A stretch of DNA of 64,000 bases, taken from positions 64,001 to 128,000 of IMG/VR virus record IMGVR_UViG_3300050821_017570, one strand, 5' to 3'. This document shows, in pieces, positions 1-64,000 of this stretch (position 1 is its first letter; the number at the start of each line of letters is the position of its first letter). Below the pieces are notes generated by a model that was given only the letters and a program-made list of their open reading frames with translations, was not told where the DNA came from and searched no databases. A program made the position numbers and the translations under genes. This DNA comes from a virus.

Positions 1-171
1 TTGGTATCGGAAAACCATTGGCAACCAACGCCGTCCAGGTTGCTTCCACGAGTAGGGTTGCATCAGAGTATCAAACGCATCGTCATGCGGCGTAATCTTT
101 ATGATCTGAAACGTAACATGCTGGCCGCGCACCAACCAGATCTGCCCATCCCTAAGCGGCGTGAGGGTCAT
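1..171 (-). CDS. GQIW-family small protein #1 (partial, runs off window start)
   Basis: Not in ORF track; manual translation from ATG at 171 gives MTLTPLRDGQIWLVRGQ; the ATG lies inside the Y-D-P codons of the upstream gene. Confidence 0.8.
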   Translation of the reverse strand, partial: MTLTPLRDGQIWLVRGQHVTFQIIKITPHDDAFDTLMQPYSWKQPGRRWLPMVFRYQ

Positions 172-415
172 ACAGACAGACAGACAGACAGACGATCATT
201 GTGAGATTAGCAACCCCTGGGATGACCAACGTACCGTCCTGCTCATGAACAGAGCCCCAGGTCAGCTGCCTGCCACGCTGCACGCGGCTCAGTAGGTCGG
301 TCGTGGTCACGTAGTAATGGGTACTACGGTCTTCCTGTACCTGTATGGCGTCGATTCGTAACCACGTAAATTGTTCGAGCGTCTGCCAGATTTGTCCGAT
401 TCGGATTGGCGTCAC
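152..415 (-). CDS. GQIW-family small protein #2
   Basis: GTG start after GGAG; TPIRIGQIWQ...VCLYDPHAA. Confidence 0.8.
   Translation of the reverse strand: MTPIRIGQIWQTLEQFTWLRIDAIQVQEDRSTHYYVTTTDLLSRVQRGRQLTWGSVHEQDGTLVIPGVANLTMIVCLSVCLYDPHAA
172..193. repeat. (ACAG)5.5 tetranucleotide microsatellite
   Basis: ACAG x5 plus AC at 172-193, inside the C-terminal codons of member #2. Confidence 0.9.
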
Positions 416-651
416 GTGGGCTCCCACAGCAGGTTGGTGAGTACGAAGTTGTCACAATGGTAGTACTCACCCTTCGGCACAAACGTACGTTCAAACGTGG
501 CTTCATCTAACCGAGCGTTGTAGTCGTCACTGTATGTGAAGCTGAGCCAGATGTTGTGCCGGACGTGCTGGCCAATCAGGACACGGGAATCGTGACCCGA
601 CAGGCCAAGCCGGTGGATCAGCCAGCGCTGACCCGTCTGCAGTCGTATCAT
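412..651 (-). CDS. GQIW-family small protein #3
   Basis: MIRLQTGQRW...NLLWEPT. Confidence 0.8.
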   Translation of the reverse strand: MIRLQTGQRWLIHRLGLSGHDSRVLIGQHVRHNIWLSFTYSDDYNARLDEATFERTFVPKGEYYHCDNFVLTNLLWEPT

Positions 652-920
652 GGTGGGCTCCATAGTAGGTAGGTTGGGTCGCCAGGGACGGGGTTGAAAT
701 CATCATGGTGGTACCAACCATAGTGGGCTGGATCACTGTGAAAGCGAATCAGCAGCAACGTTGTGCCTGGCGTACCGTCCTCACGGGGCAACCACGATGA
801 CTCGGCTTCACACCACCAGTGGGTTCCATCATACGATTGGAACCCAACCGTTCGTATGAGTCGGCGGCCACACTGATTCCGGCTCAGCCAGATCTGACCT
901 ACTCGTAATGGTTCGGTCAT
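648..920 (-). CDS. GQIW-family small protein #4
   Basis: MTEPLRVGQIW...YLLWSPP. Confidence 0.8.
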   Translation of the reverse strand: MTEPLRVGQIWLSRNQCGRRLIRTVGFQSYDGTHWWCEAESSWLPREDGTPGTTLLLIRFHSDPAHYGWYHHDDFNPVPGDPTYLLWSPP

Positions 921-1204
921 GTGGGCTCCCACAACAACTGCATGAGGTCCCACGGCTGGACATCGGATTCAGCCCAACGGTGACAGCTAGGGTCGAGGTC
1001 ACTCACGTACCACCAGTTCTGTTGTCCACAGAACCCACGATCCGTCCCACCAGGCGAGCAACGCATCGCCTGGACCGCATACTGGGCACGCTTCCTACCA
1101 TCCATACCTGACGGACGGATGACTCTGAAGACCTGAACCCGTAGGTTGGGGTTTCGACACAGCCAGACCTGGCCCTCACGGATCGACACCAGCTCACCTG
1201 TCAT
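917..1204 (-). CDS. GQIW-family small protein #5
   Basis: MTGELVSIREGQVWLCRN...DLMQLLWEPT. Confidence 0.8.
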   Translation of the reverse strand: MTGELVSIREGQVWLCRNPNLRVQVFRVIRPSGMDGRKRAQYAVQAMRCSPGGTDRGFCGQQNWWYVSDLDPSCHRWAESDVQPWDLMQLLWEPT

Positions 1205-1520
1205 CGCCAGACCCACGGAGCGTGCCGCGTGCGATGCGGCCCTCGATTTTCTGTTGTGAAAGTTCCAAGATGGTAGACATGCTGACTCCATAGTGGGTCG
1301 CTAGACTAGAGATGATGATCATCAGGTCGCCCAGCTCCAACAGCAAGTGGGGCAGGTCGATTGGTGTCCCATCCCTCAGGTGCTTCTTAATCAGTTCGAT
1401 CGCCTCTCCGGCCTCGCCTCCGAGGTTCAGACCCAGGAGCGCCAGATGGGGAAGCCCTTCGGCCTGTGGGTGTGGCTTCGCCGCCATCCAGGCTTGGTAC
1501 GTATCGATGTTAGGGTCCAT
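1194..1520 (-). CDS. mazG: MazG-like nucleotide pyrophosphohydrolase
   Basis: GEAGEAIELIKK and ELGDL acidic metal-binding motifs; C-terminal RGTLRGSGDDR typical of phage MazG. Confidence 0.85.
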   Translation of the reverse strand: MDPNIDTYQAWMAAKPHPQAEGLPHLALLGLNLGGEAGEAIELIKKHLRDGTPIDLPHLLLELGDLMIIISSLATHYGVSMSTILELSQQKIEGRIARGTLRGSGDDR

Positions 1521-1821
1521 GGATGTCCGGATCGTAAATGAGATGAACCAACTGCAGGGGTCGGGTATGCCGTCGGTAGTCAACCAGCCACTGTGGGGTA
1601 AAGAACTGATGGTTGCCGGATAGCCGGAATCCCAGCCCGCTCACCACACAATGCCGGTCACCCAGCGCGCCGCCTTCATAGACCGGCTCGTAATCGTGAC
1701 ACCATCCGTCACACAGGTAGGTTTGATGGTCCGGTACGTAGGTGACCCGCACCAGCTGATAAACAACCTGCTGGTTTCGACACTGCCAGACCTGACGGTC
1801 TTTGAGTTGCTTCGGTATCAT
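1510..1821 (-). CDS. GQIW-family small protein #6
   Basis: MIPKQLKDRQVWQCRNQ...HLIYDPD. Confidence 0.75.
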   Translation of the reverse strand: MIPKQLKDRQVWQCRNQQVVYQLVRVTYVPDHQTYLCDGWCHDYEPVYEGGALGDRHCVVSGLGFRLSGNHQFFTPQWLVDYRRHTRPLQLVHLIYDPDIHGP

Positions 1822-2090
1822 GGTGGCCCCCACAGCAGGATCATCAGGTCGTCCGGTGCAAAACGTTCGGTCTGGTGATAATGCCAGGTCTGATCAGTTG
1901 GATCGAACCGAAAGGCGTGGTGGTGTATGCTACCCCACCCACCCTGCTTACCATTCCAGAAGTTAGCCTGCTGATAACTCACCTCTGCTGTCATGTCCTC
2001 TACGGCGATCACGGGGTCGGTGACGATGAAACAGCGATAGTGCTGGTACCGTAGCTGCCAGATCTGACCCACCCGGAGCGGGACTAGCAT
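1818..2090 (-). CDS. GQIW-family small protein #7
   Basis: MLVPLRVGQIW...DLMILLWGPP. Confidence 0.8.
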   Translation of the reverse strand: MLVPLRVGQIWQLRYQHYRCFIVTDPVIAVEDMTAEVSYQQANFWNGKQGGWGSIHHHAFRFDPTDQTWHYHQTERFAPDDLMILLWGPP

Positions 2091-2347
2091 GGCGGTTCCC
2101 ACAGCAGGATCACCAGGTCTAATGACCGATCCATAGGGCTATAACGGTTCCCTGCTGCCTGCAGCTCACCTTGATAGTAGTCGCCCCGGTCGCTCCATCG
2201 GATCCAACTGGTTCCATAGGTTTGGACCGGATTATGGTCGACCTGCTCGACAAAATAGCCTCCTGACGGCTCAGCAATCTGCTGAAAGTGGTAGCGATAT
2301 CGCTGATTCCGACACATCCAGATTTGTCCTGCTCTCAAAGCTAGCAT
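2084..2347 (-). CDS. GQIW-family small protein #8
   Basis: MLALRAGQIWMCRNQ...DLVILLWEPPC. Confidence 0.8.
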   Translation of the reverse strand: MLALRAGQIWMCRNQRYRYHFQQIAEPSGGYFVEQVDHNPVQTYGTSWIRWSDRGDYYQGELQAAGNRYSPMDRSLDLVILLWEPPC

Positions 2348-2649
2348 GGTGGCTCCCACAGAAGGGTTATGAGGTCATGTTTCAGATCAGGCAGCCCTAT
2401 GAGGCCAAACCAACGGTAGTAGGTCTGGCAATCGGAGACACAGAACGTTACGCCGCTGGTTTCATGACTCAGCGTCCGCTCGTCTAGGATGACGCGAAAA
2501 TGACCGCCCCACACCTGTTCTGACATCTGGTGCTGACGTCGATGATCGGCACCATACTGAGCAGGCCCGTACTGGAGCCGTAGGATTTGATATCGTGCCG
2601 ATTGGTCTCGACACAACCAAATCTGATCTGGTTTCAATGGGGCTAGCAT
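2341..2649 (-). CDS. GQIW-family small protein #9
   Basis: MLAPLKPDQIWLCRDQ...DLITLLWEPPC. Confidence 0.8.
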   Translation of the reverse strand: MLAPLKPDQIWLCRDQSARYQILRLQYGPAQYGADHRRQHQMSEQVWGGHFRVILDERTLSHETSGVTFCVSDCQTYYRWFGLIGLPDLKHDLITLLWEPPC

Positions 2650-2897
2650 GGTGGATCCCAGAGACAGACGATAAGGATTCGGTCAGGATGGAGGGTTGAC
2701 AGCTGGTAGTACCCATCAGGATGTGGGACAAACTCTCGCCACGTCTCTATCTGCTCAGGACGGGGTGGTCGCTCCCGTAGTGGCGCGTACAGATAGCTGC
2801 ACCAGATGGTATGCCGTACATGCTTACCGATATGGATCCGTATGCCCTCGCGGTCACTCATCAGCCAGATCTGACCCTGTCTAAGCGGTGGGGTCAT
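2643..2897 (-). CDS. GQIW-family small protein #10
   Basis: MTPPLRQGQIW...IVCLWDPPC. Confidence 0.8.
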   Translation of the reverse strand: MTPPLRQGQIWLMSDREGIRIHIGKHVRHTIWCSYLYAPLRERPPRPEQIETWREFVPHPDGYYQLSTLHPDRILIVCLWDPPC

Positions 2898-3129
2898 ACA
2901 TCAGCCCCATGAGGTCAAACCCACGATAGGATTGGCCCTTCTGCTCCCAAATCCCTTCGTTCCACCGGACGTTCCAAATGAGATTGCCGGTATAGCCGCC
3001 ACTAAACTGGAGATAGGAAAACCTGATGTTGTAGCCGCTACCATCGGGTCGCACCTCCTCAAGCGTCAAACGATACTGCTGGTTACGGGTCAGCCAGACT
3101 TGGCCGACCTTCAGTTGGATTCGATCCAT
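2881..3129 (-). CDS. GQIW-family small protein #11
   Basis: MDRIQLKVGQVWLTRNQ...DLMGLMYDPTA. Confidence 0.8.
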   Translation of the reverse strand: MDRIQLKVGQVWLTRNQQYRLTLEEVRPDGSGYNIRFSYLQFSGGYTGNLIWNVRWNEGIWEQKGQSYRGFDLMGLMYDPTA

Positions 3130-3132
3130 AGG

Positions 3133-3420
3133 TTAGCCTTTGGGTTCCCACAAGAGAGTTATGAGATCACAGTTACGATAGTCATGAAGCTCGTTTTGAG
3201 CCGCCGTCAGCGCGGCATTATGGTAGCGATAACAGAGTGGCTGACGGATCCAGCAGACTTGGTTAAACGGGCCGAACCTCTCATCAGGCGTGGTCCACCA
3301 GCCGTACCCATCAACCAGGTATCGATCTGGCTGTGGGGCAGCCACCACCCTATGGAGTCGCACGCGCCACCAACCCGATCGGGCCATCCAGATCTGACCC
3401 GGTCTAACCTGGGGGATCAT
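3133..3420 (-). CDS. GQIW-family small protein #12
   Basis: MIPQVRPGQIW...DLITLLWEPKG. Confidence 0.8.
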   Translation of the reverse strand: MIPQVRPGQIWMARSGWWRVRLHRVVAAPQPDRYLVDGYGWWTTPDERFGPFNQVCWIRQPLCYRYHNAALTAAQNELHDYRNCDLITLLWEPKG

Positions 3421-3700
3421 ACCGTAGCCAGACGAGGTCGTCGATATCGGCCCGAAACGCACCATCGGCATTGCAGTAGCAGATCGACTCGCCTCGTGGG
3501 CACCAATAGACACGATCAACCGTACGGTCAACCGTCTGGGTGGCAAAATCCTCACTCAGCCGGATGATTTCGCGCTGCACCCGAACCATCTCTCCGTCTG
3601 ACGTATCGGATTCTACCCACACGCCCAGTACCCGCAGGGTAGCGAGACTCCTCGGGTTCCGAAACTGCCAGATCTGCCCGACCCTAAGTGGATGGCTCAT
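3404..3700 (-). CDS. GQIW-family small protein #13
   Basis: MSHPLRVGQIW...DLVWLRYDPPG. Confidence 0.8.
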   Translation of the reverse strand: MSHPLRVGQIWQFRNPRSLATLRVLGVWVESDTSDGEMVRVQREIIRLSEDFATQTVDRTVDRVYWCPRGESICYCNADGAFRADIDDLVWLRYDPPG

Positions 3701-3932
3701 ACAGGCACGTGACGAGGTCATAGTTTTCTGACATCCGATTGGTTCGGGCCCAACAGTCGGGCTGATCACAGTAGCTGAACTGTTCGCGCGGCCACTGATG
3801 ACCGTCATACATGTCATACGTCGTTACCGTCAGCGTAACGGTCCGATTCGAGTGAGTCGTAATCTCACGGATCAGGAACCGCCGGTTCTGGCCGCGGTTC
3901 ATCCAGATCTGGCCAATCTTAAGTGGGGTCAT
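3684..3932 (-). CDS. GQIW-family small protein #14
   Basis: MTPLKIGQIW...DLVTCLYEPST. Confidence 0.8.
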   Translation of the reverse strand: MTPLKIGQIWMNRGQNRRFLIREITTHSNRTVTLTVTTYDMYDGHQWPREQFSYCDQPDCWARTNRMSENYDLVTCLYEPST

Positions 3933-4191
3933 AGATCAGACTCGTGAGATCGTATTCATCGTTTTGTGACCCCACCCGATCGTAGTGGTAGACCGGCGAA
4001 CCTGATCGTTGGTACAGCGTTATATCAAGATCCATGTCCTCCATTCCCTCACCGAGATCGAGGTGGTCCCAGCGACCCTGAATCCGGTAACGAACACATC
4101 GGGTGAACCGCCGGACCGTGACGCGTTCGATGTGGTAGCGGGCCTGCTGATCCCTACTCAGCCAGACCTGACCCACCCTAAGCGGGCGCAT
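3919..4191 (-). CDS. GQIW-family small protein #15
   Basis: MRPLRVGQVWLSRDQ...DLTSLIYDPT. Confidence 0.8.
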   Translation of the reverse strand: MRPLRVGQVWLSRDQQARYHIERVTVRRFTRCVRYRIQGRWDHLDLGEGMEDMDLDITLYQRSGSPVYHYDRVGSQNDEYDLTSLIYDPT

Positions 4192-4429
4192 ATAGCATCT
4201 GCACGAGGTCTAACGGTGGTGCGTGCAGCCCACGTCCAAGCGCATTGATCCACAATTGCCAGCATCGGGTTGGTTCATCCCACCGGTGGCATCGTTCGGT
4301 TGCGTCGTCATGCAGTATGAGACCGTTATCGTCAACCCACTCGTAGTACCCCTGATCAGGGCCGGTGACGCAGAAGGTATAGCGTTGGCCCCGACACTGC
4401 CAGATTTGTCCAGCTCTTAAAGCTAGCAT
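4178..4429 (-). CDS. GQIW-family small protein #16
   Basis: MLALRAGQIWQCRGQ...DLVQMLYAPA. Confidence 0.8.
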   Translation of the reverse strand: MLALRAGQIWQCRGQRYTFCVTGPDQGYYEWVDDNGLILHDDATERCHRWDEPTRCWQLWINALGRGLHAPPLDLVQMLYAPA

Positions 4430-4722
4430 GGTGGCTCCCACAGCAGGCTGATGAGTCGATACGCCATTGTCAGTTCACATTTTAATGGTCCAATGGGAAA
4501 TCCGTCGCGCGCACCCGGAACGGTGGTCCACCAACCACCCTCATACCAGCAGAACGGCCGTCGAAATTCGGTCTTAATGTGTCGGCTGGTCTCTAGGCTG
4601 CTACCCACGTAACTGTACCAGATCGAGTCGGTGTCATGGGCGCCAATGAAAATCCGATTACGATGGTTCTGGTCCATCGCTCCACTGAGCTGCCACTGCT
4701 GACCCATCCGCAGGGCAATCAT
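4423..4722 (-). CDS. GQIW-family small protein #17
   Basis: MIALRMGQQW...LISLLWEPPC. Confidence 0.8.
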   Translation of the reverse strand: MIALRMGQQWQLSGAMDQNHRNRIFIGAHDTDSIWYSYVGSSLETSRHIKTEFRRPFCWYEGGWWTTVPGARDGFPIGPLKCELTMAYRLISLLWEPPC

Positions 4723-4952
4723 GGTGGATCCCACAGTAGCGTGATGAGCCGATGAGCCTGATCGATTCGCCAGAAGCCGTTTGACTCATAGATACGTCGC
4801 ATGGTCCAGTCCTCAAAAGGAATTCGGTTACGATCCATTCCATACCAGGTCCTCCATACCTGCTCTTTCACATGACAACCGACAAACAGCCGGTTTGGAT
4901 GAAGGTCCAGTACATCGACCAGCCAGATCTGACCTTCTCGTATGGCAATCAT
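4719..4952 (-). CDS. GQIW-family small protein #18
   Basis: MIAIREGQIW...LITLLWDPP. Confidence 0.8.
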   Translation of the reverse strand: MIAIREGQIWLVDVLDLHPNRLFVGCHVKEQVWRTWYGMDRNRIPFEDWTMRRIYESNGFWRIDQAHRLITLLWDPP

Positions 4953-5188
4953 GGTGGGTCCCACAGCAGGTTGATAAGTCGATGACTCAGGTCGAATGCC
5001 CACACGGGGCCAGCCCTACGGATCGTGCGGGTCGTCCAGATTCGGGTATTTGGGTCTGGGTCGATCCCATACCAGGTTCGCCAGTCCTCACCCGTCACGT
5101 GTGCGCCAATAAACAGCCTATTCGGATGGTTGGCCCGAATGGTGGAATCCACCTGCCAGATCTGGCCCGACCGGATAGGACTCAACAC
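4949..5188 (-). CDS. GQIW-family small protein #19
   Basis: GTG start; LSPIRSGQIW...LINLLWDPP. Confidence 0.78.
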   Translation of the reverse strand: MLSPIRSGQIWQVDSTIRANHPNRLFIGAHVTGEDWRTWYGIDPDPNTRIWTTRTIRRAGPVWAFDLSHRLINLLWDPP

Positions 5189-5445
5189 GATCGCTCCCAC
5201 AGTAGGATCATCAGATCGTTAGGGCCAGGCCCGGTGCTGTAGTGGTGGCAACCAAGCTGATCGTCTGGCCACCAATAGATGGTACTCCATCCGTTTGACC
5301 CACTGGATCGGTTCAGATGGGCGTGAAATTGGTGCCAAATACGTGTGCCATCGTCGTGATCACCAATGTAGCGGCCAATGGTGGCTCGATACGCCTGAGC
5401 CCGGCACAGCCAGATCTGACCCTCTCTAAGCGGCGGGAGGATCAT
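5182..5445 (-). CDS. GQIW-family small protein #20
   Basis: MILPPLREGQIWLCRAQ...DLMILLWERSC. Confidence 0.8.
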   Translation of the reverse strand: MILPPLREGQIWLCRAQAYRATIGRYIGDHDDGTRIWHQFHAHLNRSSGSNGWSTIYWWPDDQLGCHHYSTGPGPNDLMILLWERSC

Positions 5446-5704
5446 ACAGGCAAACCGTGAGATCGAACTCGTTGGGGTGACCGGAGCGGTTGCGGCACCA
5501 GGCCTGCCCGACTCCGCTGTATTCCCAATCCGTGCTACCGGCGTCACCGTTATCGTGGATCCGATGGACGGTAAAGCTGACCCTCAGTTGGGGCGGACTA
5601 CCACGCTGATCGGCGATGCTCTTGATGTGAAATCGGTACTGTTGGTAACGGGTCATCCAGATCTGACCGGGCCGAAGCTGTACTGGCGTATCAGTGGGTT
5701 CCAT
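5426..5704 (-). CDS. GQIW-family small protein #21
   Basis: VQLRPGQIWMTRYQ...DLTVCLYDPPAA. Confidence 0.8.
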   Translation of the reverse strand: MEPTDTPVQLRPGQIWMTRYQQYRFHIKSIADQRGSPPQLRVSFTVHRIHDNGDAGSTDWEYSGVGQAWCRNRSGHPNEFDLTVCLYDPPAA

Positions 5705-6257
5705 AGGTGGTTTCCAAACTAGAAAGGAAGGGGCGAAACATCTCAATACTTGCCAAACAGTCATCAAGGCTCCGGTGGGCCGGATTACCCTTCGGGCGCG
5801 GCACACCCGTCACCATCTCCTTGCCGATCTCAAAGCTACTAACGTCGAGTAGACGGTAGCTGAGTTCTGACAAGCAGTTAGGTGTGTGCCAGCGGAGCCA
5901 CCGAACGTCGAAATGTACGCTGCTGCCGGCCAGGTAGGTTTGCTGGCGATCCACACGATGCGAGCGAATCCACTCGATCAGATCGGTATCACTGAAGTAG
6001 TGGCAGTCACAGATACCCTGCTCGTACCGCTGGACGATCTCACCGATCAGACCCGATTGGGTATGCAGGCGGACGCACTGGTGGTCCATCCCCTCGACGC
6101 ATTCATCATACGGCATGCCGGCCAGCCAGTGGAAGCGGCCCAGCTCAGTGAGATGTCGATCCGTAACGATACATCCGACCTCACGGATCTGGCCATCTTC
6201 GGGCTCAAGTCCCGTGGTCTCCAGATCCAGCCATACCAAACGTAACGGGTCAGTCAT
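5691..6257 (-). CDS. orn: Oligoribonuclease (DEDDh 3'-5' exonuclease)
   Basis: LVWLDLETTGL (ExoI), LAGSSVHFD (ExoII), YRLLDVSS, HRSLDD (ExoIII), matching Orn. Confidence 0.88.
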   Translation of the reverse strand: MTDPLRLVWLDLETTGLEPEDGQIREVGCIVTDRHLTELGRFHWLAGMPYDECVEGMDHQCVRLHTQSGLIGEIVQRYEQGICDCHYFSDTDLIEWIRSHRVDRQQTYLAGSSVHFDVRWLRWHTPNCLSELSYRLLDVSSFEIGKEMVTGVPRPKGNPAHRSLDDCLASIEMFRPFLSSLETTYGTH

Positions 6258-6266
6258 AAGTTCTTT

Positions 6267-6548
6267 CTAGTCAGGCTGATAGATCAGCCAGACGAGGTCA
6301 TGCGGGTCAGGTCTCAGATCGCGCCACCAGCTATGGATGGCAGGTATGCCAACATACCAACAGTAATGGTCCGAACGGTGTGCGGGGTCAAACCCAGTGT
6401 GGGTGAACCATACAGTCGAGCCATCGGATTCGAACGGAGGCCGCGGTAGGGCTACGACCTGTGTGATCCGAATCCTCCAGGCCTGTTCCCGACACAGCCA
6501 GACTTGGTTTGCCTTGAGTGGTTCTAACATCTTAACCTGCAGGCTCAT
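6267..6548 (-). CDS. GQIW-family small protein #22
   Basis: MLEPLKANQVWLCREQ...DLVWLIYQPD. Confidence 0.78.
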   Translation of the reverse strand: MSLQVKMLEPLKANQVWLCREQAWRIRITQVVALPRPPFESDGSTVWFTHTGFDPAHRSDHYCWYVGIPAIHSWWRDLRPDPHDLVWLIYQPD

Positions 6549-6801
6549 ATAGCAGAATCATGAGATCCAAATCGGTCGGGTCGTCGTCTCGTTGGCTCAT
6601 ATGACAGGCACGAGTTGGGTTAAACCAATAGGTACAGCGATCGTTTCGGCTGAACCTCCCATCCTGTTCAACCCGATAGCGTATGGGCTGTCGATGCTGG
6701 CCTTCATCACTCACATGTGGGTCACCCAGCTCGGTAATGATAATGCGTTCGGTCTGATCTCTTCGGAGCCAAATTTGTCCGACCCTCAGTTGTTCCAGCA
6801 T
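6532..6801 (-). CDS. GQIW-family small protein #23
   Basis: AAGGA RBS; MLEQLRVGQIW...DLMILLYEPAG. Confidence 0.8.
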   Translation of the reverse strand: MLEQLRVGQIWLRRDQTERIIITELGDPHVSDEGQHRQPIRYRVEQDGRFSRNDRCTYWFNPTRACHMSQRDDDPTDLDLMILLYEPAG

Positions 6802-6865
6802 AGTGTCCTTAAACAGATAAACCCAGGCAGAGCCTGGGTTTATGACAACCAACCATCATATGGGT

Positions 6866-7216
6866 TCAATCAGTCCGATTATGCAGACGTCCCGCTAGAT
6901 CCCAATCCGGTCCCCACACCGGATCCTCGGTCAGCCAGCGGACCAGCGGTTCCGCCCCTTCGCCCCGCCAGGTCAGATCGACCTGCTGGCCCTGACTGGT
7001 CACAATCAGCCGAACCTCCCAATCGTCACGGCAGGTCTGGTCCTCGGACACCATGGGGGTGATGTCAAAACCGTCTGGGCAACGTCTCGACAGATGCGAT
7101 ATAAGTTCTCCACCTGCAGAGACTTGTGTCGCCGCGCTAAACAGGTGGACCCTATATCGGAGGTAGCGGGCCACGCCGTCGACCGGATGTCGAATCCGTA
7201 GACTCGTGTGGCGCAT
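6866..7216 (-). CDS. Hypothetical protein
   Basis: 116-aa ORF in the coupled minus-strand gene chain. Confidence 0.55.
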   Translation of the reverse strand: MRHTSLRIRHPVDGVARYLRYRVHLFSAATQVSAGGELISHLSRRCPDGFDITPMVSEDQTCRDDWEVRLIVTSQGQQVDLTWRGEGAEPLVRWLTEDPVWGPDWDLAGRLHNRTD

Positions 7217-7605
7217 CAGTCACCCGTCGCGGCTTCGGCAGCCAGGCTGGCCAGCTTGGCGGTCTCGAACTCCGTCTGAGGCCAAATCATCGCGCTGTAC
7301 TGGGGCTCAAACGTCAGGCCGGCAACGATCGGCTTGACCGTGGCGGTCACACTGGTCCCAACCGGTCTACCAACCACCGCCGACACCACACTACGGAGGT
7401 CGTACCAAAGTACCGTCTGGGCCGACAGGTCACCCGTGGTGGGATCGATCTGACTTGGGTAGTAGATATGGACGTTGCTAATCACGTGAAACCGCCTTAT
7501 GCGCGAAATGCCGTCTTGGGCACTATTTTGGGATTTTGAGACTGCGGGGGAGCTGCCCCCGCTGGCTTTCTTTTTGCTATCGTAGGGACTAACCGGTTGG
7601 GTCAA
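7216..7605 (-). CDS. Hypothetical protein
   Basis: 129-aa ORF abutting its neighbours. Confidence 0.55.
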   Translation of the reverse strand: MTQPVSPYDSKKKASGGSSPAVSKSQNSAQDGISRIRRFHVISNVHIYYPSQIDPTTGDLSAQTVLWYDLRSVVSAVVGRPVGTSVTATVKPIVAGLTFEPQYSAMIWPQTEFETAKLASLAAEAATGD

Positions 7606-7769
7606 TAACCAAGATAGGGTTGGTCATCGGGTTCGTCCTCATCGGGGAGCCCCAACCCATCCTTACCCATCAGTGGGCCCTCGTCCGCCCAATCTAACTC
7701 AGAGGCAAACATCTCGTCGGGTGACGTGATAGGTGACTCATCATCATACTCGTACAGTAATGGGTCCAT
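7602..7769 (-). CDS. Small acidic protein (55 aa)
   Basis: Manual translation MDPLLYEYDDESPITSPDEMF...; GGAG RBS; fills the gap. Confidence 0.55.
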   Translation of the reverse strand: MDPLLYEYDDESPITSPDEMFASELDWADEGPLMGKDGLGLPDEDEPDDQPYLGY

Positions 7770-7925
7770 AACGACTCCATAGGCTGGTTGCGGTTACACC
7801 GGTCGGTACTCCAGCTGCCAGGTTAGGGAATCCCTACGGTCCGGGCAACTACAGGTTATGTCTCCAGAGGCAATAGATTCGGATGCTGACAAACCACGCA
7901 CACGTCAGGGCCATTCCGGCAACCG

Positions 7926-8138
7926 TCACAGCCGCTCCGTCCGATCGATCCTCGACTGCAGGACCCGACAGAATCGGCAGATCTGAGAGCGTGGGCGCCC
8001 CGGGTCGGGCAGAAACCAGAGCCTGCATTCCAAGCACTTCTTTTTCAGATCCGTCTGGTCATCCTGGTCCGCATATCGGCACCACGGCTCTTCCAGATCG
8101 GCCAACTCGTCAGACAGATGATCGGCTTCGTCTCCCAT
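7926..8138 (-). CDS. Small Zn-ribbon-like protein
   Basis: CLEC...CRFC pairs. Confidence 0.5.
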   Translation of the reverse strand: MGDEADHLSDELADLEEPWCRYADQDDQTDLKKKCLECRLWFLPDPGRPRSQICRFCRVLQSRIDRTERL

Positions 8139-8563
8139 CAGGTGGTCTCACCACAATGGCGACAGACCCGTGGTTCCACATACACCATATCGGGATCAAG
8201 CGCGTCGCCCAGGACGCTTTCCGAAACCGCATGTTCATGGAGTTCAACACCCGTAGCGGTAAGCAGGCCGGCGTCATTAAGTCGATCCAGGTCCGGAGGT
8301 ATACGAATCATATCAACCGCTTGGACCGCGTAACTGAAGTAATAGCGCCAACTGATACCGCTGGTTGACTTAAAGGGCTCAACCCGGTTCAGATGGGCCT
8401 CCCCAGTCTCACACATCTGGTCCAAGATGGCTTCCAAGTCATCCGGTTGGATCGGCTCTTCTGAATCCAGCACAAGCCGCCACACCAGATAGGTGTCGAC
8501 TTCAACCGGTGATGGTTCCGCTACGGGCTTGGCCGGAGCTGATTTTGCTTTCTTGTGCGTCAT
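8138..8563 (-). CDS. Hypothetical protein
   Basis: 141-aa ORF, C-terminal CRHC. Confidence 0.6.
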   Translation of the reverse strand: MTHKKAKSAPAKPVAEPSPVEVDTYLVWRLVLDSEEPIQPDDLEAILDQMCETGEAHLNRVEPFKSTSGISWRYYFSYAVQAVDMIRIPPDLDRLNDAGLLTATGVELHEHAVSESVLGDALDPDMVYVEPRVCRHCGETT

Positions 8564-8566
8564 ACC

Positions 8567-9106
8567 TTATCCTTGTGACATGTAGGGGTGGTCCATCTCC
8601 GGGGCGGCAGCCGCCTCACCGGTTGGCTTGGGTCGAGCCGTGCAGAACGACGGGTCCGGCCGCTCCATCGTGGCCACTAGGTCTTCCATCTCCAGCTCGG
8701 GAACAAAGTCGTCATCATCCTGATCCGGGGCCTCACCCATACCCTCGTAGGGCTCGTCGGGGGCCTGATCGGTCATCTCGAACGGCATGAGGTCCTCGTT
8801 CGTCAGCTCATCCCGCACCTTCTCGACCGCCATGAAGAGACGATCGATCTCGATCTCGATCTCCTGACGGATCTCACGCCGCACCGGCTGTGGGTCCACC
8901 AGGTTGAGGGCCGCGATGAGTCCTTCCAGGCGACCCGCCAGATTCGCCAGCTCTGAGAGCGCGAACTGCGACTGCTGGGTATCCACGGCCGTGTCGGGCG
9001 CCGTATCGGTGTCATCCGTGCTGTAGAAATCCATTGGTTTGCTTTCTATCGGGCTGTAGCCCTTCGGGTTTTGCTCGCTTTGATCGCTGGAGCGCGCGAC
9101 TAGCAC
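8567..9106 (-). CDS. Acidic hypothetical protein
   Basis: Long ORF with helical core and acidic tails; start uncertain (ATG 9034 possible). Confidence 0.6.
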   Translation of the reverse strand: MLVARSSDQSEQNPKGYSPIESKPMDFYSTDDTDTAPDTAVDTQQSQFALSELANLAGRLEGLIAALNLVDPQPVRREIRQEIEIEIDRLFMAVEKVRDELTNEDLMPFEMTDQAPDEPYEGMGEAPDQDDDDFVPELEMEDLVATMERPDPSFCTARPKPTGEAAAAPEMDHPYMSQG

Positions 9107-9175
9107 ATTCGTGGGCCCTTCGGACCAGCTCAGCGTCGCGCTGCAGCTGGTGGGGATCGTGGGTCAGACGGCCCA

Positions 9176-9409
9176 TCAGAGCCTATCTTCCAGATAGGGA
9201 GTTTCCGTAGGGGTCAAACGAGCGACCTCCCGTTGCAGGAGGTCGACTATCATCAGATGATCCGCTAGCTCAATCCATTTACCCGTATCGTGGGGCCGCA
9301 TGGCCACCAGAACGAACGGGTCATCCACCGGGCTAGGCCGGTACCGAAATATCTTTGGCAGTTGCATGTGGCCCCACCAGGTAATCCAGACAGATGTAGG
9401 TAACCTCAT
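9176..9409 (-). CDS. Hypothetical protein
   Basis: 77-aa ORF in chain. Confidence 0.45.
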   Translation of the reverse strand: MRLPTSVWITWWGHMQLPKIFRYRPSPVDDPFVLVAMRPHDTGKWIELADHLMIVDLLQREVARLTPTETPYLEDRL

Positions 9410-9680
9410 CCGGCAGATCGGTCGTCGCGGTGACGAAGCAGAAGCCTTCCTGAATCGTCAGGTTGGTAACCCGATAGAGCTGGCCAGCCGTCCAGTACTG
9501 GACGCCAGTCAGCCGATACGAAAGGTCCTGAGCCGCTTCGACCCAACAGCCAATGAATAACCGGTCTCGGTATTCGGTTTGGTTGCGAGGCCTGACGACC
9601 ACGCGGGGCGGTGCGGTCCTGTCAACCGCACACGCCCCCCGATCGTGCCCTAACCGTCCACAGTCAGGGCAATAGTGCAT
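9333..9680 (-). CDS. Protein with N-terminal CCHC zinc knuckle
   Basis: TGATG-coupled start; CPDCGRLGHDRGAC = C-x2-C-x4-H-x4-C. Confidence 0.55.
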   Translation of the reverse strand: MHYCPDCGRLGHDRGACAVDRTAPPRVVVRPRNQTEYRDRLFIGCWVEAAQDLSYRLTGVQYWTAGQLYRVTNLTIQEGFCFVTATTDLPDEVTYICLDYLVGPHATAKDISVPA

Positions 9681-9814
9681 CAGAAGCCCTGACGGAACCG
9701 ACGGGTCTGAACGGCCTTGAAGGCTGCCTGACGACGGATGCTCATCTGGCGGGCCTGATTGGCCCGACGGGTGATCCAAGCCTTCTTGGCGGCGCGGCTA
9801 TACTTGGTTGACAT
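9680..9814 (-). CDS. Small basic protein (44 aa) with KAWxTRR motifs
   Basis: Manual translation MSTKYSRAAKKAWITRRANQARQMSIRRQAAFKAVQTRRFRQGF; AAAGGA RBS. Confidence 0.7.
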   Translation of the reverse strand: MSTKYSRAAKKAWITRRANQARQMSIRRQAAFKAVQTRRFRQGF

Positions 9815-9839
9815 GGTTTGATTCCTTTATTCGTGTTGG

Positions 9840-9989
9840 TTACTTGGTCTGCAGATACTTGGAAATAGCATCTGTGATGCGATTCAGTTCGCGCGTAAAC
9901 GCGGCCCTCTTCGCAATATTGCTGCGACGGGCCTGATTGGCCCGACGGGTCGCCACAGCCTTGTGGGCTGCCAGCTGACGCTTACTCAT
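9840..9989 (-). CDS. Small basic protein (49 aa), paralog of 9680-9814
   Basis: Manual translation MSKRQLAAHKAVATRRANQARRSNIAKRAAFTRELNRITDAISKYLQTK. Confidence 0.65.
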   Translation of the reverse strand: MSKRQLAAHKAVATRRANQARRSNIAKRAAFTRELNRITDAISKYLQTK

Positions 9990-10440
9990 CTGTCTCATCG
10001 TACGTCACTTCCGTGTGGCTGTCGGTTTGACAGCGTTGACACAAACATGATAACCAGCCGGTGCGATGCGACACAATCCGGGCGGGCTCACCGCCACAGG
10101 ATTGGCAATGCTTGCCGGCTGCGTTTTCGATCTCGGTAGCTAGCTGCCAGAACCGATCGTAAAGCGACTCAGCTAATGCCTTATCAGCCTTACAGGCCTC
10201 GGTAAGCGGAACTCCGTCGAGATAGAAACGGCATCCACCGAACTTCTCTTTGATCTGTGCGATCGAGATAGGTTCGTCAAAATGCTCTTTTAGTTCCAGA
10301 TAGAGGGCCCACAGGGTGCGACAACCGGTCCGAATCGGTTCATGCCACCCAGGTGGATACTCTACCCGGCACGATCCGAGCATCTCAGGAAACTCAGCGA
10401 CCAATTCCTTGTAGGGAAGGTCGTATTCTTCATCATCCAT
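9982..10440 (-). CDS. Conserved phage protein (GW...QIKEKFG...CxxC...CxxC type)
   Basis: PPGWH, QIKEKFGGCRFY, CQSCG, GWLSCLCQRC; a motif pattern recurrent in phage hypothetical proteins. Confidence 0.65.
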   Translation of the reverse strand: MDDEEYDLPYKELVAEFPEMLGSCRVEYPPGWHEPIRTGCRTLWALYLELKEHFDEPISIAQIKEKFGGCRFYLDGVPLTEACKADKALAESLYDRFWQLATEIENAAGKHCQSCGGEPARIVSHRTGWLSCLCQRCQTDSHTEVTYDETDE

Positions 10441-11170
10441 ACGGTGGTGGATCCTTTGCTTGTTCCTCACATAGCTCACGTGCTAGCCAAATATGGTAGT
10501 CGATCACCACTTCCTCCCAAACCCGCAGATCGGGTTCTCGTCGGAGGCTACTTCTGATTTCGGCCAATCCGGCAAGCTCGGTAGCTTCTCGGAATCGATC
10601 TTGCCATTCATTATAGCTAAGACCCGCCTGTTTCACCTGCATGAGTGACTCTGCCATCCTTCGGTCAAAGTCACTCACTCGAACCGGCCAGGTGCCGTTT
10701 TCGAGACAAAACCACAACTGCCACAGTGTCCTAAGCGCATGGTGTTGGGCTTTCCGGCACTGACGCTCGCCTGGAGCGCCACGCTGGAACCACTTCTCCA
10801 CATCACGCTGTTGACCCTTGCAGAACCCGTGGATCGCCTTCGTCATTGGGTCGCTAGCGAGGCTGAATCGCTTGAGACTCAAGAGTTTGTCGCCCCACGG
10901 ATCACGTTCTACGATACATTCGTCTGGCGCCCAAAGGGTATCCAGATGTGTGAAGCTGCTTTTGCAGCCCACTAGGAAACAGAATTTTCGGAAAGACTCG
11001 AAACAAATATCAAGTTCCCCTTCGGGACGATACTGCTCGAATGCACTAAACCCTACCAGGTGAGAAAGCGTGCCCTGCCAACAGACGCCTCTATAATCGA
11101 AATCCGACTCAGCGGTGTGGAAGCCATAGGCACGCGATCCACCAATCACTTTGAGATGTTGTCGTTCCAA
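10433..11170 (-). CDS. DNA pol-beta superfamily nucleotidyltransferase (YcgL/RlaP-like)
   Basis: GGSRAYG and SDFDYRGV (GS...DxD) motifs. Confidence 0.8.
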   Translation of the reverse strand: MERQHLKVIGGSRAYGFHTAESDFDYRGVCWQGTLSHLVGFSAFEQYRPEGELDICFESFRKFCFLVGCKSSFTHLDTLWAPDECIVERDPWGDKLLSLKRFSLASDPMTKAIHGFCKGQQRDVEKWFQRGAPGERQCRKAQHHALRTLWQLWFCLENGTWPVRVSDFDRRMAESLMQVKQAGLSYNEWQDRFREATELAGLAEIRSSLRREPDLRVWEEVVIDYHIWLARELCEEQAKDPPPYG

Positions 11171-11181
11171 TCGGCCCCTCC

Positions 11182-12294
11182 TTAGGTGTCGTGAGTGGCT
11201 AGATAGTCCGAGCTACGTTGTTTCAGAATCAACCTGCCAAGCTTCGGATCACGCTGCTCACGCATTGGGCGAATAACTATGCCCTCGCGAAGCGTATCAC
11301 CCAGCACGGATCTACCTGTGCTAGCCTGATCCATACTGGTATAGCCGTTCTCGGTCATCCATTCACGCAGCGTCCGTCCCTTCGACAACACGGGCGCCAC
11401 ATAATCGTAGCCATCCAGGACCTCATAGAACTTCTCGGCATCGATCGGTTCGGAGTCTACCTCGATATCAAAAAGCCTCACATGAAGCTCTTTGAATCCA
11501 TAGATGTTCCCATTCATGCCTGGACCCAACAGCTCACCACGCACGGTGATGAGGTGACGACCAGGGAAGAATCGGGTACTCAGGTGGATCAGAATGTCTT
11601 CCAGGTGCGAAGCTTTGGCACCAACGTGCCAGTTAGTCACCGGGTCAACCAGCAGAAGACGTCGGCTGCAGTAGAGGAATCCCCTGTCAGGATCCAAGCT
11701 AACCGATGCGTGCGAACCTTCCATCTTCTCCGTCGCCACGACCGGTTGATCCATCAGGTCCTCGACCTGCCGTTTGAATCGAGCGCATGACTCAAGGTCA
11801 TACATCGAGACACCCGTCGGCAGCGTCATGGTACGCGAGCCATGGTTGTGGCCGCCACTGATACGCTCCTCTGGTTCCCACTTCACAATGCCCAGCACGG
11901 TAGAGTAGTCGACCGGTTCACCATGTGGGGTTGCGGCAGCTGACGCCATGTCGGCGACCAGACACTGGTGAGCTGCGGTCTGATAGTCGGGGTGATCCAG
12001 CAGACTCGTGTTGGCAACCACACCCTGCGAGATCTCCTGACGCAACCGTATGGTCTTCACACGATTCTTGTCCTTACCCGACAGCTTCCCCGTGAGGCCT
12101 ATCTTGTCCGTCACATGGGTCGGAAGGATCGAGTCGACCGGGAAGTACAGTACCTTGTCACCGGGCTGAAATTGGCCTTTGGCCACGACGAACTGATAAT
12201 CGATATCGGCCAATTTGGCTAGGTCGAGCCTATCCGCATTCGGATGTGGCCATACCTTCTCGATTGTCTCGATACGAATGTACCAGCTGGACAT
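11182..12294 (-). CDS. ATP-dependent RNA ligase (DRB0094/Rnl2-like, N-terminal OB domain)
   Basis: N-terminal HPNADRLDLA OB fold; motif I TEKMEGS; RGELLGPG; LREGIVIRP; LILKQRS. Confidence 0.88.
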   Translation of the reverse strand: MSSWYIRIETIEKVWPHPNADRLDLAKLADIDYQFVVAKGQFQPGDKVLYFPVDSILPTHVTDKIGLTGKLSGKDKNRVKTIRLRQEISQGVVANTSLLDHPDYQTAAHQCLVADMASAAATPHGEPVDYSTVLGIVKWEPEERISGGHNHGSRTMTLPTGVSMYDLESCARFKRQVEDLMDQPVVATEKMEGSHASVSLDPDRGFLYCSRRLLLVDPVTNWHVGAKASHLEDILIHLSTRFFPGRHLITVRGELLGPGMNGNIYGFKELHVRLFDIEVDSEPIDAEKFYEVLDGYDYVAPVLSKGRTLREWMTENGYTSMDQASTGRSVLGDTLREGIVIRPMREQRDPKLGRLILKQRSSDYLATHDT

Positions 12295-12623
12295 TAGTCG
12301 TCCTCGATATCGCCGTCAGAGTCCGCATCCATGTCCAGATCAGCATCCATGTCCTCAAGTGGATCATGGTCATGGAAGCTAACGAACTTCTCTTCCTCTT
12401 CATCGGGCTCAGTATGCAGGCCATCGAATGGCGGCACCTGCATGGCCGGATGATCGATGAATGCCTGCATCTGCTCTTCGGACATCGTGTCCAGGGCGGC
12501 CGTCAGGGCGGTGGCCATCGCCTCATAGATGAGACCAAGCTCATGGGCCGGCTTCATGCCATCCGTGTGGCCAGCGATGCTATCGAAAACACTCTCAACG
12601 ATACTCTCAGGGGTGAGATCCAT
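12294..12623 (-). CDS. Acidic hypothetical protein
   Basis: 109-aa ORF, very D/E-rich C-terminus. Confidence 0.55.
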   Translation of the reverse strand: MDLTPESIVESVFDSIAGHTDGMKPAHELGLIYEAMATALTAALDTMSEEQMQAFIDHPAMQVPPFDGLHTEPDEEEEKFVSFHDHDPLEDMDADLDMDADSDGDIEDD

Positions 12624-12661
12624 GTGGACTCTTTCCTACAAAGGTAACTACAAAAGGTGAT

Positions 12662-13258
12662 TCAAGCCGCTGGCGGCTCAACAGGTGCGGCCGGCAAAGC
12701 CAGCTGGCGCTCCTGAGCTATCCTGATGAGATAGCGGGTGTCCTCTTCGAGCCGATCGCTCAGAAAGGGATTCGCGTCATGGAGAACCTGATTCAGCTGA
12801 AGCGTTTCCTCCCCATACTGGATACAGAACCCATAGTCGGTGCACTGATCGCGATGCACACAATTGATCGTTTCATTCACGTTGTCGCGACGATCCAACA
12901 GCTTCAGCAGCTTGGAGCGCCGCGGGATCGTACGGATCCGATCCCAGTCTGATTGCTTCTGCTGCTCACGTGTCAAACCAGGCAGCTTGACATTCGTCAT
13001 GTCCTGAACGATCCACCCGACCGCATCGCCAAACAGCATAACGATCAGATCGATCGGGCACTTCTGAGGTTGGTCCTCTATTGAATCGTGAAGCCATGCC
13101 GCCGCTACCATCTCAGGACTGGTGCCCCAGATGATGGAGGCCTGAGCCGCTACCCTGGCGCAGTGGGTGTGGTAGGGGTCCCCACTATATTTACGCTTCT
13201 GGTCAGCATGCACCCACAGACAAAATCTGGAAACCTGTTCCAAGTCAATCGGCATCAT
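12662..13258 (-). CDS. HD-domain phosphohydrolase, RelA/SpoT (Mesh1)-like
   Basis: HADQKRKYSGDPYHTH, AAWLHDSIED, LKLLDRRDN as in (p)ppGpp hydrolase HD domains. Confidence 0.8.
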   Translation of the reverse strand: MMPIDLEQVSRFCLWVHADQKRKYSGDPYHTHCARVAAQASIIWGTSPEMVAAAWLHDSIEDQPQKCPIDLIVMLFGDAVGWIVQDMTNVKLPGLTREQQKQSDWDRIRTIPRRSKLLKLLDRRDNVNETINCVHRDQCTDYGFCIQYGEETLQLNQVLHDANPFLSDRLEEDTRYLIRIAQERQLALPAAPVEPPAA

Positions 13259-13632
13259 GGTTTGCTCTGTCGGGGATCATGCCGTGCGTGAGGGCGTCGG
13301 GCCCGCTCCTTGAGCCGACGATCGAGTTCTGAGGAGTCAAAGCTTCCCTCAGGCAGATCGCCAAGCGCCATAAGCCGCTTGCGCAACAGCACCAGAACAT
13401 CCTGGGTTGAGAAGCCACGGAATGGGCTATCACAACCAGGAGCGTCCACCACATCCATAATCATGCTGTTGACCAGCTGAATCGCCTGCTCTTTGGCCAG
13501 ATGTTCCATCTCGGTCAGCTTGGGGCGCGCCGCCTCCATAATGACCCGAACGGCTATCGAACGCTCCTCCGGTGTCGGCTTATCCATGGCTCGCTGAAGC
13601 TCGTGTGTGAGGTCGTTGAAGAAATCATGCAT
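13255..13632 (-). CDS. Hypothetical protein
   Basis: ORF from MHDFFNDL. Confidence 0.55.
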   Translation of the reverse strand: MHDFFNDLTHELQRAMDKPTPEERSIAVRVIMEAARPKLTEMEHLAKEQAIQLVNSMIMDVVDAPGCDSPFRGFSTQDVLVLLRKRLMALGDLPEGSFDSSELDRRLKERARRPHARHDPRQSKP

Positions 13633-14116
13633 TGTCGTCATCCTCAGGTTCATCGTAGTCTTCATCCTCATCTTCATCTTCGTCTTGATCCTCATCACCA
13701 TCCGGATGGGGTGTGGCCGGTATGCCGCGGAACCACTCTTCATTACCCAGCTCGGGTTCCCAAATCAGCCGCACGAGTGAGAATGCTATCTCGTAGGTAC
13801 CACGAGCCTCCTCAGATCCGGTTGGGAAAAGGTAATAGGGTACCGATATCCGGGTATTGGGTGGCAGACAGCCAGTTAGCCAGTGGTACTCATCACCCTG
13901 ATAACCTATCCTGAAACCGCCGATATGACTGGTGGCCATTTCGGTTCCGTCGGGAGCCGAACTAAGCAACCAACCGAATACTCGGTCTTCATAGTCATCG
14001 CGATCCGGACTAATTATGACAGCCGTATACCGCTGGTCGAAGCATTGCCAGATCTGACCTTTCGATAGCAGTGGTAACGCTTCGTTTACCGGCTTTACAG
14101 CCCGTGTTCTCGTCAT
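13625..14116 (-). CDS. GQIW-family protein #24, extended, with acidic tail
   Basis: LSKGQIWQCFDQ...SLVRLIWEPE, then a D/E-rich tail. Confidence 0.7.
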   Translation of the reverse strand: MTRTRAVKPVNEALPLLSKGQIWQCFDQRYTAVIISPDRDDYEDRVFGWLLSSAPDGTEMATSHIGGFRIGYQGDEYHWLTGCLPPNTRISVPYYLFPTGSEEARGTYEIAFSLVRLIWEPELGNEEWFRGIPATPHPDGDEDQDEDEDEDEDYDEPEDDDNA

Positions 14117-14167
14117 AGGTTGCCCTTATTCCTATTGTATTGGTTTTTTGATTCATATCATATCGCA

Positions 14168-14776
14168 ATGCATACTAAAATTTGCACCAAGTGTAAGACG
14201 CCTCTGCCGCTAAGTATGTTTCATAAGCATACTAACGCAAAAGACGGGCACCGTGCGAGATGTAAAGCCTGCATATCGGTGGCGAGCGAAATTTACTATC
14301 AGAAAAATGAAGCACGTATAAAAGAACGTGTAAACGCGTCTCGCGTTGAACATCCTGACCGTAAACAGGCTACAAATCGAGCATACAGGAAAAATAACCG
14401 TGCTAAGAAAAATGAGTGGGCTAAAAAGTGGTTAGCTGAAAAATATCATTCAGATATCGAATTCAAGCTGACTAGTGGGCTGAGGTGCCGCTTATATCAA
14501 GCTCTTAAAAATAGTCACAAAGCCGCTGCAACATTAGAACTCTTAGGGTGTACTATCAGTGAATTAAAAATACACCTAGAATCGAAATTTTTACCTGGCA
14601 TGACTTGGGAAAACCACACACGTGATGGCTGGCATGTAGATCACATCATCCCGTGTGCTGCATTCGACCTCACCAAAGAGGAAGAGCAGCGTAAGTGTTT
14701 CCACTACACAAACTTGCAGCCATTGTGGTGGTTTGACAATATTAAAAAAGCCGCAACGATACCATATTCACACTAA
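14168..14776 (+). CDS. Free-standing HNH homing endonuclease
   Basis: N-terminal CTKC...CKAC; WHVDHIIPC...HYTNLQPLWWFDNIKK; AT-rich, opposite strand. Confidence 0.8.
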   Translation: MHTKICTKCKTPLPLSMFHKHTNAKDGHRARCKACISVASEIYYQKNEARIKERVNASRVEHPDRKQATNRAYRKNNRAKKNEWAKKWLAEKYHSDIEFKLTSGLRCRLYQALKNSHKAAATLELLGCTISELKIHLESKFLPGMTWENHTRDGWHVDHIIPCAAFDLTKEEEQRKCFHYTNLQPLWWFDNIKKAATIPYSH

Positions 14777-15334
14777 TCTAACAGGTGCATAGTGATCTGG
14801 TATATATTGGTCGGCTAATACGAACCTTTCTCCTGTAGGATGAAACCCCCATTTGCGAATACGTGGGCCTGTCGTTACAAGCGACCATGTGTTTGGCTTA
14901 AGCCGGCACACAGAGTGCAGATCCGTTGCTTCGTGTTCAATTGTGTCACCAGCAACATGTTCATGAACATGTTGACTAATACGAGGGCCTAACACCGAAC
15001 CTAGCTTCCACGTCGACACCGGCAACTGTTCGCTATACCCTCCATTTAAAAGATGAGTGCGAAACCACCACGGATGGTCGTGTAGGCTGGGGTCGGTATC
15101 TGGACGAAAAAATCTATGAATCATGGTGGAATTAGCTGACTGCAATCCACCGTCCTCAGAATCAATCAAAGGCTTTGTGAGCCAACAACGAAGCATATAA
15201 GCGTCATTGTCGCTGCGAGATGTAATAATGATAAAATGGTGCTGTTGAATGGCTTGAAATGCCGCCTGTTCCCACCATTTGGCAGAATCAGACCATTTGG
15301 TCTCAGCTAGCTCTAGCACTTGTTCTGGTTTCAT
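14768..15334 (-). CDS. Cupin-like protein
   Basis: IHRF...LHDHPW...GGYSE and DLHSV...WSLVTTGPR cupin motifs. Confidence 0.65.
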   Translation of the reverse strand: MKPEQVLELAETKWSDSAKWWEQAAFQAIQQHHFIIITSRSDNDAYMLRCWLTKPLIDSEDGGLQSANSTMIHRFFRPDTDPSLHDHPWWFRTHLLNGGYSEQLPVSTWKLGSVLGPRISQHVHEHVAGDTIEHEATDLHSVCRLKPNTWSLVTTGPRIRKWGFHPTGERFVLADQYIPDHYAPVRLV

Positions 15335-15350
15335 ATCTACCCCTCAAATA

Positions 15351-15377
15351 GAAAAAGGCCCCCTTGCGGAGGCCTTT
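15351..15377 (-). terminator. Rho-independent terminator
   Basis: Minus strand AAAGGCCTCC-GCAA-GGGGGCCTTTTTC. Confidence 0.75.
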
Positions 15378-15380
15378 CGA

Positions 15381-16400
15381 TCAGGTTGTCGCTGGCGGTT
15401 GTATAGGTTCAGCAGCTGGTTTAGCCTCACCAGCCGGGACAAGCGTTGCGGTATAGTTGGCCGCAGCCTTCAGGGCACCAAACACATTGGTTGACTGATC
15501 AAACGGTTCCAACACCGGTTGCAGGGCTGGAATCATCGTCATGGCTTCCTTGAGTACCGTGCGGATCAGCTCGGGCTCAGCCGTCTTGTTGGCGGCCAGG
15601 AACTGTAGCTTGGCATTGAAGTTCAGAAGCAGCTCCTCAGCCGTAACCGTCACGGTCGGAACCAGCACGGTCGTCCGGTAGTGCTTACGGGTCGCATCCT
15701 CGTTCAGCTGCATGCGTAGCCACTCACACGCCACGCCTGCCAGGTCCTCAATCTTGAAGTCACCTGATAGGTCAGGCTGCAGCTTCAGCTCGGGATTCTC
15801 CATACCGAACCGAACCAGCCGCATATCGAGCTTAGGACACTGGATGCAGGCCAGCTTCAGCACATTCAGAAGATCGGTCTGGGCCTGCTGGAAAGGTCCC
15901 ATTTCGCCGATGTCACGTGCTGCATTGAAACGCTTGATGTAGTCGGACAGGGCTTCGAAGTTATCCACCATCTTGGCACGCTCGTACTCGGTCAGATCGA
16001 CCGTCGCGTCTGCCGCAGCCCCGCTCTGAACGCCACTGATCAGCTTCTCGACTCGGAACGCGCCTTCGAAATCCGTCATCTTGGCCAGCTTGAAATCCTG
16101 GGCCCAAAACAACCGTGACGCAGTAGTTGGGTAGAAGCCAGTGCCGTCATCCTTACCAATTGGCTGGTAGTGGTTCTCACCCAGCTTGGCAAACACAACA
16201 CCGTTTTCGATCAAGATGCCGGTCTGACGCCACAGGAAGTTCTCATCCTTGCGGGTCACCAGCATCGAGCCCTCATTGGCCGCCAGCACGTCCTGCAGCA
16301 TACCAAGCCACGCATAGAGCGCGGTCCGATTGGTCGCTGCCGTCTCTGGGGTGATGGAGTCGATAACGAGAGGTGTCTTCTTGCCAGTCTGGTCAGTCAT
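15381..16400 (-). CDS. Hypothetical protein (339 aa)
   Basis: Long ORF, AAGG RBS, followed by terminator. Confidence 0.75.
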   Translation of the reverse strand: MTDQTGKKTPLVIDSITPETAATNRTALYAWLGMLQDVLAANEGSMLVTRKDENFLWRQTGILIENGVVFAKLGENHYQPIGKDDGTGFYPTTASRLFWAQDFKLAKMTDFEGAFRVEKLISGVQSGAAADATVDLTEYERAKMVDNFEALSDYIKRFNAARDIGEMGPFQQAQTDLLNVLKLACIQCPKLDMRLVRFGMENPELKLQPDLSGDFKIEDLAGVACEWLRMQLNEDATRKHYRTTVLVPTVTVTAEELLLNFNAKLQFLAANKTAEPELIRTVLKEAMTMIPALQPVLEPFDQSTNVFGALKAAANYTATLVPAGEAKPAAEPIQPPATT

Positions 16401-16443
16401 TGGGTACCTTTGGTGGCCCCATCATGACGGATTTTACGCTACG

Positions 16444-17040
16444 TCAACTAGGTTTTGGATGCTTTTCCAACAGCATGTGAATGATCTGTTCGGGCGTTGC
16501 GTGTGGATTGTTCAGCAGGATCTGCTGCATCACCTTATCGAGCCGCACCGCATCAACCCCCAGCTGACCCAACGCTAACGCCACGGTCGTGGACCGTGGG
16601 TCCGAAGGGAGCAGTGAAAGCCCCTTGGTGGCTAACGTTTCGACAATCGCCGTAAGCGGCTTGGGCCCAAATCCCTTAACCACCTCACGCAGCTCATCAA
16701 TCGAACGTGATTGCACCGCACGACCGATTCGCTCGATTCCGGCCTGTGTGACAAAGCTATGCGCTTTAGAGGGTCCTATCCCGTCGGTCTTTGCCACCAG
16801 CTTGGCCAGTTCACGATCGTGTACATCAGGAAACCCAAACAAAACGTCCTGACCTGCCAATTCACTGAATACGTGCCAAATCCAAACCCCAGTATTGGGT
16901 TTGGCGAACAGCTGATCGAATCCTGGCCACACCCGAATCTCGTACCCAACCGCATAACCCGCAACCGAACAGACCTGCAGGATGGCTGATGTTGAATCAG
17001 GCGACACCCAGATAGGGCAACCGATCAGATAGCCGATCAT
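16444..17040 (-). CDS. ruvA: Holliday junction branch migration protein RuvA
   Basis: MIGYLIG N-terminus, VGYEI, HhH DGIGPSKA, second HhH KGFGPK, C-terminal ALALGQLG domain III. Confidence 0.75.
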   Translation of the reverse strand: MIGYLIGCPIWVSPDSTSAILQVCSVAGYAVGYEIRVWPGFDQLFAKPNTGVWIWHVFSELAGQDVLFGFPDVHDRELAKLVAKTDGIGPSKAHSFVTQAGIERIGRAVQSRSIDELREVVKGFGPKPLTAIVETLATKGLSLLPSDPRSTTVALALGQLGVDAVRLDKVMQQILLNNPHATPEQIIHMLLEKHPKPS

Positions 17041-17041
17041 G

Positions 17042-17293
17042 TTAGACTTTCTTCAGTTTGCGTTTCACTGGCTTTGAAGGTACCTGCACGGGGAGAGCGG
17101 CGGTCGGAAGTTGGACACCTGTATGGTTGAAGACCAACAGGCTCACCACGGGGTCAACCTCGGGGCGCCGCATCGCAATCAGGAGGGCCCCACCCGACAT
17201 GTTGAGTCTCATCGCTATCGTGGCCTGCCACAAACTACCATACCGGGTAACCAGAACGGCTCGTGCCTGCTCAACCAACCCATCGTGTTCCAT
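17042..17293 (-). CDS. Hypothetical protein
   Basis: 83-aa ORF. Confidence 0.5.
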   Translation of the reverse strand: MEHDGLVEQARAVLVTRYGSLWQATIAMRLNMSGGALLIAMRRPEVDPVVSLLVFNHTGVQLPTAALPVQVPSKPVKRKLKKV

Positions 17294-17331
17294 GCCTGGC
17301 AGTAAATCACGAGGGGGCTAGATGTCCAACC

Positions 17332-17365
17332 AAAACAACTAACCCCAGGAACATCCTGGGGTTAG
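17332..17365 (-). terminator. Probable terminator hairpin
   Basis: 11-bp perfect stem CTAACCCCAGG/CCTGGGGTTAG with TTGTTTT tail on minus strand. Confidence 0.6.
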
Positions 17366-17392
17366 ACACTACCTTACATGGATAGCGTTTTG

Positions 17393-17713
17393 TCACTCTT
17401 CTAGCACGGTCACACAGCAGACCGTTTGATCGTCGTAGCGCAGATAGATGTCGTTGGCGGGCATTTCAGGCTCAACCATCAATGTGACACCGCACAGTTT
17501 CCTGGCTTGCTCGAAATCAACGTACTGGTCAGGCACAAGCGTGCTGCTAAGTCGACCCACAAATCCCGGGCTGGTATGCCAGCTACAATGCGTTTCCACC
17601 TCAGGGCGAATGTCCGGGCCTACATGACTGTAGGTGTGCTTCAGTGCGTTTAAGAGAGTCTCTCGTAACGACTGACTCCCCCAACGACACATTAGCTGCT
17701 GGAACGGAATCAT
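17393..17713 (-). CDS. Hypothetical protein
   Basis: ORF from MIPFQQL, TAATG-coupled. Confidence 0.55.
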   Translation of the reverse strand: MIPFQQLMCRWGSQSLRETLLNALKHTYSHVGPDIRPEVETHCSWHTSPGFVGRLSSTLVPDQYVDFEQARKLCGVTLMVEPEMPANDIYLRYDDQTVCCVTVLEE

Positions 17714-18039
17714 TAGGTCGCCGGAGTCGTAGCGGTGGCAGGGACGGTGGAGGCCGGCACCGCGTGCTTGATCGTCAGGCCCTGCAGGTAGGTCTGGCAG
17801 ACCTGATTCACGACCGCCTCGATGATGCGGAAGATACAGTAGACCTGCGCGCCCCACTTGAGCGTCTCCAGCACAACGGTCTGTTGGCCCCAAAAGAGCC
17901 AGGTACCGAGACCGGTCGCAGCCGCGATGGCCAGAAACTTGGTTGAGAACACGCCGGTCGGTAGATCCTTGGCGACGATCGACTTAATCTTCGCGGAGAT
18001 CGTATCGAAGACCTGGGACAGATGAGGGAAGCTGAGCAT
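17713..18039 (-). CDS. Small membrane protein (holin-like?)
   Basis: Two moderately hydrophobic segments, about 108 aa, near a 3D-domain gene. Confidence 0.4.
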   Translation of the reverse strand: MLSFPHLSQVFDTISAKIKSIVAKDLPTGVFSTKFLAIAAATGLGTWLFWGQQTVVLETLKWGAQVYCIFRIIEAVVNQVCQTYLQGLTIKHAVPASTVPATATTPAT

Positions 18040-18053
18040 TGGATATCCTTGGG

Positions 18054-18674
18054 TTAGAATTGAATTGAGAGGGAAGCGTATGGCATGAAATGGGAATGTC
18101 CACTGTGGTAGTCCCACACCTCACCCACACCGGCTCCAAGATGCTCCCAGTAATGACCGAACAGCTCAGCTGGCGGAAACACCGAAATCCCAACACCAGC
18201 GGCCTCACGACCAATCAGCAGGTCAGGTGAAAAAAGGTCAAATACGCGAGCGTCTGAGATCCTGACACCTACGTCGACCCGACTATCACCATCAGCTAGC
18301 GAACCATTCAACATGACACCCATGTAGGTGCCGACGTCAAGCCCCACGTAGAGCTGTGGAACCTGTCTGGTGTCCTTAACCGTGTAGTCTTTTAGCGCCG
18401 GATCGTTTGGGTCCGTATAGATCTCACCGGCGGACTCGTACAGCGTGAGGTCTGGCTCCAGGGGAGCCTTGGGGTCCTGATTCGTATGCTTGATCACAAT
18501 CACGTGATCAATGTCGTTGTGGCGGCGTACCCCGACGGGTTTCGATACCGTCGGAACAATGGTCTTGCCATCAATCGTACCGATTGGCTTCGCGATCACA
18601 TTGACGAAGGCGATCCAGCAGCCCACTAGGATCAACCCGATCATTACAACACGACCAATCGCATCCTGATTCAT
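18054..18674 (-). CDS. N-terminally anchored membrane protein
   Basis: N-terminal TM (IGRVVMIGLILVGCWIAFVNVI); C-terminal beta-strand pattern ending in F. Confidence 0.55.
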   Translation of the reverse strand: MNQDAIGRVVMIGLILVGCWIAFVNVIAKPIGTIDGKTIVPTVSKPVGVRRHNDIDHVIVIKHTNQDPKAPLEPDLTLYESAGEIYTDPNDPALKDYTVKDTRQVPQLYVGLDVGTYMGVMLNGSLADGDSRVDVGVRISDARVFDLFSPDLLIGREAAGVGISVFPPAELFGHYWEHLGAGVGEVWDYHSGHSHFMPYASLSIQF

Positions 18675-18684
18675 AGGCTGCTCA

Positions 18685-19074
18685 TTATGGAGAGTCGTAC
18701 ACCTTTATCCACATGTGCTTGACCCCATAGTCGACCGCATCATCAAACGTCGGAAGCCGTAGATCGATATGAAGGATATGATGGGCGCGCCAATCACGCC
18801 GCATGGCTGAACCGGTGTCATCGACAACCGTCACCCCGTATCCCGGAACCTCTATCTTGGTGTGATAGGGGATGGCGCGTGGATCGGCAGCCACACCACG
18901 AACGTAACGCCCAGCTATGTGCCGGCCATCACCAGTGATATGGGTCAACGGATAACAGCACTCCTCGCAGTCCGCGTAAGCGGTCACCAGAGCGTATTCC
19001 CAGTGAAACGATGGCTCATCTGCCGCCCACAAACGGGTCAGAAGAACCAGGAGGCTTAGCAGGCTTAATCTCAT
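18685..19074 (-). CDS. Secreted 3D-domain protein (cell-wall lytic/binding)
   Basis: Signal peptide; VTAY, VAADPRAIPY, DDTGSA, HIDL 3D-domain motifs. Confidence 0.8.
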   Translation of the reverse strand: MRLSLLSLLVLLTRLWAADEPSFHWEYALVTAYADCEECCYPLTHITGDGRHIAGRYVRGVAADPRAIPYHTKIEVPGYGVTVVDDTGSAMRRDWRAHHILHIDLRLPTFDDAVDYGVKHMWIKVYDSP

Positions 19075-19600
19075 GGTTCTTCCTTTCAGCGGCACGTTCG
19101 GCCGCAAGCTTGGCAGTTGATCTCTTATGACAGGGCACGCACAGCGTGGCAATACCCTCTAACCCGCACTCACCGCCTCCACGACAAACTGGTACCAAGT
19201 GCTCGGCTTCCCACCAGTCACGCTCAACCGTAGCGGGCCAACCATCTTGTTTCCACTGCTCACCAAGCCGTTTGGCAATCTCGTACCCCTTTGGTGACCA
19301 GACGCGTGGGTTACCCGCTGCTTCGAATGCTGCTCTGAGTTCGAGCCTCGCATCCTGTTGGCGTTTAACCGTGTCTATACCACAGCTCTTGCAAATGCCA
19401 GAATCACGGCCAAACACACAGCTACGCATGTAGCCGACATTGGATCGAATCTGCCACTCATGCACGCATTCGTCGCTACACCAGGATCGGCGAGGCGGTG
19501 TCACTTCCGTCTTACACCACCAGCATAGTAGGTGACCATTGGGCCCCCTGGGCCGCTTACTCATTGGGGGTAGCTTGCGAGCGACCCGGCGGGTACTCAT
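19016..19600 (-). CDS. HNH endonuclease
   Basis: CWWC...WCSDEC; RDSGICKSCG; EAEHLVPV..GGG...LCVPCHKRST. Confidence 0.8.
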   Translation of the reverse strand: MSTRRVARKLPPMSKRPRGPNGHLLCWWCKTEVTPPRRSWCSDECVHEWQIRSNVGYMRSCVFGRDSGICKSCGIDTVKRQQDARLELRAAFEAAGNPRVWSPKGYEIAKRLGEQWKQDGWPATVERDWWEAEHLVPVCRGGGECGLEGIATLCVPCHKRSTAKLAAERAAERKNHEIKPAKPPGSSDPFVGGR

Positions 19601-19607
19601 GCGGTCA

Positions 19608-19982
19608 CTATAGGTCAGCTAGAGGGTCTGCAAGCCCGTCTGTGGGCTCCGCAGGCTTCTCTGGTGGCTTTGGTGCTTTACGCGACTTGCGTGGCACCCG
19701 AGGCTTCTGGGAGGGCTTGGCGTAGCCTTCCCAGGGGTCGGTCCACACATCATTATCGGTGTGCTTGGCTGGCAGCCCATCCGCGTACCCCCAGAGCCCA
19801 CACTGGGCCTGGCCCACCAGTGGGCACTGCCGCAGCGTCTCTACCACCTCCTCTGGAGAGATCCCACAGTAGCGGGCCAGCTCTCCAGAGGACCTGCCGA
19901 TGATCCGGTAGTTTCGCGTCTCAGCCAAATGGATGAGACGCTGAATCCCAGGATTATCGCGGGGATGTAATTTTCGGCTCAT
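19608..19982 (-). CDS. Hypothetical protein, possible HTH
   Basis: SSGELARYCGISPEEV HTH-like segment. Confidence 0.45.
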   Translation of the reverse strand: MSRKLHPRDNPGIQRLIHLAETRNYRIIGRSSGELARYCGISPEEVVETLRQCPLVGQAQCGLWGYADGLPAKHTDNDVWTDPWEGYAKPSQKPRVPRKSRKAPKPPEKPAEPTDGLADPLADL

Positions 19983-20292
19983 ACTTCGAGATACTCAGGT
20001 CCTTCGTGAGCCGAACCGCCATCGCGTAGGGGTGTAGGACCGTGCGGCGCTGAGCCGCCCTGTGGAGCAGGTCAGTAATCTCGGGCGGCATGGCCTCGGA
20101 TTCGACATCACAGTCCGATACCGTGCTGTCGTAGTACTGCTCTAGGATCTCAAGATCCGTCTCCTCTAAGTCCGCCGAACCATTCTCGGTCAGATAGACC
20201 AGGAAATCGAACGCCATGGCGGACCGACAGAACTGCACGAGCATCGACACATCACGCGAAATCAACTTGGTTTGAGCGGCTTTATCTTCCAC
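19954..20292 (-). CDS. Hypothetical protein
   Basis: 112-aa ORF. Confidence 0.55.
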   Translation of the reverse strand: MEDKAAQTKLISRDVSMLVQFCRSAMAFDFLVYLTENGSADLEETDLEILEQYYDSTVSDCDVESEAMPPEITDLLHRAAQRRTVLHPYAMAVRLTKDLSISKYEPKITSPR

Positions 20293-20295
20293 GGT

Positions 20296-20751
20296 TTAAC
20301 CTTCAGCCGCGGCGGCCATGTTCTCGACCGACGTGGGGATAAAAATGGTACGACGACGAGCCATCAGGCCAGCCATGCGATCACCAGATGCGGTAGGACT
20401 CACATGGTTGGCAAACCACGCGGGAGTGGTTTCGGCAAGGCAACCGATCAGGTCGATATTCTCACGGACCTGACGGCCAGCGCGGCGATAGCATCCTGAG
20501 GTATTCCGGTAGGTATCCCGGTAGGTATAGCTAATCGTACTACCATAGTGGTCACGATTGTAGGGTCTACCGTCGTAATTCCAGGCGAATTCAGCATCGT
20601 AGACGTAGGCCAACAGGGCTATGGGGTCCCCACGCCGCTGGGTCACTTCGGTAATGATGGCCCTAGTGTCCTGCCCACGACATAACCAGATCTGACCAAC
20701 CTTTGGAGTCGGAAGTTCGACTTTTTCACTGCTAGTTCGACGACGAGCCAT
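20296..20751 (-). CDS. GQIW-family protein #25, extended
   Basis: PKVGQIWLCRGQ...NIDLIGCL. Confidence 0.7.
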   Translation of the reverse strand: MARRRTSSEKVELPTPKVGQIWLCRGQDTRAIITEVTQRRGDPIALLAYVYDAEFAWNYDGRPYNRDHYGSTISYTYRDTYRNTSGCYRRAGRQVRENIDLIGCLAETTPAWFANHVSPTASGDRMAGLMARRRTIFIPTSVENMAAAAEG

Positions 20752-21094
20752 CTAAGGCTCCTTTGGTTGGATGAAACACGTCATAAAGACGTTGGTAGAT
20801 ATCTTCAATCGACAGACCTGTATCCCAGAGAAGCAGCATATCGTCGACCCACGGGTATTGCTGTGTCATACGATTGAGCCATTCGGCATCGGCTCGCTTG
20901 TAGAGTACCAGGTGGATCAACAGGATCTCGTCACTGCAACGAGACTCTCGCGGATCCCTCGTACCGGCCAGCAGCTTATCGATTTCATAGGCTATCGCGC
21001 CAGGCGCAACGTATGGTCGATTCTCCTGATATACGACTGGCCCACGTTTGGCCAGACACAGTGCATTGAAATCGGGAATACTGTACTCACTCAT
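20732..21094 (-). CDS. Hypothetical protein
   Basis: 120-aa ORF. Confidence 0.55.
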   Translation of the reverse strand: MSEYSIPDFNALCLAKRGPVVYQENRPYVAPGAIAYEIDKLLAGTRDPRESRCSDEILLIHLVLYKRADAEWLNRMTQQYPWVDDMLLLWDTGLSIEDIYQRLYDVFHPTKGALDGSSSN

Positions 21095-21422
21095 CTAGGA
21101 GATCTCTTATCGGATCGGGGGTTGGTTCAACCGGTTTGGCAGCAGCGGGTGGCTCGGGCTCTGGCGCAAATTCCGCGTCCAGCAGGTCAGCCACCACGGG
21201 TGAGTCCCAACCCAGCTGGGCTCCGGCGGTCATGGCTGACACCTGAAACGGTGTAACGCCAAGCGCCTGATTCATCGCTAGGGCTCGTTCAGCCGTTTGG
21301 GCACCCGGGTAGGGTCGATAACCTCGACCGCCCAACATGATGACCCCAACTCGGCCTTCCTCAGGGACAAAAACATAGCAACGCGTTGGCAGACGTGCCA
21401 GCGTCTCGTGTATTTTTGACAT
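21087..21422 (-). CDS. Conserved phage/mobile-element hypothetical protein
   Basis: LPxxC...GY...NxxLGVTxxQxxAMxxGxxxGWxxP pattern. Confidence 0.6.
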   Translation of the reverse strand: MSKIHETLARLPTRCYVFVPEEGRVGVIMLGGRGYRPYPGAQTAERALAMNQALGVTPFQVSAMTAGAQLGWDSPVVADLLDAEFAPEPEPPAAAKPVEPTPDPIRDLLDE

Positions 21423-21429
21423 AACACCT

Positions 21430-23742
21430 TCAGATCAGCTGGCAGCTGCCCCCGCTGCACGCGATGGTCTCGCTGGGGCGTGTGTTATCTTCGGCTTCAA
21501 TCAGATCACGATAGTCGACAGGCTGGTGGTCTCTCGTGAGATCTTCCCATAGCTTACAATTGCTCACATTCTTCAGGCAATACGTCATACGACGAACATC
21601 ACCATCGAAGTAGCGGGCTGCAAACTGCTTGGCACGTCGAATGAAGTCCTGCTGCATGATGACCTGGTTGCAGGTAGCACGGAACTGGGCCAACGACTTG
21701 TCGTCCCAATCACGCGATACATCTAACGCCGGCACCTCCAGCTTGCGCCCCGTACCAAGTACACACGCACAGGCGGCCCAGAGGTCGTCATCAAACGCAT
21801 GGAGCCCATCAACGATCAGACCGGACGCAAACAGCGCCCCGGTGCCAAACTCGTCAACGATCTCACGGTACGTGGGGACCTCACAGAACGGGGCCTGCGG
21901 ATAGTCAAGGTCACCGCCCTCCGGTAGGAGTGAGATGCCTGCAAAGTACTGGCGGTTCTCATAGATATAGTTGGAGACTTCCTCCCACTCGGTCGCCTTC
22001 ACACTGATGGTGTTGGAGACGCTATGACGGAGCCAAGGCTGGGCACATGCCTCGTAGACCGTACCGGCCTCGACCCAGTTTTGCTGAGTCAGCTTGACCG
22101 CCTCCAGGAGAGCCAACGCGGTGACGGACCGCTTGGTCTTCGAATGCGCCTCAGCTTCGACACAGAAGATGATGCTGGCATCGGTCTTATTGGCCGACCA
22201 GACACTCACCTCGGTGGCACGCGGGTTCGTAGCCGCATAGTGGGCATACACGGGATCCGACGTATTCGACTGCACGCGTCTAAAGTAGCGCCGTGCGTGT
22301 CGTGGGTGGATACCAGACGCCGTATCGAGTAGGCAGCTGACCGACCCCTCAGGCTTCACGCACGTCGTGCGAGCCGCTCTCGGGATACCCAACTTGGCAG
22401 CCAGCGCGGCATTGGTCTGCTTGATCAGTTCGGCACCACGCCGCTGGATCTCAGGATCCAACGTAATGTCGGGGGAATCCATGATTCCGGTCATGCTGAC
22501 GCCCAGCAGGGACTCACGAATCGTAATGGCCTCACTGATGGGGCCCAAGTAGTCAAAGCGAGTGTAGGCGGCCTGAAGCGTACCCAACATGGCGGCAGCC
22601 CGACAGGCTAACTGGAACTTCGCCTCCGTCCGACACAGTTTGGCATTGATCGTGCTGAGGTTGCAGAACTGCCAGCCAGTGATCTCGGTCTCCATATCGG
22701 TGTCTGGACTGAGATTCCATTCGCCCTGAGGATGCACCTTTAGCGCCTTGGTCAGGCTGATCTTGGGGCACGTGGTGATCTCACAGCACGGGTTCACCAG
22801 CACTTCGGTCGAGTCGGTAAAAACGAAACCTGGCTCACCAAACTCCTTGACCGACTCCATCAAACGAAGGAATTGCTCCTTTGAGGTCTGGTTACGCACC
22901 AGAATGGCAGAGTTGTTGGAACGACCACGCTGAGGATTATCAACGAACCAAGACCCCGTCTTAGCAGTCGCCATCTCGGTATCTTCGGGGCTAAACAGAC
23001 AGATGGTGGCTGACCGTCTGACCCCACCGGACAGAACGGCGTCGCTGGCGTGCATCATGATGTCGTAGGCATCGATTGGGCGCAATCTATCCGAGACGAC
23101 AGCGCACCGGTCAAGCACCTGTCGGCACAGTTCGAGTGAACGGGCCAGCCCATCCGGTCCAGGCGCCTTCCCCGAGCAGCTACTCAGGTAGGCACCCTTG
23201 GGTCGAATACCAGAATAATCGAATTCAATCGTATGGCCCTTACAGAGGCCGATCGGTTGATTGGAGTCAAAGTAACTCGACAGCAGGGCACCCAGTGCGT
23301 CAGCCCAACCCTCGATCGAATCATCCACCCGATAGACCCGCTTGGGACCCGTGGGGGCTGAAATCGATGGAAGCTGTGCGATATGATGGTGTTGGACGCT
23401 GAACCCAACCCCACACCCACACAGCAACAGCCATAATGCTTCCTGAAAGAATCTCGGACGGTCACAGTAGCTCATCACACAATTGTAAACCCGAGCGTGC
23501 TTACGCTCGATCGGCGCGCCACCGAACTGAAGGGCCCGTTGGGACCCTTGAATCAACTGCCCCAAAAGGGCTCGTTCGACCAGATCAATCTCTGCCCCCA
23601 CATCCTTGTCGGCAAAGTGCCGACGATGCATTTGGACGACACGGTCGATAGCTTCCTCATAAGTTTCCCGGCGGCCGAGTTCGGGCGACCAACGGGCATA
23701 ACGCGACGTGAAAGTAAAATTCTGCAAGTCTTGACGGGACAT
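21430..23742 (-). CDS. nrdJ: Class II (adenosylcobalamin-dependent) ribonucleotide reductase
   Basis: SRYARW, GSQRALQFGG, YNC, GCGVGFSV, NPCCEI catalytic motif, TCVKPEGSVS, C-terminal CSGGSC. Confidence 0.92.
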   Translation of the reverse strand: MSRQDLQNFTFTSRYARWSPELGRRETYEEAIDRVVQMHRRHFADKDVGAEIDLVERALLGQLIQGSQRALQFGGAPIERKHARVYNCVMSYCDRPRFFQEALWLLLCGCGVGFSVQHHHIAQLPSISAPTGPKRVYRVDDSIEGWADALGALLSSYFDSNQPIGLCKGHTIEFDYSGIRPKGAYLSSCSGKAPGPDGLARSLELCRQVLDRCAVVSDRLRPIDAYDIMMHASDAVLSGGVRRSATICLFSPEDTEMATAKTGSWFVDNPQRGRSNNSAILVRNQTSKEQFLRLMESVKEFGEPGFVFTDSTEVLVNPCCEITTCPKISLTKALKVHPQGEWNLSPDTDMETEITGWQFCNLSTINAKLCRTEAKFQLACRAAAMLGTLQAAYTRFDYLGPISEAITIRESLLGVSMTGIMDSPDITLDPEIQRRGAELIKQTNAALAAKLGIPRAARTTCVKPEGSVSCLLDTASGIHPRHARRYFRRVQSNTSDPVYAHYAATNPRATEVSVWSANKTDASIIFCVEAEAHSKTKRSVTALALLEAVKLTQQNWVEAGTVYEACAQPWLRHSVSNTISVKATEWEEVSNYIYENRQYFAGISLLPEGGDLDYPQAPFCEVPTYREIVDEFGTGALFASGLIVDGLHAFDDDLWAACACVLGTGRKLEVPALDVSRDWDDKSLAQFRATCNQVIMQQDFIRRAKQFAARYFDGDVRRMTYCLKNVSNCKLWEDLTRDHQPVDYRDLIEAEDNTRPSETIACSGGSCQLI

Positions 23743-23902
23743 TGAGACGCAACCTTAGCTTGGATGAAGTGGTTCCTCAGATTCATCTTCTGAGCCGGTC
23801 AAACAACCCGAGGGCCTCTGTGACCCCCGGGGCTTGACTGGAACGCTACTTGGGATTGGGGATCCGAATCCTGACAAGACTCGGATCCAACACAACTATC
23901 TT

Positions 23903-24862
23903 CTAACCCCTCTGATGGGGCGGATACTTCGGAGGCGGTACGTCCATCAGGTCTCGACCGGGTTCGTAGTCACCCTCTGGAAAGTCGATTCCAAATCCGT
24001 CGCCAGGCATCCACGGCAACCGAGCCTCCGTTGCGGGTGGCCCTTCCTGCGTCACCGGTGCCCCAATGGGTCCAAACGGATACACCGTGTCGACCGGCTC
24101 GGGAACCGGCTTGGCCGTCTTGGTATCGACCAGACCGACCACTTCCATCACCTCGGGCGTGAGGACTCGGTGGCGGACCAACGAGATCTCCAGGGCGACC
24201 AGCTTGGTCAGAATGGAGAAGTCGACATCTAGTCCACCATCAGGCTGCTCGTGCCCCACACAGACCCAGCAACGCCCCTCGATCAGCTCAGAGTATGTGC
24301 CGAATATCGTCTTCAGGATCCAGACGTTCTGATTGACCGCACTGCTGGTCTCGGCTTCCGCCCATGCGAGTTCTTCAGAGATGACGTGCCAGAGTCCATA
24401 CTTACGATCCGGGTCATCAGACGAGTCAGCCTTCGGGTGGCTCCGCAGCTGGTCGATCCCACCCTGGAGCCGCTCCAGCATCTGGGCCGCATCAGGCAGC
24501 TTCTGCTTGAGCCGGCCAGCCAGATCGGGTTCGCTCCAGTGGAATCGCGGATCCGACTCGGGAGCCGGGTAGGCCGGATATGGGCTCTGACCGTGCTTGA
24601 GGGCTAGCCTCAGATGGAACTCCCACTGATGGTTAAACCCATACGCCACATGCGCCGCCTCATCAGCCGGCAGGTCTCTAATCCACTGTGGCAGCTTGCC
24701 CTTACAGCTGACACACCCGTAGCCCTTGATCAGTGCGTCCAACTCCCAGGATTTCATGCCGGTGGCGTCATCGAGACTCAAGCCTTTGGGGGCATAGACG
24801 ATGTCTCCACAGCAACGGCAGTACAGACTTACGATTGCATTAGCAGCCATAGCAGTTTTCAT
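23903..24862 (-). CDS. Hypothetical protein with N-terminal Cys pairs
   Basis: 319-aa ORF; CRCC, CVSC; Pro-rich tail. Confidence 0.65.
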   Translation of the reverse strand: MKTAMAANAIVSLYCRCCGDIVYAPKGLSLDDATGMKSWELDALIKGYGCVSCKGKLPQWIRDLPADEAAHVAYGFNHQWEFHLRLALKHGQSPYPAYPAPESDPRFHWSEPDLAGRLKQKLPDAAQMLERLQGGIDQLRSHPKADSSDDPDRKYGLWHVISEELAWAEAETSSAVNQNVWILKTIFGTYSELIEGRCWVCVGHEQPDGGLDVDFSILTKLVALEISLVRHRVLTPEVMEVVGLVDTKTAKPVPEPVDTVYPFGPIGAPVTQEGPPATEARLPWMPGDGFGIDFPEGDYEPGRDLMDVPPPKYPPHQRG

Positions 24863-24969
24863 GCTACCAGATCCTTGTTCCTAGGAAACAAACCTAGGTC
24901 TAAGTTGTGAGTCGCTTAGCAATGGCGACCCAACCACCCTTATGGGTTGGGTTCATAGCACGGTCATCG

Positions 24970-25269
24970 TCATGTTGGTTTCTCGAATTGCTTTTTTAGG
25001 CGCTTGTATTCTTGGAGTTTCTCACGGTGGCGGTCAGCCGCGCGAGCTTCCTGGTCTTCACGCTCCTCCTGATTTGGTGGGCGCTGAAACACGATACTCC
25101 TGTCGATACCGCCACCGTATCCCGTATCGATGCTTAGCTGGAGATTGGTTGCGTCAGGGTGTTCGGCCATGATCTCGGCTTCCAGATCCCTAATGTTCTT
25201 GATCGCCTGATCGAGTGTACAACACTCAAGCTCGATGTAGCGGCTATCGCTTACATTCTCGTATTTCAT
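24970..25269 (-). CDS. Hypothetical protein
   Basis: 99-aa ORF with coiled-coil C-terminus. Confidence 0.55.
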   Translation of the reverse strand: MKYENVSDSRYIELECCTLDQAIKNIRDLEAEIMAEHPDATNLQLSIDTGYGGGIDRSIVFQRPPNQEEREDQEARAADRHREKLQEYKRLKKQFEKPT

Positions 25270-26069
25270 CAGAACATCCCTTCACTTCGGTACCTGCTAA
25301 GAAATTCAGTCATGATGGGATCGGTCTCCCGCCCCTCCATCATCTTGCCCATGACCTGCTCGAACGCTTCGTTCCGCCAGTCACGAGGCAGCACACCCGT
25401 ACAGTAGAGGACCCGACCCAGCACAGCGATCGTGTTCAGCACATCGGTGGCACAGTAAGCGGAGATCGTGTCAAGACGACCGGCCTCAAACAACGCTTCG
25501 ACATCGGTTCCATCAACCCCAACCTTACCCGGTGCACCCACCTGGTGGGCCCAAAAACCCAGACTCCCGTGTTTGCCGAGCGTGTCGAACAGATCGATGT
25601 GACCGTTGCGGCACAGGATGTGCCTTGGGTCTTCCCAGGGCGGACACGACAGCTTCAACCACTGGGTCAGATCGGTCCCATAGGCTAGCCCGAGTGCCTC
25701 CATGACCTTCATGTCGAAGCCACGACCATTGAAGGTCACCAGGGTGGGCTGATAGTGTTGCTTCACCTCATTGTACTCACGCCAAAACTCATGAACAATA
25801 TGACCGGGTTTGGTCAAATCGGTATGCGTGAGCGTCTTATGCCCCATGTACTGGAGCTGTGGATCCAACAGGGTCAGCACGATGCAGACCGGCTGATGAT
25901 ACCGAGGAGGGATGAAGCAGTCTTCCGCATCCTTGCCCTGGCAGAGCGTCGCCTTGATCCGAATCAGGGCTTCCTCCCTAGTCTCGGTACCGAGAATGCC
26001 ACCGTTGGTCTGGAGGATGAGATCGTTGTCTGGCACCGACTCTATGTCGGTCACAAAATAGCCGCCCAT
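25269..26069 (-). CDS. Stand-alone PolB-like 3'-5' exonuclease
   Basis: VTDIESVP (ExoI), TFNGRGFD (ExoII), YCATDV (ExoIII). Confidence 0.85.
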   Translation of the reverse strand: MGGYFVTDIESVPDNDLILQTNGGILGTETREEALIRIKATLCQGKDAEDCFIPPRYHQPVCIVLTLLDPQLQYMGHKTLTHTDLTKPGHIVHEFWREYNEVKQHYQPTLVTFNGRGFDMKVMEALGLAYGTDLTQWLKLSCPPWEDPRHILCRNGHIDLFDTLGKHGSLGFWAHQVGAPGKVGVDGTDVEALFEAGRLDTISAYCATDVLNTIAVLGRVLYCTGVLPRDWRNEAFEQVMGKMMEGRETDPIMTEFLSRYRSEGMF

Positions 26070-26336
26070 TTAGAATCCTTTGTAGAAGTGCTCGATCAGC
26101 GCTTCCAGATTGTGTTGTGTGTCTGCCGGAGTCTGCCCCAGCACCTTTGGCGCCGGTCCACCCTCATTCAGGAAATGGACGAATGGGTCACTCGGATCAC
26201 AGCCCTTTAGGACGATGATGAAGTTCCAAGAAGCATGATTCTCAAAATAGAAATACTCGAAATCATGATCAAACGTACCTTTGGCCTCGATCTCGTCCTC
26301 TAACGAGCCAATCGAGATAGTGATCCCATCAAGCAT
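26070..26336 (-). CDS. Hypothetical protein
   Basis: 88-aa ORF. Confidence 0.5.
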   Translation of the reverse strand: MLDGITISIGSLEDEIEAKGTFDHDFEYFYFENHASWNFIIVLKGCDPSDPFVHFLNEGGPAPKVLGQTPADTQHNLEALIEHFYKGF

Positions 26337-26344
26337 ATGATCCC

Positions 26345-26740
26345 TTAGTTAATAGGGAAATCCGGCGGAGTAGACGCCTGGAAGGCTTCTACCTCTTTCC
26401 TCGCACAGGCATAAAAATGACCAATCTTGAGTTGATCGGCTGAGAAAGCCAACGCCACACCAGCTTCACACAGGATGGGGAGCCAAGGCTCCGCGATCTC
26501 CATGTGGCCTTCACCCGTTGGGGTCAGCTTGAGAATCTGGCAGTCACGGAGCGGCACCCCGATGTGGCTTTTCTGGTGACCCACCAGGTTGGTTGGCTCA
26601 CCAGCCAATAGCCGCTGGTGGTTCCATTCATCGGCTTTGCCGTCGCGTATCACCAGATAGTTGGCCCGCATGTCCAATTTGCTGAACATGAGCACCGCTA
26701 TCTCAGCCACCACTTCGTCAATTTTCTCCGGGCTCATCAT
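26345..26740 (-). CDS. Hypothetical protein
   Basis: ORF from MMSPEK; GAGG RBS. Confidence 0.55.
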   Translation of the reverse strand: MMSPEKIDEVVAEIAVLMFSKLDMRANYLVIRDGKADEWNHQRLLAGEPTNLVGHQKSHIGVPLRDCQILKLTPTGEGHMEIAEPWLPILCEAGVALAFSADQLKIGHFYACARKEVEAFQASTPPDFPIN

Positions 26741-27194
26741 GATCTTCTTCCTCAGAGGCCTCGTTGGCCCCATCGTAGTTCTCGTACGACAAACCAATCA
26801 CCGTACGGAGCGAAATCGCCAACCTATCCATCATACGAGCGATCTCACCCTGAACGAGAGTAAGGCCGTGCTCGATCAGCCGCGGCTCATCGCCACGGCA
26901 GCAGAACCCGCTGAAGAAAAAATCAAACCCATCACCATTGCAGGTGTCGATATCCTCGATATGTGGGACCCCAAACTCGTAGGCCGGTAACGGCGCAAGT
27001 TTGGTCTGGGCAAGCGGTATGCCGGATTCGGAAAACTCGGAGTCACCCGTGATGAGTGGGATGGGACCATCGAAGCCAGTCACCACCATATGGGTGACCT
27101 GGATAAACGGATCGTCCTTATTCCAGCTATGCTGGTATTTAACCAGCGAGACACGGTCACCGATCTGGAACTTCACCATGCTGATTGCCGTCAT
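26718..27194 (-). CDS. Hypothetical protein
   Basis: 158-aa ORF beginning KFQIGDRV (SH3/KOW-like start). Confidence 0.55.
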   Translation of the reverse strand: MTAISMVKFQIGDRVSLVKYQHSWNKDDPFIQVTHMVVTGFDGPIPLITGDSEFSESGIPLAQTKLAPLPAYEFGVPHIEDIDTCNGDGFDFFFSGFCCRGDEPRLIEHGLTLVQGEIARMMDRLAISLRTVIGLSYENYDGANEASEEEDHDEPGEN

Positions 27195-27195
27195 G

Positions 27196-28146
27196 TTAGA
27201 CCTTCGATGCCGCCAATACCTGGCGGCCCTTCTCGGTAATTGTGCGACCCGCTGGAGTCGTCTCGATGTAGCCGCTCTTCAGCAGCCACGGCAGGTATAT
27301 CTCAGACACCGTCAATGCTTCCTCATCCATCACTGAGGCCAACGTATTGAGCCCCATGGTACCACGGGAAGAGCCGGCCAGGCAATCCAGCAGCTGAACC
27401 TCAGCGGCCGACAACCCAGTGGGGGCGTACCTGAGCCGCGTGAGGGTAGAAACCGCCACCTCACGTGTGATAGCTAGCGTGGGAAGCCCACCCGCGGCTG
27501 CGGTCTCGACACATGACTCGATAAGGCGGCCAGCGTGTCGGGCCGTCCCGTGACAGGCGGTCGCCAGCACGGCTGCCGCTTCCCCAGTGATGGCCTCCGC
27601 TTCAGAATTTTGAGCCATCCAGGTCAGCACGTCGATCATCTCACGGTCAGTATAGGATTCGAGGCGAATCGTATGTTTGAACCGATCCAGCAGTGGAATC
27701 GGAAGCAGCCCGTCTCGTGTGGTGCAGCCGACCAACGTAAACGCCGGTAGCGTTAGGTTCAGAACCTGACGCTTATCACCCTCACCCAACACGATCGGTA
27801 AGACCGAGTCCTGCATCACACTGTAGAGGGTTTCCTTGAGCGGCATCAGCAGGCAATGGATCTCATCCAGCACCAGGACCTGACCCTGCTTGACCGTTGA
27901 CAGCGTAGGGAGCAGGTCGGCCGGTTTCTCGATACTGGCACAGTTCACGACCGTGGACTGGCTCCCCAGCTCGGCCGGCAGTACATAGCTGGCCAGTGTG
28001 GATTTACCCAGACCGGGTGCACCCGTGAACAGAACGTGACCGTGAGGGCGCCCCAATCGCTTGGCCGCCCTCGTGGAAACCTTCAGATGCTCAATCGCTG
28101 CCGTCTGCCCGAGAAATGTCTCAAAGCTATTCGGCCGCGGAATCAC
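27196..28146 (-). CDS. ruvB: Holliday junction branch migration helicase RuvB
   Basis: RPNSFETFLGQ, Walker A GAPGLGKST, Walker B LDEIH, FTLVGCTTR, PLLDRF, GTAR, YIETTPAGR. Confidence 0.92.
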   Translation of the reverse strand: MIPRPNSFETFLGQTAAIEHLKVSTRAAKRLGRPHGHVLFTGAPGLGKSTLASYVLPAELGSQSTVVNCASIEKPADLLPTLSTVKQGQVLVLDEIHCLLMPLKETLYSVMQDSVLPIVLGEGDKRQVLNLTLPAFTLVGCTTRDGLLPIPLLDRFKHTIRLESYTDREMIDVLTWMAQNSEAEAITGEAAAVLATACHGTARHAGRLIESCVETAAAGGLPTLAITREVAVSTLTRLRYAPTGLSAAEVQLLDCLAGSSRGTMGLNTLASVMDEEALTVSEIYLPWLLKSGYIETTPAGRTITEKGRQVLAASKV

Positions 28147-28484
28147 GGAGCCGGCTCAGCAGCGGGCGTAGCAGCGGGCGTAGCAGCGGGTGCTGCGGGT
28201 GCTGCGGGGGCCGCGGCATCGGCAGGAGCGGGTGTCTCGACCGGCTTCGCCATCTGAGGATTCTTCTCCAGCCACAAGCTGGTGGTTATGGCGGCGTTGG
28301 CCAGGTGCTCGATGTCGATATGGAAGGTACGATCCTTATCACCATTGAACTGGACAACCAGGCCACCGCCCTTGCGAGCGATCATCACGAGAGCATTCAC
28401 CTCGTCGGAGACCTTTGCCATAAGGACTGGGATAATCATCAGGTCATCAAGATTGAAATCAGCGGGTAGCTTTTGCGTCTGCAT
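28143..28484 (-). CDS. Hypothetical protein with Ala/Pro tail
   Basis: 113-aa ORF; PAAT-type tandem repeats. Confidence 0.55.
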   Translation of the reverse strand: MQTQKLPADFNLDDLMIIPVLMAKVSDEVNALVMIARKGGGLVVQFNGDKDRTFHIDIEHLANAAITTSLWLEKNPQMAKPVETPAPADAAAPAAPAAPAATPAATPAAEPAP

Positions 28485-29001
28485 GGATGTCCAAAAGAGT
28501 AATGAGGGTAAGGATATGGTCGCGTTCCAGGTCGATGCCTTCGGCGTGGTCCGCGTACCGTACCTGAGAATAGCTCGCAGAGAAGCACTTTATGTTGTCG
28601 TCCTGAATGATGCGATTATCGGTCAACGCATCCACTAGGCCTTTGCAACCACCCACGAGATTCGCATGATCGTAAAAACGACCACGCTTGGGTACCAGGC
28701 GGGTAAAGTGCCAAACCGAGTAGGGGAGTGAGAGCCCAGACAGCTCACGCATCAGTACCGACACGAGGGTTCGCCAATCCTTAGCTTCCCGAGCAGCTTG
28801 AGACCAGTGGCGTCTCGCGTACTGGTTCTGAGAAGGGATTTCGAGCGTCGCTCGATACGTGACCGGCAGCGTAACCGGAAGCGTAACTGACTCTGTCGTA
28901 GCCGTCTTAACAGCTGGGTTACAGGCGCTGAGATGCTTACGTGCACCAGCGATATCATCAATCTCTACGACACGGCCACAGCTAGGGCAACTAAACCGCA
29001 C
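28459..29001 (-). CDS. rusA: RusA-like Holliday junction resolvase with N-terminal Zn motif
   Basis: IPSQN, DHANLVGGCKGLVDAL...IIQDD RusA catalytic signature; CPSC...H..C. Confidence 0.7.
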   Translation of the reverse strand: MRFSCPSCGRVVEIDDIAGARKHLSACNPAVKTATTESVTLPVTLPVTYRATLEIPSQNQYARRHWSQAAREAKDWRTLVSVLMRELSGLSLPYSVWHFTRLVPKRGRFYDHANLVGGCKGLVDALTDNRIIQDDNIKCFSASYSQVRYADHAEGIDLERDHILTLITLLDIHADAKATR

Positions 29002-29413
29002 GAGCAGGCTTCTCCAGCACATCAGTGAGCTGGTAGATCCGATGAAGCGAGAAGCTCGTCACGGTAATGGGTTCGGCCACCGGTGCACCCTCCATGGGCT
29101 TACCAGTAGCGATCGCATAGACGACTGCACCAGTAGCGCTGGGGACAAACAACCGAATACCGTCGAGGGCCAAAATACTGAAGGGCTGTTGAAGCGAAGC
29201 CTCTGGCTCACGAATCAACTGCTTAACCACCGAAGCAACCAACGGTGGCTTGAAACCGGCCAAGCCAAGTAACACACCCAGAACCCCTATGGCGACCTCA
29301 AGCCTACTCAAGGCTTCAAGGTCGGCGCAGTAGGGGGTCAGCAATCCATCAAAACTATCCGAATGATCACCAAGACCGACTCGGGTCAGCACCTTAAGTC
29401 CTTGTTCAGACAT
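28991..29413 (-). CDS. Hypothetical protein
   Basis: 140-aa ORF. Confidence 0.5.
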   Translation of the reverse strand: MSEQGLKVLTRVGLGDHSDSFDGLLTPYCADLEALSRLEVAIGVLGVLLGLAGFKPPLVASVVKQLIREPEASLQQPFSILALDGIRLFVPSATGAVVYAIATGKPMEGAPVAEPITVTSFSLHRIYQLTDVLEKPARAV

Positions 29414-29444
29414 AGTGGCTCCGATCGGTCTTGGTGATGTGGAT

Positions 29445-29753
29445 TCAGATATTGGCGGTGAGACGGAAGTCGAGCTGGTATCCCTTCACGAGACCACCAT
29501 CTGCTTCATCTCGGAACGGGTGTGGGCCGCCCGCAACCGCGATACCATAGTTGCCGTAGCCCATCTTGGCCGCTTCCTTCACCACCGCGCTCTTGCATTC
29601 GCTGGAGCGCAGGGCCGTAATGGCCTGTGAGATCTGTTCGGGCTTCGACGGATCCACCGTTACGTGGGCGATCAGAATTGCCTTATTCATACTCACGATG
29701 GTATCGGACTTACGAACCTCGAACGGTAGGCCATCAAGCGTCATGTCACTCAT
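29445..29753 (-). CDS. Hypothetical protein
   Basis: 102-aa ORF with AAAGGA RBS. Confidence 0.6.
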   Translation of the reverse strand: MSDMTLDGLPFEVRKSDTIVSMNKAILIAHVTVDPSKPEQISQAITALRSSECKSAVVKEAAKMGYGNYGIAVAGGPHPFRDEADGGLVKGYQLDFRLTANI

Positions 29754-29798
29754 AGGATTCCTTTAGGTTGGGTCTAGCATATGGGGTTACCTGGTGAG

Positions 29799-30437
29799 TC
29801 AACCCTCATCCAGGTAGGTAAAGCCGTCACCATAACTCCAATATTTCGGCCCCAACAGGCGCGGGCCAATCCGCTTCTCTGTAACGATCTCCCCATCGGG
29901 CTGAGCCAGTGTGACATCTCTTTCAGTTAACTCATCAGCAATGATGGTCTTCACGTGTGCAATCAGGTTGGTCACATACTCAACCCACTCGTCAAGATGG
30001 GTTGCAAAGCTACTACCATAGTGGTACTGGAATTCTGCTTCAGTCAATAGCCCCATATCGGTGGAGTCGACGAAGATGACACCAGTCTCACTGATTGCGA
30101 TCGACTTAACCAAATGTGAATCAATCTTCTGGATCCAACACAAATTGATGGTCTTCGGATTCCAATGATTGTCCTCATTCAGAATCGATGCCCAGTCCAG
30201 CGCAGCCGCCGACCAAGCCTCATACAGCGCTTCCCCGCCAGCCTGGCAGGCTAAACGAAACCGCTCCTTCTCGGACCAGTCGATGATTTCGTGTACACGA
30301 GCCACGTGCTGTGGCTCATACGGAAGTGCTTCAAAACAACAGGTAAGAAACTCCTTTGATAGGTCATCGGGTAACCCGATCGGCCTTGGGGTTTCTGGGA
30401 TGGCCAGCTTTCCATCCCTAAACGTTATCTTCGCCAC
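29799..30437 (-). CDS. Hypothetical protein
   Basis: 212-aa ORF. Confidence 0.6.
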   Translation of the reverse strand: MAKITFRDGKLAIPETPRPIGLPDDLSKEFLTCCFEALPYEPQHVARVHEIIDWSEKERFRLACQAGGEALYEAWSAAALDWASILNEDNHWNPKTINLCWIQKIDSHLVKSIAISETGVIFVDSTDMGLLTEAEFQYHYGSSFATHLDEWVEYVTNLIAHVKTIIADELTERDVTLAQPDGEIVTEKRIGPRLLGPKYWSYGDGFTYLDEG

Positions 30438-30455
30438 AATGTGGCTTTCTAGAGA

Positions 30456-30950
30456 CTAGGTCTCTTGGGGAGCCTCACTCGGGTCGGCTTCTGCCTCCGG
30501 CGCGGTCTCCGGTTCCTGGTCCCGTTTAAAGCTATTCCAGCCAGCTTCCCGCTTACGAGAAGTCTGACCGTACTGGAGCCTAAACGTGGCCTGGTCGATA
30601 AATGGAAATGGTGTCGTGAACCTACGAATAATCTGAAGTGAATCTTGAAGAATACGGTTCAGACGACCGATCTCCTGACAACATTGCGCCGTTGTGAGCG
30701 TTGTAGGGTCTAGCCGAAGCGAAGCCGTGGTAGCGGTCTGAAACCTAACGTACTCGACAAGAGGGTGTTTGGCCCTTCCGACCTTAGCGAGTAGAAAGTG
30801 GATCTCCTCCATCACCCCAACCAGACGAGTCACCTCGCCTGGTAACAGTTCAGCCGGCTGATCTACATATCGGATCGTTTCCTCTCCGATTCGGTAGACG
30901 ACTGGGACGCTACGGGGCTTCTGTTTACGCTTCCGCGACTTACGTGGCAT
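30456..30950 (-). CDS. Hypothetical protein
   Basis: ORF from MPRKSRKRK. Confidence 0.55.
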   Translation of the reverse strand: MPRKSRKRKQKPRSVPVVYRIGEETIRYVDQPAELLPGEVTRLVGVMEEIHFLLAKVGRAKHPLVEYVRFQTATTASLRLDPTTLTTAQCCQEIGRLNRILQDSLQIIRRFTTPFPFIDQATFRLQYGQTSRKREAGWNSFKRDQEPETAPEAEADPSEAPQET

Positions 30951-30954
30951 AACC

Positions 30955-31314
30955 CTACCTATCCAGTTGGGTGGTGAGTTTGACCGAAATCTCCGCGCCG
31001 AGTAACGCCACCACCGAGGCGTGCTCGAACTCAACCTGGTGACCCTTAACAATCGCTAACACAATCTCACCACGGATCAGGTTAGCTAGCTCTCGATGAC
31101 CAGAGTCATCATCCTCATACTCGTGTACCATCGGAACCCCACCCTTGCGAGGGGCCGACATAGCGAACAGCTTCGGCTTGGCCTGAACCGCCATAGGGGT
31201 GGCTGGTCCAACAGCTTCTGACCGAAACGCTTCGAGTTGTTCCGGAGCCAATCCTACCTGATAGGAGGGCTGACCAAGCGGCTCATGTCTGAATCCAAAT
31301 ACCTTACTGGGCAT
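30955..31314 (-). CDS. Hypothetical protein
   Basis: 119-aa ORF. Confidence 0.55.
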   Translation of the reverse strand: MPSKVFGFRHEPLGQPSYQVGLAPEQLEAFRSEAVGPATPMAVQAKPKLFAMSAPRKGGVPMVHEYEDDDSGHRELANLIRGEIVLAIVKGHQVEFEHASVVALLGAEISVKLTTQLDR

Positions 31315-31948
31315 GAGGAGTCACATTCTTAGTACGAACCATCCCAATCATAGGGATGGCCGAGCCTAGGGCGGGGCTGGCGACGATCATACCGCGTTGC
31401 TGAGTGATGTTTTGGGGCAGTGCGATATAAGCTCTCACCTTACGATCGCCACTGGCGAACGGATCAACGATTGTGGTGGACTTGAATCGAATCCGCCAGC
31501 AATGCTTGGTGTCGTGACGATTGAACTGGTAACTCTCCAGATAATCGATCAACGACTGCACGTGGGTAGGCTCAACCCCTTGAATGATACCAGACCATTC
31601 GTTCTCTGCCCAGGCGGTAGAGCCATTTACCGCCAGAAGTGGACGCCCAACCTGATAGGTCGAGAGCACAAAACTATGCCCAAGGCTATACCGGTAGGCC
31701 TCCATAAGGGATCGATCGATCCGAATCATGCAGTAGGCGAGCCCAAGGATGAACCAACCCATCTCAGGATTCAGGCTGTTGGGTAGAGCGTCAAACTCTT
31801 CGAACCGTTTCTCCACCTCGATCTTTTGATACCTAAAGGGCTGATCTTCGGGCACCGCCAGGGTTCGGTGAAGCTGTTCGACGTCCTTGGGGTCTACGAT
31901 CGAATCAGGTGGGTTGGTGAAGTCGGGAATACTAGGCTGGCTTGGCAT
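31304..31948 (-). CDS. Hypothetical protein
   Basis: Long ORF; start uncertain. Confidence 0.6.
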   Translation of the reverse strand: MPSQPSIPDFTNPPDSIVDPKDVEQLHRTLAVPEDQPFRYQKIEVEKRFEEFDALPNSLNPEMGWFILGLAYCMIRIDRSLMEAYRYSLGHSFVLSTYQVGRPLLAVNGSTAWAENEWSGIIQGVEPTHVQSLIDYLESYQFNRHDTKHCWRIRFKSTTIVDPFASGDRKVRAYIALPQNITQQRGMIVASPALGSAIPMIGMVRTKNVTPHAQ

Positions 31949-32673
31949 TCGGTCCTCGTTACGGCGCAGTCGAAGCAATGGTTGGTAAGTCCGTTGGGGC
32001 ACTCAGCCTTCGGGTCTTCGACATCGTAGCGAGTACGTAACCGAATCAACTGCAGGTTGTGCTTTCGAAACGAGGGGGTCAAACCCCACTGGTCGAACTG
32101 TACTTCATCGGAATCCGGCACCGGTCTTAGAAAGCCCCATAGCCGTAGACCGATGAAGTGTCTCGCATCCCCATCAAACTGCAGGCGTCGGGACCATCCG
32201 ACCTGATAGGCCAGGTAGCTGAGAAAGCCTTCTGGAAACTTCCGGCGGATCAGGTGGCCCGCCGGATGCCCGGTGAAGCACCTGAGCCCAAACTCCACTC
32301 CAGCAAATCGTTCTCGCCACAACGCTTCTCTCGTCGTACGTACCTCCATGGCGACCCATTCGTCACGCACGGGGCGATCGTAAGCAATCAAAGGGCCGTT
32401 AGCTAAGTCGGATTCACGACCACCAATCTGGGCAGCCAGCGTTTCGGCCAACTGCCTGGTGAGCGGCTGGCCCACGTACTGAAGCATCGTCTGGGTGCAG
32501 GTATGGTTGTCCTGAAACCCTAGCAGCTCGGCCAGTAGGCCTCCAACGTGGATCGCCATCTCAGGCGTGATCGGACAATCGATTCGCTGACGCAGCAACG
32601 TAAACGCTGTGTCGGTCTGTAGGAGTATGTCGTCAAACCGAATACGTGGTATCGGCGGTAGATCGTTATCCAC
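31894..32673 (-). CDS. Hypothetical protein with C-terminal Cys cluster
   Basis: GTG start after GGAG; CP...HCFDC...C. Confidence 0.6.
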   Translation of the reverse strand: MDNDLPPIPRIRFDDILLQTDTAFTLLRQRIDCPITPEMAIHVGGLLAELLGFQDNHTCTQTMLQYVGQPLTRQLAETLAAQIGGRESDLANGPLIAYDRPVRDEWVAMEVRTTREALWRERFAGVEFGLRCFTGHPAGHLIRRKFPEGFLSYLAYQVGWSRRLQFDGDARHFIGLRLWGFLRPVPDSDEVQFDQWGLTPSFRKHNLQLIRLRTRYDVEDPKAECPNGLTNHCFDCAVTRTECQASLVFPTSPTHLIRS

Positions 32674-32944
32674 GATGCGCTCCGTCCAGCAGTCGCACCA
32701 AATCCCACGGATATGGTTGGGTGCGGTCTCGACAGTAATAGGCCGAATCCAAAAGCTCCGGTACCTTATACCAACCACGTATCCAAGATGAATCATACCA
32801 GCGATTGGCGTCTCGCACTCCGCCTCGCGTGGTCGCCTGAATACGGATACACCCATCGAGTCGCAACAAATCTGTCACCAGCCCACGAGACCCATTCCGA
32901 TATTCCCAAGTCTGACCAACCTTGATGGGTGGCATCAGGCTCAT
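32666..32944 (-). CDS. GQIW-family protein #26
   Basis: PIKVGQTWEYRNG...PWDLVRLLD. Confidence 0.7.
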   Translation of the reverse strand: MSLMPPIKVGQTWEYRNGSRGLVTDLLRLDGCIRIQATTRGGVRDANRWYDSSWIRGWYKVPELLDSAYYCRDRTQPYPWDLVRLLDGAHRG

Positions 32945-33819
32945 TAGGGTGCCAGATCGGTCATCTGTTCCAGGAGCTTATCCACCACCTGTTTGACCTC
33001 CATGAGGCCGGCTTGTGCGTTCTCGAACGCGGCCTTGTAGTTGGCTTGTGCCTTATCGGAGTCGAACCCGATCTTACTGGCCTCGCCAATCACAATGAAA
33101 ACATCAGGTGCGATGCTCAACAGCTTTGTGCAGGTCGAATCGATCTGCTTGAGTGGCTTCAGCGGTGATTGGCTGAACTCCTTCTCCTGGTGCGCACCAA
33201 CCGATTTTGTTTTTCCATCATCGGGCTGGACTGGGGCCGCGACCCCAACGGCATTGTCAGCCGAACCAGTGTCTCCCACGTTATCTGATGGTTCGGCCGC
33301 CGGCGGAGTCGGCTTAACTGGTGCTGGTGCTCGGGCGGTCTGGATGGCTTCATCAGTAGCCTTTCGAACCGACTGTTTACGATGCTCCTGGATCGTTTCC
33401 TCCAAGGCTTTGATCGTGACAGCCTTACCATCATCACCGTAGAGCTTTTCGACCACCGCTGGACGAGTTTCCTCGTCAACCGAAGCCAGCAGCTTGAGGT
33501 GACCGATCAGGACACCCTTACTGACCATCTCGGGCAGATCTTCCTGTCGGTACATGAGATTGACGGACCGCGCACAGTAGAGGGTTGTGGCACCAAACGT
33601 CGCGCCAGGGATGCGAGCTGTCAACTCACTCGCCAACCGCTCAATGCCGGCTCGGGATGGCTTCTCCCCAGCCGCCTGGATGAATCGAATCACAATCGCA
33701 CCCAGCTCCCAGTAGTAGTTCAGGTGAGACAGCTGAGCAACACTGGTACAGCGGCAGGCTGCCTCTAGGCATTCGTTGTAGATAGCTTCAAAACTAGGCT
33801 GTTCGGCCGGAGTATTCAT
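32944..33819 (-). CDS. DUF1016/YhcG N-terminal-like DNA-binding protein
   Basis: YYWELGAIV...GIERLASELT...FGATTL resembles DUF1016-N; long linker, helical C-terminus. Confidence 0.45.
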   Translation of the reverse strand: MNTPAEQPSFEAIYNECLEAACRCTSVAQLSHLNYYWELGAIVIRFIQAAGEKPSRAGIERLASELTARIPGATFGATTLYCARSVNLMYRQEDLPEMVSKGVLIGHLKLLASVDEETRPAVVEKLYGDDGKAVTIKALEETIQEHRKQSVRKATDEAIQTARAPAPVKPTPPAAEPSDNVGDTGSADNAVGVAAPVQPDDGKTKSVGAHQEKEFSQSPLKPLKQIDSTCTKLLSIAPDVFIVIGEASKIGFDSDKAQANYKAAFENAQAGLMEVKQVVDKLLEQMTDLAP

Positions 33820-34307
33820 GTAGGCTCCTCTGAAGGTCCCCATCGGTTAGAGAAGAACTTCTCAAACGGCAGGACATTGAAAATGGCCTGGCTGGTAGAA
33901 ACGTGAAGAGAGCAGTCCTCCAGGGTGGTCAGATTGGTAGCCACCCATCGTCCTTGCCCATACACGTAGAATATCAAGCAACACGGCTCTGTTGACGTGC
34001 CGCGGAAATTAAGAAACGCTTCCGTAATGGGGTGGCTGACTGGTTTACGAAGCAAGTCAAAGAAGTTAAATCGAAACTCACGCGTCGATCCAACCCTAGC
34101 GGTAACTAGGCCTTCATCGTTAAACCAGTCCCAGCCAAACCCCTCTTGCAGCTCATGTTTCTGGTGGGCGACCTGACCAGCCGACCAACCTAACTGCTTA
34201 AGAACCGCTCCAACAGACGACTCTTCGAAATTTGTCAGCTTGTGGGTTTCGAGTTCCTTGGCAGCGTCAGATAACCCCAACTGCTTCATCACGTCATCAG
34301 GGTACAT
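33816..34307 (-). CDS. Hypothetical protein
   Basis: 163-aa ORF downstream of recombinase. Confidence 0.6.
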   Translation of the reverse strand: MYPDDVMKQLGLSDAAKELETHKLTNFEESSVGAVLKQLGWSAGQVAHQKHELQEGFGWDWFNDEGLVTARVGSTREFRFNFFDLLRKPVSHPITEAFLNFRGTSTEPCCLIFYVYGQGRWVATNLTTLEDCSLHVSTSQAIFNVLPFEKFFSNRWGPSEEPT

Positions 34308-34309
34308 GG

Positions 34310-35575
34310 TTAGTCACCAAGCACGGTCTGGTCGGTCAGGTCCACTTCCTGGATGTTCGAATACTGAATGATATCAAGGAAGTTGGAGACCTTCTGTCGC
34401 ATCTCAGGGTTCTGCTCGATCGCACGTCCAAACGCAGTGAAGCTAGCTCCATCGAGCCCTAACGCCTCGCACTTGATATGGTTGGGGTCATTTTGGACAA
34501 AGTAGAGCGCGTCATCCAGACGGGCAATATCGTAGGCGAAATTACCGAACTTTTTGTCATACTTCATCTGCCAGAGCAGGTAACCAAGTGCACCTTCCCA
34601 GTCATACTTCATGATCTGGCGACGGGGTCCCTTCAGGGTCGGATCGTCCGGATGCGGGCTATCCACGTACTGCCAAATCAGATCGACCCAAAGCTTGCGG
34701 TGATCGGGTCCCAGGCAGGACATATTGGATTCGATGATGAGCGGATGCCCCGTGCAGGGCACACCCGGATGCGGCATCGCCTCGTGGGTGGCCTTTTCGA
34801 ATCCCGCACACTTGGTTACGCGCAAACTCAGACTGGCCTTGAAGTTAGCTGCCGCACCACCGGTTTCACGCTTCGGAGGCGGCCCATACCCGCCGGTCTG
34901 CTCGATCGCCTGCTTGAGGTGCCGAACATACCCAACCGAACAGGTCGTACCGTGAAGCTGCATAGCCTCCAGATACCGGGTAATCTGCGCGGCAGTGGTT
35001 GGGTAACCACGAGCCTGCGCCATACCTTCCTTCTCGATACGTTCCTGGTCACCCTCCGAGGCTTTACCGGTCAGCGAATCAATACTGACGAATGACGGAA
35101 TACGAGCGCCCTTATCGCGGTATCCGATTCGTCGGGCCAGCTGGATAGCTGCCGTGGCGATTGACTGCCACTCTTCAACTGAAGCCGACTCCTTGAAGAT
35201 GAGTAGCTTTGACTGTGCCTCGGTGAGGCGCCACCACGTCATGGCACTCAACATGGAAGCCGAACTCTTACTCTCATTGTCGATCGCCGTACCGAGCCCA
35301 CCCGCAAGGATATACCAGGTCAGGATCTCAATCATGAGGGTCGACTTGAAAGACTTAGGTTCCCCTGACACGCTTAGATAGCGCTGACATGGGAATACGC
35401 TGCAACCACCGATCACCCACTGAAAGGCCAGACTAGGGATCGGAATCCCCCAGGTGTGCTCGGCATGATCACCCATTGAGTAGGCTTTCGTGGAAGTCGC
35501 CGCCTGGTTAATCGCATCGATAGCAATCTGGGCGAGCTGATCGGGCGCGAAGTCATCCTTGGCTTTTTTAGCCAT
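34310..35575 (-). CDS. uvsX: RecA/UvsX-like recombinase
   Basis: Walker A GEPKSFKST (like T4 UvsX GPSKSFKS), IDSLT Walker B, ETGGAAANFKASLSLRV. Confidence 0.8.
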   Translation of the reverse strand: MAKKAKDDFAPDQLAQIAIDAINQAATSTKAYSMGDHAEHTWGIPIPSLAFQWVIGGCSVFPCQRYLSVSGEPKSFKSTLMIEILTWYILAGGLGTAIDNESKSSASMLSAMTWWRLTEAQSKLLIFKESASVEEWQSIATAAIQLARRIGYRDKGARIPSFVSIDSLTGKASEGDQERIEKEGMAQARGYPTTAAQITRYLEAMQLHGTTCSVGYVRHLKQAIEQTGGYGPPPKRETGGAAANFKASLSLRVTKCAGFEKATHEAMPHPGVPCTGHPLIIESNMSCLGPDHRKLWVDLIWQYVDSPHPDDPTLKGPRRQIMKYDWEGALGYLLWQMKYDKKFGNFAYDIARLDDALYFVQNDPNHIKCEALGLDGASFTAFGRAIEQNPEMRQKVSNFLDIIQYSNIQEVDLTDQTVLGD

Positions 35576-35599
35576 TTGTTTTCTCGTTTAGTTAATAGG

Positions 35600-35635
35600 A
35601 AAACCAAAGGGGACCACCACCATGATGGCCCCCTT
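35600..35635 (-). terminator. Probable terminator
   Basis: GGGGGCCATC/GGTGGTCCCC stem followed by TTTGGTTTT on minus strand. Confidence 0.55.
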
Positions 35636-35643
35636 CGATCGGA

Positions 35644-36882
35644 TCACTTCTTCTGCTGTTGCTCAAGAATCCGCTTGTAGGCTGCCTCTAAATCCACCGG
35701 TGCAGCCGTTCCCGCAGGAGCTGGCGTAGGCGCGGTGGGGGCAACGGAAGCGGGAGCCTGAACCGCACCCCAGCCACCCGCCGTGGGAGCCGCTACCGGT
35801 GGCGCACTAGGCGCGACAGGTGCAACACTTGCTGGCGTGGGGGCTGCCTTGCCCCAGCCGGATGGAGCCGGCGCCGGCGCTGGTGTCTGAGCCGCTGGTG
35901 CGGCCGTCGGAGCGGTTGGCGCCGCCGGTCTGGCACCCCAGCCCGACGTAGGAGCTGGAGCCGATGCCGGACGGGCCACATAGCCAGTCGTCGCAGGAGC
36001 GGGTGCGCTTGCCAACTTGAGCTGCTCGATTCGGTCCCTGAAGGCTGGCTTCAGTGACACGATGTTAGCCCCATAGGCAATCACCATCTTCTGGATCAGT
36101 TCATCGTAGGTATAGCGGCGCAGGATATCATCCCACGGAACCCACGCGTTCATCAACTCCGCTGGTAGCGGGAACGGCACAGGGGCCTGTCCCGGCGCTG
36201 CCACTGGGTTGATGTTGAAGCTGACCACCTTGCTACCCGCGGTAGCGACCGGATCGATCTGTAGGGCATAACCAGCCTTGGGATCAAACACATCGATACC
36301 CATGCTGGCCGCCTGAGTCAGACAGACCTGAAGTGCCTTCAGCGCGTTTGCACCGAAAACAATCACACCACGCTGGATCATTGGCTCACAATTCTGGCCA
36401 TTCAGCTGAAGTACCATGCCCTGGCCCAGCACGTGGTCCTGAACGTTAGAGAGTGGCGCACTACCCTTCTCGGTCTTGTTGAGAAGCTGACTAACCTCTT
36501 TGAAGACGGCCGGATCCTGGATCCGATTCTTGTTGATATCACCCTTCAGGCTGATGTAGAGACCAGCAAACGGAAGGTCTGGATCACCCAGATCACGGTA
36601 TCCGGCGTCCGTCGGCCGTACCACACCGTGGAACTTAGTATGAGTGCCAGCGTAGAAAGCCATCTTCTCCATCATGAGGTTTGAGAAGATAGGACCATTG
36701 GCATCATGCCCAACCACCATCGGTAGGATGGTGCCGTCCGGCGCCACCTCAGGGAACAGCCGAATAATGGTTGTGGCCCCAACAATACCCTTGGGCTTCA
36801 CTACCGTCCAGCCACAGCTGGGCTTAAGGATGTCTTGGATCTTGTCCTGGTTGCCATCTTGAGAATGAAACGAAGTAGCCAT
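35644..36882 (-). CDS. Hypothetical protein, candidate ssDNA-binding protein
   Basis: About 290-aa globular part (IIRLFP beta-strand) plus long Ala/Pro linker; sits between polymerase and recombinase; function inferred from position only. Confidence 0.4.
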   Translation of the reverse strand: MATSFHSQDGNQDKIQDILKPSCGWTVVKPKGIVGATTIIRLFPEVAPDGTILPMVVGHDANGPIFSNLMMEKMAFYAGTHTKFHGVVRPTDAGYRDLGDPDLPFAGLYISLKGDINKNRIQDPAVFKEVSQLLNKTEKGSAPLSNVQDHVLGQGMVLQLNGQNCEPMIQRGVIVFGANALKALQVCLTQAASMGIDVFDPKAGYALQIDPVATAGSKVVSFNINPVAAPGQAPVPFPLPAELMNAWVPWDDILRRYTYDELIQKMVIAYGANIVSLKPAFRDRIEQLKLASAPAPATTGYVARPASAPAPTSGWGARPAAPTAPTAAPAAQTPAPAPAPSGWGKAAPTPASVAPVAPSAPPVAAPTAGGWGAVQAPASVAPTAPTPAPAGTAAPVDLEAAYKRILEQQQKK

Positions 36883-36985
36883 ATATGCCTTATTTTGTAA
36901 GCGGTCAATGAGCCGTCGGCTCTGCGACCTAGGTAACGCGTTTTGGCGCGTCTTGAATGTAAAGATTCAACAACGAAATCAAGCC

Positions 36986-39900
36986 CTAAGCTGCCTTAGG
37001 CTTCTCACCTAACCGGTTGGGATAGACGCTAATGTCGACACCGAGTCGTCTTCCATTCGTTTTTGGAATGGGGTTCATGGTGCGCATACAGAGTTCGATA
37101 ACGGTCTTCATTTCATTGACTGACTCGTTAGGGACCTCGAAATAGAAAGCATCATGGACCGGTAGGATGATTCGGAATCCGAGTCGTCGACCCGTCTCGG
37201 TATGATACCGGAAGTTGTAGAGATTGATGCCAGCCTGAGCGAGCAAATCAGCTACCGCCCCCTGAATACCACAATTCATCGCTTGTCGAGCGATCGCAGC
37301 CTGAACAGAACGCGACGCCGTAGCGGCGCCTGGAAAGTAACGACACCGATCAAACACCGTCTCCAGGTACTCGTTCTCGACGGCCGTCTTAGCAGCTGCC
37401 TTCAAAAACGCCCAAACCTGAGGGAATGTACTGGCGATGTAATCGATGATCGCTTGGCCTTGTGCCTGGGTAAACCCCGGAACCACCTTGCCGATCTCAC
37501 GGGCCAGCGCACCAGCGGAACGCCCGTACAGGAGTCCAAACAACACAGCCTTAGCAGCCGTGCGTAATGCGTCATAGAGACTCTTAACCCGTTTGGTCCA
37601 TGCTTTGTATGGCTTCGAATCGCCGGCCTCAATTGCGGCCAACGCGGCTGGAAGATCTGCTCCCTCTGGGAGCTGAAAGCATCGAACAGCGGTTTCAGAG
37701 TGAATGTCACGCTCTTGATCGATCGCCTTGGACATCGCTACGTCACCAGAGACGAAGGCCACAATACATAGCTCGGCGGTCTTAAAGTCCGCCTCCATCA
37801 GCGTGTAGCCAGGTGCAGGAACGTAGCACGACTTAAATGGTCGGAGCTTAATCCGATCTTCCTTTGGGATCAGATCGGCAGGAGCCTTCACATCATCGGT
37901 ACGACGCAGGTATTCCTTCGGAGTCATCCCATCGAATTTGTAGTCAACCAGTACTTCCAACGCAGCCGTCTCCTGCTTGTTGGGATTGGTCTGTAGGTTG
38001 GCCTTGAAGCTACGATACCGCCCCGTCTCACTCGTCTGGTGGAAGTGGGTACGAACCCTACCGTCACGGCAGATATTGTTCTGGAACGACTTACCGTCCT
38101 CCTTCTCACCATAACGATTTTGCTTTGGTAGCACCAGGTAGGTCGATAGGAACTTGCTGAGTACGGACAGATGCTTGAGCATCTTCAGTACCTGCAGGTC
38201 AGCTTTCTCTTCGTCTGTCTTAGCAGCCCCCAAAGACTGCGTATACATGAGGTCAAGAATGTTCGCCTTCGTGCAAGGCGAATTCTGCAACTCCTTATGA
38301 TCGGCTACAATATCGGTCCATAACTTCGGATACTTGTCCGTATTGCAGTAGGGGGTAAACGATAACCCCCTAACACCTTCGGGCAGCGGCTTTTTGTCTT
38401 TGAACTTCGAGGTGCTGAACAGCAAAGACGTGCGCTGCTTACTAGACGATGGGTTAAATTTAGGCCACCCGATGGTATCGCGAAATCGCTCCAGTAGTGC
38501 CTCATAGACCGGCTGATACTGATAATGAATTTCACGTAGCCGCGCCTGATCCACCAAAATGCCCTGGCGTTCCACATCCAGCAGATGGAGTGCGGTGGGC
38601 ATGACAAGATTCCAGAACAGCGACTTGAGCTTAGGATGCTGGTCCAGTTCAGCCTCAACCTTGCGAGCTGCCTGCCAGGTCGCATCGGCATCTCGTAACG
38701 CGTATGGAAACAGAATCTCATCTGGAACGTAGCCATAACCGTGAGCCAGTAGAGAAGGACGCCCCGAGAGTTTGATCCCATCGGGTCGAACCGCGCTTCC
38801 GGTTGAAAGCCACTCTTCGAGTTCCTTCCAGTAGTTACCGAACTCTGGTACGTAGGCACGAATCAAGTGGTCGAGACCATCTGATTCATCCCCGGTAGAA
38901 CCGTGTAGGAGATTGCGAGCCAATAGGGTACAGAATCCGGTCGCAAGCTTGTGATCCAGATTGATCTCAAACTCACCAGCCGCCTTGATATCACCGCGCA
39001 ACTGATGGCCTTCAAGCCGCCGTGCCGGATGATCCATAATCTGGCGCAACAGCTCTCGAATCTGGTTCAACTGCTCTGGCGTGTGGATCTCGGTGCAACC
39101 CACACCCCTGATGACTACCAGAGCCGCTTTACCAGCTGCCCATGAAAACTGTATCGTTCGAAGCAACCCATCCTCTTCACGTCCCGTTAGGTTGCCGTAC
39201 TCGGTATCGAAGCTAACAAGGGTTGCCGAGTCAGCCTCCATGTCGTCACGGAGCTTTACGACCTCCTCAACCGTCTGACAGACACGGTAGTCGGGCTTCA
39301 TGAGACAGGCACCCGACACATAGTTACGTAACCCTACATCGACCGCGCGGGCTAGTTCGGATCGGAATACATCGATGCCTGCGGTTGAGCCGACAAACAC
39401 AAATGGATTACAGGTCGGAACAACCGGAATGCCTTTCCACTCATGTACGGATCCACGATACGTGTCAAGCTTCGCCGTCTTGCCATACAGGACCTTCAAG
39501 GCGTCTGACCCAAGCGTCACGATAACCCGTGGCTGGCAGGCTTCGCAGTCCATCCGTGCGTAAACCGCACAGGCTTTTTTATGTGACTCTAAGGGTTTCA
39601 TATCCTTGGTCGGCATAGGAAACCGAACCGCATGGGTCACCAACATGTCGGCTAACGGTAATCCGGCCTCCACCGCCTGCTCGGCCAATAGGTGGCCCCA
39701 GAAATTACGAAGGCAGGTCCGGAACTCGATATCGCTTTGTGAGCAGATCGGCCCAATCAGCATGTAGTCGGCTATCCGCCATCCGAATCCAGTTCCACCC
39801 ATGTAGCCGGGTGTCTGCACGGGAAGGTGCCATCGATAATCAATCCTCGCTTCCGGTAGTGCGACCAGGTCCTTACAGACCTCATAACAGAACCACGGAA

Positions 39901-40036
39901 CATCGAGACCAGCACGCTGAGTGATACGGAACTCATTATGCTCGGGCGACAGGTCAGCCTCAGTGACGGTAGGAATCAGAACCTGATTACGTGGCCGCAC
40001 CGGTAGTGCGACAATTTCAGACAATGCGGTTGTCAC
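36986..40036 (-). CDS. polA: Family A DNA polymerase with N-terminal uracil-DNA-glycosylase-like domain
   Basis: UDG-like PRVIVTLGSDA...VVPTCNP; exonuclease SFDTEYG; TGRYRS..NLQ, motif A EADFKTAEL, motif B AKAVLFGLLYG, motif C PVHDA. Confidence 0.92.
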   Translation of the reverse strand: MTTALSEIVALPVRPRNQVLIPTVTEADLSPEHNEFRITQRAGLDVPWFCYEVCKDLVALPEARIDYRWHLPVQTPGYMGGTGFGWRIADYMLIGPICSQSDIEFRTCLRNFWGHLLAEQAVEAGLPLADMLVTHAVRFPMPTKDMKPLESHKKACAVYARMDCEACQPRVIVTLGSDALKVLYGKTAKLDTYRGSVHEWKGIPVVPTCNPFVFVGSTAGIDVFRSELARAVDVGLRNYVSGACLMKPDYRVCQTVEEVVKLRDDMEADSATLVSFDTEYGNLTGREEDGLLRTIQFSWAAGKAALVVIRGVGCTEIHTPEQLNQIRELLRQIMDHPARRLEGHQLRGDIKAAGEFEINLDHKLATGFCTLLARNLLHGSTGDESDGLDHLIRAYVPEFGNYWKELEEWLSTGSAVRPDGIKLSGRPSLLAHGYGYVPDEILFPYALRDADATWQAARKVEAELDQHPKLKSLFWNLVMPTALHLLDVERQGILVDQARLREIHYQYQPVYEALLERFRDTIGWPKFNPSSSKQRTSLLFSTSKFKDKKPLPEGVRGLSFTPYCNTDKYPKLWTDIVADHKELQNSPCTKANILDLMYTQSLGAAKTDEEKADLQVLKMLKHLSVLSKFLSTYLVLPKQNRYGEKEDGKSFQNNICRDGRVRTHFHQTSETGRYRSFKANLQTNPNKQETAALEVLVDYKFDGMTPKEYLRRTDDVKAPADLIPKEDRIKLRPFKSCYVPAPGYTLMEADFKTAELCIVAFVSGDVAMSKAIDQERDIHSETAVRCFQLPEGADLPAALAAIEAGDSKPYKAWTKRVKSLYDALRTAAKAVLFGLLYGRSAGALAREIGKVVPGFTQAQGQAIIDYIASTFPQVWAFLKAAAKTAVENEYLETVFDRCRYFPGAATASRSVQAAIARQAMNCGIQGAVADLLAQAGINLYNFRYHTETGRRLGFRIILPVHDAFYFEVPNESVNEMKTVIELCMRTMNPIPKTNGRRLGVDISVYPNRLGEKPKAA

Positions 40037-41139
40037 ACAAGACTCCTATGGGTAAGTGGTACCTGCTGACTCAGCAGTTGATGCATAACAGCTAAGCCGA
40101 GATCTGCCGGGTCTGGTACCTGAACATCTTCACCCGCAACTTTTCGTCGAGCGGTCTCAAGAATGCCTGGCGCCCAGTTGAACTGATAGACTGGTAGCTC
40201 ACAAAATTGATTCAATCGTCTGCACGCCTCGGCAGCGAACACTTTGTCATGTGCGCGTGGATCCGGCACTGACGTCTCGGGATCCAAACAGACCACACAG
40301 GTACGATACTTGGCTCCGATCTCGCGAGCCATCTTGTCATCAATCGTTTTCCCAAATATCGCCATACCTGAAGGCCCACAAGCGATCGAACTCGTAATAC
40401 CCTCACAGATGATCGGAACGCTCGTTGAGCCTATCCGATCGATTCCATAGGGCGTCTTACGATAACCGGGCGACAGGATCCATCGTTTGGGTTCTCGCTC
40501 AGTTGGCAGAATCGTACGTCCCTGCCAACCAACGAGTTTGCCATTGTGGTGGATAGGAAAGATAATGCGGTCCTGGACGAGTCGGAAATCCGGATCCCTG
40601 CCGTAACAGAAACAAGCACCGTAGTAGGATCCCAAATACGCACCAGTCAAACCTGTATACTTATGAAGCAAAAACAGGTTCGCTGGGTGATCACTCGACA
40701 GTTCCTGAAGCGGCACCACACACGTAGGTAGTCGGGTTTCTTTGTCTGGTTCACGAACCTGAACTGGCTGCGGGGGCTGAATCAATTCGATCACACCTGC
40801 CGTGCTGGTCAGTTCTTTCGCAATCGGCTCCCAGAAAGCAGGCGACCTAACCGGGCAATCGCTGTTGTAGCAGCACGCCAGGTGAGTGAGAAGACCCCAT
40901 CCTTCCCAGTCGGTCAACCATCTGTAGCTGAGCCCGAGTCGCCCCTTCTGATCCCCACAGAGCGGGCAGTTGATCCAATACTGCTCGTGTGATCCATCCT
41001 TCACGAACCGCTTAGCGCCAGCACCGCGGTCAGTCGTCACGACCCGCGCCTGCAGTTGCTCTCCAGGCGCCGTGATCTTTACATTGCCAAATTTGGCCTG
41101 TAGGTACCGGTACAACACCGGGTTAAGTGGACCGCTCAT
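40033..41139 (-). CDS. DNA primase (Zn finger plus TOPRIM)
   Basis: CPLCGD...CYNSDC; RIIFPI...VGWQGR; IICEGITS TOPRIM. Confidence 0.82.
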   Translation of the reverse strand: MSGPLNPVLYRYLQAKFGNVKITAPGEQLQARVVTTDRGAGAKRFVKDGSHEQYWINCPLCGDQKGRLGLSYRWLTDWEGWGLLTHLACCYNSDCPVRSPAFWEPIAKELTSTAGVIELIQPPQPVQVREPDKETRLPTCVVPLQELSSDHPANLFLLHKYTGLTGAYLGSYYGACFCYGRDPDFRLVQDRIIFPIHHNGKLVGWQGRTILPTEREPKRWILSPGYRKTPYGIDRIGSTSVPIICEGITSSIACGPSGMAIFGKTIDDKMAREIGAKYRTCVVCLDPETSVPDPRAHDKVFAAEACRRLNQFCELPVYQFNWAPGILETARRKVAGEDVQVPDPADLGLAVMHQLLSQQVPLTHRSLV

Positions 41140-42629
41140 ACCCGCTCGACCTGAACCGCATTACGCGCCCGTTCTTCGACCGGCAACGCATGTGACAGTT
41201 TAGCTGGGCTATCCTTGGTTACGAACCGCTTACCGCGTTGTTCCCATCCATCGGCGCGTTTGAAGCAAGTGCCGTTCTCGTTCCGCACCAGGATGTTTTC
41301 ACCCATATTGTCGTCACGAGATTTCGCGATTCGCATCTTCTGAACGTCAGAGCCCTTTGATCCAGGTAGGGCCTTTGGGTTGCGCGCGTTGAGGGTCAGG
41401 CAGTATCGCATCGATTCACAGAATGACTTGCAGTCTTCACCATCGAAATACGAATTATCCGCGAACGGCCCGCGCTCATTGGCTTTCGAACTCAACTGCT
41501 GTGCCACAACCCCAATGTTGTTGTGAGCGGATGCTACCCTAGCAACCCAGTCGGCCACTGCCCGCAATGGTAGATCACGCGCATCACCAAACCGCTTTGG
41601 ATCCATGCCCTTCATGTGGCTGGCTAGTGGGCCAGCCCAGTCGATGCAAAAGATCCCCAACCGGCCACTATGGCGACGTTCGAGATTATGGATCTCATTC
41701 TCGATCTCATTGATACCACCAGGGTTGGCGATCTGATCCAGAATGTGAAAGTTCTTATCCAGAAGGGCAAGCTTAGCCTGCATGATCTCAATCTGATCGG
41801 CTGACCACTGAAGCCGTCGCGCAATCTCCGGCATGTTAAACATGCCATCGGAAATCACATCGAACGGTACACCGGTGCAGCAGCTCAGGATCTTGGCCCG
41901 TATGATGGGCTGAAACCCCTGCTCAGTCATCACAAGGAGCGCCGGTTTACCCAGCAGAGCGTTCGAGATGGCCAGCTGGGTCAAAAAGGTAGTCTTACCC
42001 GATCCCTGGCCTGCCAGTACCGCAATCCCTGCGCCAGCTACCGGTCCAGCACCCTTGCCAAACGATGAATCGACAAAATCAACTCCAGTGCGAACCCGCT
42101 CTACCTGTTCGGTCTCCATGGTGGAGATACCCGAGATGATAGTGGATCCAGATGCACCCGCATACTGGGTACGGATCTTGTGGATGTGATCGCCCAGCTC
42201 GTGCAGGGTGCCTGTCTTCTCAGCCTGCTCGATTTGTTGCTTAATAGCAGCATCTCGGACCACACGGTGACAGATGAACTCAATCGTCTCGCTGGCAAGG
42301 CCACCAGAGCCAGCGGCCAAGTGGTGTGAGTTTTTCAAAAACTCAAAAGACTTTTCGAATATCTCCATCGCACGGGGGTCGCCTCGCTCGGGAAACAATA
42401 GAGAGGTGACTTCCGACAGCTGGTTAAAAAGAATCAAATCACCAGGGATCTCACGATATTGTTGGTAATACCGCTTGATGATATCAAACAAGATGCCCTG
42501 CCAGGTCTCACCGCCTACCAGGGTATGTGTGAGATGCTGCGGAAGAATGTATTGAAATGACCGCTCTGCTACCGCCGGATCATGCAACACATGAGCCAGC
42601 ATCACCGATACCTTAAATGCTGGAGTCAT
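41136..42629 (-). CDS. dnaB: DnaB-like replicative helicase
   Basis: TGVDFVD, Walker A AGQGSGKTT, IFCIDWAG, VAQQLS, IAKSRD. Confidence 0.82.
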   Translation of the reverse strand: MTPAFKVSVMLAHVLHDPAVAERSFQYILPQHLTHTLVGGETWQGILFDIIKRYYQQYREIPGDLILFNQLSEVTSLLFPERGDPRAMEIFEKSFEFLKNSHHLAAGSGGLASETIEFICHRVVRDAAIKQQIEQAEKTGTLHELGDHIHKIRTQYAGASGSTIISGISTMETEQVERVRTGVDFVDSSFGKGAGPVAGAGIAVLAGQGSGKTTFLTQLAISNALLGKPALLVMTEQGFQPIIRAKILSCCTGVPFDVISDGMFNMPEIARRLQWSADQIEIMQAKLALLDKNFHILDQIANPGGINEIENEIHNLERRHSGRLGIFCIDWAGPLASHMKGMDPKRFGDARDLPLRAVADWVARVASAHNNIGVVAQQLSSKANERGPFADNSYFDGEDCKSFCESMRYCLTLNARNPKALPGSKGSDVQKMRIAKSRDDNMGENILVRNENGTCFKRADGWEQRGKRFVTKDSPAKLSHALPVEERARNAVQVERV

Positions 42630-43198
42630 AGTTTGGCAACCTCATCGGGAAACAGTTCGGCCGCAACCGGTTGCTGAGCCAGCTCTTTACGAGCCTCACC
42701 AGCATATTGGTTCAACACGCCAGGGATGTTGTACTTGAGGGCAAGTACACATCGGAACAGTGGGCTAAACGACCTGAACTCGTCAAGGATAACGAGACGG
42801 GGCTCCATGACCTTGATGGCGTCTGAAAAGGTGTGCCATTGAGCCATATAGAAGTCAATATGACTGATCCGCTGCTTAGCCTGCAGTCGAACAATGTCAT
42901 CGGCGATCTTGGCCGACTCTAATACCTGTGGGTACCAGATACCGTACTGGATCATAAGAGGAACTCGTTGCATAACGAACTCCTCAGCTGTCTGTCCACG
43001 CTGCCGGCAAAGCCACGCCGCACGGACATAGCTGGAGACTTTTGCACTCACCCGCTTGTCACAATATTGGGCCCTCACTTCAAGAAACAGATCCATGATC
43101 CGCTTAGCCAAGACTTCCAGCTCAGGCGTAACGGCGAAATGTTCCCCATCTGGGGTCAGGTTTTGATCTTTACGTGACCGGCTCAATCTTGAATCCAT
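42626..43198 (-). CDS. Hypothetical protein (helicase-loader position)
   Basis: 190-aa helical ORF between the two helicases. Confidence 0.6.
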   Translation of the reverse strand: MDSRLSRSRKDQNLTPDGEHFAVTPELEVLAKRIMDLFLEVRAQYCDKRVSAKVSSYVRAAWLCRQRGQTAEEFVMQRVPLMIQYGIWYPQVLESAKIADDIVRLQAKQRISHIDFYMAQWHTFSDAIKVMEPRLVILDEFRSFSPLFRCVLALKYNIPGVLNQYAGEARKELAQQPVAAELFPDEVAKL

Positions 43199-44636
43199 TC
43201 TGTCGATAGACTTTGAATCGGTTACGTGAACGAGCCTGCAGATCGGGAGAGAACGTATCGTTGAAATCGATCAGTAGCCCTTTTTGCTTCTGACCATCCG
43301 ATCCCAATCGACTCAATCGACCCGGTACCTGTACCGAGTTGATCGAACTACTGGTACCATCGGCGCGGACCAAGATATCGAGATCAAGAAAGTTAACGCC
43401 CTTAGACCATATGAAGGTGGCGATCACGCGGCGCAGCGTACCGGCGCTGAACTGCTCCTTGTAGGCAGCGCGTTCCTTACGCGTACAGGTTCGCTGACCT
43501 TCCAGGATACCGCCACGCTTCGCCAGCCTATCGAGCTGTCTATCATCCGACTCACCCGTCACGACGGTAAAATCGGGCATCAGCTGCTGTAGTCGTAACG
43601 CATGTTCGATCTTGTCGACCATGATGAGGATCTGAGGATCCTCCCGCTCCAGCCGATATCTAGCATACTGCACCGAGTATCGGATCATTTCGTTACGGTA
43701 CTGGTTCTCCCAGATACCTTTACGGTTCTTGAGATCAGGCCGCACGATCGACTGGACGTTGGGGCCATGGTCGACCCGGAAGACCCAGACGTCAATCGGC
43801 ACCACGTTACCCATCTCGACGGCTTCCTGGTAAGGGACTTCGTATATGATGGGTCCAAACAGAGCCTCGATGTATTGGTCTCCGCCATCCGACCGACCGG
43901 TTGGTGAGGCCGTCATACCAATAAACTTGGCTCGTGGAAATTGGACCAAATCCTCACGGAATCGTTCGCTCACCAAGGCATGCGCTTCATCGCCTACCAA
44001 CAGATTAGCGTTACGATGACAGTGCTTGAGCGAATGGGAAACCGCAACCGTTACTCGCTGAGGATTCACAGTTCCATCACCACAAAAGCCAATCCGCCCA
44101 TCCTGGGCCACCAGTGACTGGTAGGTGTCACGCGCGATATCGATAGACGGGACGGTGAATATGATGTTTGCGTCAGGGTACAGGTGTACCAGTTGACGCA
44201 TGATAAAAGTCTTGCCCCATCCGGTTGGACAAACCACTGTGCCACAACGATTTGCAAGAATCGATGCCAATACGGCGGGTTGACTGCCACGCCACTGGAT
44301 GTCGGCAGGAATACAATCGAACCGTGGAGCCGGTAGCTCACACGGAATCCAATCCCGCTCCTCTACAGTGAAGCCAGCATCTTTTAGCCCACCAATGATC
44401 CTTGGGCCGAATCCACTGAAGGTGAAGAACTTGGCCACACCTTGTGGGTCTGTGTCGTACCAGAAGACACGCTGTGGCTTCTGAATGACTTGCGGCTTCC
44501 ATCCATTTCTCGGGTCGGGATCACCGCGCTCGATCAACGTGATGGAAAGGTCAGACTCAAACAACTGCCCTAGGTAGGCGGGTTCAATCGACATCACCCT
44601 ACCCAGGTAGGTCACGATAGCTGTTTTGTCGCTCAT
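43170..44636 (-). CDS. Superfamily 2 helicase (UvsW-like)
   Basis: PTGWGKT, GDEAH, GMTASP, KGVNF, QVPGRLSR. Confidence 0.88.
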   Translation of the reverse strand: MSDKTAIVTYLGRVMSIEPAYLGQLFESDLSITLIERGDPDPRNGWKPQVIQKPQRVFWYDTDPQGVAKFFTFSGFGPRIIGGLKDAGFTVEERDWIPCELPAPRFDCIPADIQWRGSQPAVLASILANRCGTVVCPTGWGKTFIMRQLVHLYPDANIIFTVPSIDIARDTYQSLVAQDGRIGFCGDGTVNPQRVTVAVSHSLKHCHRNANLLVGDEAHALVSERFREDLVQFPRAKFIGMTASPTGRSDGGDQYIEALFGPIIYEVPYQEAVEMGNVVPIDVWVFRVDHGPNVQSIVRPDLKNRKGIWENQYRNEMIRYSVQYARYRLEREDPQILIMVDKIEHALRLQQLMPDFTVVTGESDDRQLDRLAKRGGILEGQRTCTRKERAAYKEQFSAGTLRRVIATFIWSKGVNFLDLDILVRADGTSSSINSVQVPGRLSRLGSDGQKQKGLLIDFNDTFSPDLQARSRNRFKVYRQNGFKIEPVT

Positions 44637-44750
44637 GAGGACCTTAGGTCGGGATAGCTACGATAACAGAGTTCCATCAATCTCAATAGGTTGGTTATGT
44701 CCCCCATCCGGTTGTAGAACCGGGGCCATGACCCACTAGTGATTGATACC

Positions 44751-44795
44751 AAAAGAAAAAGATCCCCCGGCGCCTTTCGGCCACCGGGGGATCTT
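44751..44795 (-). terminator. Strong Rho-independent terminator after Ubl operon
   Basis: AAGATCCCCCGG/CCGGGGGATCTT stem followed by TTTTTCTTTT on minus strand. Confidence 0.8.
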
Positions 44796-44846
44796 CCTCA
44801 CCCACAACCGGCATTCCGCCGGAGTGAGTTCATCTGATGCTGAAAC

Positions 44847-44864
44847 CTAGCCCTTGCGGGCTAG
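44847..44864 (-). other. GNRA hairpin directly after Ubl stop codon
   Basis: CTAGCCC-GCAA-GGGCTAG on minus strand. Confidence 0.6.
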
Positions 44865-44866
44865 CC

Positions 44867-45487
44867 TCACTTGTTGCCCTTGATGGGCTCGGTGAGGAGG
44901 ACGAGATCGCCATCCTGGACTTCGGTATCCAGGGTGGCGGGATCGCCGCCGATCTTCAGATCGTAGTTGCCCTTCACGAGACCCGCGTGGCGGAGAACGT
45001 CCGCGACGGTGTCACCGTGGTCGACAGCCACCGGGGTCAGGCGACCCGGGAACTTGCCGACCTGAACGGAGATCTGGTTGCCCTTGATGGGCTCGGTCAG
45101 CAGAACCAGGTCACCATCCTGAACCTCGGTCTCCAGAGTCGCGGGATCGCCGCCGATCTTGAGATCGTAGTTGCCCTTCACGAGACCCGCATGCCGCAGC
45201 ACGTCGGCCACGGTATCGCCGTGATCGACCGCGACAGGCGTCAGACGACCAGGGAACTTGCCGACCTGGACGCTGATCTGGTTGCCCTTGATGGGCTCGG
45301 TGAGGAGGACGAGATCGCCGTCGAAGACCTCGGTGTCGAGGTTGGCGCTCTCGCCACCGATCTTGAGGTCGTAGTTGCCCTTCACGAGACCCGCGTGGCG
45401 GAGCGCATCCGCGACGGTCGAGCCTGCATCGCAGGTGATGGGGGTGAGACGACCGGGGAACTTGCCAACCTGAACGGAGATAGCCAT
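44867..45487 (-). CDS. Triple tandem ubiquitin-like (beta-grasp, ThiS/MoaD-like) protein, polyubiquitin-like precursor
   Basis: AAGGAAG RBS; three 68-69-aa units ISVQVGKFPGRL...TVAD.L...DGDLVLLTEPIKGN. Confidence 0.88.
   Translation of the reverse strand: MAISVQVGKFPGRLTPITCDAGSTVADALRHAGLVKGNYDLKIGGESANLDTEVFDGDLVLLTEPIKGNQISVQVGKFPGRLTPVAVDHGDTVADVLRHAGLVKGNYDLKIGGDPATLETEVQDGDLVLLTEPIKGNQISVQVGKFPGRLTPVAVDHGDTVADVLRHAGLVKGNYDLKIGGDPATLDTEVQDGDLVLLTEPIKGNK
44873..45487. repeat. Three 204-bp tandem coding repeats (44873-45076, 45077-45280, 45281-45487)
   Basis: Units 2 and 3 are 67/68 aa identical, with many synonymous differences. Confidence 0.95.
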
Positions 45488-45560
45488 GTGAAACTTCCTT
45501 GAGAGAGGTGGGTTAGAGGCCCACCTTTGTAACAAACAACATTTTCAGTACAAGCGCAAA

Positions 45561-46274
45561 CTAACCGGCAGCCTTCTTGAGGAAGGTCCGGGGCAACAGG
45601 ACAGTAAAGGCGGGGCTCATAGCGACAAGGACGTCCCACTGTGGGGCTTCCTTCCCTTCCTTACCCTGTTTGTGGGCCCACCACTGGATCAGCGTCCACG
45701 TGGCGTATCCTGCGAGAATCTCGGCAGTCGGACCTACCGTGATCTGCGTCCCACAGGCGCTTACCGTCGCCTGCTCATCCCCATACAGATACCCTTCCCA
45801 GAACTTGACCTGTTCGGGGCTATTGGGATCGATCGCAAAGACACGCGCCTGGTCAGCCCCCATGCGGGTCTCGATCATCAGCTTCAAGTAGGGATGGTAC
45901 TTGATACTGGCGTCCCAAATCTCCTTCCGACTCTTCATCGTGTCGGTCAGGAGGAAAACGAACGATCCGAGATCCTGCTGGCCCTCGTAGGCCTCATTGT
46001 GCGCAGTGATCTCGATCTCGGTCTGGCGCCGGATCATCTCCTTCAACGCCTCGACCTTCGGCTTTCCAATGTCATCGATGCCAAACGCCTGATTTGGCAC
46101 ATTGTGGCCTTCGATCTTGTCGAAGTCCCAACAGTGAAGATTCTTGATGCCGAGCTTGGCCAGCGAAATGGCCACTCGGGAACCGGTTGCACCGCATCCG
46201 ATGATGTCGACCCGCTGCTCGCCAAAAGCATACGGGTCGAACACCTCCAGATGCCGCATCGTATTAAGCGGCAT
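45561..46274 (-). CDS. E1-like ThiF/MoeB-family adenylyltransferase
   Basis: IIGCGATGS, DFDKIEGHNVPNQ, GKPKVEA, LLTD, putative catalytic Cys in SACG; no CxxC zinc pairs. Confidence 0.9.
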   Translation of the reverse strand: MPLNTMRHLEVFDPYAFGEQRVDIIGCGATGSRVAISLAKLGIKNLHCWDFDKIEGHNVPNQAFGIDDIGKPKVEALKEMIRRQTEIEITAHNEAYEGQQDLGSFVFLLTDTMKSRKEIWDASIKYHPYLKLMIETRMGADQARVFAIDPNSPEQVKFWEGYLYGDEQATVSACGTQITVGPTAEILAGYATWTLIQWWAHKQGKEGKEAPQWDVLVAMSPAFTVLLPRTFLKKAAG

Positions 46275-46287
46275 ACCTATCCTGGCT

Positions 46288-47349
46288 CTACGGGCCGCGC
46301 GGGGCCTGTGGGTCTGGCTTCACTTGAGTCGACGGAGCTTGCTCCGCCCCTTCAAGAATCTCCGCAACGGCAGGGTAAGTGTCCTTTGCGTTGAATCGTG
46401 AGGAGACTGAGGTTTCGGCAGGAGGGCTGTGGTGCGGGGCTCCGCAAAAGTGCTCCTCGTGATCGAGGACCTCCTGACCCGATGGTGCCACCGGAGTCGA
46501 AGAGGTTGTGCCTTCCAGCTCGATCACCGCAACCGTGTCGCCCAGCGACGGCAGATGGGTGAACGGCACCATCTTGGCACGCACGCCACAGCCCTTCTTC
46601 TTGTACGGGCAGGTCAGCATGCTGAACATCTGGCGACGCTCAACCGTGACCTCCTGCCGACAAGCCGAACACCAAGCCGGCACTTCCTGTTCGTCCCAAG
46701 GCTTATACGGACGATATCCCTTGAAGTCGTCACCATCGCTCCAGCTGGTACGTCTCCAGTCCTGGCTCGCACCGCTCCAGGTGAGAGGCTTGACCTTGAG
46801 GTCAAACTCCGCCTGAAGGGCCGCCCGACGCGGCGAATCCGACGATGCCTCGACCGCCCACTCGATGTCGAGAACCGCATAATGCTTGTCGAAGTCGAAC
46901 AGATCGAGCTTCAACTCACCACGCTTGTTGCCGATCGCTCGGATCAGGAACGGAGCCTCGTTGCGCTTCCAGAGCCCGACCTGAGTGTCGTCCTGACCAG
47001 ACGGTTCCACCCCCATCGTGTGATGGGAATGGAACCAGTAGTAGAGACGATTCACGTCGGCCTTGATGACCGGATTGGCATTCCGGCCCAGCTCGACCGC
47101 GAGCTTACCCAGCCCCTCGGTCGAGATCTCGTTGGTACCGGCGTTGACCTGCTGGTCGATCAGATAGACCCGCTGGACCACAAGGGTCCCATCGGCCAGC
47201 TTCTCCACCGCACCGAGCATCCCCACCTCAACGGTGGCGATGTCGGTGATGATGGCCTGATCCTCAAGAGCCTGGCGGCTGATGATGATCTTGGGAACCT
47301 GAGCCTGAATGTCATTCTTGAACTTGTGCCCAACAAACGTCATGATCAA
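46288..47349 (-). CDS. JAB/MPN+ metallopeptidase (deubiquitinase-like) with C-terminal Cys cluster
   Basis: VEVGMLG Glu plus HSHHTMGVEPSGQD = exact H-x-H-x7-S-x2-D JAMM motif. Confidence 0.88.
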   Translation of the reverse strand: MIMTFVGHKFKNDIQAQVPKIIISRQALEDQAIITDIATVEVGMLGAVEKLADGTLVVQRVYLIDQQVNAGTNEISTEGLGKLAVELGRNANPVIKADVNRLYYWFHSHHTMGVEPSGQDDTQVGLWKRNEAPFLIRAIGNKRGELKLDLFDFDKHYAVLDIEWAVEASSDSPRRAALQAEFDLKVKPLTWSGASQDWRRTSWSDGDDFKGYRPYKPWDEQEVPAWCSACRQEVTVERRQMFSMLTCPYKKKGCGVRAKMVPFTHLPSLGDTVAVIELEGTTSSTPVAPSGQEVLDHEEHFCGAPHHSPPAETSVSSRFNAKDTYPAVAEILEGAEQAPSTQVKPDPQAPRGP

Positions 47350-49043
47350 TCCTTCTTCGCACCAGCGGCCTTCGCCGCCGGCTTGGCCATCTCGGCCAGC
47401 TCAGGGTATTCGGCCAGCTCGGCAGCATAGCGAGCCTTCTTCTCGATCGCCAGGGCAGCGCGCTGCGCCTTGACGACCTCCGGATCGGCCACCGGCCACC
47501 GGTTCACCTTGCTACCCGCGCTGTCGTCCACATTGACCGACTGCAGGTACAGGATGACGGCCACGATGGCCGCCTTGTACTCGAACGACGCCACCAGCTC
47601 GGTGACGGTCGACCCGATGTTGCCCCAGCAGGGCTTACCGCTGGAGAACACGTGCGGAGCCTGCATGCCCGTCTCCTGGGCATCGACGGTCTTGCCGATC
47701 GCGAACATCTTCACATCACCATTGGTGGTGTTGATGTTGATGCGCATGCACCCCACGGCATGGAGCTTGTTGACCCGAGGATCCGTCACATAGAGCGGAT
47801 CGGTCTCGACGGTCAGCACGTCGCCCTTGAAGGTGACGTTCGCCACATGCGCCAGCTCACGCAGAGCAACGAACTCCTTGGTCAGCTTGGCGGTCTGCTG
47901 ATCGGTCGTCAGGCCACGGGCCTCGGCGATCGCCTGTAGATGCTCGATATTGCGGGTCGACTCGATGATCTGACGCTTCGCCGCTGCGAGCGCCTCCTCT
48001 TCCTTCTTGACGTTCTCGACCGCGTTCTTGCGCTCGATCTCGAATCGCTTCATCGACACCGCGACATACTTCTCGCAGAGGTCGCGATAGTTGGGCGGGC
48101 GATACCCACGCGTCATGATCTTGACCGCTTCGGTCAGATAGGTCTTGAGCAGCGTGAGGGTCTTCCCATCGTTCACCGCATGGACGGCATCGAAGGTGAT
48201 GTAGAGGTTGTTGTCGTTGAAATAGCCAACCTCATCACCCTCGGCCGACATGATCTTGCCACCCTGCTCCCACGGCACGAAGTGGCCGGGCGGACGCTCG
48301 GTAACCTGATGCCCCCACATGGTCTCGGGCACCACGAAACGGGAATCCGGGCCACCCGCATCGGGCGCCGACCAGATGAACACGTTGAACGTGTCACCGG
48401 CGATCGGAGCCTGCGCGCGGCCGTGCGGGATGTAGACGTCGATGTTGCGCTTCACGTAAGCGCCCAGGATGTCCTTGAACGCCTTCAGAACCGAGTCACG
48501 GAAGCCCGCATCGGTTGCGATCGTATAGTCGGTCCAACCCTTCGGGGTCACGACGACGGCCGAAGCCTCCATCGTGCCGATCCGCACCTTGTGGGCGGTC
48601 GCCGGCTTGGCCGGAGCGGCCGTGGCAGCCGTGGCAGCCACGGCGGGAGCCGCTGCCGCAGGAGCAGCCGCCTGAGGTGCCGCAGGGGCGGCCTCAGGAG
48701 CTGCGGGCGCGGGAGCCGCTGGGGCAGCCGGGGCCGGAGCGGCACCGGCCGTGATGGCGGTCAGCTCGATCGCATTGATCGAACTGTGCTGCTGGGCACC
48801 GATGACCCAGCCGGCGCGAGCCAGACGGTCGAGACCTTCACGCGTCACGAGGAAGCACTGCTGACCGTCAACGTTCATGCCGTTGGGGGTCATGTTGTAG
48901 GCACCGACGTTGGCCAGGTCTTGCGCCGACACCACATCGGTCCGAATGGCGAAACTGACATCGACGACCGTCGGAACCGCCTCAGGAGTGACTCCCTCGG
49001 GGATCGTGACGGTGGCCGGACGAGGACGAGAAGTACGAGCCAT
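47346..49043 (-). CDS. Large protein with coiled coil and C-terminal E2 (UBC-like) domain
   Basis: AAAGGA RBS; C-terminal APHVFSSGKPCWGN matches the prokaryotic E2 PH...C active-site signature. Confidence 0.72.
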   Translation of the reverse strand: MARTSRPRPATVTIPEGVTPEAVPTVVDVSFAIRTDVVSAQDLANVGAYNMTPNGMNVDGQQCFLVTREGLDRLARAGWVIGAQQHSSINAIELTAITAGAAPAPAAPAAPAPAAPEAAPAAPQAAAPAAAAPAVAATAATAAPAKPATAHKVRIGTMEASAVVVTPKGWTDYTIATDAGFRDSVLKAFKDILGAYVKRNIDVYIPHGRAQAPIAGDTFNVFIWSAPDAGGPDSRFVVPETMWGHQVTERPPGHFVPWEQGGKIMSAEGDEVGYFNDNNLYITFDAVHAVNDGKTLTLLKTYLTEAVKIMTRGYRPPNYRDLCEKYVAVSMKRFEIERKNAVENVKKEEEALAAAKRQIIESTRNIEHLQAIAEARGLTTDQQTAKLTKEFVALRELAHVANVTFKGDVLTVETDPLYVTDPRVNKLHAVGCMRININTTNGDVKMFAIGKTVDAQETGMQAPHVFSSGKPCWGNIGSTVTELVASFEYKAAIVAVILYLQSVNVDDSAGSKVNRWPVADPEVVKAQRAALAIEKKARYAAELAEYPELAEMAKPAAKAAGAKKD

Positions 49044-49066
49044 TTGTATCCTTTGAAACGACCAAG

Positions 49067-51325
49067 TCACGCCTCACCGACGTGAATCACATGGTCAAGA
49101 AAACCTTTGAGTGACGCATCATGTGTGACAATCAGAATCTGTCTGCCCTTGGCTTGCGAAATCTCGCGTAACCTCAGGAGCAGGTTCTGAAGATGGACGA
49201 TGTTTGCCTCGTCCAGATAAGCCGACGGTTCATCAAGAACCAGCAGGCCCATGTTCCGGGCAAACGTATCGGCCATCGCTAGCCTGAACGCAACCGACGC
49301 AATGATCTTCTCACCTCCGGATAGGCGAGATGCGTCTACCTGAACACCCTTCTTCTCTCCACTGATGAAGAGAATACGGAACGCCATATCGGCGTCTAAC
49401 CACATTCGAAACGGAGATTCGAGAAGTAGCAAATACTGCTCGATATGGTTGTTGAGAATCGCAGAGTATTCACGCATCGCCAGGGCTGGATACCCAGATA
49501 CATGCATAGCCTCTCTGACCTGTCGAACGACTGCGACCCACGCGTTATCGTCAGCCTCACGCTGAGACTGCTCAAGTAGGCGTCGCGCCTCACCTTCACG
49601 CTGTGTCGCTAGCCCGCTGGCGACACCAACTTTCAACGTCAGTTCCTGTAATGCGCGGCTGAGACCAGGATAAGCTTCCATCTGGCGCTTAGCCTCGGTC
49701 ACTTCCTCCATAGTTGGAATGTTGTCAATCTGACCTAGCTGATCGAGATACTCCTTTGCCTTACAAGCCGTCGCAGCCGCCTGGGTGATCCGCGTGACCA
49801 ACCCAGCGTAGCGCTCATTCGCTACCGCGACAGCCGTTTGAAGCGTTTGGAACTCCGTGACGATCGCTCGTAACTGAGTCATCAGGACGCTATCCGCCGG
49901 CTCGGTAGGCAGGCCTCGCATCTGACTGGTAATCGATTCGACATCACGACTCAGCAACTGGTGGGCGCGAGCCAGCTCGGTCAGTCGGGTCAACTCGGCC
50001 GTCTGGAGTCGCAGGTTCGTCTTGAGAACGTCGGCTTCACCTTTCAGCAACTTGCTCGTAATCTGATCGATCTGATTCAACTGGCCCTGTACGGTAGCAC
50101 GCTGCTCTTGCAGGACTGCTAATTCGGACTTCTTCCGCTGAACCATCTCTGGCCCGCCATGAACGGTCTGACCACACGTCGGACAGACCCCACTTCCAAG
50201 GTGCTGACACTCACTCGACAGTTGGCGCTGGCTATCCGATAGCCGTGCCAGCTCAACCTCCAGGGCTTCCTGACCTGGCATCTTCGGCCGCGCGGCTGGC
50301 GTCTTAACCATCCATTCGAGTGACTCCAACCGAGCGGTGTCGGCCTTGATCTGATCCGCTAGCGCGGTTTGATCTGCCTGGGAAAATGGTGCCAGCTGGG
50401 TCTTCTGAAGCTCAGCAAGCCGCTGACTCAGCTCAACCCATCGTTCCCATTGTGTGTGAGCCTTCTCCAGCGATTTGATCTGTTCGACCGCACTAATCGC
50501 AAGAGCCTGGCTAGCGTCACGCTGTGCTTGTTTGGCCACCAACGCTTGGTGGGCCTCATCTGCTTCCAGCCGAGCAGCCTCACACTCTTGCGTCATCCGC
50601 TCGTACTGCTGGGTCGCCTGGGCAACCGCAGCCGTATGTCGGATCGCTTCACTGGCCCGCTGAAGCGTCTGCTGGTGAACCGCCAGTCCCTCTAACGCGA
50701 CTTGCGTCCGTTGAAGGTCGGCTTCTGCCGCTACCAGTTCGGCTCTCGCCTTGGTGGTTGCAGCAACCGCCTCGGCCAGAATGTCTGTCAGGTTAGGCGT
50801 GACCTGGTAGAGATTCTGCTCAACCGTCAGGAGTCGATAGACCTGCTCGGTTCGATCGAGCCCAAAGCTAGCCTGGAACTCCTTGAGCCGGCTGGTTGGG
50901 CTGGCACACAAGATGGCCTCAATCTTGGTCTGCTGGATGAAAACATTGTCCAACAGGAGATCGATCGGAGCGCCAAACATGTCCTGGATAAACAGATCCA
51001 GTTCACCGGCCTTGTTGATACGGGTGCCTGGTCCGGTCAGAATCGACTTGGCCGGCAGATCACGATAGATGTGCCGGACGATCTGATACTCGGTACCGGC
51101 TTGATCGAACAGACCTCTGACCTCTGCGTCGGCCTGACCGTCGCGGATGTTGTCCTTGTTGTTGCCGCTGTTGACGCTTCGACCCGTGAACAACAGTCGG
51201 ATGGCGTCGCAAAGATTCGACTTGCCACTTCCGTTGGCACCCACGATACCGTTCAGGCCAGGTCGAAACTCGACCTCCAGACTTCGATGTTGGCAATAGT
51301 TCGTAAGCAGGAGTGATTTTAGCAC
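49067..51325 (-). CDS. sbcC: SbcC/Rad50/gp46-like SMC ATPase
   Basis: GANGSGKS, long coiled coils, Zn hook CPTCGQ, LSGGE signature, LVLDEP, IVTH. Confidence 0.92.
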   Translation of the reverse strand: MLKSLLLTNYCQHRSLEVEFRPGLNGIVGANGSGKSNLCDAIRLLFTGRSVNSGNNKDNIRDGQADAEVRGLFDQAGTEYQIVRHIYRDLPAKSILTGPGTRINKAGELDLFIQDMFGAPIDLLLDNVFIQQTKIEAILCASPTSRLKEFQASFGLDRTEQVYRLLTVEQNLYQVTPNLTDILAEAVAATTKARAELVAAEADLQRTQVALEGLAVHQQTLQRASEAIRHTAAVAQATQQYERMTQECEAARLEADEAHQALVAKQAQRDASQALAISAVEQIKSLEKAHTQWERWVELSQRLAELQKTQLAPFSQADQTALADQIKADTARLESLEWMVKTPAARPKMPGQEALEVELARLSDSQRQLSSECQHLGSGVCPTCGQTVHGGPEMVQRKKSELAVLQEQRATVQGQLNQIDQITSKLLKGEADVLKTNLRLQTAELTRLTELARAHQLLSRDVESITSQMRGLPTEPADSVLMTQLRAIVTEFQTLQTAVAVANERYAGLVTRITQAAATACKAKEYLDQLGQIDNIPTMEEVTEAKRQMEAYPGLSRALQELTLKVGVASGLATQREGEARRLLEQSQREADDNAWVAVVRQVREAMHVSGYPALAMREYSAILNNHIEQYLLLLESPFRMWLDADMAFRILFISGEKKGVQVDASRLSGGEKIIASVAFRLAMADTFARNMGLLVLDEPSAYLDEANIVHLQNLLLRLREISQAKGRQILIVTHDASLKGFLDHVIHVGEA

Positions 51326-51588
51326 GGTGCCTCATACAGAAGTGTAATGAAATCACGTTCTGGCAGGCTTGGATGACGCCAGAGCCCATCCTTCCACGTG
51401 CGATGACAACCACCACTACCGGTTCGTTGCCAGACCGAATTAGAATACGTGACTGATTCCGTCATAGCCTCACACCTCGCGATATAAACGATACCATCAA
51501 CACGGGCTACAACCGAATCGCTCAGAATGGTTATACGTAGGTTCTGGTTCCTACACTGCCAGATTTGACCTCGTTTGCGCGTAATCAT
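51319..51588 (-). CDS. GQIW-family small protein #27
   Basis: RKRGQIWQCRNQ...DFITLLYEAPC. Confidence 0.78.
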   Translation of the reverse strand: MITRKRGQIWQCRNQNLRITILSDSVVARVDGIVYIARCEAMTESVTYSNSVWQRTGSGGCHRTWKDGLWRHPSLPERDFITLLYEAPC

Positions 51589-52019
51589 GATGTGGTTTCC
51601 GGATCATACAACAGAAGTGTGAAATCACGATCCGCATCATGAGGGTGTCGCCATTGGCCATACACAAATTCTCTCGTCGCATGACCGGTAAACGAGAACA
51701 CCGATCCATCGGCACCCGACCGGTACACCTCTACCTGAAAGCTTAGCATATCAACAACTTGATCACCGCGGATATCTACATCTTCGTCATCAAGATGAAG
51801 CAACTTCATCGACACCCGCTGGTCCCGACACTGCCAGACCTGACCGACTCGTAAGCGGCGAGCATCTGGGGCGGCTTCGCGATAAAGGGCCGATAGCTGT
51901 CGGACACGAGGCGAGCAAACAAATCGGCATGCATACCAGACCGCGTACAGACATCGCTTGATAAACCTCACCAGTCGTATGACGGTGGGAAAATCTTCAG
52001 GCCACATACGGTGTCTCAT
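51585..52019 (-). CDS. GQIW-family protein #28 with N-terminal extension
   Basis: RLRVGQVWQCRDQ...DFTLLLYDPE. Confidence 0.75.
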   Translation of the reverse strand: MRHRMWPEDFPTVIRLVRFIKRCLYAVWYACRFVCSPRVRQLSALYREAAPDARRLRVGQVWQCRDQRVSMKLLHLDDEDVDIRGDQVVDMLSFQVEVYRSGADGSVFSFTGHATREFVYGQWRHPHDADRDFTLLLYDPETTS

Positions 52020-52948
52020 TCCCTATGCGGAAAATCGCGCTTCAGGTTCTCGATCGTGTCGTGCTGGAGCTGGAACCCAAACCGCCACATCCGATCCATC
52101 GACACCACATGAGGGTCACCGATGATCCGGAACTGCTTCTTCAGGGCTTCTTTCCGAACATACTCCACCACGTGGTGGCGCTGATAAGTGTCGCCATTTG
52201 TACCGAGATACTGGTGGAACTTCCAACGGTTGTCGTCGTTCCGCTCGGCCAGCCCGGTGCCGGGAATGGTCAGCATGATCAGGCTGATCGGCTTGAGTCG
52301 CTTCAGCATCAGTGGGATACATTCCAGGCCGATCAGACCACCGTACGGGTCGATATCACCAGCATCATATTTGGTACCGCTTCCGAGGAGCCTCGGGATG
52401 GCTTGACGCTCCACGTCGGTTTCCGCGGATCCATCGTAGACATTGACAGTCACGGTGCATCCGAGGTCCGCATAGATCTTCGTCAGGTCGCCCATCACGT
52501 CCTGCTCGCCAGGATTGCTGAAGAACTCGAACACCAGGGGATGGCGGTCCTGCTGATACGTCTGACGGGCCGTGAGGATCTCCATCATCAGGGTGGTCTG
52601 GACCCGCTTCTCCGGCACGTGCCGGGTCGCTGGATCCAACTCGGTCTGACGACGTATGATGTTCATGTTCGAGACGGCTGTCTCGCTCATCTGGCAGGCC
52701 GCCGCGACCTCCTTGTTGCTGGCTCCCTGACGGAGCATCTGCTCGGCCCGCTCATATCGGGTCTGTGGGGGCGTTAGGAGTCCCGTCGTGGGCGCCGGCG
52801 TAATAACCTCCAGCAGCTTCCGTCGCCGGTACGACACCACCTGTTTGGGGATCGCTAGCTCTTCGGCGATGTAGGAGTCGCTGAACCCCTGCTGCAACAT
52901 GTGGTTGATCGGAGCGGTTGCGGCAGCATAGCTGTGACGAATTTTCAT
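52016..52948 (-). CDS. Tandem-HTH protein with possible methyltransferase-like C-terminal domain
   Basis: Two HTH-like segments (SDSYIAEELAI; SNKEVAAACQMS); YDAGDIDPYG resembles the Trm1-type D-x-D-P-Y-G motif. Confidence 0.45.
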   Translation of the reverse strand: MKIRHSYAAATAPINHMLQQGFSDSYIAEELAIPKQVVSYRRRKLLEVITPAPTTGLLTPPQTRYERAEQMLRQGASNKEVAAACQMSETAVSNMNIIRRQTELDPATRHVPEKRVQTTLMMEILTARQTYQQDRHPLVFEFFSNPGEQDVMGDLTKIYADLGCTVTVNVYDGSAETDVERQAIPRLLGSGTKYDAGDIDPYGGLIGLECIPLMLKRLKPISLIMLTIPGTGLAERNDDNRWKFHQYLGTNGDTYQRHHVVEYVRKEALKKQFRIIGDPHVVSMDRMWRFGFQLQHDTIENLKRDFPHRE

Positions 52949-53047
52949 AGGAGCCTCTCTAAGCCGCCCAGCAGGCCCGTAGAGGCTCGCTGTGCTGCCA
53001 AGGTAGTCTGAGTAGGGGGAATGGGGTAGAAATCGATCCTGAGGCCG

Positions 53048-54184
53048 CTACGGGGCCTTGGCGACCCCAGTGCGTCTCAGTTGGCAGAACCGTTCCCTGG
53101 CGTCCCTGATGAGCTGGCCGGCATCACCGGGGTCACTCAGCAGGGTGAGGGCGAGCCGATAGGGCACCGGATGCTTGTCCGGGTCGATCACCCGACCCAG
53201 CAGGTCGGGCACGCTGGGGAGGACCTGAGATGAATCCGCCTGGTCGTCTGGCGTGGCGGGACCGGCGTGACTGCCACACTGGTCGTCCGTCACCAGCAAC
53301 CCGAACCGCTCGGTCAGTGGGATGGCGAGCTTCTGGGCCAGCGCGAACTGGTCGAGTGTCTCGTGGTTCCAACGCAGGTGGAGGACCGGCGGGAGCGCCT
53401 GTAGGCCAGTGAGGTCGGCCGTCAGGCTGGCGAACCGGGCCTCCAGGTCGCTGGGCACCCACATCGGCTGGAGCGTCATCACGGTAAACGTTCTGGCCGC
53501 GATGGGGGCTCGGAACCAGCTAAGGTCCCGGCGCACCACCACACAGCTCTTGGGGCCAATCTGGGCCCAATTGCGGGCATGGGTGGCTCCGCTGTAGAGG
53601 ACTTCCGATCCATGGAGGGCCCGTTGGGTCAGCGGGCTGTGGAGGTCACCCACCAGGGTCAGCGGGATCCCCTCGGGGATCCAATCGGCATCGTGGTTCC
53701 AGGCACCGTCGAACCTGAGGAACTGACGGATCGCCTGGTGGAGCATCAGGATCTGGGGAACCGGTTGGTCAACCAGACTGGCCATCTGCTCCTCGATCTG
53801 ATCGCGGACCGCATAGTCGAACGCCCGTACCGATACGCCGGCGATCTCGACCGGCTTCCCATCCCCCACGTGGATGGGGTGCTCGGATGCGGCGCAGTAC
53901 CAGGGCGTGGGTGCCTTGTCGTGGTTGCCCTGGTAGGCGAAGACCTGGATGTTGTGTCGGTGGCAGCGATCCATCTCGTGGCGAAAGAAACTGATGAGCC
54001 CGCTGTCGGGCCGTACGGTGTCGAAGATGTCGCCACCCAGGACGAGCGGAACCTGGTACTCGATCGCCCGGTCCACCACCTGACTGAAGCCGAGGAAGCT
54101 GTCACCACGAATCAGACGGCGATCCGTCCAGATCAGATGCGACAGGTGGAGGTCGCCCATGAAACACAGCAATGGATCACTCAT
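53048..54184 (-). CDS. sbcD: SbcD/Mre11/gp47-like metallophosphoesterase nuclease
   Basis: GDLH, GGDIFD, GNHD, MLHQ, GDLH calcineurin-like motifs. Confidence 0.88.
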   Translation of the reverse strand: MSDPLLCFMGDLHLSHLIWTDRRLIRGDSFLGFSQVVDRAIEYQVPLVLGGDIFDTVRPDSGLISFFRHEMDRCHRHNIQVFAYQGNHDKAPTPWYCAASEHPIHVGDGKPVEIAGVSVRAFDYAVRDQIEEQMASLVDQPVPQILMLHQAIRQFLRFDGAWNHDADWIPEGIPLTLVGDLHSPLTQRALHGSEVLYSGATHARNWAQIGPKSCVVVRRDLSWFRAPIAARTFTVMTLQPMWVPSDLEARFASLTADLTGLQALPPVLHLRWNHETLDQFALAQKLAIPLTERFGLLVTDDQCGSHAGPATPDDQADSSQVLPSVPDLLGRVIDPDKHPVPYRLALTLLSDPGDAGQLIRDARERFCQLRRTGVAKAP

Positions 54185-54208
54185 AGGTTTATTCTGACCT
54201 ATCTTTAT

Positions 54209-54343
54209 GGGTCCAAATGGTGAATCATCATCTTAAGCACATACTTTCAGTATATTATATCTTTTTAGATCTCTAGATGGATCGTATGAGAGTATAATAT
54301 ACTGAAAGTATGTGCTTAAGATGATGATTCACCATTTGGACCC
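54209..54343. repeat. Perfect 51-bp inverted repeat with 33-bp spacer
   Basis: 54209-54259 is the exact reverse complement of 54293-54343; 17/51 G+C. Confidence 0.97.
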
Positions 54344-55149
54344 TATTTAGGGGCAACACGTCTGTCATTTAAATGACAATAACGTTTGAAATTCATACAT
54401 GACCGAATGGCTTCACCATAATTGGAAGACTCAACCCCACTACCAGGATAGTCACTTAGTGAGACAAAGTAGTCCCACGCTGCACCGCGGTATGGGAACG
54501 ATTGAGTCTCCAAGCCACCAAGATCACGTCTCGTAGACCTTTCATAGATACGATCTGTTTTGATCCCAATGGGGACATCAGATGTCCAGAGACCGACTAG
54601 ATACAGGTAAAACGTCTCGATCCGAACTTCGCTTCTATGGTCCCAGTGGACAACCGTTTCGGTTTCACAGTACCGAAGGCATGGTAGGTATCCAACCAGT
54701 TGATAGGCCGTATGGTTGGCCCGGAACCGAGTCATGATCGCCGGATGTAGTGGCTCAGAAGATACCAATTCGGGATCTGTAACCCGTACGTGCCAGTAGG
54801 GGGCCTCGATCTGGTCGACGAGTGTTCCGAGTCGGTTCTGGTGGACACACCAGCAGCTCGGACAGAACGCATTCCCGCATACGTTGGTTGGACAGATGAT
54901 TGGCTCATCGGATTCGTTGTTTGCCTTCATGAGCCCAACCAACGGCTTGGCAATCGCTCCGATACCACGACACAACCGGCCGCTCGCTCGGTTGTACCGA
55001 TACTGGTCGAGGGTTAGCTTGCCAAACAACCCTGGTGTGATTGCATCCTGGCTGGATTGGATACGCTCCCAAACCTGATATCGGTCGTCGAATTCGGTAG
55101 TCTCGCGGCTAGTCATCACTTTGGTTGGCCATTTGGGAGATTCAGTCAT
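54343..55149 (-). CDS. Zn-finger protein with Rep/IS91-like N-terminal motifs
   Basis: CGNAFCPSC...PYWHVRVTDPEL; stop codon abuts the inverted repeat; no intact HUH motif seen. Confidence 0.35.
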   Translation of the reverse strand: MTESPKWPTKVMTSRETTEFDDRYQVWERIQSSQDAITPGLFGKLTLDQYRYNRASGRLCRGIGAIAKPLVGLMKANNESDEPIICPTNVCGNAFCPSCWCVHQNRLGTLVDQIEAPYWHVRVTDPELVSSEPLHPAIMTRFRANHTAYQLVGYLPCLRYCETETVVHWDHRSEVRIETFYLYLVGLWTSDVPIGIKTDRIYERSTRRDLGGLETQSFPYRGAAWDYFVSLSDYPGSGVESSNYGEAIRSCMNFKRYCHLNDRRVAPK

Positions 55150-55460
55150 GACGCCTCATACAGACAAACCACGAGATCACCCGACATGTCGTTACGCTGA
55201 TGATAAGCCACTCCATTATGATCGACATGCGCGTAGTAGGTTTGATCGCGCGATTCGATCCAGCGTAGCTCGTTAGAGTGAACCGACCAGGCCAGCTGAC
55301 CGTTATGCCACAGTTCCTCACTACCCGAGCACACCCAGTGTGGATTGGGTCCATCCGAACGGGCCACCGTCTGGAGAGTGAACATGCGCTGGTAGTCCGG
55401 TGCACAATCGATCTTGCCGGCCTGCCAGACCTGCCCCGGCCTAAGTGGTTGGAGGGTCAT
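55146..55460 (-). CDS. GQIW-family small protein #29
   Basis: PLRPGQVW...DLVVCLYEAS. Confidence 0.78.
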   Translation of the reverse strand: MTLQPLRPGQVWQAGKIDCAPDYQRMFTLQTVARSDGPNPHWVCSGSEELWHNGQLAWSVHSNELRWIESRDQTYYAHVDHNGVAYHQRNDMSGDLVVCLYEAS

Positions 55461-55695
55461 AGATGAGTGTCGTTAGTGCGTAAGGATCGATACCGTGGGT
55501 GGCCCGAGACCACACTCCGCTGACCCACCGTACGTCACCGGTCCACTTGTGTGTATCACGATCTACGCTCGTACACCACTGGTAGGACAGATCGGTCTGG
55601 TAACTGAGTTCGGTCCGTTTGGCAAACCTCACAACTGTCCATCGAACGTTTTGATCATAACCCAACCAGATCTGGCCAATCTTAAGCGGGGTCAT
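55441..55695 (-). CDS. GQIW-family small protein #30
   Basis: MTPLKIGQIW...LTTLIYDPPTT. Confidence 0.8.
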   Translation of the reverse strand: MTPLKIGQIWLGYDQNVRWTVVRFAKRTELSYQTDLSYQWCTSVDRDTHKWTGDVRWVSGVWSRATHGIDPYALTTLIYDPPTT

Positions 55696-55933
55696 AAATG
55701 AGCGTCGCTAGCGCGTAAGGATCCACACCATTACCACGGGCCCAAACCCCATTGATAAAGCGTATCGAACCGCTCCATCCGTATGACCCGTCACTTGTGC
55801 CTCTTGTCGATTGGTAGGACAGATCGACCTGATAATGCAGTTCGGTTCGCTTGGTTAGTTTGACAACCGTCCATCGGATGTCATGCGTGCCAGCCAACCA
55901 GATTTGACCGACTCGGATCGGCGTGGGGGTCAT
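55682..55933 (-). CDS. GQIW-family small protein #31
   Basis: PIRVGQIW...LATLIYDPA. Confidence 0.8.
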   Translation of the reverse strand: MTPTPIRVGQIWLAGTHDIRWTVVKLTKRTELHYQVDLSYQSTRGTSDGSYGWSGSIRFINGVWARGNGVDPYALATLIYDPA

Positions 55934-56322
55934 GAGATATCCTCGATGAGGTCGGCAACCGTTTGGTTACCACGTGCGGGTGGGTGACGAGTCAGTGTGT
56001 CGTGGGCCAGCTTGGCCGCCCCGGCGAGTCCGAACCAGCAAACAACGAAACCCCCAATCCCGCCCAGTACGTGATCGTGAACCAGCAGGGTGACGGCCAA
56101 GGCGTGCCAGTAGGACTGACAGGTTGGGCAGGTTGGAAAGTCGGCCAGATCGGCCCAAATTCGATTCAGGGGCCATCGGCTAAGCGGTCTCCGCTCGCTA
56201 ATCCGGCTGAACCATCCCTCCAGCAGCTCCCTTGGGTAGCTCATGATGGTGGACTTAGCCGTCAGTTGGGTGAGCCCAAACACCGCCAGCACACCGATGC
56301 AGAAGACACAAAAACCTGACAT
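55930..56322 (-). CDS. Membrane protein, DUF1360-like
   Basis: Three hydrophobic segments and TCPTCQSYW motif. Confidence 0.5.
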   Translation of the reverse strand: MSGFCVFCIGVLAVFGLTQLTAKSTIMSYPRELLEGWFSRISERRPLSRWPLNRIWADLADFPTCPTCQSYWHALAVTLLVHDHVLGGIGGFVVCWFGLAGAAKLAHDTLTRHPPARGNQTVADLIEDIS

Positions 56323-56358
56323 GCTGACTCCTCGGTTGGTTGGCTGAATTGGTTCTGA

Positions 56359-56568
56359 TTACTTGAAACAACCGCCGCGGCAGGTCAGGCTCCCACAGAG
56401 GCCACAGTGGCCCTCGGAGTCATCATAGACCGTGAACCCGCTGGCGGTTTCGATACGTTGGCTCCGCATGGGCGGACGGCGGTTACCCGCTTCGTCCAGC
56501 ACGTAGGCGCGTCCATCCGCATCATGATGGACGATTTCACCATCACGGTTACGACCGTGGTTGTCCAT
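56359..56568 (-). CDS. Small protein with C-terminal Cys cluster
   Basis: HCGLCGSLTCRGGC; AAGGA RBS. Confidence 0.55.
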   Translation of the reverse strand: MDNHGRNRDGEIVHHDADGRAYVLDEAGNRRPPMRSQRIETASGFTVYDDSEGHCGLCGSLTCRGGCFK

Positions 56569-56585
56569 TAGGTATCCTTGGAAAG

Positions 56586-56789
56586 TTACTCACCAACCAG
56601 GTAGGCAATCCCACAGACCGCCGCGATGGCGACCACAGGATGATAGATTGCAAGCAGACAGAGAAGTGCGAACCCGCAGATCCTAAGGAGCCGGATGCTC
56701 CGGTACGAAGGGTAGGAGTGTGGGTACAAATGTGACGTCCGGAAGATTTTCCGGAGTCCGCGCTCGATCCGTCGGAAGAGTGCCGACAT
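56586..56789 (-). CDS. Small membrane protein
   Basis: Basic N-terminus, hydrophobic C-terminus. Confidence 0.45.
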   Translation of the reverse strand: MSALFRRIERGLRKIFRTSHLYPHSYPSYRSIRLLRICGFALLCLLAIYHPVVAIAAVCGIAYLVGE

Positions 56790-57061
56790 TGGGTATCACG
56801 CTTTTGAACCGAAGTATCGTCTTGGGAAATTGCAGCTGTAGGTAGATTCGGGCACTCGACATGGCCGTAGCTTAGCCGGTGGGCCGAACATCAAAAGTAG
56901 CCCCGTGGGGTTCTCTCCCACGGGGGCAATAGGTATTAGCCCAATACCTCGCAGGTGCATACAATGGCGGCGTAGACAAGCCCAACCAGTGCGAGAACCT
57001 TTAGCAGCGATAACGCGGCTAAAGCGATGCCCCCGAGTACGAGATAGGACGTCAGATCAGC

Positions 57062-58858
57062 GTGTCGCATACAGCTCCAGGTGACCAGGCGAACCCAGTC
57101 AGTCAGCATGATCCATCTGATGTGATGGATGCCATCCAGAGGTATCAGCGACTTCAGGAGCGGTATCCGGACATGCCGGCGGTAGCCATCCTACCGCTGA
57201 TTTTCAAACTGAATGGAAAGCCGTATTCGATCTCAGAAGGCCACTTCCCGATGGAGCCACTGTTCCGGCGAACCAATCTGCCCTTGCAGTTGGTCCTGCG
57301 GTGTGGGCGCCAGGTTGGCAAGAGTCAGACATTCGCATGTTCGACCATCTTGCGGGCCATCTGTAACCCCTACTACAAGCTCCTGACGGTGACGCCGCTA
57401 TTCGAACAGGTGCGTAAGTTCAGCTCCAACTATGTGAAGCCAGCCCTCTCGGAGTGCAGGTTCCGAAGCCAGATCTTGAATCGCGGTCAGGACAACTCGG
57501 TCCTGCAGCGCACGCTGTCGAATGGATCGTATCTTCTGTACAACTACGCCAGCAACTCTGCCGACCGCATCCGTGGTACGCCGTCGGATGAGATCTTCCA
57601 TGATGAGGTGCAGGACTTTGACCTGTCGGTTCTGCCGGTGATTGAGTCGTGTCTTGACGCCAGTCAGTTCAAGCTGCGCAGATTCGCCGGTACGCCCAAG
57701 ACGACCGATGGACCGCTTGACCAGCTGTGGAACAAATCCAGTCAGGCAATCTGGTACATCCCCTGTCAGACCACGGGTTGCAAGGTCGAGAACATCTGTT
57801 CGGTATCCGGTCACCTGCTCAAGATGGTCGACCATCCTAAGACTCTGGTGTGTTACAAATGTGGCCAGCCGCTCGATAGCCGTCTCGGCTACTACGTCCA
57901 CACGTATCCGGACCGCCAGATGGAGTTCGCTGGCTATTCGGTGCCTCAGCCCATCCTGCCGATGCATTACGCGGATCCGAAGAGCTGGCACCGTATCCAG
58001 CGAGCCATGAAGGGGGACAAGCCGACCTTCGCCTTCTACAACGAGATCCTCGGTGAGGCCTACGACATAGGATCGAAGATGCTGTCCAAAGAAGAACTCG
58101 CAGCCGCCGCTACTCTTCCGGTTATGCTGCCAAAGCAGTGGCAGGGGGGCCGCTACCTGAGTGTCGTCCTGGGGGTCGACTGGGGTGGTAAGGGCAAGGA
58201 ACGCCAAACCGATCGTGAGGAGTTCATCTCCAACACCGTGCTGTGTTTGGCAGGACTGCGTCACGACGGGGTCGTGGAGGTCAAGTGGATCTACAAGACC
58301 CCATATGCGGCCAACCATAACCAAGAGGCCGAGATGGTGAAGGACGCGGCGGCGGACGCTCGGGTCAACTGGGTGGCCCACGACTTCACCGGTGCGGGTG
58401 ACGTTCGGGAGACTCTGTTGCGAAACTTTGGCTGGCCGATCGAACGCATCATTCCATTTAGTCTGACCGTTATGGGTCCCAACAACCCTATCGTCTCCTA
58501 CACACCCGCCGGCACCACGGGCGTGCGGTCCAGCTACAAACTCGACAAGCCTCGCTCGCTGCTTTTGCTATGCGAGCTGATTCGACGTCAGAAGGTGCTG
58601 CTGCCTCAGTATGAGGGCGCACGTGAAATGCTGGAAGACTTCTTCCACATCTACCATGAGACGGTTGATTCACCGCGAGGTAAGACCAGTCTGGTTAGAC
58701 GACTCACCGGTACGACCGATGACGTCGTCATGGCGATCAATAATGCGGTTATGGCGCTCTACCATACGACTGAATCGTGGCCCGTACTGGCGGACTCGTT
58801 TCAGACGTTGGTGCCGCCGATCGTGACGGCTATGGATTGGGACGATCGCGACTTGTGA
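57062..58858 (+). CDS. terL: Phage terminase large subunit (GpA-like)
   Basis: Walker A CGRQVGKS, Walker B FHDEVQ, AGTP coupling motif, CxxxxC/CxxC, nuclease GVDWG and DDVVMA. Confidence 0.85.
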   Translation: MSHTAPGDQANPVSQHDPSDVMDAIQRYQRLQERYPDMPAVAILPLIFKLNGKPYSISEGHFPMEPLFRRTNLPLQLVLRCGRQVGKSQTFACSTILRAICNPYYKLLTVTPLFEQVRKFSSNYVKPALSECRFRSQILNRGQDNSVLQRTLSNGSYLLYNYASNSADRIRGTPSDEIFHDEVQDFDLSVLPVIESCLDASQFKLRRFAGTPKTTDGPLDQLWNKSSQAIWYIPCQTTGCKVENICSVSGHLLKMVDHPKTLVCYKCGQPLDSRLGYYVHTYPDRQMEFAGYSVPQPILPMHYADPKSWHRIQRAMKGDKPTFAFYNEILGEAYDIGSKMLSKEELAAAATLPVMLPKQWQGGRYLSVVLGVDWGGKGKERQTDREEFISNTVLCLAGLRHDGVVEVKWIYKTPYAANHNQEAEMVKDAAADARVNWVAHDFTGAGDVRETLLRNFGWPIERIIPFSLTVMGPNNPIVSYTPAGTTGVRSSYKLDKPRSLLLLCELIRRQKVLLPQYEGAREMLEDFFHIYHETVDSPRGKTSLVRRLTGTTDDVVMAINNAVMALYHTTESWPVLADSFQTLVPPIVTAMDWDDRDL

Positions 58859-58930
58859 GTAGATCGCGAATCTTGACGATTCCGAGCCACCCGAACCACA
58901 TCATCAGTACCACCACACCTTTGATTTTGT

Positions 58931-59200
58931 TCATTCGGGGCTCCATAGCAGGAACATGATTTGTTCGCCATTATTGGTCTGAAGACTGCAGCAACCATCG
59001 GCTAGCTCTCGAATCAACCGGACTGGCCAACCTGGGTTACGACCGGGACTAACATAGTGTTGGTACCAATCCGTAGAACCATACCACCAACCTGAATATG
59101 CGTGCTGGGTATCACCCCGTATGACTACGAGCCGTGTATTAATACCGCTCGTTAGCTTTCTCTGTTCGAACCATATTTGACCGATCTTGAGGCTAGTCAT
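58931..59200 (-). CDS. GQIW-family small protein #32
   Basis: MTSLKIGQIW...MFLLWSPE. Confidence 0.75.
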   Translation of the reverse strand: MTSLKIGQIWFEQRKLTSGINTRLVVIRGDTQHAYSGWWYGSTDWYQHYVSPGRNPGWPVRLIRELADGCCSLQTNNGEQIMFLLWSPE

Positions 59201-59634
59201 GTGATCGCCTCGATATCGTGCCAGCTGGTGAGCCACTGACGGTTCACGTCAGCAAAACTGGCCCCGCAGATGCGAAGCATCTTGACTCCCTGATAGGTTT
59301 CGACACGCCATTTGCCAGGCGGATAGACCCCCTTGAGGAGCCATCGGATGCATCCACGGCCACGTTCAAACCTGACGTAGCAGCAGAACTTGTTCATGTG
59401 GATGATCTTTTCGGCCGCCGGTAACAGCAGCAGATCACTACGATCGAAAAAGAACGTTACGCCTGCCACACGCTCCAGTTGGTTCCACGCCACCACCGGA
59501 ATCGTCAGCCGGCTGCGGAGAATCTGACAGCAGTCGTGCTTGGGGCTTCGGTGATGGACCCGTATCTCCGAATAGTGAACCCACGCCTGTGGGACCACCT
59601 GTCGGAGCTGAGCCGGTGTATAGAGTTGTGTCAT
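59197..59634 (-). CDS. Hypothetical protein
   Basis: ORF from MTQLYTP after GGAG. Confidence 0.55.
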   Translation of the reverse strand: MTQLYTPAQLRQVVPQAWVHYSEIRVHHRSPKHDCCQILRSRLTIPVVAWNQLERVAGVTFFFDRSDLLLLPAAEKIIHMNKFCCYVRFERGRGCIRWLLKGVYPPGKWRVETYQGVKMLRICGASFADVNRQWLTSWHDIEAIT

Positions 59635-59684
59635 CGTGGCTCCTACCCACCGGCCCCGCGGGGCCGGTGGGGCAGCTTGGCTGA

Positions 59685-60221
59685 CTAGCCGGCCGCCTGT
59701 GCGGCCTTGACCCGCTCGGCCGATGCCTGCAGATGTGCGGCCTTCCACTGGTTGAACCAGCGGTGGGCTTGCGCACCGATCCAGGCCTCGAACCAGGGTT
59801 CGTGGAGCGCCAGCTCCAGCACGGGTGGCCGCTCACCGGCCCTGTGGGCCTGCTCGACCAGAACGCACCATTGGCAGTACGAGAGCGCTCGGTTGATCCA
59901 CCTGAGAGCCGCCTCGCCATTCTGGTCGGGCGTCTCCAGTTCGATCACCGCGTGCGTGCCGTTCTCGCACACCACACCACAGAGGCCTCCATCGAATCGC
60001 TCCATATGGCGATACTGGTGAAGCCCCATCAGGGTGACGGTGCAGAAGCCGGTGTTGCGGAGCAGCTGATACAGTTGTGAGGACTTGTCATGGAGAGCTT
60101 CCATGAGCTTCGCCCTCACTCCCATCAGACTCTCAGCCGCGAACGTCGGATTCGGCTCGGTTTGACCGACCGCACACGAATAGGCCCTGAGGGCCAGAAT
60201 GGGAATCTGCTTGGGTTTCAT
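59685..60221 (-). CDS. Hypothetical protein
   Basis: 178-aa ORF. Confidence 0.6.
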   Translation of the reverse strand: MKPKQIPILALRAYSCAVGQTEPNPTFAAESLMGVRAKLMEALHDKSSQLYQLLRNTGFCTVTLMGLHQYRHMERFDGGLCGVVCENGTHAVIELETPDQNGEAALRWINRALSYCQWCVLVEQAHRAGERPPVLELALHEPWFEAWIGAQAHRWFNQWKAAHLQASAERVKAAQAAG

Positions 60222-60224
60222 GAA

Positions 60225-61067
60225 TCATCCTTCGTCAGTGAGACCGTCCTGAGCCCGCTCATCGGTGAGCGAACCCAACACAGCCTCGGTGTGGATTTGC
60301 TCGGCATGTTGGGCCATCTGCTGGATCTCGCGCTCCAGCTGAGCGGGATCGACGGGTGCGGCCTCACTCGCGGGGACCGCGACCTCGTGGATCGTCTGCG
60401 GCGCCACCGCATGGGTGGGGCCGAGGACCGTGCGGATCTTCCGCAGCAACGCCTCTGCGTTGCGATCGCCACCGATGTAGGTGACGACCATCTCGACCTC
60501 GCTGGCATACCGGGTCAGAAGATTCTGCCGGGCATGCACACGACGACTGTCGAGAGCGCTCTTGATGGCCGCCACGTCCTTGCGGAAGTGCTTGAGCTGG
60601 TCAGAACGCTCGACCCGCTCGTGTGACTGTGAGATCTGCGCCAGCGCATTGACCTGGCGGCACGTATGGATGCCACGCTGGACCAGCGCGTCCACCAGAT
60701 CCTCCAGCATGATCTTCAGGTCGATGCCTGGGATGGGATTGTTGGGATCGTTGGCCGCCAGATGTACTTCGTAGCTGGCATAGCGGGCCAGCCCTATGAA
60801 GCAGTCGGTCAGATTGTTAGCGAATTGACGTCGGCGCGCCGGCAGGGCGCGGAAGGCAGCCACGTAGTCCTGGTGGGACCGCTTCTGCTTGGCACGCGCA
60901 TGTTCCATTTCGCGTACCGAAGGTCGCGGAACCAGAAGACTCGTTGAGTGACCAAGCGACAGAATGCTCATGAGGAGCACCTGAAGATCGGTGTGGGTGA
61001 CGGGGGAATGGGAAGTGGGCGAAGCAGCCATTGGAAACTCCATCAGCTGGTGAGGAAACACCCCCAC
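60225..61067 (-). CDS. Hypothetical alpha-helical protein
   Basis: About 280-aa ORF, strong GC3 bias. Confidence 0.65.
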   Translation of the reverse strand: MGVFPHQLMEFPMAASPTSHSPVTHTDLQVLLMSILSLGHSTSLLVPRPSVREMEHARAKQKRSHQDYVAAFRALPARRRQFANNLTDCFIGLARYASYEVHLAANDPNNPIPGIDLKIMLEDLVDALVQRGIHTCRQVNALAQISQSHERVERSDQLKHFRKDVAAIKSALDSRRVHARQNLLTRYASEVEMVVTYIGGDRNAEALLRKIRTVLGPTHAVAPQTIHEVAVPASEAAPVDPAQLEREIQQMAQHAEQIHTEAVLGSLTDERAQDGLTDEG

Positions 61068-61111
61068 CCTCGATCTGAGGGTGGGGGTCGGTCAGTTGAC
61101 CCAACGTGGGG

Positions 61112-61519
61112 TCAAACGATGTCGTGCTGGCGATTCCCGTCGAGCGAGATACCGTCCTTGTTCCACCGGAAGGTCTCACGACCGTCCGTGCCTTCCATGA
61201 CCCAGTCACCGCGCTCGGCGGTGATCTTGGTGATCTGGGCACTGAAGGTGTTGCGCAGGGCGACGTAGCCCCCTTGCTTGAACCGGGTCACGGCCTCTTC
61301 TGTAGGTGCCACATCGACGACCGGGCGATCGAATCGCGGGGCCGTCTCGGGGGCGGTTTCCACCGGCGCATCGGTCGACGTGGTGGCGGCCCTGACGCCC
61401 AACGCGTCACGAAGGTCATCCATCACGTCGGCCAGTTCGCTGAACAGCTCGTTCACGCGAGCCATGTCGACGGTGGGAGGGGTACGACGGGTACGAGGAG
61501 CACGAGTTTCGGTCGGCAT
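61112..61519 (-). CDS. Hypothetical protein
   Basis: ORF from MPTETR; C-terminal SH3-like strand pattern ending HDIV. Confidence 0.55.
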   Translation of the reverse strand: MPTETRAPRTRRTPPTVDMARVNELFSELADVMDDLRDALGVRAATTSTDAPVETAPETAPRFDRPVVDVAPTEEAVTRFKQGGYVALRNTFSAQITKITAERGDWVMEGTDGRETFRWNKDGISLDGNRQHDIV

Positions 61520-61576
61520 ATGATTCGATTCTAGGGCCAAGCCCTATCAGGAGAAAAGGGACAAAACCTCGACTGG

Positions 61577-61885
61577 TTAGTCGAGGCTAGCCGAGACGGC
61601 CCGGTGGGCCTGCTCGGCTTCCCATTGTTTCAGTTCAGAGAAGGGGTGCTGCCGATCCATTTCTACCCACGCGTGTGGATCGAGCTGGAACAGCGCATCC
61701 TTCGCAACCAGCCAGGTCTGCCTGGCCCGCGCGGTGCGGGACTCCAGACAGACTGCCTTCACATCATCCACAAAATCCAATGCATCGGGCCGTTGGATCA
61801 GGAGAGCGATCGCTTCACGCTTCGCCGCCTGACTACGACCCCTGAGGGCCGCACGGATATGACTTGGGTTATTTTGAATCGGCAT
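61577..61885 (-). CDS. Hypothetical protein
   Basis: 102-aa ORF, GGAGG RBS. Confidence 0.55.
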   Translation of the reverse strand: MPIQNNPSHIRAALRGRSQAAKREAIALLIQRPDALDFVDDVKAVCLESRTARARQTWLVAKDALFQLDPHAWVEMDRQHPFSELKQWEAEQAHRAVSASLD

Positions 61886-61939
61886 AACGCCTCCTCTGAT
61901 GATGTGGTGGTGTCAGGATGAGTCAGAAACGAGACGGAA

Positions 61940-62200
61940 CTAGCGTGCGCGGAATCCGAGTCGCAACACATTGGCCTTGTCGGCGAATGCGCTGTGGAGG
62001 GCTGTGAACTCGTCTGCGGTCAGTCCGACAGTCGCTATCTTGTCGAAGGCACTCCTCAGATTGGTGCGTAGATAGTCGCCACGATCACGGATGCCGCGAC
62101 GATCGACGCTCGTGCGGGCCCTGGCGGCATTCTGACGGACACAGTCGGCGATCCAGGCATCCTGGCGCGCACGGTTGGGATTGATGGCCTGGGTAGGCAT
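61940..62200 (-). CDS. Small basic hypothetical protein
   Basis: 86-aa ORF, AAAGGA RBS. Confidence 0.55.
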   Translation of the reverse strand: MPTQAINPNRARQDAWIADCVRQNAARARTSVDRRGIRDRGDYLRTNLRSAFDKIATVGLTADEFTALHSAFADKANVLRLGFRAR

Positions 62201-62242
62201 GAGAATCCTTTCGAATGGTTGGAAACAGGTGGAGAGGGCGAA

Positions 62243-62551
62243 CTACCGCTGGGAGTTGATCCCAATGGCAGCTCGCTCCTCGGGGGTGAGGGTAGCGTGG
62301 ATCTTGGACAGGGCGGAGGCACGAATGCTGGCTCGGCGGGCAGTCTCCTGCTCGCGCTGAATACGACGACGATCAGCCTCCTGGTGTTCTGCCCACCAGG
62401 TGGCGGTGTTACGGGGAATCCGAATTCCATTGTCCTGGAGGGACTGACAGGCCGCACACAGCATTTGGGCTAGGAGAGTATGGCGACGCTCCAGCTGCGC
62501 TAACTCTTCACCATCTCGGCTACAGCCCCAGCCTCCATCACTACATGGCAT
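62243..62551 (-). CDS. Hypothetical protein
   Basis: MPCSDG...LCAAC...WWAEHQEADRRR pattern seen in phage proteins. Confidence 0.6.
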   Translation of the reverse strand: MPCSDGGWGCSRDGEELAQLERRHTLLAQMLCAACQSLQDNGIRIPRNTATWWAEHQEADRRRIQREQETARRASIRASALSKIHATLTPEERAAIGINSQR

Positions 62552-62552
62552 G

Positions 62553-62882
62553 TTAGACTCCGAATTCTTTAGTCCAGTCGGGCGTTATCGTCAGGCCCGA
62601 CGGTAGTATGTCTTTGGTCATCGACAGCTCGGTCGCATCATCGGCCGCAAGCCTGAGATGTCCGAGGTTGAAACTGATGAGTTTGTCCCGCTCTTCCGCC
62701 GAGACAGATCCGTAGCAACCACTTGTTTTCATGTCGTCCTGAAGCGACACCGCTAGGAGAAGAAGTGGCTTCAACCGCTCGATCAGCCAGAGGCGTCGCG
62801 TCCGTGCACAAAACGCAATCTGCGTTCTCATCACGCGGATGAATTGTTCGAGTTCTTCCATCTTGGTCATCGGTAGGGCCAA
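62553..62882 (-). CDS. Hypothetical protein
   Basis: 109-aa ORF. Confidence 0.5.
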   Translation of the reverse strand: MALPMTKMEELEQFIRVMRTQIAFCARTRRLWLIERLKPLLLLAVSLQDDMKTSGCYGSVSAEERDKLISFNLGHLRLAADDATELSMTKDILPSGLTITPDWTKEFGV

Positions 62883-62891
62883 TCGATACGG

Positions 62892-63242
62892 TTAGAGCCG
62901 CTCTGGATCCGGCTCTGGTGGTGGGTTCGGCTGCACGGGCTCGATCGGCAAAGTCTTCGGTGGTTCTTCCTCACGATCAAAATCATGAGACAGAAACTCA
63001 TCTGGGTCCACACCCTTGTGGGTGAGATTGCGGCGAAACCGATCAATCTGTTGGTTCTGAATCTTGACGATCTTGGTCAATTGCTCTAACGCCGTTCCAC
63101 CACGGGCGTTGTATTCCGAAATATGATCGAGCTGACGGTTCAGTTGGCCAAGCCGTACGGTGACCACACACAGTAGGACAAACATCACGGTGGTCATGAC
63201 GGCACAACCCATAACGGCAATTTTTTGGTCCCGTGGGGTCAC
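62892..63242 (-). CDS. Single-pass membrane protein with coiled coil
   Basis: N-terminal TM, heptad region, Pro-rich tail. Confidence 0.55.
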   Translation of the reverse strand: MTPRDQKIAVMGCAVMTTVMFVLLCVVTVRLGQLNRQLDHISEYNARGGTALEQLTKIVKIQNQQIDRFRRNLTHKGVDPDEFLSHDFDREEEPPKTLPIEPVQPNPPPEPDPERL

Positions 63243-63283
63243 CGAATCCTCCTCTGGTTGACAGAATCATAGGGCCGGCGCTC

Positions 63284-63421
63284 TTACTCCTCGTGAGGTG
63301 GCGACGACTCACGCGAACGCCGGCGGCGATCTCTGAAGACTTGTTTCGGTCGAGGCATCGGACGGCGGAATGCCGTCCTCAGCTCCTCCACCAGATTGGC
63401 CTTTGGATGCTTGCGCTTCAC
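63284..63421 (-). CDS. Small basic protein (45 aa)
   Basis: Manual translation MKRKHPKANLVEELRTAFRRPMPRPKQ...; GTGA-coupled start. Confidence 0.45.
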   Translation of the reverse strand: MKRKHPKANLVEELRTAFRRPMPRPKQVFRDRRRRSRESSPPHEE

Positions 63422-63780
63422 GCCAGATCCGGCTGATACCTGCAAAGCCAATCAACCTCCCAATGCGGATAGATCCGATCGTTGATGACCCCACACATAC
63501 GGAGACCCGCGACCGAGTTACCCGTATGGACCTGAAACCGAACCGGTTTCGCGATCACCCCATCGTGGACCCATCGCTCGACCTGATCGATCACATCGAT
63601 TCCTTCGATCCCAGGCCCGAGATCGTTATCGAAGCTACAGAACGCTACTGCGTCGTGCCGGAACAGCTCCAGCAGCGACTCGCCGGTCCGGCAGTGCAGC
63701 TGGTAGCCTTCCCTCATAGGGCGTCGGTCATCCAGCCACACCACCAGACCGCGACGGTAGCGGTTGGCGATGTCGTCCAT
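63418..63780 (-). CDS. Cyclic-phosphate-processing receiver-like (cREC) domain protein
   Basis: VWLDDRRP, SFDNDLG, GIDV, VHTGNSVAG...M motifs. Confidence 0.7.
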   Translation of the reverse strand: MDDIANRYRRGLVVWLDDRRPMREGYQLHCRTGESLLELFRHDAVAFCSFDNDLGPGIEGIDVIDQVERWVHDGVIAKPVRFQVHTGNSVAGLRMCGVINDRIYPHWEVDWLCRYQPDLA

Positions 63781-64000
63781 CAGTCTGCCTTCTTGGCGAC
63801 CTTCTCGGCGATCTCACCACGCCGGACCTTGCGATTCTTGGGCCGCCCCACCATGTGGAACTTGTTCTGGCCGTCGCGGTAGCCGTCGCTGACGCAGAAC
63901 GAGGGTGGCCGACGGGACGGCTTGTTCTTGCCGGCGCCATGGTCGCGGTGGCGCTCCGCGCCATTGAAGGGGCTGTAGGGCCAGCCACGGAGGCTCAGAG
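63780..64000 (-). CDS. Basic protein, partial (continues beyond window)
   Basis: Open frame ...GAERHRDHGAGKNK...KVAKKAD-stop, TGATG-coupled to the next gene. Confidence 0.55.
   Translation of the reverse strand, partial: LSLRGWPYSPFNGAERHRDHGAGKNKPSRRPPSFCVSDGYRDGQNKFHMVGRPKNRKVRRGEIAEKVAKKAD

Follow-up and report, generated by a model that had tools for sequence, protein, structure and literature searches.

A phage gene of three tandem ubiquitin-like units as a candidate processed precursor in a phage-borne conjugation module

Polyubiquitin genes of eukaryotes (UBB, UBC, yeast UBI4) encode beta-grasp units that follow each other head to tail without spacers, each with a complete conjugation tail and with a short cap after the last one. 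The unit proteins are identical or nearly so despite synonymous divergence of their genes, and the chains are processed by deubiquitinases. In archaea, the SAMP/UbaA/HvJAMM1 system combines small ThiS/MoaD-like modifiers with a minimal E1 and a JAMM peptidase; SAMPs are single units that end in Gly-Gly and do not need an E2. ISG15 consists of tandem ubiquitin-like (Ubl) domains of which the last alone carries the conjugation tail. Tandem Ubls of bacteria were likened to polyubiquitin in 2006, among them the 'polyUbl' of the 6e operons (Iyer et al. 2006, PMC1779556), and those studied since then are intact multi-domain proteins. Bil (BilABCD) and Bub operons hold Ubl, E2, JAMM and E1 genes. The JAMM enzyme of Bil pre-processes the Ubl C-terminus (Chambers et al. 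2023, PMC10557695), and the bacterial Ubl3 of Bil/Bub stays uncut and forms dimers and Ca-dependent filaments (Gong et al. 2024, 10.1101/2024.11.21.623966). E1-like families mostly have beta-grasp proteins with a Gly end as their substrates; the MccB-family enzymes, described as unique in that respect, act on short peptide substrates ending in Asn. The reaction of MccB goes through a succinimide, and MccA is a heptapeptide and not a beta-grasp protein (PMC11118369).

The locus described here lies in a window of 64,000 nucleotides (positions 64,001 to 128,000 of IMG/VR record IMGVR_UViG_3300050821_017570; the virus record is 187 kb long and rated 95% complete). A minus-strand operon in this window encodes, in this order, an E2-like protein, a JAMM protein, an E1 and a triple Ubl (Ubl3), followed by a terminator. 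We hold with moderate confidence that Ubl3 is a processed poly-Ubl precursor of a phage-borne ubiquitin-like conjugation system. In the literature that was searched, with incomplete coverage, neither a phage poly-Ubl nor a Ubl family with KGN ends was found described. The features, in window positions, are:

47346..49070, minus strand, E2-like domain protein of 574 aa (565 aa if the start is the ATG at 49043)
47349-47903, minus strand, E2/UBC-like domain, about aa 390-530 of the 574-aa protein, motif P-H-V-x6-C (Cys481)
46288..47349, minus strand, JAMM/JAB metallopeptidase of 353 aa, catalytic domain about residues 1-190
45561..46274, minus strand, ThiF-type E1 of 237 aa (Pfam ThiF, 1.1e-20)
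45488..45560, minus strand, E1-Ubl spacer of 73 nt with ribosome-binding site and GGTGGG/CCCACC hairpin (sequence)
44867..45487, minus strand, poly-Ubl gene (Ubl3) of 206 aa, three tandem ThiS/SAMP2-like beta-grasp units, then cap Lys and stop
45281..45487, minus strand, unit 1, aa 1-69, C-terminal PIKGN
45077..45280, minus strand, unit 2, aa 70-137, C-terminal PIKGN
44873..45076, minus strand, unit 3, aa 138-205, C-terminal PIKGN
44870..44872, minus strand, cap codon Lys206 after the last KGN (sequence)
44750..44866, minus strand, 3' untranslated region with three hairpins (RNA fold)

The Ubl3 reading frame starts with the ATG at 45487, with an AAGGAAG ribosome-binding site 7 nt upstream. An earlier note on this DNA had reported three head-to-tail Ubl units that all end in PIKGN, without linker and with one extra Lys. 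Translation and Tandem Repeats Finder (period 204, 3.0 copies, score 815) bear this out, the units of 69, 68 and 68 aa directly abutting each other. Ubl3 shares with eukaryotic polyubiquitin the spacerless head-to-tail arrangement of beta-grasp units, the complete conjugation tail on each unit, the short cap after the last one and, in units 2 and 3, near-identity of the unit proteins despite synonymous divergence; processing of the deubiquitinase type is the presumed shared route, putative for Ubl3. It differs from polyubiquitin in the sequence family of its units (ThiS/SAMP2, not ubiquitin), in its I-K-G-N tail where ubiquitin has L-R-G-G, in being encoded by a phage beside E1, E2 and JAMM genes of its own, and in that the units of most of its relatives are not identical.

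The assignment to the ThiS/SAMP2 family comes from Pfam and from the PDB. Pfam matches of Ubl3 were ThiS (E 5.8e-7, 30.4 bits against a curated cut-off of 22.5), DUF348 and SAMP2, and the ubiquitin family was absent from this list. A profile search of the PDB with the Ubl unit placed SAMP2 as the closest solved sequence relative (E 1.2e-4), with PF1061, MoaD and ThiS also among the matches; ubiquitin appeared with an E of 0.72 only, and no Bil or Bub Ubl chain was found among the nine matches. The ThiS match in Pfam, the presence of ThiS and MoaD among the closest solved sequences and the minimal ThiF-type E1 would also suit a protein that is not conjugated, either a ThiS/MoaD-like sulfur carrier or a multivalent decoy for host Ubl or CBASS enzymes. 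We consider such a role very improbable. Although Ubl3 passes the ThiS cut-off, its three units end in K-G-N and not in Gly-Gly, the ORF list and Pfam show no ThiG, MoaE or sulfurtransferase/rhodanese gene in the operon, and the Ubl is always linked to a JAMM and to an E2-like protein with a conserved Cys. For a decoy, moreover, an own E1 and E2 would be needless.

Units 2 and 3 are identical at 67 of 68 residues, as had been noted earlier, and their DNA is 85% identical: 30 of 204 nt differ and a single residue changes, from E to D. Twenty-eight of these differences are at third codon positions and the remaining two lie within a synonymous AGC/TCC serine pair. The 49-nt segment that the note had compared (44891-44939 with 45095-45143) indeed holds 11 differences, all at third positions and with one replacement. 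By comparison, when 30 substitutions were placed at random, the mean number of changed residues was 20, and none of 200,000 trials gave fewer than 11. The dN/dS calculation proposed in the note gave dN 0.020, dS 0.85 and a ratio of 0.024 for units 2 and 3 (NG86), corroborating that these two units are under strong purifying selection at the protein level. Units 1 and 2 differ at 50 of 204 nt and 12 residues (dN 0.163, dS 0.93), and units 1 and 3 at 39 of 204 nt and 11 residues (dN 0.142, dS 0.51); with only 68 codons, the dS values of all pairs are imprecise.

The 11-12 residues at which unit 1 departs from units 2 and 3 fall in two patches, codons 16-22 and 45-54. Unit 3 has the amino acids of unit 2, while its last 42 nt and other stretches are exactly those of unit 1, and it is the non-adjacent pair of units 1 and 3 that has the lowest dS. 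The history of the repeat is mosaic, given the identity of the last 42 nt of unit 3 to unit 1.

The pattern of units 2 and 3 recurs elsewhere in the family. An independent di-Ubl (L012) has two units that are 100% identical over 70 codons with 22 synonymous nucleotide differences; the unit pair of L013 differs by 3 nt, and near-identical units are also present in P0027, P0032, P0108 and P0066. Protein identity of units 2 and 3 despite a dS of 0.85, and the like case of L012, support the precursor reading. In most other relatives, however, identity among the units of a protein is 63-82% and dN/dS 0.1-0.34, and the protein identity of units put forward in the note thus stands for units 2 and 3 and for L012 and does not extend to most of the family.

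Synonymous divergence of adjacent protein-identical units probably guards the repeat against recombinational loss. One may speculate that there is selection for DNA difference between adjacent repeats, which would prevent deletion by recombination.

The family to which Ubl3 belongs is large but not readily seen by simple searches. No match to the Ubl3 protein was found in 50,697 deposited phage genomes (tblastn), and word-based searches gave three relatives only. A family profile built from eight Ubl units matched 1594 cluster representatives at E <= 0.001 and 443 at <= 1e-10. In PHROGs, Ubl and E1 fall in unnamed families only, and the JAMM and E2-like proteins have no match. The comparison of unit copy number across homologous loci, also proposed earlier, showed it to vary from one to four units per protein. 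Among the best 151 relatives, a list ranked by summed score and enriched for multi-unit proteins, there are 16 proteins with one unit, 100 with two, 28 with three and 7 with four.

The internal units of these 151 relatives conserve the K-G-N tail as strictly as the terminal units. KGN closes 98 terminal and 126 internal units, RGN 10 and 12, KGA 9 and 9, and KGG 6 and 5, respectively; G-N forms the end of about 85% of the family's units, and G-A and G-G together that of about 10%. Among the units of one protein the identity in the last nine profile columns is 0.84-1.00, and the final N, A or G is uniform, e.g. RIRGG in all four units of one protein and KIKGA in all three of another. Between proteins, six of the nine tail columns are 0.18-0.58 identical and the final K-G-N alone is shared (0.74-1.00). 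This identity within and divergence between proteins suggest that all tails of one protein track the same partner enzymes. In addition, 11 relatives are di-Ubls fused through KGN to a further conserved domain, and such a Ubl would be conjugable only after cleavage.

The AF2 model of Ubl3 (pLDDT 90.8, pTM 0.42) contains three beta-grasp domains, and its confidence dips at the three tails (residues 61-70, 131-140 and 201-206). Since pTM is as low as 0.42 despite a pLDDT of 90.8, no packing between the domains is predicted, and Ubl3 is predicted to be a string of independent beads. The best fold matches of the model in the PDB are linear tri- and tetra-ubiquitin, followed by ISG15.

These observations bear on the main alternative to a processed precursor, a tandem Ubl that stays in one piece, as ISG15, BilA or the bacterial Ubl3 do, and in which the whole 21.7-kDa protein would be attached to targets or would self-assemble and only the last tail would be activated, after removal of the Lys. 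The place of ISG15 among the good fold matches is in keeping with this, but in ISG15 the conjugation tail is present on the last domain only, whereas the internal tails of the phage family are conserved like the terminal ones and co-vary within a protein. The three-domain Ubls of Bil/Bub do remain uncut and build dimers and Ca-dependent filaments (10.1101/2024.11.21.623966), yet the phage units are nearer to SAMP2, ThiS and MoaD, without any Bil/Bub chain among their nine PDB matches. The divergence of units in most relatives (63-82% identity) fits specialised domains as well as a supply of monomers. The variable copy number and the absence of predicted inter-domain packing, on the other hand, speak against an intact protein, and we regard this alternative as unlikely, though it deserves to be kept in mind.

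The processed precursor is further favoured by a model of JAMM(1-195) with Zn and Ubl(70-145), which reached an ipSAE of 0.85 against 0.03 for the best control, with a run agreement of at least 93% and a partner pLDDT of at least 88; 58 of 80 solved complexes and 2 of 110 mismatched pairs attain this mark. In the modelled interface, JAMM residues 74, 107, 109, 117 and 120 lie against Ubl residues 129-139, that is the tail and the junction with the first residues of the next unit. The interface list is silent on which residue or bond faces the zinc (G|N or N|X). The model supports a predicted binding, to which likeness to the solved JAMM-ubiquitin complexes may possibly contribute.

The note had placed the cut at KG|N, so that each monomer would have a C-terminal Gly. 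This is disfavoured by the family, in which 60 of the best 151 relatives end exactly at G-N, G-A or G-G. Because of these ends, and because the residues that follow in other proteins vary in length and kind, Asn is probably the mature end of the Ubl, with the cut at KGN|X and the final Lys alone as the cap. The last unit is followed by no residue in 60 of the 151 proteins, by one in 40 and by two to five in 19, and among the roughly 40 one-residue caps Lys is the commonest (15), with Asn (5), Arg (5) and Ala (4) behind it; the spacers between units range from 0 to about 13 aa. Aligned with ubiquitin, I-K-G-N falls on L-R-G-G, the very form that one relative approaches with its fourfold R-I-R-G-G, and the mono-Ubl P0004 ends in S-G-G-K; by this alignment the Asn would occupy the position of ubiquitin Gly76. 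A Gly end with a one-residue cap is an option kept open by a distant subgroup ending in KSG, KSGN or KSGK. An internal VKGN, put forward in the note as a check on cleavage specificity, is present in all three units of Ubl3, but it is specific to this protein, the aligned residues of relatives being A-E-G or S-S-G.

An Asn at the mature end brings a difficulty of its own for a processed precursor, as E1 enzymes do not usually act on a C-terminal Asn (PMC11118369), and the near-universal Lys-Gly-Asn end raises the question of whether such an E1 can activate a terminal Asn. The substrate of MccB ends in Asn like the phage Ubl, and this shared residue is a lead only. It is conceivable, if rather doubtful, that the units are released at KGN|X and activated at a C-terminal Asn instead of a Gly by MccB-like chemistry (Asn adenylation), possibly by a succinimide route and with iso-Asn-linked conjugates as the outcome. 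If true, ubiquitin-like conjugation would gain a new chemical branch, borne by phages and with further members in assemblies labelled Melainabacteria and Patescibacteria.

Deamidation of the terminal Asn, as in Pup, was considered and rejected as the main reading, there being no Dop/PafA-like gene and an E1 being present.

The Asn could also act on its own junction, in the manner of asparagine peptide lyases and of intein C-terminal cleavage: formation of a succinimide would break the next bond autocatalytically and the JAMM would only remove conjugates. Asn is conserved in about 90% of unit ends, a small or polar residue mostly comes next (A 45, S 28, Q 20, T 13, G 13), and succinimide chemistry of Asn is known in the E1 superfamily through MccB (PMC11118369). 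However, the G-A and G-G variants (about 10%) are unable to cyclise and yet have the same multi-unit layout, the JAMM model puts the junction on the catalytic residues of that enzyme, and no helper residues for lyase chemistry were identified. We give autocatalysis very little credence.

The enzymes that a processed precursor would need are encoded directly upstream. In the JAMM protein, E74, H107, S108, H109, S117 and D120 are invariant in seven homologues and fit the motif E...H-S/T-H-x7-S-x2-D. Pfam Prok-JAB was matched by three of the seven homologues and the JAMM protein of the window itself had no Pfam match; by sequence, the JAMM profile found only Rpn11 in the PDB (E 0.88) and the single protein nothing useful. 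The 574-aa protein consists of an Ala/Pro linker, a coiled coil and a C-terminal E2/UBC-like domain in which the P, H and Cys of the motif are invariant in the homologue alignment. Its C-terminal 185 aa were modelled with a pLDDT of 88 and a pTM of 0.83 (AF2). The best fold matches are E2 enzymes, with middling scores in both Foldseek (E 0.02) and VIA-align (Z 7.0-7.6, rmsd 3.1-3.4 A over about 115 residues). The order of elements is helix, beta-meander, invariant P-H, invariant Cys and helix, with Cys92 of the model immediately before helix 94-105. Given the middling scores, the domain is better called E2-like than a proven E2.

The E1 is a single adenylation domain of 237 aa with GxGxxG, DFD, ETRMG and Cys174 as invariant columns in five homologues. 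Its profile matched MccB (8.9e-11), PaaA, ThiF (1.3e-9) and UBA5 in the PDB, scores too close to rank. The nominally best match, MccB, covers profile positions 11-98, only the nucleotide-binding part, and is within 4 bits of ThiF and hence non-discriminating; it starts at MccB residue 107, and the N-terminal region of MccB has no counterpart in the phage E1. The only PADLOC models matched were Cap2-type 'E1-E2' models, on E1 residues 17-105 (the Rossmann part), with nothing for the JAMM and E2-like proteins in this 2023 version, which may lack Bil and Bub models.

The phage operon has the gene set of Ubl, E2, JAMM and E1 in common with Bil and Bub. It differs in that BilD combines an inactive and an active adenylation domain in tandem with a mobile Cys domain, and Bub has fused JAB-E1 or E2-E1 proteins, where the phage E1 is a single ThiF domain in a gene of its own; the phage E2-like part is the C-terminal domain of a 574-aa protein, and the host element is a phage and not a defence island. 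From the SAMP system, with which it shares small ThiS/MoaD-like modifiers, a minimal E1 and a JAMM peptidase, it is set apart by tandem units, the KGN end and the E2-like partner. The architecture is accordingly polyubiquitin-like and the gene set Bil/Bub-like, with an E1 architecture and model matches that are not those of Bil/Bub.

The mechanism that we infer, comprising cleavage, the exact scissile bond, thioester transfer and conjugation, would proceed as follows. The operon would be transcribed as E2-like protein, JAMM, E1 and Ubl3 and stop at a strong terminator. Ubl3 would fold as three independent beta-grasp beads on flexible ...E-P-I-K-G-N tails, and the JAMM would bind each unit with its tail in the active-site groove, cut the junctions and trim off the final Lys, with the bond after Asn as the most likely site (KGN|Q, KGN|K). 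The products would be three modifiers of about 7.3 kDa, one of type 1 and two near-identical ones of type 2. The 237-aa ThiF-type E1 would adenylate the exposed C-terminus, and the Ubl would pass via Cys174 of the E1 and Cys481 of the E2-like protein to target lysines, the JAMM being able to reverse the conjugation. Tandem units would increase the Ubl dose per transcript.

We favour this processed precursor because the tails are conserved throughout the family, the copy number varies from one to four, the domains appear independent and the JAMM is modelled on the tail; the presence of an E2-like fold and motif, a JAMM motif and an E1 together lends it further support. The polyubiquitin-like precursor served by a JAB and an E1 that the note had envisaged is thus well supported, though indirectly, by tails, copy number, fold and JAMM-tail contact; the KG|N cut, the general identity of units and the promoter discussed below are not supported. 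Compared with the tandem bacterial Ubls studied so far, the family is the stronger candidate for a genuine polyubiquitin-like precursor of prokaryotes or viruses, since each of its units keeps the tail, the copy number ranges from one to four and selection can keep units identical. On the precursor reading, phages would moreover possess their own complete Ubl conjugation systems, encoded among their replication genes, and would be more than mere targets of bacterial Ubl systems.

The gene neighbourhoods of relatives point to one module that works with different numbers of units. Wherever flanks were available, the Ubl gene adjoins a ThiF gene; ahead of the latter lie a JAMM gene (H-S-H-x7-S-x2-D) and the gene of a protein that has the P-H-V...C motif. 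The same E2-like/JAMM/E1 module occurs across Ubl copy numbers in varying gene order, and in L007, a tri-Ubl locus, the order is exactly that of the window. Scans anchored on the E1 are unbiased for Ubl copy number. A scan of IMG/VR with the single E1 protein found nothing, and the alignment-based scan succeeded with 34 loci, in which the detected Ubls were mono-Ubls, or di-Ubls in L024-L027; the JAMM motif was upstream of the E1 in 32 of these 34 and was undetected in L024 and L025. A further 38 loci were found via the E1 in assemblies labelled Melainabacteria/Obscuribacterales, Saccharibacteria and other Patescibacteria, some of them on Mb-size contigs, with mostly mono-Ubls ending in G-N. 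Among the E1-anchored loci single-unit Ubls dominate and no three-unit Ubl was found, and amplification of the Ubl is therefore not essential: the system works with a single unit, and three units are a minority state within it.

The Ubl module sits within a replication and repair block, as its neighbours demonstrate. The operon lies downstream of an SbcC-like gene (49067-51325; Pfam SMC_N 5e-21), and beyond the terminator the minus strand continues with an SF2 helicase gene, three ORFs and a family-A DNA polymerase; ORFs 42626-43198, 41136-42629 and 40033-41139 had no Pfam match at the thresholds used. The last of the three hairpins in the 3' region is a long GC-rich stem followed by UUUUUCUUUU (U-run), and the RNA fold of the region has -69.3 kcal/mol and a z of -6.6, with none of 200 shuffles equally stable. 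By its GC-rich stem, its U-run and this z, the hairpin is the operon terminator.

The note had further suggested a separate promoter for Ubl3, TTGTAC-16-TACAAA. The string is real (45526-45553) but weak, with only 8 of 12 positions in agreement with the consensus and the final T missing, and the promoter scan has no entry at this place; the scan missed the terminator too, which makes its silence weak. A contig from an RNA library covers 45459-45609, across the E1-Ubl spacer, compatible with read-through and no proof of it. The metatranscriptome libraries may contain DNA and their contigs show no transcript ends. Among the contigs of four soil runs, no copy-number variants (joints) were seen across 44500-47500; as the assemblies break inside the repeat and consist of contigs only, this absence carries little weight. 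Near-identical DNA was present in two soil metagenome runs, and exact-match contigs covering most of the Ubl gene and the E1-Ubl spacer were found in two soil metatranscriptome libraries from different studies.

In chromosomal relatives of the E2-like/JAMM/E1 module, the gene immediately 3′ of E1 encodes a double AAA+ unfoldase of the ClpB/ClpC type. The two loci come from Obscuribacter/Obscuribacterales assemblies (7.0- and 1.1-Mb contigs), and no Ubl was found in either with the unit profile, built from eight Ubl units.

L057:4733-7213 and L072:4700-7072, ClpB/ClpC-type double AAA+ unfoldase (AAA_2 8e-66, ClpB_D2-small)

The position of this gene next after E1 hints that the Ubl system may feed an unfoldase, by analogy with Pup or ubiquitin.

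Relatives of the Ubl protein differ in what accompanies the Ubl units. The members of a di-Ubl subfamily carry a conserved domain of 100-180 aa, joined immediately past the second KGN (the usual Lys-Gly-Asn unit end), for which there was no Pfam match and which ends in a coiled coil; these proteins thereby resemble ubiquitin-fusion precursors. A single Ubl unit forms the C-terminus of a 165-187-aa protein in six phage loci; the N-domain of this protein is helical, its linker is acidic, and S-K-G-N is the exact C-terminal end. After the mono-Ubl of a Paceibacterota locus, which ends in KIRGN, come two zinc-ribbon proteins; one is a fusion with a trypsin-like peptidase domain.

P0077, P0100, P0102, P0110, P0117, P0119, P0120, P0123, P0141, P0143 and P0149, di-Ubl fusion members (example L011:83-931)
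L019-L023 and L028, about 5710-6280, mono-Ubl with helical N-domain (IMG/VR phage contigs, 110-174 kb)
L051:5867-7609, mono-Ubl and zinc-ribbon genes (Paceibacterota assembly, 743-kb contig)

The A-P-H-V...C motif occurs twice in the E2-like protein of another relative (L013:2656-4593), at residues 364 and 586, and this protein may therefore possess two E2-like domains. The start codon of the window's own E2-like gene (47346-49070) is ambiguous: GTG at 49070 yields 574 aa and a 4-nt overlap with the sbcC-like stop, and ATG at 49043 yields 565 aa, the product recorded in the protein collection.

Hairpins lie on both sides of the window's Ubl gene, one just 5′ of its ribosome-binding site and another beginning 3 nt past its stop codon, before the main terminator.

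45507-45525, minus strand, GGTGGG/CCCACC hairpin with 7-nt loop, E1-Ubl spacer
44847-44864, minus strand, short GC hairpin of the GCUAGCCC/GGGCUAGG type
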